Below, piece after piece: positions 1 through 6,800 of a stretch of DNA of 6,800 bases (positions within the stretch are counted from its first letter, which is position 1; the number at the start of each line of letters is the position of its first letter). The DNA is taken from the IMG/VR virus record IMGVR_UViG_2740892422_000007; one strand, 5' to 3'. Source of the stretch: a virus (taxonomy: Duplodnaviria > Heunggongvirae > Uroviricota > Caudoviricetes). The notes under the pieces were generated by a model. It did no database searches. It had not been told where the DNA came from and saw nothing but the letters and a program-made list of their open reading frames with translations. The translations under genes were made by a program, and so were the position numbers.

Positions 1-94
1 AGCTGAACAGGAGGGACAGCTGATAGAAACAGAAGCCACTGGAGCACCTCAAAAACACCATCATACACTAAATCAGTAAGTTGGCAGCATCACC
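1..94 (-). mobile_element. IS1 terminal fragment (left-end inverted repeat plus first 13 codons of insA); element continues leftward out of the window
   Basis: Bases 1-94 are the exact reverse complement of 6707-6800 (94/94). The motif GGTGATGCTGCCAACTTACTGAT matches the IS1 left terminus as I recall it. The minus strand of 1-39 reads GTG-initiated VASVSISCPSCSA, the InsA N-terminus. Identity stops exactly at 94/95. Confidence 0.85.
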
Positions 95-656
95 GCCATT
101 CAATATCCGGTGCAGTTGATGTATCAACACGGTTCAGCAACACCCGATACTTTTTCCAGGCTTCCAGCAACAAGGTTTCTTCCTCCGTTGCGATCTCCAG
201 ATCCACAGCATCCTGAAGCGGCGCTATATGCTCACTGGCTATCTGCATCAGGCTGTTTTTTGTTTCTTCCGCCTCCCGGATCCGGAACAGTTTTTCTGCT
301 TCCGTATCCTTCACCCAGGCTGTGCCGTTCCACTTCTGATATTCCCCTCCCGGCGATAACCAGGTAACATTTTCCGGTAACGGACCGAGTTCAGAAATAA
401 ATAACGCGTCGCCGGAAGCCACGTCATAAACCGTTTTACCCCGATGATCTTCAACGAGATGCCACGATGCCTCATCACTGTTGAAAACAGCCACGAAGCC
501 TGCCGGAATATCTGGCGGTGCAATATCGGTACTGTTTGCTGGCAGACCTGTATGAGGCGGAATATATGCGTCACCTTCACCAATAAATTCATTAGTTCCG
601 GCCAGCAGATTATAAATTTTTATGGTCCGTGGTTGTTCACTCATTCTGAATGCCAT
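90..656 (-). CDS. tfa: Tail fiber assembly protein Tfa (lambda-like), 188 aa, 3' end truncated by IS1
   Basis: ORF-track translation [48 protein letters not shown] matches lambdoid Tfa proteins from memory. The start overlaps the stf stop (TAATG on the minus strand at 654-658). The last native codon is W (96-98); the final R codon (93-95) and TGA stop (90-92) are supplied by the IS1 end. Confidence 0.88.
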
Positions 657-896
657 TACGCAAGCCTCACAATATAGTTAAATGCGATGTTTTTGACGGT
701 GTTTTCCGCGTTACCAGCAGCGTTAACGGTGATGGTATGTCCATGTGAACCAATCGCAACGGAGTGCGTATGAGCACCAATACCGACAGTATGTGCGTGT
801 GCACCTGCGCTTGCAGCAGTACCCGATACAGAGTGCGTATGAGCGCCTGCAGAAGAAGTGTTAACACTGTATTTAGAATAATCAGGTGATCCACTT
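656..896 (-). pseudogene. stf: Side tail fiber Stf, C-terminal ~80 codons only; 5' portion deleted
   Basis: The C-terminal 80 residues of track ORF 656..1132 read [81 protein letters not shown], with the repeated G(A/S)H(T/A)H motif and a terminal [11 protein letters not shown] typical of lambda Stf. The upstream 78 residues of that ORF are an out-of-frame read across the terminase fragment. No start codon or RBS exists for this fragment. Confidence 0.8.
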
Positions 897-1799
897 CCAG
901 ATCCCGGTCTTTTCGCAGATATAACGGGCATCAGTAAAGTCCAGCTCCTGCTGACGGATGACGCAGGCATTATGCTCACAGAGATAAAACACGCTGGAGG
1001 GATCATCCGGCATCCATTTGAGGCCAAACGGCGTCTCTTTGTCGCCAAATTTAAGGTACTGCTCCTTCCCGCAGTGCGGGCAGGCAACATGAAAACGCAT
1101 AAAATGCGGGGATTCACTGGCTGCACGCTCAATCTGGCAGGTGCCTCTCACTTTGGGCGTGGAGCCACGGATGGATTTTGGCCAGACAGAGCCTTCAATA
1201 CGCTTATCGCCCAGGAACGTCGGAGAGCCTTCCTGTTCAATATCCTCATCAAAGGCAGCAAGTTCATCATAACCCGCCACATCCACTGACTTTTCACGGT
1301 AGTTTTTTGCCGCTTTACCGCCCAGGCACCAGAAGCCACGCCCATTGGTGAAACGCTTCATGGTGAGCGTGTTATCCCGGTGCTTTTTGCCATACCACGG
1401 GGCCAGCGCCAGCAGCGAAGGAATATCACGGATGGTCGGCTCAACGTGGGTTTTCATAAAGTTCTCGGCATCACCATCCGTCGGCAACCAGATAAGTGTG
1501 TTGCGCTGCTTATGCTCTATGAAGTAGGCATAAACACCCAACAGCATTTTGGAATAACCAACACGGGCAGACTTCACCACATTCACCTCGCGGATGTAGT
1601 CGCTGCCCATCGCATTCATGATGGCCCGCTGAAAGGGCAGTGTTTCCCAGCGCCCTTCCTGGTATGCGGATTCTTTCGGGAGATAGTAATTGGCATCCGC
1701 CCATTCAACGGCGGTCTGTGGCTCCGGCCTGAACAGTGAGCGAAGCCCGGCGCGGACAAAATGCCGCAGCCTGTTAACCTGACTGTTCGATATATTCAC
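882..1799 (-). pseudogene. A: Terminase large subunit gpA, N-terminal 301 codons fused to 4 junk codons (KWIT) and a stop; nuclease and portal-binding C-terminal domains absent
   Basis: Translation MNISNSQVNRLRHFVRAGLRSLFRPEPQTAVEWADANYYLPKESAYQEGRWETLPFQRAIMNAMGSDYIREVNVVKSARVGYSKML is near-identical to lambda gpA from memory. Similarity ends after ...YICEKTGIW (codon 301, about base 897). Full-length gpA is about 641 aa. The 5' end overlaps nu1 by 26 nt, as in lambda. Confidence 0.88.
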
Positions 1800-2319
1800 T
1801 CAGCAACCCCGGTATCAGTTCATCCAGCGCGGCTGCTTTGTTCATGGCTTTGATGATATCCCGTTTCAGGAAATCAACATGTCGGTTTTCCAGTTCCGGA
1901 AAACGCCGCTGCACCGACAGGGGGATCCCGTCGAGAATACTGGCAATTTCACCTGCGATCCGCGACAGCACGAAAGTACAGAATGCGGTTTCCACCACTT
2001 CAGCGGAGTCTCTGGCATTTTTCAGCTCCTGTGCGTCGGCCTGCGCACGCGTAAGTCGATGGCGTTCGTACTCAATAGTCCCTGGCTGGAGATCTGTCTC
2101 GCTGGCCTGCCGCAGTTCTTCAACTTCCCGGCGCAGCTTTTCGTTCTCAATTTCAGCATCCCTTTCGGCATACCATTTTATGACGGCGGCAGAATCATAA
2201 AGCACCTCATTACCCTTGCCACCGCCTCGCAGAACGGGCATTCCCTGTTCCTGCCAGTTCTGAATGGTACGGATACTCGCACCGAAAATGTCAGCCAGCT
2301 GCTTTTTGTTGACTTCCAT
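1774..2319 (-). CDS. nu1: Terminase small subunit Nu1, 181 aa, apparently full length
   Basis: Translation MEVNKKQLADIFGASIRTIQNWQEQGMPVLRGGGKGNEVLYDSAAVIKWYAERDAEIENEKLRREVEELRQ... matches lambda Nu1 over its whole length apart from a few substitutions (from memory). Length and the 26-nt overlap with A are as in lambda. Confidence 0.92.
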   Translation of the reverse strand: MEVNKKQLADIFGASIRTIQNWQEQGMPVLRGGGKGNEVLYDSAAVIKWYAERDAEIENEKLRREVEELRQASETDLQPGTIEYERHRLTRAQADAQELKNARDSAEVVETAFCTFVLSRIAGEIASILDGIPLSVQRRFPELENRHVDFLKRDIIKAMNKAAALDELIPGLLSEYIEQSG

Positions 2320-2560
2320 TGTTCATTCCACGGACAAAAACAGAGAAAGGAAACGACAAAGGCCAAAAAGCCCGCTTTCAGCACCTGTCGTTTCCTTTCT
2401 TTTCAGGGGGTATTTTAAATAAAAACATTAAGTTACGACGAAGAAGAACGGAAACACCTTAAACCGGAAAATTTTCATAAATAGCGAAAACCCGCGAGGT
2501 CGCCGCCCCGTAACCTGTCGGATCACCGGAAAGGACCCGTAAAGTGATAATGATTATCAT
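2320..2560 (-). other. cos region: cosB with Nu1-binding R-element repeats, cosN, and the right-end/cosQ side
   Basis: It lies immediately upstream of nu1. The lambda 12-nt cohesive-end sequence GGGCGGCGACCT is present on the minus strand at 2497-2508. Perfect 14-bp inverted repeats GAAAGGAAACGACA (2345-2358) and TGTCGTTTCCTTTC (2386-2399) resemble cosB R elements, and a third CGTTTCC-type element sits near 2440-2452. A 15-bp palindrome TGATAATGATTATCA is at 2545-2559. Confidence 0.8.
2497..2508 (-). other. cosN cohesive-end core (GGGCGGCGACCT on the minus strand)
   Basis: Exact 12-mer match to the lambda cohesive end as recalled, about 190 nt upstream of the nu1 start codon, which is the lambda spacing. 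Confidence 0.75.
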
Positions 2561-2707
2561 CTACATATCACAACGTGCGTGGAGGCCATCAAACCACGTC
2601 AAATAATCAATTATGACGCAGGTATCGTATTAATTGATCTGCATCAACTTAACGTAAAAACAACTTCAGACAATACAAATCAGCGACACTGAATACGGGG
2701 CAACCTC

Positions 2708-2941
2708 ATGTCAACGAAGAACAGAACCCGCAGAACAACAACCCGCAACATCCGCTTTCCTAACCAAATGATTGAACAAATTAACATCGCTCTTGAGCAA
2801 AAAGGGTCCGGGAATTTCTCAGCCTGGGTCATTGAAGCCTGCCGCCGGAGACTGTGCTCAGAAAAAAGAGTTTCTTCTGAAGCAAACAAAGAAAAGAGTG
2901 ACATTACTGAATTGCTCAGAAAACAGGTCAGACCAGATTGA
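2708..2941 (+). CDS. Small ribbon-helix-helix-like DNA-binding protein, 77 aa, hypothetical
   Basis: Track ORF MSTKNRTRRTTTRNIRFPNQMIEQINIALEQKGSGNFSAWVIEACRRRL... has a basic N-terminus, a short strand-like NIRFP, then two helix-like segments, which is the Arc/MetJ/CopG pattern. Fold assignment is by eye only. Sits 42 bp upstream of, and on the same strand as, the DUF1398-like gene. Confidence 0.55.
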   Translation: MSTKNRTRRTTTRNIRFPNQMIEQINIALEQKGSGNFSAWVIEACRRRLCSEKRVSSEANKEKSDITELLRKQVRPD

Positions 2942-2998
2942 AGCAATTTAGATAATCGTGCAGACTACGCCCCCTCATATCACATGGAAGGTTTATCT

Positions 2999-3409
2999 AT
3001 GGATCAGGTAGTCATTTTTAAACAAATATTTGATAAAGTTCGAAACGATTTAAACTATCAATGGTTTTATTCTGAGCTAAAACGTCACAATGTCTCACAT
3101 TACATTTACTATTTAGCCACAGAGAATGTTCATATTGTATTAAAAAATGATAATACAGTGTTATTAAAGGGCCTAAAAAACATTGTGTCTGTCAAATTTT
3201 CAAAGGATAGGCATCTTATAGAAACGACCTCTAATAAGCTGAAATCCAGAGAGATCACATTTCAGGAATACAGAAGAAACCTTGCTAAAGCAGGAGTTTT
3301 TCGGTGGGTTACAAATATCCACGAACAAAAAAGATATTACTATACCTTTGATAATTCATTACTATTTACTGAAAGCATCCAGAAAACTACACAGATCTTA
3401 CCACGCTAA
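2999..3409 (+). CDS. DUF1398-like prophage protein (YbcV/YdfO-like), 136 aa from the ATG at 2999; track ORF begins at an upstream in-frame ATG at 2984
   Basis: Track ORF 2984..3409. The second ATG at 2999 is preceded by GGAAGG 9 nt upstream; the first ATG has no Shine-Dalgarno. Position next to cos/nu1 and a 136-aa length fit the YbcV/YdfO family from memory; family assignment not verified. Confidence 0.65.
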
Positions 3410-3418
3410 ACCATAACG

Positions 3419-3447
3419 TCCGGCTTCTCTCACTCCTGAGCCGGACT
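3419..3447 (+). terminator. Candidate stem-loop between the convergent DUF1398-like and Gns genes
   Basis: GTCCGGCT ... AGCCGGAC 8-bp inverted repeat with a 13-nt loop, 10 bp after the DUF1398-like stop. The downstream T-run is weak (TGCATTGGTTT). Confidence 0.3.
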
Positions 3448-3560
3448 GCATTGGTTTAATAAAAACCATCAACAATTGTGATTTAGATATTCGGAACCAT
3501 TCAAATATAACAAAACCCCGTAAAAACGAGGTTTATGGATAAATTTTATTATTGAATACA

Positions 3561-3734
3561 TCAGATTAAATTAATCTTGACATCATAGCTTTCAAGACCC
3601 GTCATTTTTTCCCGTGCGGTAAACTGAATACTGGTAACTTCTTTCCCGGTCTTTTTCTTAAGTTCAATAATTTTTTTTGTTATATATTCAGAAATATCTG
3701 CTTCTGCTTTTATTTTTAAGTTTTCAATATTCAT
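3561..3734 (-). CDS. Gns-family small protein (GnsA/GnsB-like), 57 aa; absent from the supplied ORF track
   Basis: Hand translation of the minus strand: MNIENLKIKAEADISEYITKKIIELKKKTGKEVTSIQFTAREKMTGLESYDVKINLI, then TGA at 3561-3563. Start ATG at 3732-3734 is preceded by AAGAGGAAA. Length and the REKMTGLESYDVKI segment match GnsA/GnsB as recalled. Confidence 0.7.
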   Translation of the reverse strand: MNIENLKIKAEADISEYITKKIIELKKKTGKEVTSIQFTAREKMTGLESYDVKINLI

Positions 3735-3782
3735 CATTTCCTCTTTTAGTCTGTTATGACTTTCCAGTTACACAGTAAGTCG

Positions 3783-3811
3783 ATTATATGGTGCAAACGT
3801 GTAAAAGATAA
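3783..3811 (-). promoter_or_regulatory. Candidate sigma70 promoter for the Gns gene
   Basis: Perfect TATAAT on the minus strand (plus 3783-3788), with a weak -35 TTATCT at 17-bp spacing (plus 3806-3811), about 45 nt upstream of the Gns start. Confidence 0.35.
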
Positions 3812-3905
3812 GATGAAACATCGCAATAATCAACATACGATAGTCTAAATTTTACACAAACAGACAAAGAGAATTTTCCTGAATTATCAATGCAATAGCA
3901 TCAAA

Positions 3906-4061
3906 TCAACTCAAGAGCCTTATTGCTGCTTCCAGAATTTCTTCTGAAGTAACATGTCGATCCGCGGCTACATAAATGACTTTATGATCTCCGGTCAGAG
4001 ATGGAAACCCTGCGGCCATTACAGTAAGGTGTGTTTTTTCGCCATTTGGATATTCACGCAT
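3906..4061 (-). CDS. Small hypothetical protein, 51 aa from the ATG at 4059-4061 (MREYPNGEKTHLTVMAAGFPSLTGDHKVIYVAADRHVTSEEILEAAIRLLS); in-frame extension possible to ATG 4134-4136 (76 aa) or the track's TTG at 4176-4178 (90 aa)
   Basis: Track ORF 3906..4178, which starts at TTG inside the cspI terminator hairpin, so that start is unlikely. The internal ATG at 4061 has GGAG about 11 nt upstream. The segment 4100-4136 contains A7 and T8 homopolymers. No family recognised. A 51-aa size fits the small ynfN-type gene found between gnsB and cspI in Qin, but that is memory of gene order only. Confidence 0.4.
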   Translation of the reverse strand: MREYPNGEKTHLTVMAAGFPSLTGDHKVIYVAADRHVTSEEILEAAIRLLS

Positions 4062-4180
4062 GATGGTGTTAACTCCAGTCATCGCTGGCACTACCACTGC
4101 TGGTTCAGAGTTAAAAAAAACTATGATTTTTTTCATGATGTTACCGTAGTATGTGAGTATCCATCGAATAGACACCAAGC

Positions 4181-4200
4181 AAAAAAGCTCCCGAAGGAGC
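4181..4200 (-). terminator. Rho-independent terminator downstream of the cspI-like gene
   Basis: GC stem GCTCC / GGAGC with CGAA tetraloop at 4187-4200. On the minus strand it is followed directly by TTTTTT (plus A6 at 4181-4186). On the plus strand it is followed by an interrupted T-rich run, so it may act in both directions. Confidence 0.55.
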
Positions 4201-4407
4201 CTTCATTTTCACTTTTTTAAATCCAACGACAGACGGCTGGCATTTAAGTATTGTGAAATATTATCAAATGTAATCATCATTGATTTACAAAAGATACATT
4301 TTGCCCCGAAAGGATTCATGTCAGAAACATCAAAAGATGATGTTCTATACTGGGAACCATGACAACACGGGCATCTAAAGTGAATATGGTTTGTAATATT
4401 GTCTACC

Positions 4408-4620
4408 TCAAAGCGCCACTACATGAACAGCGGCAGGACCTTTAGGTCCGTTCTCAATACCAAATTCAACTTCCTGATTCTCAGTTAATGTTTTGAAATC
4501 GTTGCTCTGAATTGCTGAGAAATGGACAAACACATCTTTGCTGCCATCTTTCGGCGTGATGAAACCAAAACCTTTTTCAGGGTTAAACCATTTCACTAAA
4601 CCAGTCATTTTGTTAGACAT
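4408..4620 (-). CDS. cspI: CspA-family cold shock protein, 70 aa, CspI-like
   Basis: Translation [70 protein letters not shown] carries the RNP1-like KGFGFI and RNP2-like VFVHF motifs. The [14 protein letters not shown] variant and the lysis-gene neighbourhood match Qin CspI as I recall it. Start context AAAGGTAATAATT-ATG resembles the cspA leader. Confidence 0.85.
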
Positions 4621-4735
4621 AATTATTACCTTTTGAAGAAATTAGCCCTTGGGCAGAATGGTCCGAAAAAAAATATCAGAGAGAAAAACCAACAAGGAAA
4701 TCTCAAGAGGTACAAATAATAAAATTATAACAATG
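4621..4735 (-). promoter_or_regulatory. Candidate cspI promoter (extended -10) and roughly 100-nt AT-rich 5' leader
   Basis: Minus-strand TGTTATAAT (plus 4724-4732) is a TGn-TATAAT extended -10. A long leader is characteristic of cspA-family genes. No experimental support. Confidence 0.4.
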
Positions 4736-4982
4736 ACTGCTTCAGATAAATTTGTAACAAACCAGAACACCATTAACGCATGATTAACCACCCATAGCAA
4801 GGATTACTTTTGTAAAGAAAAACACAGCAATGAAAGAATAGCTTTATTTATTAATAAAACGTGTCATTCTGATTAAGACCTTTTATCTTACCCTTAAGAT
4901 TTCAGGAATTTTGGCTCATGGAAGAGTCCTTTTTATTTAAATTTTACATTCCGCGATGTAAATGTTCCGATTTAATATTACC

Positions 4983-6006
<1,024 letters not shown>

Positions 6007-6010
<4 letters not shown>

Positions 6011-6318
6011 AGATATTTATGATGAGGACGCTCGTGCTTATTGGCAGGATTTTCAATCTTAAAGGAGTACTGATGCTGCAGATAAGACTCAACTTTTTCT
6101 GACAATTTTTCTGCTACTTCCAGGAAGACTTGCCGGACGCTCCTTCTGGCTGCTGCCTCATAAAACTCCAGCGCAGCTCCTTCAACACGGTCCATGGCGA
6201 CATCCAGGTCAAAAATTTCACCGTCAAAGCGTTCTTTGTCCTGTAAGGCTACAGTTACCGTAACTTTATTCTCAAAATTACGGACTCCTTTCACAACCAG
6301 TTCATAGTCTTGAGTCAT
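6007..6318 (-). CDS. DUF1327-like prophage protein (YdfR-like), 103 aa, function unknown
   Basis: Track ORF with strong RBS GAGGAGAG upstream of the ATG at 6316-6318. Its stop overlaps the endolysin start (ATGA at 6007-6010). Length and position between holin and endolysin match ydfR of Qin from memory; acidic, no transmembrane segment. Confidence 0.7.
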
Positions 6319-6322
6319 TGGA

Positions 6323-6538
6323 TTACTCTCCTCTCGCAGCCTTACGCCTGTCTTCTTTAATCTTGAAATAAAGATTTGTCAGATACGTCAGCAGGCCAAA
6401 AACCAGGCTACCCAGCACACCGATTGCAGCCCACTGTGACGGAGTTACTTTATCGAGTAACTGCAATGCCCAGAAACCAGCATTACCCGCCGATGTGCCA
6501 TAGGCAACACCTGTTGTTAACTTATCCATTGATTTCAT
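6323..6538 (-). CDS. S: Class II pinholin (S21-like) with dual-start motif, 71 aa (68 aa from the second start)
   Basis: Real start is [71 protein letters not shown]. Two in-frame ATGs at 6536-6538 and 6527-6529 are separated by K-S, RBS GGGGTGAGG lies upstream, and there are two transmembrane segments with a basic C-terminus. The track ORF's 25-residue N-terminal extension is a run-on, not coding. Confidence 0.85.
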
Positions 6539-6706
6539 ATCCTCACCCCGATGTACACGGATGGTGCAATATGTTTGAAAAGATCGGAGTCTACGGGGTA
6601 GTTTTGACAGCACACGTTGTTCTCAACGGCGCTAAAAAAACATACACATTAAAAATGTGGGTAATTATTTTGAAAGAAAGTCATATATAAAATAATAATA
6701 CGAGAA

Positions 6707-6800
6707 GGTGATGCTGCCAACTTACTGATTTAGTGTATGATGGTGTTTTTGAGGTGCTCCAGTGGCTTCTGTTTCTATCAGCTGTCCCTCCTGTTCAGCT
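6707..6800 (+). mobile_element. IS1 terminal fragment (left-end inverted repeat plus first 13 codons of insA); element continues rightward out of the window
   Basis: GGTGATGCTGCCAACTTACTGAT... begins at 6707. The 94 bp are the exact reverse complement of bases 1-94. GTG-initiated VASVSISCPSCSA reads on the plus strand from 6762. Confidence 0.85.

Follow-up and report, generated by a model that had tools for sequence, protein, structure and literature searches.

A deletion scar joining terminase and tail-fibre remnants in the cryptic prophage Qin of one Escherichia coli lineage

Introduction

Fragments of the terminase large subunit gene (A) that lie beside tail-fibre genes are already known in kind from Escherichia coli K-12, where aaaD and stfQ are examples. 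In the cryptic prophage Qin of that strain (tfaQ-stfQ-nohA, b1546-b1548), no head or tail genes remain to separate the packaging genes from the tail-fibre tip, and the scar that remains joins 3 codons of A in frame to 317 codons of stf, with the 3' end of nohA altered. In prophage DLP12, aaaD (b4634), which is annotated as a pseudogene, is an N-terminal fragment of the lambda-A type that lies behind nohD; it holds 103 codons of A and adjoins the tail-fibre assembly gene tfaD. A literature search on aaaD and nohD returned only unrelated acronyms. Phage lambda, in the order nu1-A...stf-tfa, has the same end modules with the intervening genes in place. Remnants of this kind are recombination partners of lambda (PMC3945230), and the size of Qin varies widely among 189 strains (PMC6379469).

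Here we describe a further arrangement, found in a stretch of 6,800 nt that we call the window throughout. An original prediction had read in it an internal deletion fusing codon 301 of A to the 3' end of stf. The window is like K-12 Qin in its prophage, its gene order and its chromosomal site, and its head and tail genes are likewise gone; it differs from K-12 in holding 301 codons of A and 80 of stf, out of frame with one another, in carrying another stf allele at the scar and in having two IS1 insertions. From aaaD it differs in prophage and locus, in the length of the A fragment and in the neighbour of that fragment, which is a tail of stf rather than tfaD. Our analysis suggests that the join is very probably a deletion scar in the Qin late operon, made at a short microhomology between two pieces of non-functional debris, and most simply explained as the last step of a stepwise erosion.

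Results and discussion

The window as a part of Qin

The window corresponds to the whole of a draft contig (GCA_000754855.1, JRGC01000019.1; locus L011), which is cut by IS1 at both ends. On gene content and order we assign it to the E. coli cryptic prophage Qin, from a truncated tfaQ (tfaQ') to essQ. Over 4.9 kb (window 1791-6706) it is 99.76% identical to K-12 Qin, and its minus-strand gene order, tfaQ'-stf'-A'-nohA-cos-ynfO-ydfO-gnsB-ynfN-cspI-rzpQ-rrrQ-ydfR-essQ, matches that of the late and moron region there. The chromosomal site, which IS1 cuts away from the window itself, could be read from a 59.7-kb contig, L005, that has the same junction and is 99.985% identical to the window over positions 95-6706. 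L005 runs on into pinQ-ydfK-ydfJ-ydfI-rspR-ydfG-dcp, the K-12 chromosomal flank of Qin, and so places the locus beside ydfJ and ydfK-pinQ.

The IS1 end at 1..94 (minus strand) is insA-proximal, with the rest of the element lying to the left of the window, and it truncates tfaQ. The second, at 6707..6800 (plus strand), is the insA-proximal end of another copy, inverted relative to the first and inserted between essQ and ynfU. The two arms, which bracket a segment of 6.6 kb, are 94-nt perfect inverted copies of each other (100% complementary) and match the insA-side end of K-12 IS1A at every position. At the point of the first insertion tfaQ is uninterrupted in K-12 and in L005, and the insertion between essQ and ynfU is missing from the other junction-bearing contigs that reach past that point.

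Three features frame the junction. The tail-fibre assembly gene tfaQ' (95..656, minus strand) has lost its last 14 nt to IS1, such that the mechanically called ORF 90-656 terminates within the element; it matches Pfam Caudo_TAP (E 4e-41), is 94% identical to lambda tfa and is collinear with K-12 tfaQ. On the other side, nohA (1774..2319, minus strand) is an intact homologue of Nu1, the terminase small subunit, of 181 aa; it covers the full Phage_Nu1 profile (E 4e-101) and is annotated as nohA in relatives. Beyond it lies cosN, the 12-nt cohesive-end sequence (2497..2508, minus strand), recognised as the exact reverse complement of GGGCGGCGACCT at 2497. Homology to the left and right ends of lambda is contiguous across cosN, and window 2509-2870 matches lambda 48502-48141 at 98.3%. 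Identity to lambda is about 98% for cos and nohA, both of which are intact.

The terminase fragment

Between nohA and the junction lies A', which comprises codons 1-301 of a lambda-type terminase large subunit gene (896..1799, minus strand). Lambda nt 1614-1 align with window 896-2508 at 97.6% nucleotide identity, a match that takes in cos, nu1 and the part of A that ends with base 1 of codon 302, since lambda gene A starts at nt 711. The ORF at 882-1799 (minus strand) ends ...CEKTGIW, with KTGIW as residues 297-301, and is followed by KWIT and a TGA stop (882..895, minus strand), which are read out of frame from stf DNA; the product thus ends at residue 305. The abrupt end of gpA similarity after 301 codons was therefore correctly placed in the original prediction.

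A functional gpA, of about 641 aa in total, has an N-terminal ATPase domain with a Walker A motif and a catalytic glutamate, an endonuclease domain and a portal-binding C-terminus. The only domain that Pfam finds in A' is GpA_ATPase (PF05876; residues 47-285, E 2.2e-51). The stretch KSARVGYS at residues 76-83 and the residue E179, which on the lambda literature we take to be the Walker A motif and the catalytic glutamate, are both kept. The nuclease domain PF20454, found at residues 322-600 of lambda gpA, has no Pfam match in A', and the C-terminus is absent. The predicted domain content (an ATPase region, no nuclease) thus agrees with what we found. Relative to lambda A, A' has 23 synonymous and 3 non-synonymous codon differences, a count that reflects divergence between working phages and is uninformative on present selection in the remnant.

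The 305-aa product is labelled 'phage terminase large subunit family protein' at NCBI, with no pseudogene flag, which would suit a naturally short, complete terminase-family gene lying next to an unrelated, merely stf-like stretch. We regard that reading as next to impossible. The DNA follows lambda A to the very end of the homology and then gives four unrelated codons and a stop; lambda, and those relatives that have a longer A, continue in frame past codon 301; the nuclease domain and C-terminus that a complete gene would bring are those found missing above; and the DNA that follows matches the 3' ends of tail-fibre genes.

The stf remnant

That following DNA is the last 80 codons and the stop of stf (656..898, minus strand), identified by translation and by matches to lambda and other phages. 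It has no start codon of its own, is read in a frame different from that of A and ends ...NYIVRLA*, the same C-terminus as lambda Stf. Lambda 22534-21824, which covers tfa and the 3' end of stf, aligns with window 95-805 at 94%; the roughly 200 nt above the stf stop are 89-98% identical to the 3' ends of tail-fibre genes in intact lambdoid phages; and the translation matches the Pfam Phage_fiber repeat (20.8 bits). The stf tail differs from that of strain PE164 by 2 mismatches in 243 nt, and the longer Stf C-terminus of PE164 is in turn 86% identical, over 168 aa, to the side tail fibre proteins of PhiR29_1/2 and 2H10. These results bear out the prediction that about 80 terminal residues of Stf lie downstream in another frame, and they run against the possibility, which the prediction had itself named as fatal to it, that the stretch is not derived from stf.

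What has been kept is the conserved C-terminal tip, directly adjoining tfa. A complete Stf gene has its own start and encodes both an N-terminal attachment region and a collar domain. With 80 codons and no start the window falls short of this, and the Collar domain, which is present in a 601-aa relative discussed below, is absent from it.

Anatomy of the junction

Base-by-base alignment, with PE164 on both sides and with lambda A, showed that the stf-side match ends at 898 and that the A-side match begins at 896. The junction is thus a 3-bp microhomology at 896..898, which reads TCC on the plus strand and GGA on the coding strand. These three bases are all that the parental sequences have in common at this point, and neither inserted DNA nor the end of a mobile element lies at the join. 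TCC is found at both sites in PE164, K_EC180, GmM062 and EC26, and in a single copy in the window. Alignment across the breakpoint, as the prediction had proposed, thus fixed it to within three bases.

Measured against lambda, nt 1615 to about 21,750 are gone, some 20.1 kb that hold the rest of A with its nuclease domain, W to J, lom and most of stf; the loss of about 20 kb of head and tail genes that had been predicted is accordingly real as a comparison with lambda. Measured against PE164, the window differs by one 410-bp deletion. Because 410 bp is 2 modulo 3 (3x136+2), the A frame meets a stop four codons past the join, whereas PE164 reads through in an ORF of 517 aa. The word 'fusing' in the original prediction therefore holds for the DNA, in which A and stf are juxtaposed at a deletion junction, and fails for the protein: the frames differ, and no fusion product would be made.

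A short direct repeat of which one copy is kept, at a clean join, has the signature of an illegitimate, microhomology-mediated deletion, and we infer that the junction arose in this way, whether by replication slippage or by end joining. A microhomology of 3 bp is too slight to tell much about the pathway. At the other scars of the locus the microhomologies are 1-8 bp long, which would fit one class of event.

Distribution of the junction

The exact 305-aa product was found on 23 contigs, all labelled E. coli. We fetched ten contigs that carry it, from NCBI assemblies and from Logan assemblies of SRA runs, and all ten have an identical 81-nt junction. They are about 99.98% identical to the window, with 0-2 base differences over up to 6.7 kb, and therefore represent one clone. 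Assemblies with the junction are, besides that of the window, GCA_958327665.1, GCA_011077305.1, GCA_022973375.1, GCA_013133275.1, GCA_958303215.1 and GCA_012617785.1. Such recurrence also speaks to the idea that the junction is an artefact, a chimeric contig in which a short-read assembler joined two prophage regions. The window is indeed a short draft contig with a repeat (IS1) at each end. Assemblies made independently agree on the junction, however, including the 59.7-kb contig with its normal flanks, and the 3 bp shared at the join are far below what misleads an assembler; we give this idea practically no weight.

None of 5,426 complete E. coli genomes matched a 120-nt junction-spanning probe contiguously; full coverage was reached in only three cases, each a match in two pieces of the PE164 type. 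Nor did a search for the exact 45 nt of the junction yield a match in a collection of species-representative genomes. L005 has the junction and lacks the IS1 in tfaQ, from which it follows that the deletion is older than that insertion.

The junction is confined, as an allele, to a single clonal lineage of E. coli; it is recent, and it is not ancestral to Qin. The original prediction had raised the prospect of an ancestral junction, to be recognised by its presence in relatives, and the survey of relatives answered against it. With no occurrence in the 5,426 complete genomes and no variation among the carriers found, the junction makes a clean clonal marker.

Other scars at the nohA-tfaQ locus

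At least ten other scars lie between nohA and tfaQ in other strains, and we express their A-side end points as lambda nt. The K-12 scar ends at 719, leaving codons 1-3 of A, with the consequence that stfQ begins on the A start codon. In O15_8X, A ends at 1647 and is joined to Z nt 8064, with Z'-U-V kept; NCCP12480 has this scar in common with O15_8X and has lost more. PE164 (1758), K_EC180 (2197) and WP2-S18-ESBL-08 (2268) each pass from A into stf. The VE-V11-M type ends at 1760, at an 8-bp microhomology, and has an in-frame ORF of 601 aa. In GmM062, A ends at 1879 and is joined to stf nt 19848, leaving a near-full stf. Strain 1303 keeps A to 1944 (A 1-411), joined to E nt 6683, and retains E', FI, FII, Z' and a full stf of 1,116 aa; EC26 shares the scar at 1944 and has an additional FI'::stf deletion. 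With 50-nt junction probes against complete genomes we counted 359 genomes of the K-12 type, 45 of the VE-V11-M type and 3 of the PE164 type.

The A remnant thus ranges across Qin alleles from 3 to 519 codons, and the alleles do not form a single series. K-12 has more stf and less A than WP2-S18-ESBL-08, so neither scar can be derived from the other, and 1303 and O15_8X have kept different fragments of the head and tail genes. Since the alleles cannot be derived from one another and retain different fragments, the late region of Qin was largely present when the lineages split and was lost in parallel. Stepwise loss is seen directly twice, from 1303 to EC26 and from O15_8X to NCCP12480. On these comparisons the head and tail genes of Qin were demonstrably lost piecemeal and independently, not by a single ancestral event.

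We had considered that the 20-kb loss was one ancestral event at codon 350 of A, and we dropped this idea on finding alleles at the locus in which parts of E, FI, FII, Z, U or V survive. The same alleles bear on the original prediction, which had one deletion remove the whole block: the loss relative to lambda stands, and it need not go back to a single event. An intact late region at this locus was found in none of the top-matching complete genomes. Set in order, the scars trace the loss of a prophage late region through many steps, small and large, taken in parallel by different lineages.

Origin of the junction in the window

In each of five less eroded relatives that share the stf-tail allele of the window, the break maps to the identical two sites. 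The DNA missing from the window amounts to 410 bp relative to PE164, 1,471 bp to EC26, 2,157 bp to K_EC180, 3,174 bp to GmM062 and 4,880 bp to strain 1303. The junction is nested inside all five alleles, any one of which could in principle have been the precursor.

The two sides of the window have different nearest relatives. Positions 896-2193, which hold A' and most of nohA, show 0 mismatches to VE-V11-M and are 2-3% off every other allele; on the stf side the nearest relative is PE164; and the remainder of the window is near-identical to K-12 and the 1303 group. Among the complete genomes none joins the A' allele of the window with its stf allele, so that the locus is a recombinational mosaic. 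Gene conversion from DLP12 was considered as a source of the A' allele and rejected, because A' is only 97.6-97.7% identical to the DLP12 alleles. In other strains the remnants within DLP12 differ yet again.

Both nearest relatives are scarred at codon 350 of A. Their alleles encode in-frame gpA(1-350)::Stf ORFs (601 aa in VE-V11-M, 517 aa in PE164) at the same locus as the window, with an identical A' allele in the former and a near-identical stf tail in the latter; they differ from the window in carrying A to codon 350 and in remaining in frame. These alleles are probably either ancestral to that of the window or its sisters. As both neighbours already have the codon-350 scar, a small secondary deletion offers the simplest history: an older scar would have joined codon 350 of A to stf; a frame-shifting deletion, of 410 bp in the PE164 geometry, would then have occurred at TCC within that scar; and IS1 would have entered tfaQ once the junction had formed.

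The alternative is an origin in one step, in which an intact, lambda-like Qin lost about 20 kb through a single deletion that joined A codon 301 to the 3' end of stf and removed everything from W to most of stf. There is a lone scar between nohA and tfaQ, for which one event is the minimum, and a large deletion of an intact or much less eroded Qin would leave an identical single scar. Deletions of 5-18 kb did occur in other lineages, from A nt 1879 to stf nt 19848 in GmM062 (about 18 kb) and from A nt 1944 to E nt 6683 in 1303, and the different head and tail fragments kept by different lineages imply an ancestor of Qin that had most of the late region at the split. Against this, VE-V11-M and PE164 had already lost their head and tail genes, with scars at codon 350; PE164 differs from the window by exactly the one 410-bp deletion; the top-matching complete genomes are without an intact late region; and stepwise erosion is documented twice at this very locus. 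We therefore think a one-step origin rather unlikely, while keeping it in view, and rate the small secondary deletion as the likelier last step.

A recurrence of deletion end points

The A-side end points of the scars may not be scattered at random. Gene A has only three GGATAC sites, and two of them account for four of about twelve end points. Three of the four, drawn from Qin and DLP12, fall at nt 1753-1760 and differ from one another in their stf partner; the fourth is at nt 2264-2268. In addition, CCACTTCC, where the window breaks on the stf side, recurs as an end point in a nu1::stf scar in the DLP12 of strain S43. It is conceivable, at long odds, that the scars are sequence-directed, arising through breakage and rejoining rather than through descent and coincidence, and, as a separate matter, that cos-nohA-A' could affect superinfecting phages. 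Were sequence direction to prove true, these cryptic prophages would preserve the trace of one particular mechanism of deletion.

Two candidate explanations for the clustering were rejected. Microhomology length does not account for it: the 8-bp repeat GGGATACG is unexceptional among A/stf matches, which include three of 9 bp and about thirteen of 8 bp. Nor is the cluster at A nt 1753-1760 well explained by a pseudo-crossover site used by an invertase of the Pin type. We inspected the vicinity of the cluster by eye against the gix/hix consensus for invertase crossover sites, and saw one half-site-like stretch only, 16-20 nt off; the stf partners, moreover, differ. A paper on PinQ concerns inversion in prophage e14, makes no mention of stfQ, tfaQ or nohA and has no bearing on the junction (PMC12529663).

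Function of the remnants

The frames are offset, the A' frame runs for only four foreign codons before its stop, and no start precedes the stf tail; both remnants appear to be pseudogene debris, neither of them able to make a working protein. In addition, the second IS1 copy sits between essQ and the Q / pR' promoter region upstream, and this insertion together with the frame shift suggests that the late genes are silent in the strain.

One could nonetheless propose that cos-nohA-A' is a working module under selection, either as a decoy that poisons the terminase of a superinfecting lambdoid phage or as a handle by which a helper phage packages adjacent DNA. The intact cos and nohA and the ATPase residues kept in A' (Walker A and E179) are in keeping with this, and nu1 of DLP12 is functional in lambda recombinants, in which cos cutting stimulates exchange (PMC3945230). 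The comparison among alleles speaks strongly the other way. With remnants of anything from 3 to 519 codons in Qin, no length of A' is conserved; the DLP12 copy in strain S43 is without part of nu1; the low non-synonymous count is a legacy of phage divergence rather than of selection on the remnant; and IS1 parts the late genes from their promoter region in this strain. We find such a module highly improbable, and prefer to treat the remnants as debris.

Consequences for annotation

The junction by itself is of limited importance. It adds one allele to those of a defective prophage that is well known, and public databases already list its product under a generic terminase name. It does carry a warning for annotation, which extends to the relatives: A', the in-frame gpA::Stf ORFs, which RefSeq labels 'terminase large subunit family protein', and K-12 stfQ are scars, not genes. 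The 158-aa ORF at 656-1132 in the mechanical list is simply the stf frame extended back through A'.

Recombination at the Qin locus

We compared the window, in which gene A codon 301 abuts the last 80 codons of stf, with other Qin loci. Window positions 896-2193, comprising A' (codons 1-301 of terminase gene A) and most of the Nu1 homologue nohA, are 100% identical to strain VE-V11-M; all other Qin alleles examined show 18-27 differences per 904 nt of A'. Outside 896-2193 the sequence matches K-12 almost exactly and is distant from VE-V11-M. Judged from these alignments, the Qin locus of the window is a recombinational mosaic.

Annotated genes that span deletion scars

The K-12 gene stfQ (L004:6886-7848) uses the start codon of terminase gene A and opens with A codons 1-3, and the final codons of K-12 nohA (L004:7799-8368; 189 aa, versus 181) are encoded by stf-derived DNA; both annotated "genes" therefore cross a deletion scar. 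In-frame scars that join gpA(1-350) to the C-terminus of Stf likewise produce long ORFs, one of 601 aa, of the VE-V11-M type (L003:6057-7862), present in 45 complete genomes, and one of 517 aa, of the PE164 type (L002:6057-7610), present in 3. RefSeq names both "phage terminase large subunit family protein", with no pseudogene flag.

Several scar end points within gene A coincide with a short motif. Gene A contains three GGATAC sites in total, and two of them, at lambda A nt 1753-1760 and 2264-2268, hold 4 of approximately 12 A-side end points (L016:3756, L003:6813-6820, L002:6563-6566 and L015:3466). The three end points at nt 1753-1760 are joined to three different stf partners, and both Qin and the cryptic prophage DLP12 are represented among them. 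Microhomology length does not account for this pattern, because the 8-bp repeat is one among many.

On the stf side, the CCACTTCC site is the end point of both the window junction and a nu1(118 aa)::stf scar in strain S43 (L018:4058-4062). Compared with window 891-899 and 1990-1994, the S43 scar could have arisen from a window-type allele through the loss of 1,095 bp between TTCCA repeats. We note that the S43 scar is located in DLP12 and the window junction in Qin.

Truncated gpA also occurs as a 298-aa protein (P0003) ending in ...DFTDAR(292)VMLPTY*, found on 29 contigs, one of which is a 4.6-Mb chromosome; its C-terminus indicates a further, separate scar that would lie near A codon 292. 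The least eroded Qin forms seen were those of E. coli 1303 and O15_8X. Strain 1303 (L025:10001-16600) retains intact FI and FII together with a full-length, 1,116-aa stf adjoining tfaQ-pinQ. In O15_8X (L023:862-4676), U is still intact, and an ORF of 663 aa carries the annotation tail tube protein; we infer this ORF to be a V::Stf fusion because its lambda matches follow V up to nt 9425, where the V match stops, and then continue in stf.

Other features of the window

The window carries a complete lambda-type cos region (2497-2870), with the 12-nt cohesive-end sequence at 2497-2508, across which homology to the left and right ends of lambda is contiguous (~98%).

Both contig ends (1-94 and 6707-6800) are insA-proximal ends of IS1, mutually inverted, and bracket 6.6 kb from tfaQ' to essQ. 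The left insertion, which removed the last 14 nt of tfaQ, is common to the window and contigs L006 and L014; the right insertion, between essQ and ynfU, was found in the window's assembly only. The bracketed segment could be in place, inverted through IS1, or a composite-transposon-like unit; because the contig terminates in IS1 repeats, the window alone is compatible with all three arrangements.

Two Rfam families matched the minus strand above their gathering scores: the cspA thermoregulator (4381-4766), whose span covers most of the cspI ORF (4408-4620) plus approximately 150 nt 5' of cspI, and IS009 (115-313), within the 3' half of tfaQ.

Follow-up and report, generated by a model that had tools for sequence, protein, structure and literature searches.

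Apparent packaging module of a Qin-type cryptic prophage, with a lambda-type cos site beside a truncated terminase gene

A cos site that lies next to a full-length nu1 and a truncated gene A raises the question of whether a prophage remnant with a crippled terminase can still be served by the terminase of another phage. The first-pass annotation of the window (the whole 6,800-nucleotide stretch of DNA analysed here) had proposed that such a chromosomal cos could be cut in trans by a superinfecting or co-resident lambdoid phage, and that adjacent host DNA on the nu1/A side could then be packaged. We consider it highly probable that the region represents the packaging module from the left end (cos, nu1 and a stump of A) of a cryptic lambdoid prophage of the Qin type from E. 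coli/Shigella, carrying what appears to be a sequence-intact, passive cos, from which we infer cleavage in trans, packaging and their outcome. The identity of the region, its anatomy, and the presence of its cosB haplotype in deposited phage genomes are established below.

Identity of the region and state of its terminase genes

The window is the base-for-base reverse complement of the entire draft contig JRGC01000019.1 (assembly GCA_000754855.1). Its two ends, 1-95 and 6706-6800, are mutual reverse complements and represent inverted IS1 termini. Contigs of the same kind in other assemblies (sister contigs) matched the window from 95 to 6706 only, diverging exactly at the IS1 ends, and a related contig (L019) carried a DDE_Tnp_IS1 ORF at the corresponding contig end. 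A composite IS1 transposon, considered on account of the inverted termini, was rejected as unsupported; the window, a complete draft contig, breaks off at repeats, and the sister contigs end at different IS1 positions.

Comparison with the Qin prophage of E. coli K-12 MG1655 revealed 99.76% identity over 4916 bp (window 1791-6706). The gene order nohA, ynfO, ydfO, gnsB, ynfN, cspI, rzpQ, rrrQ, ydfR, essQ is common to both, so that synteny and near-identity alike place the window in Qin. Linkage to ydfJ/ydfI was present in the related locus L018 and in strain FORC 064, the window itself stopping in IS1; the same fusion of truncated A that the window carries adjoined ydfJ/ydfI in a 59.7-kb contig. 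The features of the window are as follows.

1-95, minus strand: IS1 terminus (contig end), reverse complement of 6706-6800; a packaging path would meet IS1 here, 2.4 kb from cosN
90-656, minus strand: tfaQ, tail fibre assembly gene (Pfam Caudo_TAP), last codons replaced by the IS1 end; 188 aa, versus 576 nt (191 aa) in K-12
656-895, minus strand: what remains of the 3' part of an stfQ-like side tail fibre gene, matching the tfaQ/stfQ region of K-12 at 96%; relatives have it annotated as 'tail fiber protein'
896-899, no strand assigned: deletion joint, A codon 301 fused to what is left of the side tail fibre gene at its 3' end, with loss of all head and tail genes
882-1799, minus strand: truncated gene A (A'), ATPase domain only
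1774-2319, minus strand: nu1 (nohA), terminase small subunit, 181 aa, full length
2344-2538, minus strand: cos region
2708-2941, plus strand: ynfO
2984-3409, plus strand: ydfO
3561-3737, minus strand: gnsB
inside ORF 3906-4178, minus strand: ynfN
4408-4620, minus strand: cspI
4983-5480, minus strand: rzpQ
5477-6010, minus strand: rrrQ
6007-6318, minus strand: ydfR
inside ORF 6323-6613, minus strand: essQ

Along the minus strand, cosQ-cosN-I2-cosB comes first and is followed by nu1 and by codons 1-301 of A. The head and tail genes appear to have been lost through an internal deletion, and the remnant to have been cut by IS1 elements on both sides.

The state of the two terminase genes bears out the first-pass description of a full-length nu1 beside a crippled terminase. 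The Nu1 protein of the window covered the whole Pfam profile Phage_Nu1 (PF07471; positions 1-164 of 164, E 4e-101, 336 bits) and differed from lambda Nu1 by two substitutions, A75T and L132I. A' comprises 301 codons of lambda gpA with three substitutions (D185E, E245K, and T263M), followed by four foreign codons and a stop, and the identity of gene A to lambda ends after nucleotide 904. Pfam search of A' detected GpA_ATPase (residues 47-285). GpA_nuclease, which lambda gpA has at residues 322-600 in addition to the ATPase domain, was not found in A' by this search because its ORF ends at residue 305. A functional gpA combines an ATPase, a C-terminal endonuclease and a portal-binding end, and A' does not provide this set. 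Judged by its domains, A' is predicted to be unable to cut DNA, and with A' devoid of the nuclease the resident nu1 and A' would add nothing essential.

The position of the second IS1 bears on transcription of the module. It begins at 6706, 168 bp upstream of essQ. In K-12 the sequence runs on beyond essQ for about 1.9 kb until it reaches the Q gene, and both the lysis genes and nu1 are placed downstream of Q. In the strain of the window IS1 would sever nu1 and A' from the Q-dependent late promoter, and since it lies upstream of essQ, transcription of the remnant as a late operon is improbable.

The cos site and its variants among lambda-like phages

We scrutinized the cos region for each element that lambda terminase uses. 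The elements, in order from cosQ to R1, were assigned as follows.

2532-2538, minus strand: cosQ (GGGTCCT on the minus strand; lambda bp -30 to -24 from the left nick), identical to lambda
2497-2508, minus strand: cosN cohesive-end 12-mer GGGCGGCGACCT, identical to lambda and K-12 Qin
2459-2491, minus strand: I2 spacer with a bend (lambda bp 18-50), identical to lambda, no indels
2445-2460, minus strand: R3, the Nu1 binding site closest to cosN (about lambda bp 49-64), carrying C53T at 2456
2423-2435, no strand assigned: I1, IHF site core between R3 and R2 (approximate; lambda bp 74-86), core identical to lambda, with A73G at 2436 just outside
2385-2400, plus strand: R2, AGAAAGGAAACGACAG in lambda orientation, identical to lambda and inverted relative to R3 and R1
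2344-2359, minus strand: R1, TTGTCGTTTCCTTTCT, first base C>T relative to lambda (2359)

The position of I1 was inferred from the IHF consensus, and the 7-bp cosQ coordinates follow the lambda literature. The nicking site of cosN reaches a few bp beyond the 12-mer on either side. The 12-mer occurs once in the window, on the minus strand at the positions given. Taken alone it is weak evidence, as 42 of 200 shuffled sequences had a match when two mismatches were allowed; here it lies within 421 bp of 98.8% identity to phage lambda (E=0) and within a 1975-bp collinear lambda match of 97.8% identity.

No difference from lambda was found in the 233 bp left of cosN (233/233 identical, including cosQ), in cosN, or in I2. 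The role of cosQ is in termination of packaging, for which it is needed at the downstream cos (PMC4669245), and its GGGTCCT positions were invariant in 12 of 12 sampled phages. I2, which sets the distance between cosN and cosB, is critical together with that exact spacing (PMC4856287); bp 13-52 are identical to lambda with no indels. The R3-I1-R2-R1 architecture of cosB is retained, with R2 inverted and with no indels. The positions 56, 58, and 59 of R3, named as critical (PMC4669245), are of the lambda type, and R1 is regarded as accessory in the same work. Five substitutions relative to lambda are present in cosB.

2456: lambda bp 53, C>T, in R3 (edge/core C)
2436: lambda bp 73, A>G, just outside the I1 IHF core
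2407: lambda bp 102, T>C, near the inner edge of R2
2372: lambda bp 137, A>G, between R2 and R1
2359: lambda bp 150, C>T, first base of R1

With these results the claims of the first-pass annotation about the site can be judged. The lambda 12-mer that it placed at 2497-2508 is there, unchanged and on the minus strand. Its description of the site as almost unmutated relative to lambda holds for the left flank, cosN, and I2, and needs correction for cosB with its five substitutions. The inverted repeats, given as 14/14 bp at 2345-2358 and 2386-2399, are real and correspond to R1 and R2; their length is 15/15 (2344-2358 and 2386-2400), one shorter than the 16/16 of lambda, since the outer base of R1 is changed from C to T. 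By its sequence, then, the site holds every element of a cos of lambda specificity.

We examined whether the cosB variants are harmless by aligning the same cos region from 12 deposited lambda-like phage genomes. All five variants co-occur in two of these phages, 2H10 and PhiR70_1. The 53T allele is also found in PhiR29_1, 73G is the majority allele (8 of the 12 phages), and 102C is present in 7 of the 12. Both 2H10 and PhiR70_1 encode a Nu1 with 100% identity to that of the window, and from nu1 to nucleotide 904 of A the window and PhiR70_1 differ at 8 of 1424 nucleotides. Both phages were taken to be viable from their database records, which list them as complete phage genomes with a host. 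As a separate observation, the cohesive end of PhiR70_1 reads GGGCGGAGACCT (C>A at position 7), and the other 11 sampled phages keep the lambda 12-mer.

The variants bear on the alternative of a dead cos, a relic that no helper could use because its cosB is altered, most seriously by C53T in the core of R3, and because the remnant has no terminase of its own. C53T alters the C of the CGTTTCC core that is common to R1, R2 and lambda R3, and could cause lower affinity or dependence on IHF; a single change in R3, at bp 58, makes lambda IHF-dependent (PMC4669245). K-12 Qin carries a different change at the adjacent base, G54A in place of C53T, as decay might give. Against this, 53T, 73G, 102C, 137G, and 150T together make up the exact cosB haplotype of 2H10 and PhiR70_1, and the K-12 allele 54A, like 53T, recurs in a phage (PhiR42_1). 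The Nu1 that accompanies the haplotype in those phages is that of the window, different from lambda Nu1 only at residues 75 and 132, and cosQ, cosN, I2, R2, and the spacing are unchanged. We therefore regard the five changes, found in phages with an identical Nu1, as a natural haplotype that is unlikely to be disabling, and a dead cos as very unlikely. Of the disabling changes for which an alignment might be searched, there are none in cosN, and the five in cosB are those just described. The haplotype should also be cleavable by lambda's own Nu1, whose two differences (A75T, L132I) fall outside the N-terminal DNA-binding domain.

Cutting, packaging and recombination at a resident cos

A natural-haplotype cos leads to the question of what a helper terminase would do with it. 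Helper terminase is known to package repressed, unexcised chromosomal tandem prophages from cos to cos, at 1.6-2.3 chromosomes per cell (PMC4669245, Table 5). After binding cosB and nicking cosN, the enzyme remains attached to the end that bears cosB, and translocation starts from that end (PMC4856287; PMC4669245). On the basis of this published helper packaging and of the sequence, cutting of the window cos in trans by a helper of lambda specificity is very likely. When a phage with lambda-type Nu1 and gpA grows in the cell, Nu1 and IHF would bind R3-I1-R2, and gpA would nick cosN at 2497-2508. The terminase would then keep to the cosB end, and the DNA would pass in the order nu1, A', stf', tfaQ', IS1, and beyond. 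As cosB lies at lower coordinates than cosN, packaging would proceed toward decreasing coordinates, which agrees with the direction first proposed.

How such an event would end depends on the DNA ahead of the motor, since a completed particle requires a downstream cosQ-cosN (PMC4669245). No second cos was found in the remaining 2.4 kb of the window. FORC 064, whose 241-bp cos region is 100% identical, was used as a proxy for the DNA further downstream; a 90-bp cosQ-cosN-I2 probe had no match in its 45 kb downstream, where only chance-level 12-mers with two mismatches occurred. Dead-end heads of the docL kind are therefore expected. The docL particles, reportedly described by Sternberg and Weisberg in 1975 and by Sternberg in 1986, arise from excision-defective lambda prophages with no terminating cos; PMC8008629 cites the 1975 paper for this. 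At the window cos, heads would likewise fill without a terminating cut and give mostly non-infectious particles. In the sole report of this kind that we found, purified lambda particles from a K-12 host contained 'almost exclusively' lambda DNA and about 25 kb on each side (PMC7667829). There was no signal away from lambda, so stable encapsidation from a cryptic cos is at best rare. Productive transfer of flanking DNA is a plausible hypothesis. On the packaging side of FORC 064 (L028, 5106-50000) lie pinQ, ydfK, ydfJ, ydfI, rspR, ydfG, dcp, marRAB, eamA, the lsr operon for quorum sensing, and hipBA.

The more frequent outcome may be a double-strand break that stimulates recombination between an incoming phage and the prophage remnant, and we consider this break a likelier practical result than transfer. 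In crosses of lambda with DLP12, 10 of 19 junctions adjoined cos (PMC3945230). The window itself has a change of affinity exactly at cosN (2497-2508; flanks 896-2741). To the left it is identical to lambda, K-12 Qin, and mEp332, and to the right it is nearly identical to PhiR70_1. Differences from lambda numbered 0/233 on the left and 38/1613 on the right (Fisher p 0.011), whereas those from PhiR70_1 numbered 10/233 and 10/1613, respectively (Fisher p 5e-5). Recombination between different lambdoid phages at cos, or end-joining there, would agree with such a switch. A cos remnant would thus be a likely break site and recombination hot spot upon infection by a lambda-type phage, and would feed the evolution of mosaic phages.

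Sites of this kind are common. A lambda-type cos, matching the 241-bp region, was found in 4593 of 5426 complete E. coli genomes (85%), with a median of 2 and a maximum of 8 per genome, and 948 genomes had Qin-like regions covering at least 80% of the window. The A'-stf joint was absent from the 5426 complete genomes and was recorded in 35 blocks of draft assemblies. A 30-mer spanning the IS1/tfaQ junction had no match in the species-representative genome collection. The abundance of sister contigs bounded by IS1, taken with the lack of the joint in the complete genomes, hints at a lineage rich in IS1 that falls outside those genomes, perhaps Shigella. The 446-bp cos region was identical in all eight related contigs that were fetched. 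Three internal deletions of Qin-type prophages differ from each other: in the window A codon 301 is joined to the stf 3' end, in K-12 (L001, about 5840) nu1 codon about 176 is joined to stfQ, and in FORC 064 (L028, about 5807-6157) the end of nu1 is joined to a J-related fragment. None of the three is derivable from another.

Such retention might be taken to mean that cos and nu1 are kept by selection, either as a hitch-hiking satellite (an island like a cos-PICI) or as a launch site for high-frequency, one-directional transfer. Three independent deletions all spare cos and essentially all of nu1, the cos region is invariant among the related contigs and present in most E. coli genomes, commonly twice, and a chromosomal cos is used efficiently in trans (PMC4669245). 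We nevertheless judge selection most unlikely. Neither the window nor the related 20.9-kb locus has an integrase, excision, replication or packaging-redirection gene. Qin, with its single cos, is far under the minimum packageable length, there is no downstream cos within 45 kb in FORC 064, and the sequencing of lambda particles gave no such signal (PMC7667829). The Qin variants were moreover sampled by homology to the cos region itself, so that its retention is partly ascertainment, and the divergence from live phages (8/1424) is tiny, leaving little time for decay; for both reasons the retention of cos and nu1 across three deletions was not adopted as proof of selection. The full-length nu1 appears best explained by the short time since decay began, in view of this very low divergence, and retained function need not be invoked.

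The possibility that cos and truncated A are a chimeric contig, assembled from reads of an intact lambdoid prophage or of lambda control DNA, has next to no chance of being correct: the window is a short draft contig ending in repeats and lambda control DNA does contaminate public records (48.5-kb 'plasmids' of Paenibacillus, Stenotrophomonas and Salmonella), but the identical 305-aa A' fusion protein occurs in all 35 blocks of the assembly collection mentioned above (independent NCBI assemblies and Logan runs), the 59.7-kb contig ties it to ydfJ/ydfI, and the window differs from lambda at 44 of 1975 positions.

Searches of plasmid records gave matches to Qin-like 'plasmids' and to lambda-sized 'plasmids' in unrelated genera. 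A plasmid-borne module was rejected as an identity for the region, those records being judged artefacts of assembly or contamination. CP088536.1 (E. coli pE16EC0562-2) is a 19,693-bp 'circular plasmid' of Qin genes, from tfaQ to relB, with IS5; either misassembly or excision of Qin as a circle could account for it. NZ_CP069920.1 (Klebsiella oxytoca FDAARGOS_1334 'plasmid unnamed9'), a 9,520-bp linear record, matches window 2732-6705 with 100.0% identity and extends beyond it into cspB-cspF-Q-rem-hokD of Qin, probably through contamination of the assembly with E. coli DNA or very recent transfer. 'Plasmids' of 48,499-48,502 bp from Paenibacillus sonchi, Salmonella enterica, and Stenotrophomonas maltophilia match the lambda nu1/A/cos region and look like lambda control DNA carried into the assemblies.

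Returning to a passive cos that is cut in trans, the packaging reading of the first-pass annotation survives in part. In its favour are the elements of lambda specificity, the natural haplotype, the precedent for action in trans, and the direction; against it are the lack of a downstream cos, the particle sequencing, and the commonness of such sites (85% of genomes). The feature is moreover an already known and ordinary one, Qin cos/nohA being a textbook element of cryptic prophages. Taken as it is, the window matters little, as one more copy of that remnant, and it serves as a caveat for the calling of 'intact' prophages or packaging sites from sequence alone. A bolder reading is that silent cos sites of cryptic prophages may serve as starting points from which phages that supply lambda specificity in trans package host DNA in one direction, a cos-phage counterpart of lateral transduction that would include co-oriented pairs transduced as mature particles. 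We hold this to be rather unlikely. If it were true, a 48-kb headful from the Qin cos would carry ydfJ-dcp-marRAB-lsr-hipBA in strains like FORC 064. Because most E. coli have at least two lambda-type cos sites, pairs that share one orientation and lie 38-51 kb apart may exist in some genomes, and such pairs would then give mature-particle transduction near one per infected cell. Should dead-end or cos-to-cos packaging be appreciable, it would constitute an overlooked route of transfer for the chromosome beside cryptic prophages, here including the mar and lsr loci.

Comparison with known systems

The closest relative is the cos/nohA of K-12 Qin (b1548 neighbourhood), which has the same cosQ, cosN, I2, A73G and T102C as the window. 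In K-12, nu1 passes straight into stfQ at about codon 176, and the resulting NohA of 189 aa contains nothing of A, whereas the window keeps full nu1 and 301 codons of A, and less of stf. As this fusion differs from that of K-12, the deletion in the window is independent. The two also differ in the R3 variant (C53T in the window, G54A in K-12), and IS1 cuts tfaQ and the region upstream of essQ in the window.

The cos/nohD of DLP12 in K-12 is similar in that a defective lambdoid prophage carries cos, nu1, and part of A at an identity to lambda that is reported as very high. Lambda infection probably leads to cutting of this cos, around which recombination junctions are clustered (PMC3945230). 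It belongs to another prophage at another chromosomal site, with bor, ybcV and ybcW as neighbours instead of ynfO, ydfO, gnsB and cspI.

Helper packaging in the assay of the Feiss laboratory resembles what is proposed for the window, as a repressed, unexcised chromosomal cos-lambda is cut in trans and packaged from the cosB side (PMC4669245). That assay has a second co-oriented cos one genome length downstream, and mature virions therefore form; the Qin remnant has a single cos. The docL particles of excision-defective lambda match the prediction for the window in starting at a chromosomal cos and running into host DNA with no terminating cos. In docL, however, the cos is that of an induced, locally amplified prophage, whereas the window cos would be silent, unamplified, and served in trans, and its yields should therefore be below those of docL.

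The cos-PICIs are likewise chromosomal elements that rely on the terminase and cosN of a lambda-like helper (PMC9026076). They excise, replicate, and use Rpp to redirect TerS to a different cosB-like site, whereas the window has a phage-type cosB, and ORFs or Pfam families of such satellites were found neither in the window nor in the related 20.9-kb locus. Finally, E. coli C was used as the indicator strain in helper packaging work as it has little defective lambda-like prophage material and no cosN of lambda (PMC4669245), a choice which implies that the field is well aware of this material in other strains.

Follow-up and report, generated by a model that had tools for sequence, protein, structure and literature searches.

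Results

Genes and sites beside cos

The open reading frame list and a profile search identify the window, by which we mean the whole 6,800-nucleotide stretch of DNA analysed, as a segment of a lambdoid prophage with the following features.

1-94 and 6707-6800: inverted IS1 ends that bound the Qin segment here
90-656, minus strand: tfa
between tfa and the terminase A fragment: tail-fibre remnant
882-1799, minus strand: terminase A, 5' fragment
1774-2319, minus strand: nu1
2344-2455, minus strand: cosB region between cosN and nu1, with three R-type repeats (AGAAAGGAAACGACA / TGTCGTTTCCTTTCT / AAGAACGGAAAC) and inverted repeats I1 and I2
2497-2508: cosN cohesive-end sequence AGGTCGCCGCCC (reverse complement GGGCGGCGACCT), read from the sequence
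2532-2538, minus strand: cosQ, AGGACCC (reverse complement of GGGTCCT); the phage 434 record annotates cosQ at the matching position (locus 24-30)
2546-2564, minus strand: Fur-box-like sequence GTAGATGATAATCATTATC, 16/19 to consensus, from a motif scan
2606-2638: palindrome ATCAATTA-N17-TAATTGAT (lambda 48373-48405), a candidate operator
2708-2941, plus strand: ynfO, 77 aa, YlcI/YnfO family (DUF3950), from Pfam, NCBIfam, the RefSeq name and the AF2 model; the predicted ribbon-helix-helix (RHH) core covers residues ~12-50 (AF2, conserved core), and the C-terminal tail is variable
2999-3409, plus strand: ydfO, 136 aa, DUF1398, from Pfam, 2HH8 identity and the RefSeq CDS
2984-3409, plus strand: longer alternative of ydfO, from an ATG at 2984, 141 aa
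after ydfO, minus strand: gnsB, ynfN and cspI, then the lysis cassette

A preliminary description of this DNA had placed a 77-aa ORF at 2708-2941 on the plus strand and a second ORF of 141 or 136 aa on the same strand 42 or 57 nt past it, both adjoining cos and opposite in strand to nu1, as well as a palindrome, TCAATTA-N17-TAATTGA, at 2607-2637 with its right arm ending 70 nt before the ynfO ATG; all of these placements proved exact. The gap between the genes is 42 nt if ydfO starts at 2984 and 57 nt if it starts at 2999, and the second is probably the real start, since RefSeq annotates the 136-aa form and a GGAAGG Shine-Dalgarno sequence lies at 2986-2991. The neighbour of the pair, gnsB, carries the annotation addiction-module toxin.

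Lambda base 48502 corresponds to window position 2509. The three cosB repeats are the terminase R sites established for lambda cosB (R3-I1-R2-R1; PMC4669245). The palindrome sits 68-100 bp beyond cosQ, the packaging-termination subsite, and lies outside cos as defined, a region of ~200 bp made of cosQ, cosN and cosB (PMC4669245). Phages 21, phi80 and HK225 and Stx1 phages agree with the window for just the initial 51-61 nt outside the cohesive end, a stretch that leaves out the palindrome, and because these other lambda-like cos phages share so little of the spacer, we do not count the palindrome as part of cos.

A candidate Fur box close to the consensus lies beside ynfO and its lambda counterpart. 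The site contains a perfect palindrome of its own (TGATAAT-G-ATTATCA, 2545-2559, I6); 0.01 matches to the Fur consensus at this level are expected per window, and any match at all appeared in 1 of 200 shuffles. Position 2552 within it is variable among relatives, and a literature search found no paper linking Fur with ynfO.

Identity and distribution of the two genes

It is virtually certain that the two genes are the named E. coli genes ynfO and ydfO of a Qin-type lambda-like prophage; the preliminary description recognised neither this named pair nor the lambda right end. YnfO matched Pfam DUF3950 at E 2.7e-21 and 75.6 bits (curated cut-off 25) and NCBIfam NF041551 (YlcI/YnfO family) at 3.3e-09 and 36.6 bits (cut-off 30), and by passing these curated cut-offs it belongs to the YlcI/YnfO family. 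The second protein had been described as DUF1398-like, and this was borne out by a match to DUF1398 (PF07166; YdfO/YbcV/YcgX) at 1.7e-46 and 157.5 bits, well over the cut-off of 22 and across the full domain (profile positions 1-119 of 119), and by identity at 140 of 141 residues to PDB entry 2HH8, 'ydfO protein from Escherichia coli'.

Many E. coli chromosomes carry the 1231-bp locus at 100% identity, with ynfO and ydfO as the RefSeq gene names, and at least 80% of the 1.2-kb locus is present in almost half of the complete E. coli genomes (2479 of 5426). The best-matching genome has the Qin order pinQ, tfaQ, terminase fragment, nohA, ynfO, ydfO, gnsB, ynfN, cspI, rzpQ, rrrQ, ydfR, essD, and in it an IS1A element begins at the match of the window's last 94 nt. 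The Qin prophage of E. coli K-12 has essentially the same genes, with nohA, gnsB, ynfN, cspI, rzpQ, rrrQ and ydfR as shared neighbours, and differs in that inverted IS1 ends bound the segment in the window.

The locus also corresponds to the right end of phage lambda, next to cos. Window positions 2509-2710 are 100% identical to lambda 48301-48502, which covers the spacer from cohesive end to start codon, palindrome included, with the ynfO start at lambda 48303 on the complementary strand. The right-end set of lambda consists of a YlcI-like ORF (~48109-48303, complement), gp79, gp78 and bor, and ylcI-ybcW-ybcV of DLP12 is a set of the same kind. Lambda's YlcI-like protein is 98% identical to YnfO over residues 1-54, the predicted RHH core, and has a different C-terminal tail; gp78, a YbcV-like DUF1398 protein, is 79% identical to YdfO; and lambda has ~560 bp extra, with the opposite-strand gp79, between the small gene and the DUF1398 gene. 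Lambda-like records annotate a 64-aa 'YlcI/YnfO family protein' followed by opposite-strand gp79, gp78 (DUF1398) and bor, and in the lambda records NC_001416 and J02459 no feature is annotated under the small ORF. The ynfO-ydfO pair is already known as an object, and no functional characterisation of it was found in the literature searched.

YnfO resembles ribbon-helix-helix proteins

The description of the 77-aa protein as RHH-like found support at the level of the fold. The AF2 model of YnfO, with pLDDT 71-85 over residues 11-50, has an extended segment at 13-18, a helix at 19-32, a turn at G33-N36 and a second helix from 37, which is the RHH order of an N-terminal strand and two helices with a short glycine-containing turn; the protein was modelled as a monomer, and the ribbon is not seen paired. 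The G-x-N-F-S turn and the N-cap are conserved in the family alignment. The top 50 Foldseek matches in the PDB were nearly all RHH proteins, superposing at 1.7-2.4 A over 35-38 columns and including Arc, CopG, NikR, MazE-N, ParD, VapB, KacA, CopA_SO and NikA, with no single match significant (best E = 0.86), as expected for ~40 residues.

A sequence-profile search of the PDB with the YnfO family returned no relatives, and pairwise hhalign of YnfO against Arc and Mnt found no significant similarity. At a probability of 2.7%, hhalign set the NIRFP of YnfO in register with NLRWP of Arc, which aligns T12, N14 and R16 with Q9, N11 and R13, the base-contacting positions of Arc. Clean divergent members of the family share the core IRFP..L.e.I...NFSAWV.eAC..kL and vary in their tails. 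The family has 120 representatives at E <=1e-3 in 1.8 billion proteins, many of which are corrupted lambda DNA; frameshifted lambda right-end copies on ~3.5 kb contigs and lambda sequence in unrelated 'genomes' were left out by hand. A tblastn match in a Pasteurella phage was disregarded, as it runs antisense to an annotated repressor gene. By its model YnfO is RHH-like at the fold level, and it is very probably an RHH DNA-binding regulator that would dimerise and bind DNA.

Operator-like repeats in island-borne relatives

Forty divergent homologues (38-57% identity) came from Salmonella, Klebsiella, Serratia, Xenorhabdus, Pectobacterium, Proteus and others. About 25 of them sit between an opposite-strand primase operon and an integrase, a setting that is the backbone of a satellite or island. 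Upstream of the gene, such island-type loci repeat a palindromic unit of their own 3-4 times, at fixed offsets near -100, -76 and -30; examples of the locus-specific unit are:

TGTGCGCACA: loci L227 and L248
TGTTTAAACA: loci L218, L219 and L252
TGTGTAAACA: locus L220
GGTGCACATACACC: locus L240

TGT-N4-ACA, a motif picked after seeing the data, occurs at 3.57 per kb upstream, compared with 0.22 per kb in the remainder of these loci (P ~1e-35). By a motif-free measure, exact repeats of 9 nt or longer are present in 14 of 37 upstream regions, 11 of these with P <= 0.01. Between Klebsiella and Rahnella the three sites are identical at 30 of 30 positions against 53% for the rest of the spacer, and between Xenorhabdus and Morganella again at 30 of 30 against 65% outside. 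Directly next to the -30 copy is a TATAG(T) -10-like element, and a conserved CGTCAA (TTGACG on the other strand) adjoins one upstream copy, an arrangement that suggests control over both divergent promoters. Strand residues 12 and 14 and the core of the site tend to change together (YKG with T/GTAA; KKN or KKG with GCGC; KKH with GTTC or GTTA), a covariation drawn from few independent lineages. These patterns are good circumstantial evidence that DUF3950 proteins are operator-binding regulators, in which case the repeats would be bound by the DUF3950 protein encoded beside them rather than by some other factor.

The palindrome upstream of ynfO

The palindrome exists as first described and is slightly longer, its arms being 8 bp (ATCAATTA/TAATTGAT, 2606-2638) where 7 bp had been noted; it extends imperfectly to 13-nt arms (11/13) around a 7-nt spacer. 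Its proposed role as an autoregulatory site fared less well. Statistically the palindrome is marginal (P ~0.05 for 8-bp arms, 0.18 motif-free). Perfect arms of at least 8 bp with a spacer of up to 30 arose in 4.7% of dinucleotide shuffles of the 199-nt spacer and arms of at least 7 bp in ~20%, inverted repeats whose arms reach 7 bp or more number 25 in the whole window, and under the motif-free 'longest repeat' statistic (P = 0.18) the spacer region is unremarkable. Elsewhere in the window the arm 8-mer, allowing up to one mismatch, has 6 matches against 10.5 expected, which is no enrichment.

Marginal statistics of this kind fit an explanation in which the palindrome is a chance product of AT-rich DNA, or the site of some other factor, and YnfO, if it binds DNA, acts elsewhere in trans on prophage, satellite or host genes. 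We regard this as a serious possibility, if at less than even odds. Natural variants without an intact palindrome are consistent with it: in L135 foreign DNA, with an end resembling an IS1 terminus, lies inside the left arm, in L027 homology is lost left of ~2641 and the palindrome is absent, and ynfO is kept in both. The Stx-phage homologue, which has the identical RNIRFPNQ recognition strand, has no copy of the motif within 160 nt upstream. The arm unit of the window is not self-palindromic, unlike the island-type operators, and neither a third copy at -30 upstream of ynfO nor a copy near the likely promoter was found; no sigma-70 consensus promoter was detected in 2320-3800, where inspection by eye gave just weak candidates. 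Against chance stands the invariance of the arms in all 31 alignable lambda-like variants, yet these relatives are 93-100% identical, too alike to tell arms from flanks, and 2590-2700 as a whole is equally invariant. The sole positive argument for the palindrome, noticed after the fact, is that its arms, which start at -102 and -77 from the ynfO ATG in lambda and the window alike, fall within 2 bp of the island-type -100 and -76, with a spacing of 25 bp compared with 23-24 bp. We keep the palindrome as a tentative candidate for the YnfO operator, doubtful as it is, and autoregulation through it as possible and weakly supported.

A packaging role, in which YnfO would bind the palindrome or DNA near cosQ and modulate cos recognition, packaging termination or competition with satellites, appears improbable to us. 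It draws on the position of the DUF3950 gene where lysis and packaging genes meet, both in lambda and Qin, with their Nu1/A terminase, and in Stx phages, whose HNH-TerS-TerL system is unrelated, on two satellite relatives that are genuine fusions of DUF3950 to the N-terminus of a small terminase (Terminase_2, E = 1.6e-11 and 1.7e-06; both translate correctly) and on capsid-forming satellites reported with YlcI/YnfO genes (PMC13612085). The position of the palindrome outside cos and its absence from phages 21, phi80 and Stx1 speak against such a role, as does the lack of packaging genes within 6 kb of most divergent homologues; the orientation of the gene, antisense to the late operon, also sits awkwardly with a late function.

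ynfO and ydfO do not form an obligate pair

In all likelihood ynfO and ydfO are independent genes and not a toxin-antitoxin or defence pair. The preliminary description had pointed to the layout of toxin-antitoxin and accessory two-gene modules, a suggestion that did not survive comparison with relatives. Of the records in a phage collection, 155 matched YnfO in tblastn and 43 matched YdfO. In phage 434 bor comes immediately after the DUF3950 gene and DUF1398 is missing. An Stx2 phage lacks DUF1398 as well: its DUF3950 gene stands by itself, with the divergent HNH-TerS-TerL packaging genes 41 bp away. In lambda gp79 lies between the two genes. Neither DUF1398 nor Nu1 or gpA was found within 6 kb of any of the 40 divergent homologues, and a Pfam census of 39 immediate downstream ORFs of these homologues yielded AlpA (5), integrase (3) and assorted others, with DUF1398 in 0 of 39. 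The steady co-occurrence and adjacency that mark type II toxin-antitoxin genes are absent here, the pairing not being conserved across relatives. In tblastn, YnfO and the lambda protein are homologous up to residue 54 and no further, and a mosaic joint therefore lies inside the 3' end of ynfO; the RHH core stays with cos and the downstream content is exchangeable.

A toxic or defensive nature of the genes also went unsupported: PADLOC-DB 2.0 had no family matching YnfO or YdfO at E <=1, above the Pfam cut-off YdfO matches DUF1398 and no toxin family, and the YdfO structure 2HH8 is a single chain. A 233-aa YnfO-YdfO 'fusion' (P0122, 761 members) was rejected, the junction codon being a TGA read as Trp by other-code gene callers; ynfO, ydfO and a 37-aa upstream ORF happen to share one reading frame. 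The ynfO-ydfO junction (2900-3000) contains no terminator and no significant RNA structure. Because the genes lie on the same strand with a 57-nt gap and no terminator, they are probably co-transcribed in the Qin-type layout, as a local arrangement and not as a conserved operon.

Overexpression of YdfO has been reported to raise oxidative-stress resistance, and ydfO to be induced 12- to 116-fold by an ionic liquid (PMC4077768). It responds to DicC overexpression (PMC11430063). The paralogue in DLP12, ybcV, is PdhR-dependent, and the site responsible lies between it and the divergent gene ybcW (PMC7660256). In a paper on phage resistance of APEC, ydfO was lost in just one listed mutant. Since its sequence has no signal peptide and no membrane or hydrophobic segment, YdfO is probably soluble and cytoplasmic; two existing labels, the legacy 'envelope protein' and the PHROG 'head protein', found no support here. 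The AF2 model of YdfO is poor (pLDDT 51), and 2HH8 was matched by sequence only (TM 0.36-0.39, rmsd 12.5 A).

Discussion

A probable stand-alone regulator with cargo

We favour, with a probability of about 0.6, the reading that this Qin-type locus combines separate accessory genes, a stand-alone RHH regulator and a non-toxic cargo gene. What was observed is the identity of both genes, an RHH-like fold for YnfO, a pairing that is not obligate and, in the island-borne relatives, operator-like repeats; the reading builds on these. YnfO would dimerise through its N-terminal strand (T12-N14-R16 in ..TTRNIRFP..) and act as a transcriptional repressor or regulator, and both genes would be transcribed from a promoter in the cosQ-ynfO spacer. 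Binding to the palindrome, the best available operator candidate, would be the weakest step. YdfO would be non-toxic, stress-induced cargo that some phage lineages carry downstream of the regulator. The direction of ynfO-ydfO opposes late-operon transcription, as does that of bor, a lysogen-expressed moron (PMC7067206), and it seems reasonably likely that the two genes are co-transcribed here against the late operon, in the manner of lysogen-expressed morons such as bor; this pair, too, may be expressed in the lysogen.

A toxin-antitoxin, abortive-infection or other two-component module, with YnfO as antitoxin or regulator and YdfO as effector, would suit the frequency of RHH proteins among type II antitoxins, the antitoxins among the top fold matches (MazE, ParD, VapB, KacA), the order of a small gene and a larger one on the same strand across a short gap, and the prophage accessory region beside gnsB with its toxin annotation, but it is very improbable in view of the unconserved pairing in phage records, 434, Stx2 and divergent loci, the opposite-strand gene that intervenes in lambda and in DLP12-type phages, the PADLOC and DUF1398 results and single-chain structure given above, the artefactual fusion, the reported protective effect of YdfO overexpression (PMC4077768), and the fact that YnfO is least conserved in its C-terminal tail, where antitoxins bind toxins, a tail that has been exchanged between lambda and Qin.

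Significance

In itself the finding changes little, as two named E. coli y-genes and the lambda right end have been met again. What modest value it has lies in directing attention to the small protein, probably a genuine RHH regulator that has never been characterised despite its presence in the best-studied phage and in almost half of the complete E. coli genomes, and the operator-like architecture of its island-borne relatives makes the function of YnfO easy to test. A far wider claim, which we think unlikely, is that DUF3950 (YlcI/YnfO) proteins are unrecognised RHH master regulators of enterobacterial mobile elements and that lambda carries an overlooked cos-adjacent member. If this were true, DUF3950 proteins would bind 3-4 locus-specific palindromic operators at the divergent promoters of integrase-primase islands and satellites, with beta-strand residues 12 and 14 setting operator specificity in an Arc/Mnt-like switch. 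The overlooked lambda member, unannotated in the reference record, would have operator halves at -102 and -77, and it could control lysogen-expressed cargo (gp78/YdfO, bor) or mediate cross-talk between phage and satellite.

Comparison with known systems

Type II toxin-antitoxin operons such as ParDE, MazEF, VapBC and KacAT resemble this prophage locus in layout, with a small gene for an RHH-type protein ahead of a larger same-strand gene. Unlike them, this locus has a partner gene that is not conserved and belongs to no recognised toxin family, a small protein whose C-terminal tail varies, and a second protein, YdfO, that is tolerated on its own (PMC4077768).

The likeness is closer to P22 Arc and Mnt and to plasmid CopG, small RHH repressors of mobile elements that YnfO resembles in size and in strand-helix-turn-helix order, with its N-terminal xNxRxP strand aligned, at low probability, in register with that of Arc. 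YnfO has no significant sequence similarity to any of them, and its DNA binding is predicted. The immI region of Arc and Mnt has a divergent promoter region with several palindromic sites, and the island-type relatives of YnfO are comparable to it in this respect, whereas the window's own protein has one weak candidate site. By analogy, the locus would work most like a small repressor gene of the Arc/Mnt/CopG type with an unrelated cargo gene downstream.

Sequence context of ynfO and ydfO

The 37-aa ORF listed below, ynfO and ydfO (2579-3409, plus strand) share one reading frame and are parted only by single TGA codons, and gene callers that read TGA as tryptophan therefore produce a spurious 233-aa protein; the cluster of these ynfO-ydfO fusions in the protein database holds 761 sequences. 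The features concerned in the window are:

2546-2564 (lambda about 48447-48465), Fur-box-like sequence, agreeing with the E. coli Fur-box consensus GATAATGATAATCATTATC at 16 of 19 positions
2579-2692, plus strand, 37-aa ORF spanning the inverted repeat at 2606-2638, hypothetical in some lambda-like records
3561-3737, minus strand, gnsB, labelled by Pfam and RefSeq as a GnsA/GnsB toxin of a toxin-antitoxin system

The Fur-box-like sequence lies between cosQ and the inverted repeat, which the preliminary description had proposed as a possible autoregulatory site for the ynfO product. It contains a perfect palindrome, TGATAAT-G-ATTATCA, and is statistically stronger than the inverted repeat, because only about 0.01 matches this good are expected by chance per window. 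Most relatives carry another base at position 2552, within this sequence, and a literature search found no paper connecting Fur with the cosQ-ynfO locus. Also found was a third exact copy of the repeat arm, ATCAATTA, in the lambda-like phage O276 (locus L001, 370-377), near the end of the coding sequence of the ylcI-like gene, the lambda-type counterpart of ynfO. Lambda-type phages carry this copy in a 3' portion of the gene that is specific to lambda, and it is missing from the window, where ynfO has a different 3' end.

The ynfO-ydfO pair had been likened to toxin-antitoxin modules. The genes gnsB and ydfO are convergent, with a terminator-like hairpin belonging to gnsB at 3534-3513, and if the window holds any toxin-antitoxin-related gene, it is gnsB and not ydfO.

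Relatives of the DUF3950 and DUF1398 families

Protein and genome searches returned hundreds of apparent homologues that consist of lambda right-end DNA at 97-100% identity, frequently with frameshifts, in contigs of about 3.5 kb or in genome assemblies from taxa with no relation to the phage hosts, among them Streptomyces, Cohnella, Pedobacter and Arcanobacterium. The most likely source is lambda DNA used as a sequencing control and carried over into the data, and such entries make both families seem more diverse than they are.

Island-type DUF3950 genes, divergent homologues located between a primase operon and an integrase (loci L213-L254), are preceded by three or four copies of locus-specific palindromic units of the type TGT-N4-ACA or GGTG-N6-CACC (for example L227 5890-6000, L248, L218, L252 and L240), at offsets of about -100, -76 and -30 relative to the start of the gene's coding sequence. 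The TGT-N4-ACA unit, a motif picked after the data had been seen, was enriched 16-fold upstream of these genes relative to elsewhere in the same loci. In a footprint comparison the sites were identical at 30/30 positions, whereas sequence outside them was 53-65% identical. Directly beside the -30 copy is TATAG, which resembles a -10 element, and the opposite strand carries TTGACG, an architecture that looks like a divergent-promoter switch of integrase-primase islands. Differences in the core of the sites seem to go along with differences in those residues of the DUF3950 protein that are predicted to read the DNA.

In two further loci, a DUF3950 domain is joined to about 50 residues from the N-terminus of a small terminase subunit (TerS; Pfam Terminase_2):

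L171 (E. coli CP027459.1), 6001-6363, DUF3950-TerS fusion
L170, 4714-5103, DUF3950-TerS fusion

Both fusions are in-frame and genuine, and both genes adjoin an integrase gene in a satellite-like island, whose other products include a D5-type primase, a TerS of the island's own and a capsid protein. The L171 island is located within a Stx-like prophage; its neighbours there are a TerS gene that is truncated, an HNH gene and another gene for a DUF3950 protein.

Boundaries of the Qin segment

1-94 and 6707-6800, inverted copies of an IS1 terminus, at both window ends
882-1799, minus strand, truncated large terminase subunit gene
656-1132, minus strand, tail-fibre C-terminal remnant

The right-hand terminus agrees with the first bases of an IS1A element annotated elsewhere, and of 5426 E. 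coli genomes 5418 contain the terminus sequence. Since the termini are inverted, the Qin segment has an IS1 copy on either side, the two being oppositely oriented; the two junctions occurred together in none of the complete E. coli genomes of the collection. The large terminase subunit gene stops after about 305 codons and is then fused to the tail-fibre remnant and tfa. This joint is the deletion typical of Qin, in which head and tail genes are lost and cos, nu1 and the accessory genes are kept intact.

What the first reader, a model, noticed from the sequence alone, without database searches (positions are those of the whole stretch)
3561..3734. Unlisted 57-aa Gns-family gene
The supplied ORF track has no entry here, presumably because of a length cutoff, yet the minus strand encodes a clean 57-aa ORF with a strong RBS, its own candidate promoter (perfect TATAAT at 3783-3788) and a Gns-like sequence. 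Gns proteins are known as multicopy suppressors affecting unsaturated fatty acid content, and they sit beside cold shock genes in prophages.
Basis: partly seen in the sequence, partly recalled or inferred. Interest (0 to 1): 0.4.

Follow-up and report, generated by a model that had tools for sequence, protein, structure and literature searches.

The report
gnsB gene of Qin prophage
The 57-codon reading frame is real, but it is the well-known E. coli prophage gene gnsB, already annotated in thousands of genomes; making too much of this small protein shifts membrane lipids towards unsaturated fatty acids, so the finding is correct and ordinary.

Summary
Window 3561..3734 (minus strand) is a 57-codon ORF with an AAGAGG ribosome-binding site 5 nt upstream, a TATAAT at 3788..3783 and a hairpin terminator at 3534..3513.

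It is gnsB of the defective lambdoid prophage Qin. The DNA is 99.7-99.8% identical to E. coli K-12, where RefSeq annotates exactly this CDS. The protein matches Pfam PF08178 (GnsAB_toxin) end to end (E=2e-34), is 67% identical to GnsA (PDB 4XO1/4XO2), and shows purifying selection (dN/dS about 0.13 against gnsA).

The only difference from K-12 GnsB is T8I, at a variable position. That exact protein is already in public E. coli assemblies.

Neither the ORF length nor the TATAAT hexamer exceeds chance. The gene call rests on homology, codon-position pattern, synteny and published genetics.

A weaker TTGATT-17-TATCTT block 20 nt upstream is conserved into Citrobacter.

gnsB is the last gene of a conserved cassette, csp - ynfQ/ymcF - (ynfN or ymcE) - gns. 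The 'toxin' label comes from GnsA-YmcE, and no YmcE homologue is present here.

Verdict: already known, low interest.

The parts
3561..3734 (-). gnsB coding sequence: 57 aa plus TGA stop. Allele T8I relative to E. coli K-12 (A at 3712 where K-12 has G).
   Evidence: ORF. RefSeq CDS gnsB WP_001019606.1 at the same position in K-12. Pfam PF08178 E=2e-34. 67% identical to GnsA. dN/dS 0.13 against gnsA, with differences by codon position 11/5/30. Single nucleotide difference at 3712.
3740..3745 (-). Shine-Dalgarno sequence AAGAGG, 5 nt upstream of the ATG at 3734.
   Evidence: Read directly. AGAGG is invariant in 10 Escherichia and Citrobacter loci and in the gnsA locus.
3783..3788 (-). Best -35 is TTATCT at 3811..3806 (3 of 6 matches, 17-nt spacer). 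It would give a 5'UTR of about 42 nt.
   Evidence: Present. Not called by the promoter scan. Conserved in divergent Escherichia gnsB alleles and in 80 of 80 IMG/VR loci but absent from the Citrobacter orthologous loci. The hexamer count in the window is not above chance.
3805..3833 (-). Alternative promoter-like block conserved across genera: TTGATT (3833..3828), 17 nt, TATCTT (3810..3805).
   Evidence: TTGAT and TATC.T are invariant columns in alignment A2 of Escherichia and Citrobacter loci, within an otherwise poorly conserved spacer. It matches 8 of 12 consensus positions, below the scan threshold. Its function is inferred, not shown.
3513..3534 (-). Intrinsic terminator hairpin AAACCTCG-TTTTTA-CGGGGTTT followed by a T-rich tail, starting 27 nt after the gnsB stop codon.
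   Evidence: Terminator scan. RNA fold -12.1 kcal/mol, z=-2.4. The Citrobacter loci have a hairpin plus T-run of unrelated sequence at the same place.
3906..4136 (-). ynfN, upstream neighbour, intact at 76 aa here (frameshifted in K-12). It is not homologous to ymcE, which occupies this slot in the gnsA locus.
   Evidence: ORF. Extra A at 4113 relative to K-12. Named protein YnfN in public records. phrog_3425. No BLASTP alignment to YmcE and no Pfam family.
4209..4397 (-). ynfQ, a YmcF-like small Cys-rich protein (62 aa) with an ATT start codon; second gene of the cassette.
   Evidence: K-12 annotation. PF23641 YmcF-like E=7e-32. No ATG/GTG/TTG start is listed for it and the translation begins ITNH.
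4408..4620 (-). cspI cold-shock protein gene, first gene of the cassette. Its cspA-type 5'UTR thermoregulator spans 4381..4766.
   Evidence: PF00313 E=1.6e-31. K-12 annotation. Rfam RF01766, 112.8 bits.

Best explanation
This is gnsB, a 57-aa soluble protein (6.6 kDa, no hydrophobic segment). It is encoded as cargo (a 'moron') in the AT-rich accessory region of a Qin-type defective lambdoid prophage of E. coli, between the lysis genes and the terminase genes.

It is the last gene of a four-gene cold-shock-associated cassette, cspI - ynfQ - ynfN - gnsB. This cassette is a paralogue of the chromosomal cspG - ymcF - ymcE - gnsA.

Shown here: the gene identity, its translation signals, purifying selection, a fold like that of GnsA, and the conserved synteny.

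From the literature, for the K-12 allele that differs by T8I: plasmid expression of gnsB, like gnsA, raises the proportion of unsaturated fatty acids. It also suppresses fabA6(Ts), the cold-sensitive secG null mutation, and the low-temperature growth defect of relA fadR mutants.

Inferred: GnsB acts as a small regulatory protein, probably a dimer like GnsA, that binds a component of lipid synthesis and shifts acyl-chain and head-group composition towards a more fluid membrane. This would help the lysogen at low temperature. Its direct target is unknown.

Transcription most likely starts in the ynfN-gnsB spacer, either from the conserved TTGATT-17-TATCTT block or, in Escherichia, from the TATAAT 20 nt downstream. 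It ends at the hairpin 27 nt after the stop codon.
For: - Identity: 99.7-99.8% DNA identity to K-12 and many other E. coli, with gnsB annotated under the match.
- Protein: 56 of 57 residues identical to K-12 GnsB. The exact protein is on record under the GnsA/GnsB family name on 59 contigs.
- Family: PF08178 E=2e-34, full length. GnsA chains 4XO2/4XO1 at E=1e-19. AF2 model with pLDDT 90.5 matches 4XO2 at TM 0.71.
- Selection: dN/dS 0.13 against gnsA and 0.18-0.27 against divergent gnsB alleles.
- Synteny: csp, ynfQ/ymcF, X, gns in 23 of 23 genome loci and 80 of 80 viral contigs, and in isolated phages.
- Moron features: GC 31-42% against 47-55% in the flanks; a terminator.
- Function: papers read, citing Sugai et al. 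2001. pCAgnsB rescues relA fadR at 25 C.
- Soluble protein: maximum Kyte-Doolittle value over 19 residues is -0.13.
Against: - All functional data come from overexpression. No loss-of-function phenotype for gnsB was found in the papers read.
- The molecular basis is explicitly stated to be unknown.
- The primary papers (Sugai 2001 and 2004; Wei 2015) were not available to read.
- No transcription start data could be retrieved. The promoter is not called by the consensus scan.
- The T8I allele itself has never been tested.
- Databases name the family a 'toxin', which is a different functional claim.
Confidence: 0.85

Rival explanations
1. GnsB is the toxin of a toxin-antitoxin (addiction) module, as its Pfam and RefSeq names say. 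It would either be an orphan toxin or be neutralised by the product of the upstream gene ynfN, which would stand in for YmcE.
For: - The family is named GnsAB_toxin or 'addiction module toxin'.
- ymcE-gnsA is listed among E. coli type II TA pairs. YmcE is Pfam 'YmcE_antitoxin'.
- A TA survey found partners of GnsAB_toxin strictly upstream.
- A preprint reports that gnsB overexpression lowers ATP and raises persister counts.
- ynfN occupies the slot that ymcE holds in the gnsA locus, and has the same length of 76 aa.
Against: - YnfN shows no detectable similarity to YmcE, has no Pfam family and does not match PADLOC.
- ymcE overlaps gnsA by 11 nt, whereas ynfN and gnsB are 171 nt apart.
- K-12 carries a frameshifted ynfN with an intact, clonable gnsB.
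- gnsB plasmids rescue growth rather than stop it.
- No paper I could read shows toxicity or neutralisation directly.
Confidence: 0.12
2. The gene is translated from the first ATG (3737) to give a 58-aa protein starting MMNIE.
For: the ORF listing reports the ORF from 3737. Both ATGs are in frame and adjacent.
Against: - The Shine-Dalgarno sequence lies only 2 nt from this ATG, against 5 nt from the ATG at 3734.
- The first ATG is not conserved in gnsA or Citrobacter and is ACG in one viral contig.
- Pfam alignment starts at residue 2 of the 58-aa form.
- RefSeq uses 3734.
Confidence: 0.05
3. The ORF is a chance open frame in AT-rich intergenic DNA and is not a gene.
For: An ORF of this length arises in 29% of shuffles of the region. 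TATAAT is not enriched in the window.
Against: - Full-length family match at E=2e-34.
- A solved structure exists for the paralogue.
- Differences from gnsA are biased to the third codon position, with dN/dS 0.13.
- The gene is conserved in Citrobacter at 82-84% amino-acid identity, while its flanks have diverged.
- Published phenotypes of the cloned gene.
Confidence: 0.01

Closest known systems
GnsB (ydfY, Qin prophage) of Escherichia coli K-12, RefSeq WP_001019606.1
   Same: Same gene at the same position in the same prophage. 173 of 174 nt and 56 of 57 aa are identical. The RBS, upstream spacer and terminator are the same.
   Different: One substitution, T8I (window 3712). The position varies across the family: T, K or R in other members. 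The neighbour ynfN is intact here and frameshifted in K-12. The prophage deletion endpoint on the terminase side differs.
GnsA (yccL) of E. coli, PDB 4XO1/4XO2
   Same: - 67% identical over all 57 residues, with the FTAREKMTGLESYDVKI block identical.
- Predicted fold matches at TM 0.71.
- Same place at the end of a csp - ymcF-like - X - gns cassette.
- Same overexpression phenotypes reported.
   Different: - gnsA is chromosomal and nearly universal (5418 of 5426 genomes), whereas gnsB is prophage-borne and present in about 39%.
- gnsA has a GTG start and overlaps ymcE. gnsB has an ATG start, a 171-nt spacer and an unrelated upstream gene.
- Predicted pI is 5.4 for GnsA and 9.0 for GnsB.
GnsA-YmcE putative type II toxin-antitoxin pair
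   Same: The Gns component belongs to the same Pfam family, and a 76-aa gene lies immediately upstream on the same strand.
   Different: There is no YmcE-family protein here. YnfN is unrelated in sequence, and the two genes are not overlapping or coupled. Toxicity of GnsB was not documented in any paper I could read.
Lambdoid phage morons (accessory cargo genes with their own promoter and terminator)
   Same: An AT-rich insert between the lysis and packaging modules. It has its own terminator and a candidate promoter, and it is present in some related phages and prophages and absent from others.
   Different: Promoter activity was not demonstrated. Here the cargo is a whole multi-gene cold-shock cassette rather than a single gene.

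Membership tests
GnsA/GnsB family (Pfam PF08178) | Full-length match to the family profile above the curated threshold | tested here: met
   117.7 bits against a cut-off of 27, E=2e-34, profile positions 1-54 of 54. Also phrog_2301, E=7.5e-38.
GnsA/GnsB family (Pfam PF08178) | Single-domain protein of about 57 aa with the conserved C-terminal block FTAREKMTGLESYD | tested here: met
   57 aa. The block is identical to that of GnsA and conserved in Citrobacter orthologues.
GnsA/GnsB family (Pfam PF08178) | Fold of the solved GnsA structure (4XO1/4XO2) | tested here: met
   Single-sequence AF2 model, pLDDT 90.5, order beta-alpha-beta-beta. The top three PDB matches are GnsA chains, TM 0.71, rmsd 2.5 over 48 columns. 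The dimeric state was not modelled.
GnsA/GnsB family (Pfam PF08178) | Genomic position at the 3' end of a csp - ymcF/ynfQ - X - gns cassette | tested here: met
   23 of 23 genome loci and 80 of 80 IMG/VR loci. The window has cspI, ynfQ, ynfN, gnsB.
GnsA/GnsB family (Pfam PF08178) | Overexpression raises unsaturated fatty acid content and suppresses fabA6(Ts) and the secG null mutation | not testable with these tools
   Reported for K-12 gnsB (Sugai et al. 2001, as cited; pCAgnsB rescue). The T8I allele is untested.
Type II toxin-antitoxin module GnsA-YmcE | Adjacent upstream antitoxin of the YmcE family (PF15939) | tested here: not met
   The upstream gene is ynfN. It has no BLASTP alignment to YmcE and no Pfam hit, whereas YmcE itself scores E=1.6e-56 to PF15939.
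Type II toxin-antitoxin module GnsA-YmcE | Overlapping or tightly coupled bicistronic arrangement of antitoxin and toxin | tested here: not met
   ymcE and gnsA overlap by 11 nt. ynfN and gnsB are separated by 171 nt, a spacer that contains promoter-like elements.
Type II toxin-antitoxin module GnsA-YmcE | Growth inhibition by the toxin, relieved by the cognate antitoxin | not testable with these tools
   Only indirect reports were found: lower ATP and more persisters on overexpression. Against that, gnsB plasmids rescue growth of relA fadR mutants.
Phage moron | Accessory DNA inside a phage genome with deviant base composition, variably present among relatives | tested here: met
   GC 31-42% across about 2400-5000, against 47-55% in the flanking phage genes. 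The region lies between Rz and nu1. gnsB-type locus is present in 2123 of 5426 genomes and in 7 phage records.
Phage moron | Own promoter and own terminator | tested here: inconclusive
   The terminator is supported. The promoter rests on sequence motifs and conservation only; no TSS data were obtained.

The most novel reading that the evidence does not exclude
The most novel reading the evidence allows is that csp - ymcF/ynfQ - X - gns is a mobile cold-adaptation module that lambdoid phages carry between Escherichia and Citrobacter. In this reading the third gene is a swappable slot (ymcE or the unrelated ynfN). gnsB would be a lysogenic-conversion function that retunes host membrane lipids at low temperature from its own conserved promoter (TTGATT-17-TATCTT). 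YnfN would be a non-homologous functional replacement for YmcE as the partner or modulator of Gns.
Probability: 0.2. Interest if true: 0.4.

Novelty: already known. Interest (0 to 1): 0.08.

Why it matters
It matters little as a discovery. gnsB was named in 2001, its paralogue has a crystal structure, and RefSeq annotates it routinely. The practical lesson is that a length cutoff of about 60 aa in an ORF track hides real, characterised small genes.

What remains open is biological. The direct target through which GnsA and GnsB change fatty-acid and phospholipid composition is still unknown. The 'toxin' label rests on thin evidence. Why a prophage carries a complete copy of a chromosomal cold-shock cassette has not been explained.

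Tried and rejected
- ORF-length significance: 29% of shuffles reach 57 aa, so length gives no support.
- TATAAT enrichment: 3 observed against 4.0 expected, so the hexamer alone gives no support.
- NCBIfam and PADLOC: no hit for GnsB.
- 5'UTR thermosensor idea: no stable or conserved structure (z=+0.76; consensus -3.8 kcal/mol with one covarying pair). Rejected.
- YnfN as a YmcE homologue: no alignment. Rejected.
- Experimental TSS data: the Cappable-seq supplement is truncated before this locus.
- Primary papers: Sugai 2001 and 2004 are not held. A search for the GnsA structure paper returned nothing relevant.
- The two large protein-database searches were not run, because Pfam, PDB, RefSeq annotation and the exact-sequence look-up already settled identity.
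- The chance-ORF reading and the 58-aa start were both considered and rejected (see rival explanations).

Full report
**1. What is in the sequence**

On the minus strand, an ATG at 3734..3732 opens a frame that runs to TGA at 3563..3561. It encodes 57 aa: MNIENLKIKAEADISEYITKKIIELKKKTGKEVTSIQFTAREKMTGLESYDVKINLI.

- A second in-frame ATG lies one codon upstream (3737..3735), which is why ORF listing reports 3561..3737, 58 aa.
- AAGAGG at 3745..3740 lies 5 nt before the 3734 ATG and only 2 nt before the 3737 ATG.
- TATAAT is at 3788..3783.
- A hairpin followed by a T-rich tail is at 3534..3513, starting 27 nt after the stop codon. The terminator scan calls it, and it folds at -12.1 kcal/mol with z=-2.4.

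**2. Is it more than chance?**

Not by length or motif alone.

- 29% of dinucleotide-preserving shuffles of the 496-nt gap between the flanking genes contain an ORF of at least 57 aa.
- TATAAT occurs 3 times in the window against 4.0 expected.
- The consensus promoter scan does not report this site, because its best -35 (TTATCT, 17-nt spacer) matches only 3 of 6 positions.

The gene call rests on other evidence.

- The protein matches Pfam PF08178 (GnsAB_toxin) over the whole profile: 117.7 bits, E=2e-34.
- It matches the two PDB GnsA sequences at E about 1e-19 and is 67% identical to GnsA over all 57 residues.
- Against gnsA, nucleotide differences fall 11/5/30 on codon positions 1/2/3. dN/dS is 0.13. 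Against divergent gnsB alleles it is 0.18-0.27.
- A single-sequence AlphaFold model (pLDDT 90.5, order beta-alpha-beta-beta) has the GnsA chains as its three best PDB matches, at TM 0.71.

**3. Identity**

- The 501 nt around the ORF are 99.8% identical to many complete E. coli genomes, including K-12 MG1655. The annotated feature under the match is 'gnsB: GnsA/GnsB family addiction module toxin'.
- Window 1791..6706 aligns to K-12 Qin prophage at 99.7%.
- The only difference inside gnsB is A at 3712 where K-12 has G, giving T8I.
- No complete genome in the collection carries this nucleotide (best matches 99.7-99.8%). However, the exact 57-aa protein is on record in public E. coli assemblies on 59 contigs, so it is a natural minor allele.
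- Position 8 is variable in the family: T in K-12 and in all 80 IMG/VR loci, K in GnsA, mostly R (T in C. braakii) in Citrobacter.

**4. Start codon**

The 3734 ATG aligns with the GTG start of gnsA and the ATG start of the Citrobacter orthologues. The 3737 ATG is not conserved there and reads ACG in one viral contig. The 57-aa reading is correct.

**5. Surroundings**

Reading along the minus strand, the window carries:

- a P21-type holin, ydfR, a lysozyme and an Rz-like gene;
- cspI (4408..4620), ynfQ (4209..4397), ynfR, ynfN (3906..4136) and gnsB;
- on the plus strand, ynfO and ydfO;
- then nu1 (1774..2319), a 305-aa N-terminal fragment of the large terminase, a tail-fibre C-terminal fragment and tfaQ.

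The stretch from about 2400 to 5000 has 31-42% GC, against 47-55% in the flanking phage genes. That is typical of accessory cargo. The cspI leader matches the Rfam cspA thermoregulator.

**6. A conserved cassette**

The chromosomal gnsA locus reads cspG - ymcF - ymcE - gnsA.

- A DNA alignment shows that the csp, ymcF/ynfQ and gns parts of the two loci are homologous, while the third gene is not.
- YnfN and YmcE, both 76 aa, give no BLASTP alignment.
- YmcE belongs to Pfam 'YmcE_antitoxin', and YnfN belongs to no Pfam family.
- ymcE overlaps gnsA by 11 nt, whereas ynfN and gnsB are 171 nt apart.
- All 23 loci recovered from species-representative genomes keep the order csp, ynfQ/ymcF, (ynfN or ymcE), gns. 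Most are Escherichia, Shigella and Citrobacter; two are metagenome bins labelled otherwise that carry E. coli-like sequence.
- All 80 IMG/VR loci keep the Qin arrangement: Rz, cspI, ynfQ, ynfN, gnsB, ydfO, ynfO, nu1.
- Seven isolated phages carry it in the same place.

The gnsB type is present in 2123 of 5426 complete E. coli genomes, and gnsA in 5418.

**7. Transcription signals**

I compared the window with divergent Escherichia alleles and seven Citrobacter loci.

- The coding sequence and the AGAGG are conserved.
- A hairpin plus T-run follows the stop codon in both genera, but with unrelated sequences. This argues that termination there is selected.
- A block 20 nt further upstream is invariant across genera: TTGATT (3833..3828), 17 nt, TATCTT (3810..3805). 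It is a weaker sigma-70-like promoter, matching 8 of 12 positions.
- Either element could drive gnsB. I could not obtain TSS data.
- The leader shows no significant or conserved RNA structure.

**8. Function**

I could not read the primary papers. Papers I did read state the following.

- Overexpression of gnsA and of gnsB increases unsaturated fatty acids and suppresses fabA6(Ts) and the cold-sensitive secG null mutation (Sugai et al. 2001, cited).
- pCAgnsB, like pCAgnsA, rescues the 25 C growth defect of a relA fadR strain.
- gnsB mRNA clustered with cspB, cspC and cspI in a microarray study.
- gnsB mRNA rose at the onset of persister formation, and its overexpression lowered ATP and raised persister counts.

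GnsB has no hydrophobic segment. My best account is a small soluble regulator that binds a lipid-synthesis component and shifts the membrane towards higher fluidity. It would be carried as prophage cargo within a cold-shock cassette. The binding step and its target are inferred.

**9. The toxin label**

Pfam and RefSeq call the family a toxin because ymcE-gnsA is listed as a type II TA pair. The defining features were tested here with these results:

- no YmcE-family partner is present;
- there is no overlapping gene arrangement;
- there is no PADLOC match.

In addition, K-12 tolerates an intact gnsB next to a frameshifted ynfN. I keep the TA reading as a minor rival, at about 0.12.

**10. Verdict**

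The feature is the known gene gnsB, in a natural T8I allele. Novelty: already known. Interest: low.

- the correct start codon;
- the weakness of the ORF-length and TATAAT arguments taken alone;
- the alternative promoter block conserved across genera;
- the cassette paralogy, with a swapped third gene;
- the failure of the TA membership test at this locus.

Noticed in passing
window 3906..4136 (-), especially 4113: ynfN is an intact 76-aa ORF here. K-12 lacks the A at 4113, and RefSeq marks its ynfN as frameshifted. The intact form is common in public E. coli (over 1000 contigs) and in phages.
   Followed up: partly
window 4209..4397 (-); L003 2370..2558 (-): ynfQ and its chromosomal paralogue ymcF (Pfam YmcF-like, CxxC-rich, 62 aa) both begin with ATT rather than ATG/GTG/TTG, about 10 nt after the csp stop codon. 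A conserved non-canonical start in a cold-shock cassette might be IF3-sensitive.
   Followed up: no
window 3480..4640 versus L003 1920..2800: The whole cassette cspI-ynfQ-ynfN-gnsB is a paralogue of chromosomal cspG-ymcF-ymcE-gnsA, except that the third gene (ynfN versus ymcE) is unrelated in sequence though equal in length (76 aa). One Citrobacter locus (L016) pairs a GnsB-like protein with a YmcE-like upstream gene.
   Followed up: partly
window 845..1790 and 882..1799 (-): This stretch of about 950 nt is absent from K-12 Qin. It encodes a 305-aa N-terminal fragment of the large terminase (GpA_ATPase) fused onto a tail-fibre C-terminal fragment (656..1132). The prophage is therefore defective, but its deletion endpoint differs from that of K-12.
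   Followed up: partly
window 2177..2456: 12 of the 13 substitutions relative to K-12 across 4.9 kb cluster in this 280-nt stretch around the 5' end and upstream region of nohA/nu1. This suggests a small recombination patch.
   Followed up: no
window 115..313 (-): Full-length Rfam match to IS009 (RF02111, 221.5 bits) lying inside the tail-fibre assembly gene tfaQ.
   Followed up: no
window 4381..4766 (-) and 4724..4729 (-): Rfam cspA thermoregulator match covering the cspI leader and coding region. One of the window's three TATAAT hexamers sits at its 5' end, on the right strand to be the cspI promoter.
   Followed up: no
window 4187..4200: Palindromic hairpin GCTCC-TTCG-GGAGC, followed on the minus strand by TTTTTTGC. 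It lies just after the ynfQ stop codon and inside the annotated 21-codon ynfR, so it looks like a terminator or attenuator between ynfQ and ynfN. The scan listed it only for the plus strand.
   Followed up: no
L007 and L020 (genome-contig hits): Metagenome bins labelled Veillonella parvula and Mucilaginibacter sp. carry E. coli-identical gnsB and gnsA cassettes. This is almost certainly mis-binned Escherichia contigs.
   Followed up: no

Follow-up and report, generated by a model that had tools for sequence, protein, structure and literature searches.

ynfN in a Qin-Type Prophage of Escherichia coli: a Probable 76-Residue Gene of a Cold-Shock Cassette with a Frameshift Hotspot

The small minus-strand ORF studied here lies in a 6,800-nt stretch of viral DNA (IMG/VR record IMGVR_UViG_2740892422_000007), herein referred to as the window. 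This ORF is very probably ynfN, a gene that encodes 76 amino acids from ATG 4136, carries a mutational hotspot in a run of eight T residues (T8), and belongs to a conserved gene cassette. With the same high confidence, which applies jointly to gene identity, gene model, cassette membership, and this point, a one-base contraction of the T8 run inactivates ynfN in Escherichia coli K-12 and, independently, in other lineages. ynfN is an already named, ordinary gene; what changes is its gene model, together with a clearer view of its genomic setting.

Identity and Genomic Setting of the ORF

The ORF is hosted by a Qin-type cryptic lambdoid prophage of E. coli. Genes found on the minus strand of the window include essQ, ydfR, rrrQ (lysozyme), rzpQ, cspI, a ymcF-like gene (ynfQ), ynfR, ynfN, and gnsB. 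Beyond gnsB lie ydfO and ynfO on the plus strand and then, again on the minus strand, the gene for the terminase small subunit, a fragment of the terminase large-subunit gene, and tail-fiber remnants. Coordinates of the features around ynfN are given in Table 1. Additionally, a terminator-like site was found after gnsB, at positions 3534-3513.

A large internal deletion at the terminase/tail-fiber junction identifies the prophage as defective. Here, the large-subunit fragment (882-1799, minus strand; 305 codons, without the C-terminus) abuts a tail-fiber remnant (656-1132, minus strand). The end point of this deletion differs from that of K-12, where nohA alone remains. Elsewhere in the window, an ORF for an rzoQ-type Rz1-like lipoprotein with an LTSC lipobox (5033-5305, minus strand) is embedded in another frame inside rzpQ, the expected spanin arrangement, and a full-length match to the Rfam family IS009 (RF02111, 221.5 bits) was found inside the tail fiber assembly gene tfaQ (115-313, minus strand).

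Table 1. Features of the ynfN region, with positions in the window
Feature	Position	Strand	Description and evidence
gnsB	3561..3734	-	RefSeq; 171 nt past the ynfN stop
ynfN CDS	3906..4136	-	76 codons and TGA; PHROG 3425, RefSeq, homologs, dN/dS, AlphaFold2
Internal GGAG (4076-4073) and ATG 4061 (Met26)	4059..4076	-	Start annotated for the 51-aa K-12 protein; not ancestral
T8 run	4120-4113	-	Val6-Phe7-Phe8, GTT TTT TTT; recurrent frameshift hotspot
A7 run	4133-4127	-	Lys2-Lys3 and first base of Ile4; seen in the sequence
ynfR	4141..4206	-	21 codons; RefSeq; TAA stop 4 nt before the ynfN ATG
TTG of the 90-aa version	4176..4178	-	Not a conserved start
Terminator-like hairpin inside ynfR	4181..4204	-	AAGGCUCC-UUCG-GGAGCUU, then U6
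ynfQ	4209..4397	-	YmcF-like CxxC...CxxC small zinc-ribbon protein, 62 codons; Pfam YmcF-like, E 7e-32; RefSeq
cspI CDS (4408-4620) with cspA-type thermoregulator leader	4381..4766	-	Rfam RF01766; likely source of the ynfN transcript

An earlier note on this DNA, made from the sequence alone, had assigned the ORF to no recognizable family. It is, however, a named gene: in a search of 5,426 complete E. coli genomes with a 701-nt query, the ORF region was annotated as ynfN ("protein YnfN") in 2,147. The RefSeq protein is likewise named YnfN (e.g., WP_000720960.1), and the 76-aa form matches PHROG 3425 over positions 1-76 of 76 (E 7.2e-54, 180 bits). A different family, PHROG 4911, is a 51-residue model that matches YnfN residues 26-76 only; the window copy falls outside it, keeping an intact T8 run and a frame open from ATG 4136. 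DNA that is 100% identical to this ynfN was found in many E. coli genomes and in the phages Tritos and PhiR42_1. Identical or 93%-identical copies are carried by the viable lambdoid phages Tritos, PhiR42_1, 2H10, mEp460, and HannyBb. In the viable phage mEp460, the 231-nt ynfN is located between the lysis genes and the right genome end, with the same cassette layout as in the window. The gene is still counted among the uncharacterized E. coli genes in a recent review (PMC11551758).

Homologs of ynfN were analyzed in 46 species-level loci, and the codon-level comparison covered 41. The loci belong to Citrobacter, Raoultella, Klebsiella, Kluyvera, Scandinavium, Enterobacter, Phytobacter, Yokenella, Trabulsiella, Siccibacter, and other genera. 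A ymcF-like gene is located directly upstream of the ynfN homolog in 36 of the 46 loci, a same-strand csp gene upstream in 37, and gnsB downstream in 17. The order csp, ymcF-like, ynfN is the most conserved feature of the family, and both upstream genes are present in the window. The conserved cargo cassette, in which ynfN is third and gnsB often follows, occupies the interval from the lysis genes to the terminase end of the phage.

Certain database contigs with this region carry unexpected names. The E. coli Qin region recurs with 100% identity in a contig (L003) of a "Veillonella parvula" MAG, and a Scandinavium-like cassette is found on a contig (L030) from a "Chryseobacterium sp." assembly; both contigs are probably mis-binned or contaminants.

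Start Codon of ynfN

Three in-frame starts, TTG 4178-4176, ATG 4136-4134, and ATG 4061-4059, precede the stop codon TGA 3908-3906 on the minus strand. Reading of the sequence confirmed all three as previously described, together with the N-terminus MKKIIVFF encoded through the A7 and T8 runs and the internal GGAG motif. The ambiguity of the start that had been pointed out is also real in public annotation, where YnfN has 51 aa in K-12 and 76 aa elsewhere. RefSeq gives a 231-nt ynfN in strain HS and flags the K-12 copy as "frameshifted". In the alignment, K-12 has T7, as compared with T8 in the window and in HS. The upstream frame of K-12 stops after 14 codons (MKKIIVFLTLNQQW), and the K-12 annotation begins at Met26 because of this shift.

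Homologs strongly support the start at ATG 4136. The species-level proteins have 74-78 aa, every one starting at the equivalent ATG, and codon 1 is ATG in all 41 compared genes. Since the protein is conserved across the Enterobacteriaceae, the ORF is far beyond chance. Residues K3, F7, F8, and N9 are invariant, the N-terminal strand M-K-K-[VI]-[IL]-V-F-F-N is present in YnfN of the window, and the N-terminus is unchanged even in members with 25-34% identity. In moderately divergent pairs, codons 2-25 have a dN/dS of 0.13 and codons 26-74 one of 0.09; codons 2-25 are therefore protein-coding. In most relatives, GGTG, GGTGA, or GGAG is found 3-7 nt upstream of the equivalent ATG, and in E. coli and Citrobacter there is GGT alone, with 6-nt spacing. 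The check by conservation and dN/dS that the earlier note had proposed thus gave a reading frame conserved from ATG 4136, contrary to the absence of conservation that was to speak against the gene. Frame-disrupting variants of ynfN do exist, K-12 included. No tagging, proteomics, or ribosome profiling of the 76-aa YnfN in a T8 strain was found.

The earlier note had leaned toward the 51-aa protein from ATG 4061, which is also the product in the K-12 reference annotation, and had credited this version alone with a plausible Shine-Dalgarno sequence. The GGAG at 4076-4073 does exist, but its spacer to ATG 4061 is 11 nt, as compared with the usual 5-9 nt, and a weak GGT core is present before ATG 4136 at the ideal spacing of 6 nt. 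Other points in favor of the short protein are the match of the 51-residue model PHROG 4911, the existence of 51-aa entries in protein databases (P0040 and P0043), and the fact that this is the sole sizeable ORF remaining in T7 strains. However, codon 26 is Met in only 8 of the 41 homologs (Arg in 17), purifying selection on codons 2-25 is as strong as on the rest of the gene, and residues 2-28 contribute three of the five strands of a confidently predicted fold. RefSeq, moreover, treats the K-12 gene as frameshifted and gives 231 nt elsewhere. Conservation, dN/dS, predicted fold, and RefSeq all favor ATG 4136 in the window, and we regard the 51-aa product as very improbable. The 90-aa version from TTG 4178 is scarcely credible: no stop interrupts the frame from 4202 onward and TTG can serve as a start, but the open frame upstream of the ATG ranges from 0 to 59 codons in relatives, where a stop often abuts the ATG, the PHROG 3425 match begins only at residue 15 of this version, and the extension overlaps, in another frame, ynfR, whose protein has been detected.

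Homopolymer Runs in ynfN

The length of the A7 and T8 runs was counted with megablast queries of 90-92 nt, for which the band of at least 99% identity is reached by exact matches only. In the group of K-12-type alleles (1,572 records), A7/T8 was found in 1,040 records, T7 in 416, T9 in 2, A6 in 3, and A8 in none. The T7 records of this group are mostly K-12 laboratory derivatives, with some animal isolates. Among them, CFSAN064036 carries T7 in a prophage with an intact terminase and with lysis proteins unlike those of K-12. For the HS-type allele, which is 7% divergent, 572 records included 436 with T8 and 32 with T7, the latter all from natural isolates. In one of these strains, VCSW8, the deletion was confirmed in the T run on the HS-type allele, and RefSeq marks the gene as frameshifted.

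These T7, T9, and A6 variants in complete genomes bear out the earlier suggestion that the runs are prone to slippage. The change from T8 to T7 arose at least twice, since it is present on both K-12-type and HS-type alleles. Some homopolymer-length variants in public assemblies may be sequencing or assembly errors, but the T7 of K-12 is not one, being found in hundreds of independent assemblies. In total, about one-fifth of the genomes with the region, mostly K-12 laboratory strains, have a homopolymer frameshift, which means that ynfN is dispensable under many conditions. Another route of decay was seen in E. coli NZ_CP063332.1, where IS1 lies within the 701-nt cspI-ynfN region and the match is split by an IS1A transposase gene.

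In the 43 intact copies compared at the species level, T runs reach 8 residues in 18 copies, 7 in 6, 6 in 13, and at most 5 in 6. The runs encoding Val-Phe-Phe range from T2 to T8 in relatives, which use GTG TTT TTT, GTT TTT TTC, GTC TTC TTC, and other codon combinations. Because Val-Phe-Phe is conserved while its codons vary, selection acts on the amino acids and the T run is a by-product. T8 looks like a by-product of Val-Phe-Phe codon choice and a mutational hotspot, rather than a selected switch.

In the mRNA, the A7 and U8 runs can pair into a 10-bp A-U hairpin that covers the UG of the AUG (4105-4140, minus strand), with an energy of -4.0 kcal/mol at 37°C and -8.3 kcal/mol at 15°C. This hairpin was considered as a cold-responsive element and rejected: it follows automatically from the Lys-Lys...Phe-Phe codons, of which it is probably the mere result, and it is gone where relatives use TTC or AAG.

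Neighboring Genes and Expression

Two genes absent from the earlier note, ynfQ and ynfR, are located between cspI and ynfN. The genes ynfQ and ynfN share a frame and are separated by two TGA codons (TGA-AAA-TGA). Rare ORFs of 154-156 aa that fuse YmcF and YnfN were observed in metagenome contigs (P0061, P0063, P0065, and P0070). In RefSeq, the first codon of ynfQ is ATT (ATT ACA AAC...), and the preceding GAGGT overlaps the cspI stop codon.

The gene ynfR begins 2 nt past the ynfQ stop and runs through a terminator-like hairpin. Tagged YnfR of K-12 is strongly increased after cold shock (PMC6001520). In the HS-type allele, carried by about 570 complete genomes, ynfR is cut to 12 codons by a TAT to TAG change (L002:3420-3458), and a tblastn search for ynfR gave no match outside Escherichia/Shigella-type loci. 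ynfR may therefore be a young or dispensable ORF. Translational coupling to ynfR was rejected as a general mechanism for ynfN, ynfR being Escherichia-specific and truncated in HS-type alleles.

The hairpin has a 9-bp stem, a UUCG loop, and a U6 tract, with a free energy of -12.4 kcal/mol, and thus resembles a Rho-independent terminator, its GC-rich stem-loop being followed directly by a U-tract. It had previously been described as the cspI terminator with TTG 4178 inside it. The hairpin does not, however, directly terminate cspI: ynfQ intervenes between the two, and ynfR is translated through the hairpin. The TTG lies outside it, since the stem-loop occupies 4204-4183 and the T6 tract 4186-4181, and the TTG begins 2 nt past the tract. 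A GC-rich hairpin followed by a T-run, with other stem sequences, was found at the equivalent position in Citrobacter, Raoultella, and Klebsiella and in the chromosomal cspG-ymcF locus; it is missing in Scandinavium and Kluyvera, and some homologs are devoid of both the hairpin and the csp/ymcF neighbors. Covariation is modest: in 4 of 12 sequences, one pair of the stem is changed from UA to CG in a compensatory manner.

A promoter scan between the hairpin and ATG 4136 found none; the 45 nt available are too few, and a separate ynfN promoter within them is unlikely. Across the cspI leader, in contrast, the cspA-type thermoregulator RF01766 was matched at 4381-4766 with 112.8 bits, as compared with a gathering score of 78. 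Published data from K-12 show that the RNAs of these genes change together. Under AZT induction, cspI, ynfQ, and ynfN were increased 6.5-, 5.9-, and 5.8-fold, and their SspA dependence was 38-, 42-, and 51-fold, respectively (PMC11228462). In long-term stationary phase, log2 changes were 2.61/5.82/3.76/2.01 for cspI and 2.01/5.59/3.92/2.16 for ynfN (PMC7406224); a cspI deletion has a phenotype in competition during this phase (PMC7406224). Full-length YnfR can be made only by read-through, because its coding sequence spans the hairpin. From the RNA co-variation and the induction of YnfR, it seems reasonably probable that ynfN is transcribed from the cspI promoter by read-through of a leaky terminator.

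Csp proteins have known antitermination activity. Given this general property, Csp-mediated antitermination may aid read-through of the hairpin. Expression of ynfN could then be pictured as follows. Transcription would be driven by the cspI cold-shock promoter with its thermoregulator leader, and the polymerase would pass the conserved but leaky hairpin into ynfN, possibly helped by Csp antitermination. Translation would initiate at ATG 4136 from the weak GGT core with its 6-nt spacing. Ribosomes that end ynfR 4 nt upstream may assist in K-12-type alleles, an arrangement that is not conserved.

Predicted Fold and Function of YnfN

The 76-aa YnfN was modeled by AlphaFold2 with an alignment of 97 sequences (pLDDT 90.7, pTM 0.78). 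The model contains strands at residues 2-7, 14-18, 24-28, 34-45, and 51-58 and a C-terminal helix at residues 64-75. YnfN is thus predicted to be a compact soluble domain of five β-strands and one C-terminal helix. In the 51-aa form, strands one and two would be missing, along with most of strand three.

No match was found in Pfam, NCBIfam, or PADLOC for the 90-, 76-, or 51-aa forms, and Pfam gave nothing above threshold for ten remote members of the family. When all PDB sequences were searched with a profile, no hit fell below E 0.75, and no fold analog of the YnfN model was found among PDB or viral structures. In a profile search of 1.84 billion representatives, just 55 were found at E ≤ 0.001, nearly all of them with 70-80 aa; the few long remote hits match short repeated stretches and were set aside as apparently spurious. 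No report of a ynfN phenotype was found in the literature search. In this respect, the searches agree with the earlier note, which had called the gene one of the least explained pieces of cargo in the window. Our tentative suggestion, which we hold as a possibility only, is that YnfN is a small binding or accessory protein acting with CspI and the YmcF-like protein in cold or other stress. A far more elaborate proposal, in which YnfN represents a structurally new family and a dedicated partner of CspI and the YmcF-like protein, gated by Csp read-through together with T8 slippage to give YnfN-on and YnfN-off lysogens, is highly improbable.

Alternative Roles of the Runs and of the Gene

The T8 run, together with A7, could in principle be a selected contingency switch that turns ynfN on and off by reversible slippage, or a site where transcriptional slippage tunes its level. 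The runs do vary by both contraction and expansion (T7, T9, and A6), with variants in two allele backgrounds, and more species have T8 than any other length (18 of 43 copies). Thus, the recurrent tract-length variation of a contingency locus is present, but maintenance of the tract among homologs is not: 25 of the 43 copies have T7, T6, or interrupted runs. For classical phase variation, a tract of eight A/T bases is also short. Shifted copies account for only about 2% of genomes (37 of 1,728) once the K-12-type T7 group is set aside, and loss-of-function mutations are expected anyway for a gene in a decaying cryptic prophage. We therefore consider a selected switch quite unlikely and retain the reading of T8 as a mutational hotspot.

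Another role may be sought in the gene downstream. Published work describes ymcE-gnsA as a toxin-antitoxin pair and GnsAB as toxins whose partners are strictly upstream. By analogy with this pair, YnfN would be an antitoxin or another neutralizing partner of GnsB. ynfN does lie upstream of gnsB on the same strand, as the published partners do, and gene lengths match between both cassettes. However, YmcE and YnfN have no detectable protein or DNA similarity: BLASTP of the two proteins gave no alignment at E ≤ 100, and DNA and translated comparisons of ynfN and ymcE did not rise above shuffled controls. Homology of the two genes, for which patches in a pairwise MAFFT alignment had been considered, was rejected after these patches failed to beat shuffled controls. 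The 171-nt gap between ynfN and gnsB also differs from the overlap of ymcE and gnsA, no gnsB was found within 3 kb downstream in 29 of the 46 ynfN homolog loci, and K-12 and VCSW8 pair a frameshifted ynfN with an intact gnsB. An antitoxin role is accordingly unlikely, and we keep to YnfN as a possible accessory protein of the cassette.

Implications for ynfN Research

Under the 76-aa gene model, the K-12 entry "YnfN, 51 aa", which is in wide use, is the tail of a frameshifted gene, and K-12 knockouts, expression constructs, and proteomics searches for YnfN hit a remnant. Strains with T8, such as HS or ATCC 8739, are better material for ynfN work. The phage-carried cold-shock cassette (csp, ymcF-like, ynfN, and gns), with its internal terminator, provides a testable setting for Csp antitermination and is also useful for studying the function of several uncharacterized small proteins. 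The confident predicted fold, which has no analog, makes YnfN a reasonable target for structural and interaction studies. Nothing in the ynfN data points to a new mechanism.

Comparison with Known Systems

In recurrent contraction or expansion of an A/T run by one base, with a shift of the frame, ynfN resembles homopolymer frameshift pseudogenes and contingency loci. It differs from contingency loci in that its tract is short and unconserved among homologs, with no sign of selection as a switch.

The gene bor of phage lambda exemplifies the position of lambdoid "moron" cargo, between the lysis genes and cos/terminase. Like lambdoid morons, the ynfN cassette has Rz on its upstream side and the terminase small subunit on its downstream side, and it has its own stress-responsive promoter in the lysogen. 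Unlike morons of the bor type, it has a cold-shock content and no outer-membrane or virulence gene.

A further comparison is with the chromosomal cspG-ymcF-ymcE-gnsA cold-shock locus of K-12. Both loci have homologous csp, ymcF, hairpin, and gns elements, and both gene order and gene lengths are equal. In the cspG locus, however, the slot of ynfN is filled by ymcE, a gene without sequence relationship to ynfN that overlaps its neighbors on both sides, and the interval is about 195 nt as compared with 472 nt in the window. ymcE (231 nt, the same length as ynfN; L133:5072-5302 in the K-12 cspG locus) has an overlap of 26 nt with the 3' end of ymcF and one of 11 nt with gnsA, and it also spans the conserved terminator hairpin. 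It seems that the cspG locus either lost the ynfN slot of the ancestral cassette or had it replaced.

Follow-up and report, generated by a model that had tools for sequence, protein, structure and literature searches.

Promoter, leader, and transcription unit of the cold shock gene cspI in a Qin-type prophage fragment of Escherichia coli

How is a cold shock gene that lies among the late genes of a prophage transcribed, and does it serve the phage or its host? The locus analyzed here is part of a 6,800-nucleotide stretch (termed the window herein) of the virus record IMGVR_UViG_2740892422_000007. An initial annotation had described a CspA-family gene at this site as an independently transcribed insert, with a candidate extended −10 promoter (TGTTATAAT, positions 4732 to 4724 on the minus strand) and an intrinsic terminator of its own, and had interpreted it as cargo that benefits the host. 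This observation was partly confirmed, and its interpretation is partly supported. We consider it very probable that the gene is cspI of a Qin-type lambdoid prophage and that it opens a small block of cargo genes, located between Rz and cos and oriented like the late genes, with a cspA-type promoter starting transcription at about position 4765, a thermometer leader, and a transcription unit comprising cspI and ynfQ.

The window covers part of a defective E. coli prophage, lambdoid and of the Qin type. Its minus strand carries the holin gene (6323 to 6538), ydfR (listed between holin and lysozyme), the lysozyme gene (5477 to 6010), and Rz (4983 to 5480; DUF2514), followed 3′ of Rz by cspI, ynfQ, ynfR, ynfN, and gnsB. 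Beyond this block lie the plus-strand genes ydfO and ynfO and then, again on the minus strand, the cos site (cosN, GGGCGGCGACCT, 2497 to 2508), Nu1/nohA (1774 to 2319), a terminase fragment fused to tail fiber remnants, and tfaQ. The cold shock gene had therefore been placed correctly between Rz and the cos-proximal genes. In the fused segment (656 to 1799, minus strand), the sequence passes from an N-terminal piece of the terminase large subunit to tail fiber repeats with GAHTHS motifs; the fusion is a deletion scar, typical of Qin, that took out all head and tail genes. Within the tfaQ coding region, positions 115 to 313 (minus strand) match IS009, a candidate small-RNA family of Rfam, with 221.5 bits. 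Experimental RNA 3′ ends of E. coli K-12 were taken from the Term-seq data of Adams et al. 2021 (PMC7815308, M63 sheet) and mapped to the window by exact string matching. One of them, at 4935, coincides with a weak hairpin and T-run on the plus strand (4913 to 4935); it lies about 50 nt past the stop codon of rzpQ, and the source table classes it as antisense to rzpQ.

Between positions 4100 and 4900, the window matches Qin DNA of E. coli K-12 MG1655 exactly, save for an additional T in ynfN, and from the cspI promoter to the terminator the identity is 100%. The K-12 annotation gives the same order (cspI b1552, ynfQ b4724, ynfR b4749, ynfN, and gnsB), and the neighborhood is alike from tfaQ to essQ. 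Since the two sequences are nearly identical, published K-12 results on cspI apply directly to this sequence. In contrast to K-12 Qin, the fragment is cut by its ends and lacks cspB, cspF, Q, pinQ, and pR′. These ends (1 to 94 and 6707 to 6800) carry one and the same IS1 end as perfect inverted copies. The 6.6-kb Qin fragment is thus flanked by inverted IS1 elements, with junctions at 94/95 and 6706/6707, the first of which cuts off the 3′ end of tfaQ. Both junctions together were found in no complete E. coli genome, nor in an exact search of species-representative genomes. A 9.5-kb linear Klebsiella oxytoca “plasmid” (NZ_CP069920.1) consists of the ynfO-hokD stretch of E. coli Qin, with 100% identity, and is probably a contaminant or a stray or misbinned contig.

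The cold shock gene is cspI itself. Its open reading frame (4408 to 4620, minus strand) encodes 70 amino acids and contains the cold shock domain PF00313 (108.4 bits versus a cutoff of 27); the translation shows the RNP1 (KGFGFI) and RNP2 (VFVHF) motifs, and with them the CspA-family signature. Both the gene and its flanking DNA are identical to those of b1552, and the neighboring genes agree as well, as expected of an orthologue; the protein is 79% identical to CspG. A Shine-Dalgarno sequence (AAGG) lies at 4629 to 4632, and the initiation region (AAAGGTAATA..ATGTC..AAAATGACTGGT) aligns with those of cspA, cspB, and cspG. Both the family assignment and the cspA-like translation initiation context of the initial annotation were thereby borne out.

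Three independent lines of evidence place the transcription start of cspI at about position 4765. The Rfam cspA thermoregulator (RF01766), a model built on the cspA mRNA, matches from 4766 to 4381 with 112.8 bits (gathering score of 78; E value of 4.8e-29), and in this alignment the cspA start would correspond to 4765. The cspI 5′ untranslated region (UTR) is given as 145 bases in PMC6719143, which cites the primary work, and counting 145 bases from 4620 again leads to 4765. The promoters of K-12 cspA, cspB, and cspG match the cspI upstream region column by column (TTGC[AT][TA], a 17-nt spacer, and TG[gc][CG]TTAAT); the paralogues have TTGCAT or TTGCTT, 17 nt, and TGgCTTAAT or TGcGTTAAT. The primers used by Adams et al. 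to clone the cspB and cspG leaders start at the homologous GTCGGTTTGA, at the position equivalent to 4766. The Cappable-seq and Kim 2012 supplements contained no start site entries near cspI. The start at about 4765 thus probably holds, resting on a secondary citation and on homology.

The putative cspI promoter (4772 to 4810, minus strand) consists of an AT-rich block (4804 to 4810), a −35 element TTGCTA (4795 to 4800), a 17-nt spacer, and an extended −10 element TGcGTTAAT (4772 to 4780) that lies 7 nt upstream of the inferred start. The hexamers were assigned by homology, following the assignment in the cspA promoter. A sigma-70 promoter of the cspA type would thus start cspI transcription at about 4765, and the correct promoter would lie about 48 bases upstream of the one originally proposed.

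What, then, is the motif TGTTATAAT? It is present where it was reported, as a perfect extended −10 element, and such an element is able to work without a −35 element. If it were the cspI promoter or a second one, transcription would start at about 4717 and yield a leader of about 97 nt without the 5′ arm of the long stem; in models at 37°C, this shorter leader would be slightly more open, with a mean unpaired probability of 0.43 for the Shine-Dalgarno-AUG region versus 0.31. The pattern TGNTATAAT, however, is expected 0.24 times per window and occurred at least once in 42 of 200 shuffles, which is chance level. A usable −35 element is missing (the sequence at that place is AATTTA), and the alignment with cspA, cspB, and cspG reveals no counterpart. 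With a start at about 4765, the motif falls at +34 to +42 of the leader, downstream of the start rather than upstream of the UTR. The initial annotation had itself made its promoter dependent on a transcript initiating within 4700 to 4740; the published 145-nt leader, as cited secondhand, puts the start outside this range, in agreement with the Rfam match and the paralogue alignment (4765 to 4766), and therefore the promoter assignment fails by that measure. Conservation is uninformative here, because the leader is nearly invariant: among 2,144 E. coli records, nearly all show an identity of 95% or more (two are at 90 to 95%), and the motif is unchanged in phage mEp460. Taken together, we regard a promoter at 4724 to 4732 as very unlikely.

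The simplest account of the motif is that an AU-rich strand complementary to AAUAAUUAUG easily resembles TATAAT. In minimum free energy (MFE) models covering the leader and 80 nt of the coding region (4765 to 4540; ViennaRNA), TGTTATAAT pairs with codons 2 to 4 at 37°C and with the AUG region at 10°C. It would thus belong to a leader strand whose pairing partner is the AU-rich initiation region, and not be a promoter. The only experimental RNA end mapped to the motif is a 3′ end rather than a 5′ end: a Term-seq end at 4727 (+39), inside TGTTATAAT, with 36,172 reads. This end may mark a short leader RNA, a Rho site, or a processing site; a similar 3′ end, dependent on Rho, is present in the cspB leader in the same data set. 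An intrinsic terminator at +39 was ruled out, as the RNA upstream folds at only −1.9 kcal/mol and forms no stable hairpin. Sigma-dependent pauses occur about 10 nt downstream of a −10-like element and not inside it, a geometry that likewise rules out the possibility that such a pause generates the end at 4727.

The 145-nt leader itself (4621 to 4765, minus strand) belongs to the cspA thermoregulator family: the score of 112.8 bits, well over the gathering score of 78, identifies a long, structured cspA-type 5′ UTR, as in the cold-inducible csp genes. The model is matched full length, from the start through the coding region, except that its terminal hairpin (model positions 398 to 425) is absent, because ynfQ follows cspI at that place. 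The leader is shorter than that of cspA (145 versus 159 nt) and, in the alignment with cspA, cspB, and cspG, lacks part of the cold box; a cold box and a downstream box of cspI are described in PMC6719143. The function of the cspI leader as an RNA thermometer has been demonstrated (PMC13271884). At 37°C, the leader and first codons form a long stem-loop in which the Shine-Dalgarno sequence and the AUG are buried, and at low temperature the leader refolds and lets translation proceed. In our MFE models at 10°C, the ribosome-binding site did not come out as open, and the mechanism as described here rests on the published probing rather than on these folds. A review also lists cspI among the Rho- and cold-controlled genes (PMC12360218).

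The intrinsic terminator that the initial annotation had assigned to cspI is real, but it follows ynfQ. The element (4181 to 4204, minus strand) consists of a stem (4183 to 4204) with the GC core GCUCC/GGAGC (4187 to 4200) and a U-tract (4181 to 4186), and its hairpin has a predicted free energy of −12.5 kcal/mol (z score of −2.2). The K-12 Term-seq end at genome position 1638226, with 35,795 reads, corresponds to position 4179 of the window, two bases beyond the U-tract; the terminator is therefore real, with a GC-rich hairpin, a U-tract, and a 3′ end at the tract. It is conserved in phages mEp460 and Tritos. With respect to the genes, it lies 208 nt past the cspI stop codon and only 8 nt past that of ynfQ. 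The latter gene (4209 to 4397, minus strand) begins 10 nt after the cspI stop codon with an ATT start and encodes a small CxxC protein of 62 amino acids; K-12 annotates it as b4724, RefSeq calls it a “cold-shock protein,” and it has been listed as cold shock induced and coinduced with cspI (PMC11228462). The primary transcript would thus comprise cspI and ynfQ and end at the intrinsic terminator (3′ end at 4179), with a length of about 587 nt.

Transcription probably does not always stop there, and a single-gene insert, as originally proposed, does not describe the locus: the unit includes at least cspI and ynfQ, with probable read-through to ynfR and ynfN. The 21-amino-acid ynfR open reading frame (4141 to 4206, minus strand), whose translation is identical to the published YnfR, spans the terminator hairpin, and a YnfR-SPA fusion rises strongly after cold shock (PMC6001520). 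Downstream, ynfN (3906 to 4136, minus strand) is intact with 76 amino acids; it has eight T's on the gene strand in the run at 4113 to 4120, whereas K-12 MG1655 has seven and a truncated YnfN of 51 amino acids. Upon azidothymidine (AZT) treatment, cspI, ynfQ, and ynfN were induced 6.5-, 5.9-, and 5.8-fold, with similar SspA dependence (PMC11228462). This coinduction, together with the rise of YnfR in the cold, implies read-through of the terminator at 4181 to 4204, such that part of the polymerases would continue into ynfR and ynfN and termination within ynfR would be regulated or leaky; coinduction is no proof of one transcript, and both the bicistronic cspI-ynfQ transcription and the read-through are inferred. 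The block ends with gnsB (3561 to 3734, minus strand; 57 amino acids; PF08178, 117.7 bits), which is followed by a terminator found in the terminator scan (3513 to 3534, minus strand; −11 kcal/mol; z score of −3.6) with a Term-seq 3′ end at 3510. Csp proteins reportedly act as antiterminators (Bae et al. 2000), and Csp-mediated antitermination is a plausible cause of the read-through into ynfR and ynfN. A more far-reaching version, in which TGTTATAAT is functional, either as a weak second promoter for a thermometer-less cspI mRNA or as the site that defines a 39-nt leader RNA, and in which the ynfR-internal terminator is a cold-regulated, Csp-dependent read-through switch to ynfR-ynfN, seems to us distinctly unlikely.

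The five genes cspI, ynfQ, ynfR, ynfN, and gnsB form a cold-related block that is a paralogue of the chromosomal cspG-ymcF-ymcE-gnsA block of K-12, with the same gene order and promoter type. As ynfQ does after cspI, ymcF follows cspG at a spacing of 10 nt with an ATT start, and the proteins are 79% (CspI/CspG), 66% (YnfQ/YmcF), and 67% (GnsB/GnsA) identical. The two blocks differ in that YmcE is unrelated to YnfN and that overlapping open reading frames in the cspG block leave no room for a terminator or ynfR between ymcF and ymcE.

Among deposited lambdoid phages, Tritos, PhiR42_1, mEp460, 2H10, HannyBb, and PhiR63_1 carry the cspI block (91 to 99.9% identity) at their right genome ends, following Rz, and it is present in 2,154 of 5,426 complete E. 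coli genomes. Lambdoid morons such as lambda bor, known from the work of Hendrix and colleagues, are expressed from the repressed prophage. Like bor-type morons, the cspI block has a promoter (by homology), genes, and a terminator between Rz and cos, the position it also occupies in Tritos and mEp460, and it occurs in only some genomes; it differs in being oriented with the late genes (bor is opposite) and in containing several genes and a leaky internal terminator. The block fits the moron pattern, and the idea of cargo is therefore supported.

Whether the block is independent of late transcription depends on the state of the phage. In K-12, where Qin is defective, cspI is cold induced (Wang et al. 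1999, cited by PMC6719143, PMC7858274, and PMC13271884), and on the strength of these citations the promoter and cold induction attributed to the gene stand. The claimed independence would hold for the lysogen only: cspI lies on the late-gene strand, and in an intact phage, by analogy with lambda, Q-modified polymerase would probably transcribe the block as well. One could go further and suppose that cspI has in practice no promoter of its own and depends on the phage late transcript or on read-in from upstream, since it shares the strand of S, R, and Rz, no minus-strand terminator was found between Rz and cspI, and a review lists a putative Rut site that precedes the cspI promoter (PMC12360218), which implies read-in transcription. 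The cold induction reported secondhand for the defective Qin of K-12 and the conserved cspA-type promoter argue against this, as does the fragment itself, in which the holin gene has just 168 nt of upstream DNA before the IS1 end; with Q and pR′ missing, the block has no promoter to rely on but its own. We therefore regard dependence on outside transcription as extremely improbable.

As to whom the block serves, deletion of cspI alone has little effect, and combining it with deletions of cspA and cspE into double and triple mutants gives a much stronger growth and 16S rRNA synthesis phenotype at 15°C (PMC12562117). The host benefit proposed in the initial annotation thus has some published support, as the triple cspA/cspE/cspI deletion is far worse than the single ones. 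The block might also serve the phage, for example, in late transcription, RNA unfolding, or lysis in the cold, which would be compatible with its being a cold-regulated cargo block. Isolated lambdoid phages retain it at an unchanged place within the late operon, Tritos, like Qin, has cspB as another csp gene located between Q and S, and the antitermination activity said to reside in Csp proteins would suit such a role. Its promoter and leader, however, are of the host cold-regulated type, no phage genes are annotated in the 2.7 kb examined at the paralogous cspG-ymcF-ymcE-gnsA block, the published deletions show that the host needs such genes for growth at low temperature (PMC12562117), and no phage phenotype was found reported in the literature. 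We consider a benefit to the phage rather unlikely.

The gene cspI, its cold induction, its thermometer leader, its control by Rho, and its location in a prophage are already known and published, and nothing found here departs from that. As a discovery, the locus is thus of low significance. The useful result is a corrected map of a known locus, in which the promoter would lie at 4772 to 4800, the proposed −10 element would be leader RNA, and the transcription unit would include ynfQ.

Follow-up and report, generated by a model that had tools for sequence, protein, structure and literature searches.

The lysis region of the Qin prophage of Escherichia coli K-12 carries the genes essQ-ydfR-rrrQ-rzpQ/rzoQ in this order, with cspB, cspF and the Q gene quuQ (ydfT) upstream. 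The encoded proteins can be compared with the cassette of phage 21, which comprises the pinholin S21, the signal-arrest-release (SAR) endolysin R21 and Rz/Rz1. A second defective lambdoid prophage of K-12, DLP12, offers an example of an insertion sequence between the Q gene and the holin gene: an IS5 copy lies in nmpC, between quuD and essD, and the lysis cassette there is still intact. IS family, prophage and insertion site all differ from those of the case described here.

The other relevant precedent comes from IS1 itself. Papers that cite Prentki et al. (1986) document an outward-facing -35 element of IS1 and hybrid promoters of afaA in ST131, pgaA in strain 55989, acrEF and bla, with a rise of the afaA transcript of roughly 7-log2 (PMC8764528, PMC4287979, PMC9330008). 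Which IS1 end and which hexamer served in these promoters is not stated in the accessible texts.

The stretch of DNA analysed here (the window, 6,800 bp) corresponds exactly, on the opposite strand, to the whole of an NCBI draft contig of E. coli, JRGC01000019.1 (GCA_000754855.1). It shares with K-12 Qin the lysis genes, their order and the predicted essQ promoter hexamers, which are identical. In contrast to K-12, the native sequence gives way to an IS1 end at position -168 relative to essQ, the tfa end is cut by a second, inverted IS1, and IS1 has disrupted the Q gene, too, in sister genomes. The likeness to the IS1 hybrid promoters is one of sequence: a -35-like hexamer that points outward from the terminal repeat stands 17 bp from a hexamer in the target that resembles a -10 element. 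What lies downstream, however, is a potentially lethal lysis cassette and not a resistance or adhesin gene. We consider it probable that a recent IS1 copy uncouples this cassette from Q and its late promoter pR' but neither accounts for its harmlessness nor leaves it promoterless.

Lysis genes and prophage context

The lysis set is complete, as a sequence-only reading of the window had stated: holin, DUF1327 protein, lysozyme, DUF2514 Rz-like protein and an embedded Rz1 frame are all present (Table 1). EssQ matched PF04971 with 116.7 bits (cut-off 26). Its reading frame, opening with an ATG at 6538 on the minus strand, is nested in a 96-aa GTG frame (6323-6613), and its N-terminus, MKSMDK, contains the dual-start motif MKSM (Met1/Met4) that is also found in phage 21. 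EssQ and the other lysis proteins are identical in relatives in which the region is uninterrupted. RrrQ is homologous to R21 over almost its full length including the N-terminal region, residues 9-174 aligning with the phage 21 lysozyme (3HDE) and with RrrD (4ZPU); the hydrophobic, Gly/Ala-rich N-terminus suggests a putative SAR type. RzpQ matched DUF2514 with 133.8 bits (Pfam). Embedded in its gene, in the +1 frame and within 5033-5305, is an Rz1-like lipoprotein frame with the lipobox LTSC and a Pro-rich mature part. An NCBIfam search of the lysis proteins gave no informative names. Judged by its predicted products the cassette belongs with that of phage 21 (pinholin, putative SAR endolysin, spanins), to which a DUF1327 gene has been added. 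Phage 21 differs in that it has no ydfR between holin and endolysin genes, whereas the present cassette belongs to a defective prophage and has no adjacent Q/pR' on the contig.

Table 1. Features of the 6,800-bp window, with positions counted from its first base
Feature	Position	Strand	Description
Second IS1 left end	1-94	-	Inverted; supplies the last codon and stop of the frame 90-656 (…DIEWR, stop)
tfa'	90-656	-	Tail-fibre-assembly gene, interrupted by the left IS1 close to its 3' end
Tail-fibre remnant and terminase large subunit	882-1799		N-terminal 305 codons of the terminase large subunit
nohA/Nu1	1774-2319
ynfO, ydfO, gnsB, ynfN, cspI			Further prophage genes
rzpQ	4983-5480	-	Rz-like inner-membrane spanin, DUF2514, 165 aa; PF10721, E = 7.7e-39
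rrrQ	5477-6010	-	Lysozyme-type endolysin, 177 aa; PF00959 (Phage_lysozyme)
ydfR	6007-6318	-	DUF1327, 103 aa, between holin and endolysin genes; PF07041, E = 1.1e-53
essQ	6323-6538	-	Phage-21-type class II holin, 71 aa; PF04971, E = 4.4e-34
Leader	6539-6706	-	Native essQ-ynfU intergenic sequence, 168 bp, 100% identical to uninterrupted relatives
Native promoter-like site	6664-6691	-	TTTATA-16-AATAAT, intact, 15 bp from the IS1 end, toward essQ
Candidate hybrid promoter	6692-6720	-	IS1/native sigma-70 site, TTGGCA-17-TATTAT, toward essQ
IS1 left end	6707-6800	+	IRL and start of insA; stops at the contig end
pIRL	6714-6741	rightwards	IS1's own promoter, CTGCCA-16-TATGAT, pointing away from the lysis genes

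As a whole, the window corresponds to the late part of a defective lambdoid prophage of the Qin type, in which the minus strand encodes the lysis genes. Several of its features deserve mention in their own right. The terminase large-subunit gene fuses, after its N-terminal 305 codons, into the tail-fibre remnant (656-1799). This part lacks about 2.1 kb that are present in the relative L001 (6804-8959 there), which points to an additional internal deletion in this lineage. Just upstream of nohA/Nu1, in the region 2344-2400, there is a perfect 15-nt inverted repeat (AGAAAGGAAACGACA / TGTCGTTTCCTTTCT), and a lambda-type cohesive-end sequence, AGGTCGCCGCCC, at about 2489-2500 indicates that the cos region has been kept in the remnant. 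Two Rfam families were matched on the minus strand: the cspA thermoregulator at 4381-4766 (112.8 bits, gathering score 78), covering the cspI 5' leader and part of the coding region, and IS009 at 115-313 over its full length (221.5 bits), within the tfa coding sequence. The truncated Tfa protein, of 188 aa, is a marker for a small lineage of E. coli represented by 16 contigs.

Both ends of the window consist of IS1. Positions 1-94 and 6707-6800 form perfect inverted arms, each of them an IS1 left end (IRL) that breaks off 94 bases into the element. Since the contig stops inside IS1 on either side, as is usual at repeats in short-read assemblies, the DNA beyond IS1 is unassembled rather than absent. 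The arms, identical over 94 nt, resemble the k-1 overlap of a de Bruijn assembler. As the inward-facing ends are both IRL, the two flanking IS1 copies must be inverted with respect to each other, and the chromosomal orientation of the 6.6-kb segment between them cannot be deduced from the contig or from short reads. Recombination between the inverted copies could flip this segment.

The IS1 junction and the position of Q

The sequence-only reading had placed about 170 bp of native DNA between the holin start and IS1, and the count holds: 168 bp separate the essQ start codon from the left inverted repeat, GGTGATGCTGCCAACTTACTGAT, which begins at 6707. The junction sits 51 bp from the start of ynfU, within an essQ-ynfU spacer of 219 bp. 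This IS1 copy is known from 94 nt only, all of which (94/94) agree with the IRL ends of complete 768-bp copies in sister and related genomes (L002-L004). The products of the complete copies match Zn_ribbon_InsA, HTH_Tnp_IS1 and DDE_Tnp_IS1 (Pfam), and all compared copies are identical in sequence.

On the native side the 60 bp adjoining IS1 are 80% A+T, and 137 bases at the junction show 100% identity to K-12 records. The lysis region (4983-6706) is 100% identical to one sister and one outgroup, with zero private substitutions; a compensating mutation was sought in the lysis genes and none was found, their sequence being that of the relatives. With no private substitution in the window, the essQ-side insertion appears to be very recent. 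So little time would have passed since then that intact genes carry no information on selection.

The essQ-side junction was absent from the complete E. coli genomes searched. Two apparent full-length matches among these turned out to be IS1 copies inserted in ynfU. Nor did genome-representative and metagenome collections contain an exact match to the pattern of the junction or of its reciprocal with the right repeat (IRR). The arrangement represents a single event seen in two samples.

A promoter-like sequence, TTGAAA-18-AATAAT (10/12), lies on the plus strand at 6670-6699 and is presumably the promoter of ynfU. Instead of ynfU it now faces the left end of IS1 and insA, and external transcription entering IS1 from this site could alter the expression of transposase or InsA.

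On the tfa side the complete IS1 of a sister genome (L004) is flanked by a 9-bp target duplication, TTGAATGGC, as left by a simple insertion; the corresponding duplication expected of a simple essQ-side insertion would be ATACGAGAA. It might be supposed instead that the junction was made by an IS1-mediated rearrangement, either a duplicative inversion starting from the IS1 in tfa or from the one in quuQ, or a flip between inverted copies. In that case one of the two segments, either that of the lysis genes or that of pR', would have been turned around with respect to its partner, and the connection between them would truly be lost. The window's IS1 copies are indeed inverted, whereas the two flanking copies in L004 are direct repeats; all compared copies are identical; and intramolecular replicative deletions and inversions by IS1 are documented, according to a paper citing Turlan and Chandler 1995 (PMC9330008). 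On the other hand, a plain insertion in the opposite orientation yields the same contig, the sequence being known as far as the 94-nt arms. The two origins are thus indistinguishable from the contig, and we regard a rearrangement as possible though the less expected course.

In the uninterrupted relatives L001 and L002, the region upstream of essQ contains ynfU (divergent), cspB, cspF, ynfS and then ydfT/quuQ. In L001 the stop codon of quuQ, a PF03589 gene, lies 1,903 bp upstream of the essQ ATG. About 30 bp past quuQ there is a pR'-like site, TTTGCA-18-TAAAAT, and beyond it a GC-rich hairpin and its T run (together ~30-130 bp past quuQ). On the strength of consensus matches, site and hairpin would represent the usual pR'/tR' layout. 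A second hairpin resembling an intrinsic terminator lies between cspB and ynfU in the relatives.

Within the 6,800 bp of the window, in agreement with the sequence-only reading, neither a Q gene nor a late promoter of the pR' type was found; the edge of the window is, however, an assembly boundary. The reading had gone further and proposed that IS1 cuts the cassette off from its late promoter, that the genes are consequently silent and that an intact lysis set is tolerated for this reason. The first step is borne out, as the IS1 end physically separates the cassette from the position that Q and pR' occupy in the relatives. The lysis genes are intact, as the proposal requires, and IS1's own promoter faces away from essQ. 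A full-length IS1 contains no complete outward promoter near IRL at a threshold of 9/12, and a weak terminator-like hairpin occurs on its antisense strand about 130 nt inside IRL. Unmodified polymerase traversing the element would probably fail to reach essQ. A complete outward promoter has been claimed for one IS1 end in one paper (PMC4287979).

Separation is not the same as silencing. RNA polymerase modified by Q or N passes terminators and overcomes IS polarity, and a simple 768-bp insertion alone would not block it. A literature search on IS1 polarity and antitermination yielded nothing useful.

Further objections concern tolerance. Of 5,426 complete E. coli genomes, 1,591 have the stretch from quuQ to rzpQ without interruption, in the sense that at least 80% of it was found in a single place; among the matches listed, an annotated antiterminator gene stands beside the cassette, the proteins of which are identical to those of the window. 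Because so many genomes carry the cassette beside Q with no IS1 between them, its tolerance needs no IS1. The essQ-cspB spacer of K-12 has moreover been used for landing pads (Kuhlman and Cox 2010; Urtecho et al.). These are artificial and their position was chosen, in contrast to the present insertion, but as far as the accessible parts of the reports go, kilobase inserts are tolerated and multi-kilobase landing pads are routine there, which counts against an insertion as the explanation for the tolerance of the cassette.

The history of the lineage points the same way. Over 6,612 bp, the contigs that share the IS1 junction in tfa have 1-3 mismatches to the window. In every one of these sister contigs that reaches quuQ (L003-L006) the Q gene is already cut by a different IS1. 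In L003 and L004 this element follows codon 5 of quuQ; 215 bp are deleted, no target duplication is present and a 3' fragment of 171-172 codons is left. Most draft contigs of the lineage end at this Q-side IS1, which occupies about 921-1692 in L003 and L004 and 1-106 in L006. The quuQ-side and tfa-side copies of L004 are the direct repeats mentioned above and enclose about 9.6 kb in the manner of a composite transposon. The window's arrangement is thus a derived minority form within a lineage that had very probably already lost Q, and we infer from the sister genomes that quuQ is most likely truncated in the window's own genome too. A homology search with the truncated Q protein of the lineage did not bring up this exact protein among the representatives.

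Sites reading toward essQ

The sequence-only reading knew of no outward transcription from the IS1 left end and, seeing no late promoter, took the 168 bp upstream of essQ to leave the lysis genes probably silent. Neither point is supported. A promoter-like site in the leader, TTTATA-16-AATAAT, is intact, and genomic SELEX with RpoD assigns the same hexamers to essQ-rrrQ-ydfP in the essQ-cspB spacer of K-12, where an H-NS binding mark is also recorded (PMC3946193). The same source lists the pIRL hexamers for insAB-1. The SELEX hexamers are the computed best match within a broad, low-resolution peak, and our own promoter calls are matches to a consensus. Such matches numbered 9 in the entire 6,800 bp against 13.1 expected in shuffled sequences, which is no enrichment. 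The leader contains no terminator-like site that we could find, and its predicted RNA fold is indistinguishable from that of shuffled sequences (z = -1.37).

The candidate hybrid promoter is the top sigma-70 match of the entire window, with 10 of 12 consensus positions (5/6 in each hexamer). Its -35 hexamer, TTGGCA (6720-6715), lies inside IRL, 8 nt from the IS1 tip, and its -10 hexamer, TATTAT (6697-6692), in native DNA. In the uninterrupted allele the -35 position is occupied by AAATAT (0/6), so it is the insertion that creates the site. By sequence it has what would be expected of an IS1 hybrid promoter, namely an outward -35 in the terminal repeat and a flanking -10 at 16-18 bp. With a native promoter-like site kept, a better candidate gained and an outward -35 of IS1 on record in the literature, the step from separation to silence appears unsupported. 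Together with the uninterrupted genomes, the prior loss of Q in the sisters and the youth of the insertion, this makes it unlikely in our view that silencing by IS1 is what renders the lysis genes tolerable.

It could be argued, conversely, that the junction was selected for activating the cassette, giving meaningful Q-independent expression of holin, endolysin and spanin in some role such as autolysis, the release of vesicles or toxins, or the formation of biofilm matrix. H-NS silencing would possibly be disrupted in the process, as in the activation of bgl by IS1 or IS5. The spacing of 17 bp is optimal, the spacer is rich in A+T with H-NS binding reported, and strong IS1 hybrid promoters have precedent. 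A junction of this quality would arise at 0.4% of random positions with exactly 17 bp between the hexamers and at 1.3% if 16-18 bp are allowed. IS1, however, favours A+T-rich targets, in which -10-like hexamers abound, and within the A+T-rich spacer 9 of the 219 positions would give an equivalent junction. The geometry is therefore uncommon but is not strong evidence of selection. The single event seen in two samples speaks against selection as well, and strong constitutive expression of a pinholin and SAR endolysin would presumably be lethal.

The setting of the -35 hexamer also argues against high activity. As reverse complement it overlaps the -35 hexamer (CTGCCA) of the divergent pIRL, and it lies in a repeat bound by InsA, which binds both IRL and IRR; InsA and RNA polymerase bound at pIRL should therefore compete for the site, and InsA on IRL should repress it. 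In the Pc promoter variants of integrons a -35 of TTGGCA gave 40 units against 1240 for TTGACA, about 30-fold less. In our view selection of the junction for cassette activation is very improbable.

Expected transcription of the lysis genes and significance

The reading that we prefer, uncoupling by a recent IS1 that is not the cause of harmlessness, can be set out as follows. In a small lineage of E. coli with a defective prophage of the Qin type, a very recent IS1 copy would have come to lie with its IRL between essQ and ynfU, parting essQ-ydfR-rrrQ-rzpQ/Rz1 from ynfU-cspB-cspF and from Q with its pR'/tR'-like site about 1.9 kb upstream. The cassette would normally be quiet, a defective prophage presumably not switching on Q-dependent late transcription, and in this lineage Q was most likely destroyed earlier by another IS1. 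If Q-dependent transcription is off anyway and Q has most likely been lost already, it would follow that IS1 is not what keeps the cassette harmless.

The weak native essQ promoter-like site would be retained in a spacer that binds H-NS in K-12, and the outward -35 of IS1, placed 17 bp from the native TATTAT, would add a hybrid promoter toward essQ. As this -35 is shared with the divergent IS1 promoter in the InsA-binding repeat, InsA should damp the hybrid promoter, and H-NS would probably do so too. With moderate confidence, then, low, sub-lethal and Q-independent transcription may be expected rather than strict silence; the intact holin/endolysin set is a weak, circumstantial pointer to low expression at most. 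Sequence cannot decide whether the cassette is expressed, and the junction is best regarded as a testable promoter candidate.

A more far-reaching suggestion would be autolysis or vesicle release under the control of IS1, the junction promoter being governed by InsA and the upstream H-NS-bound DNA having been lost, so that the lysis genes would become independent of Q. We think this quite improbable.

Otherwise the insertion amounts to an ordinary IS1 polymorphism of very recent date within a small lineage of E. coli. Everything described here falls within known kinds and provides a new instance of a known phenomenon, the general interest of which is low unless the junction promoter drives the lysis genes. 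Two points nevertheless reach beyond this locus. In draft assemblies, genes at an IS-bounded contig edge may seem to be cut off although the missing context merely reflects the limit of the assembly, and the quiescence of lysis genes in cryptic prophages would appear to have a broader cause than one insertion. If the junction promoter is active, the locus would represent a natural IS switch of a lethal phage lysis module, by which it would pass from the control of Q to the control of IS1.
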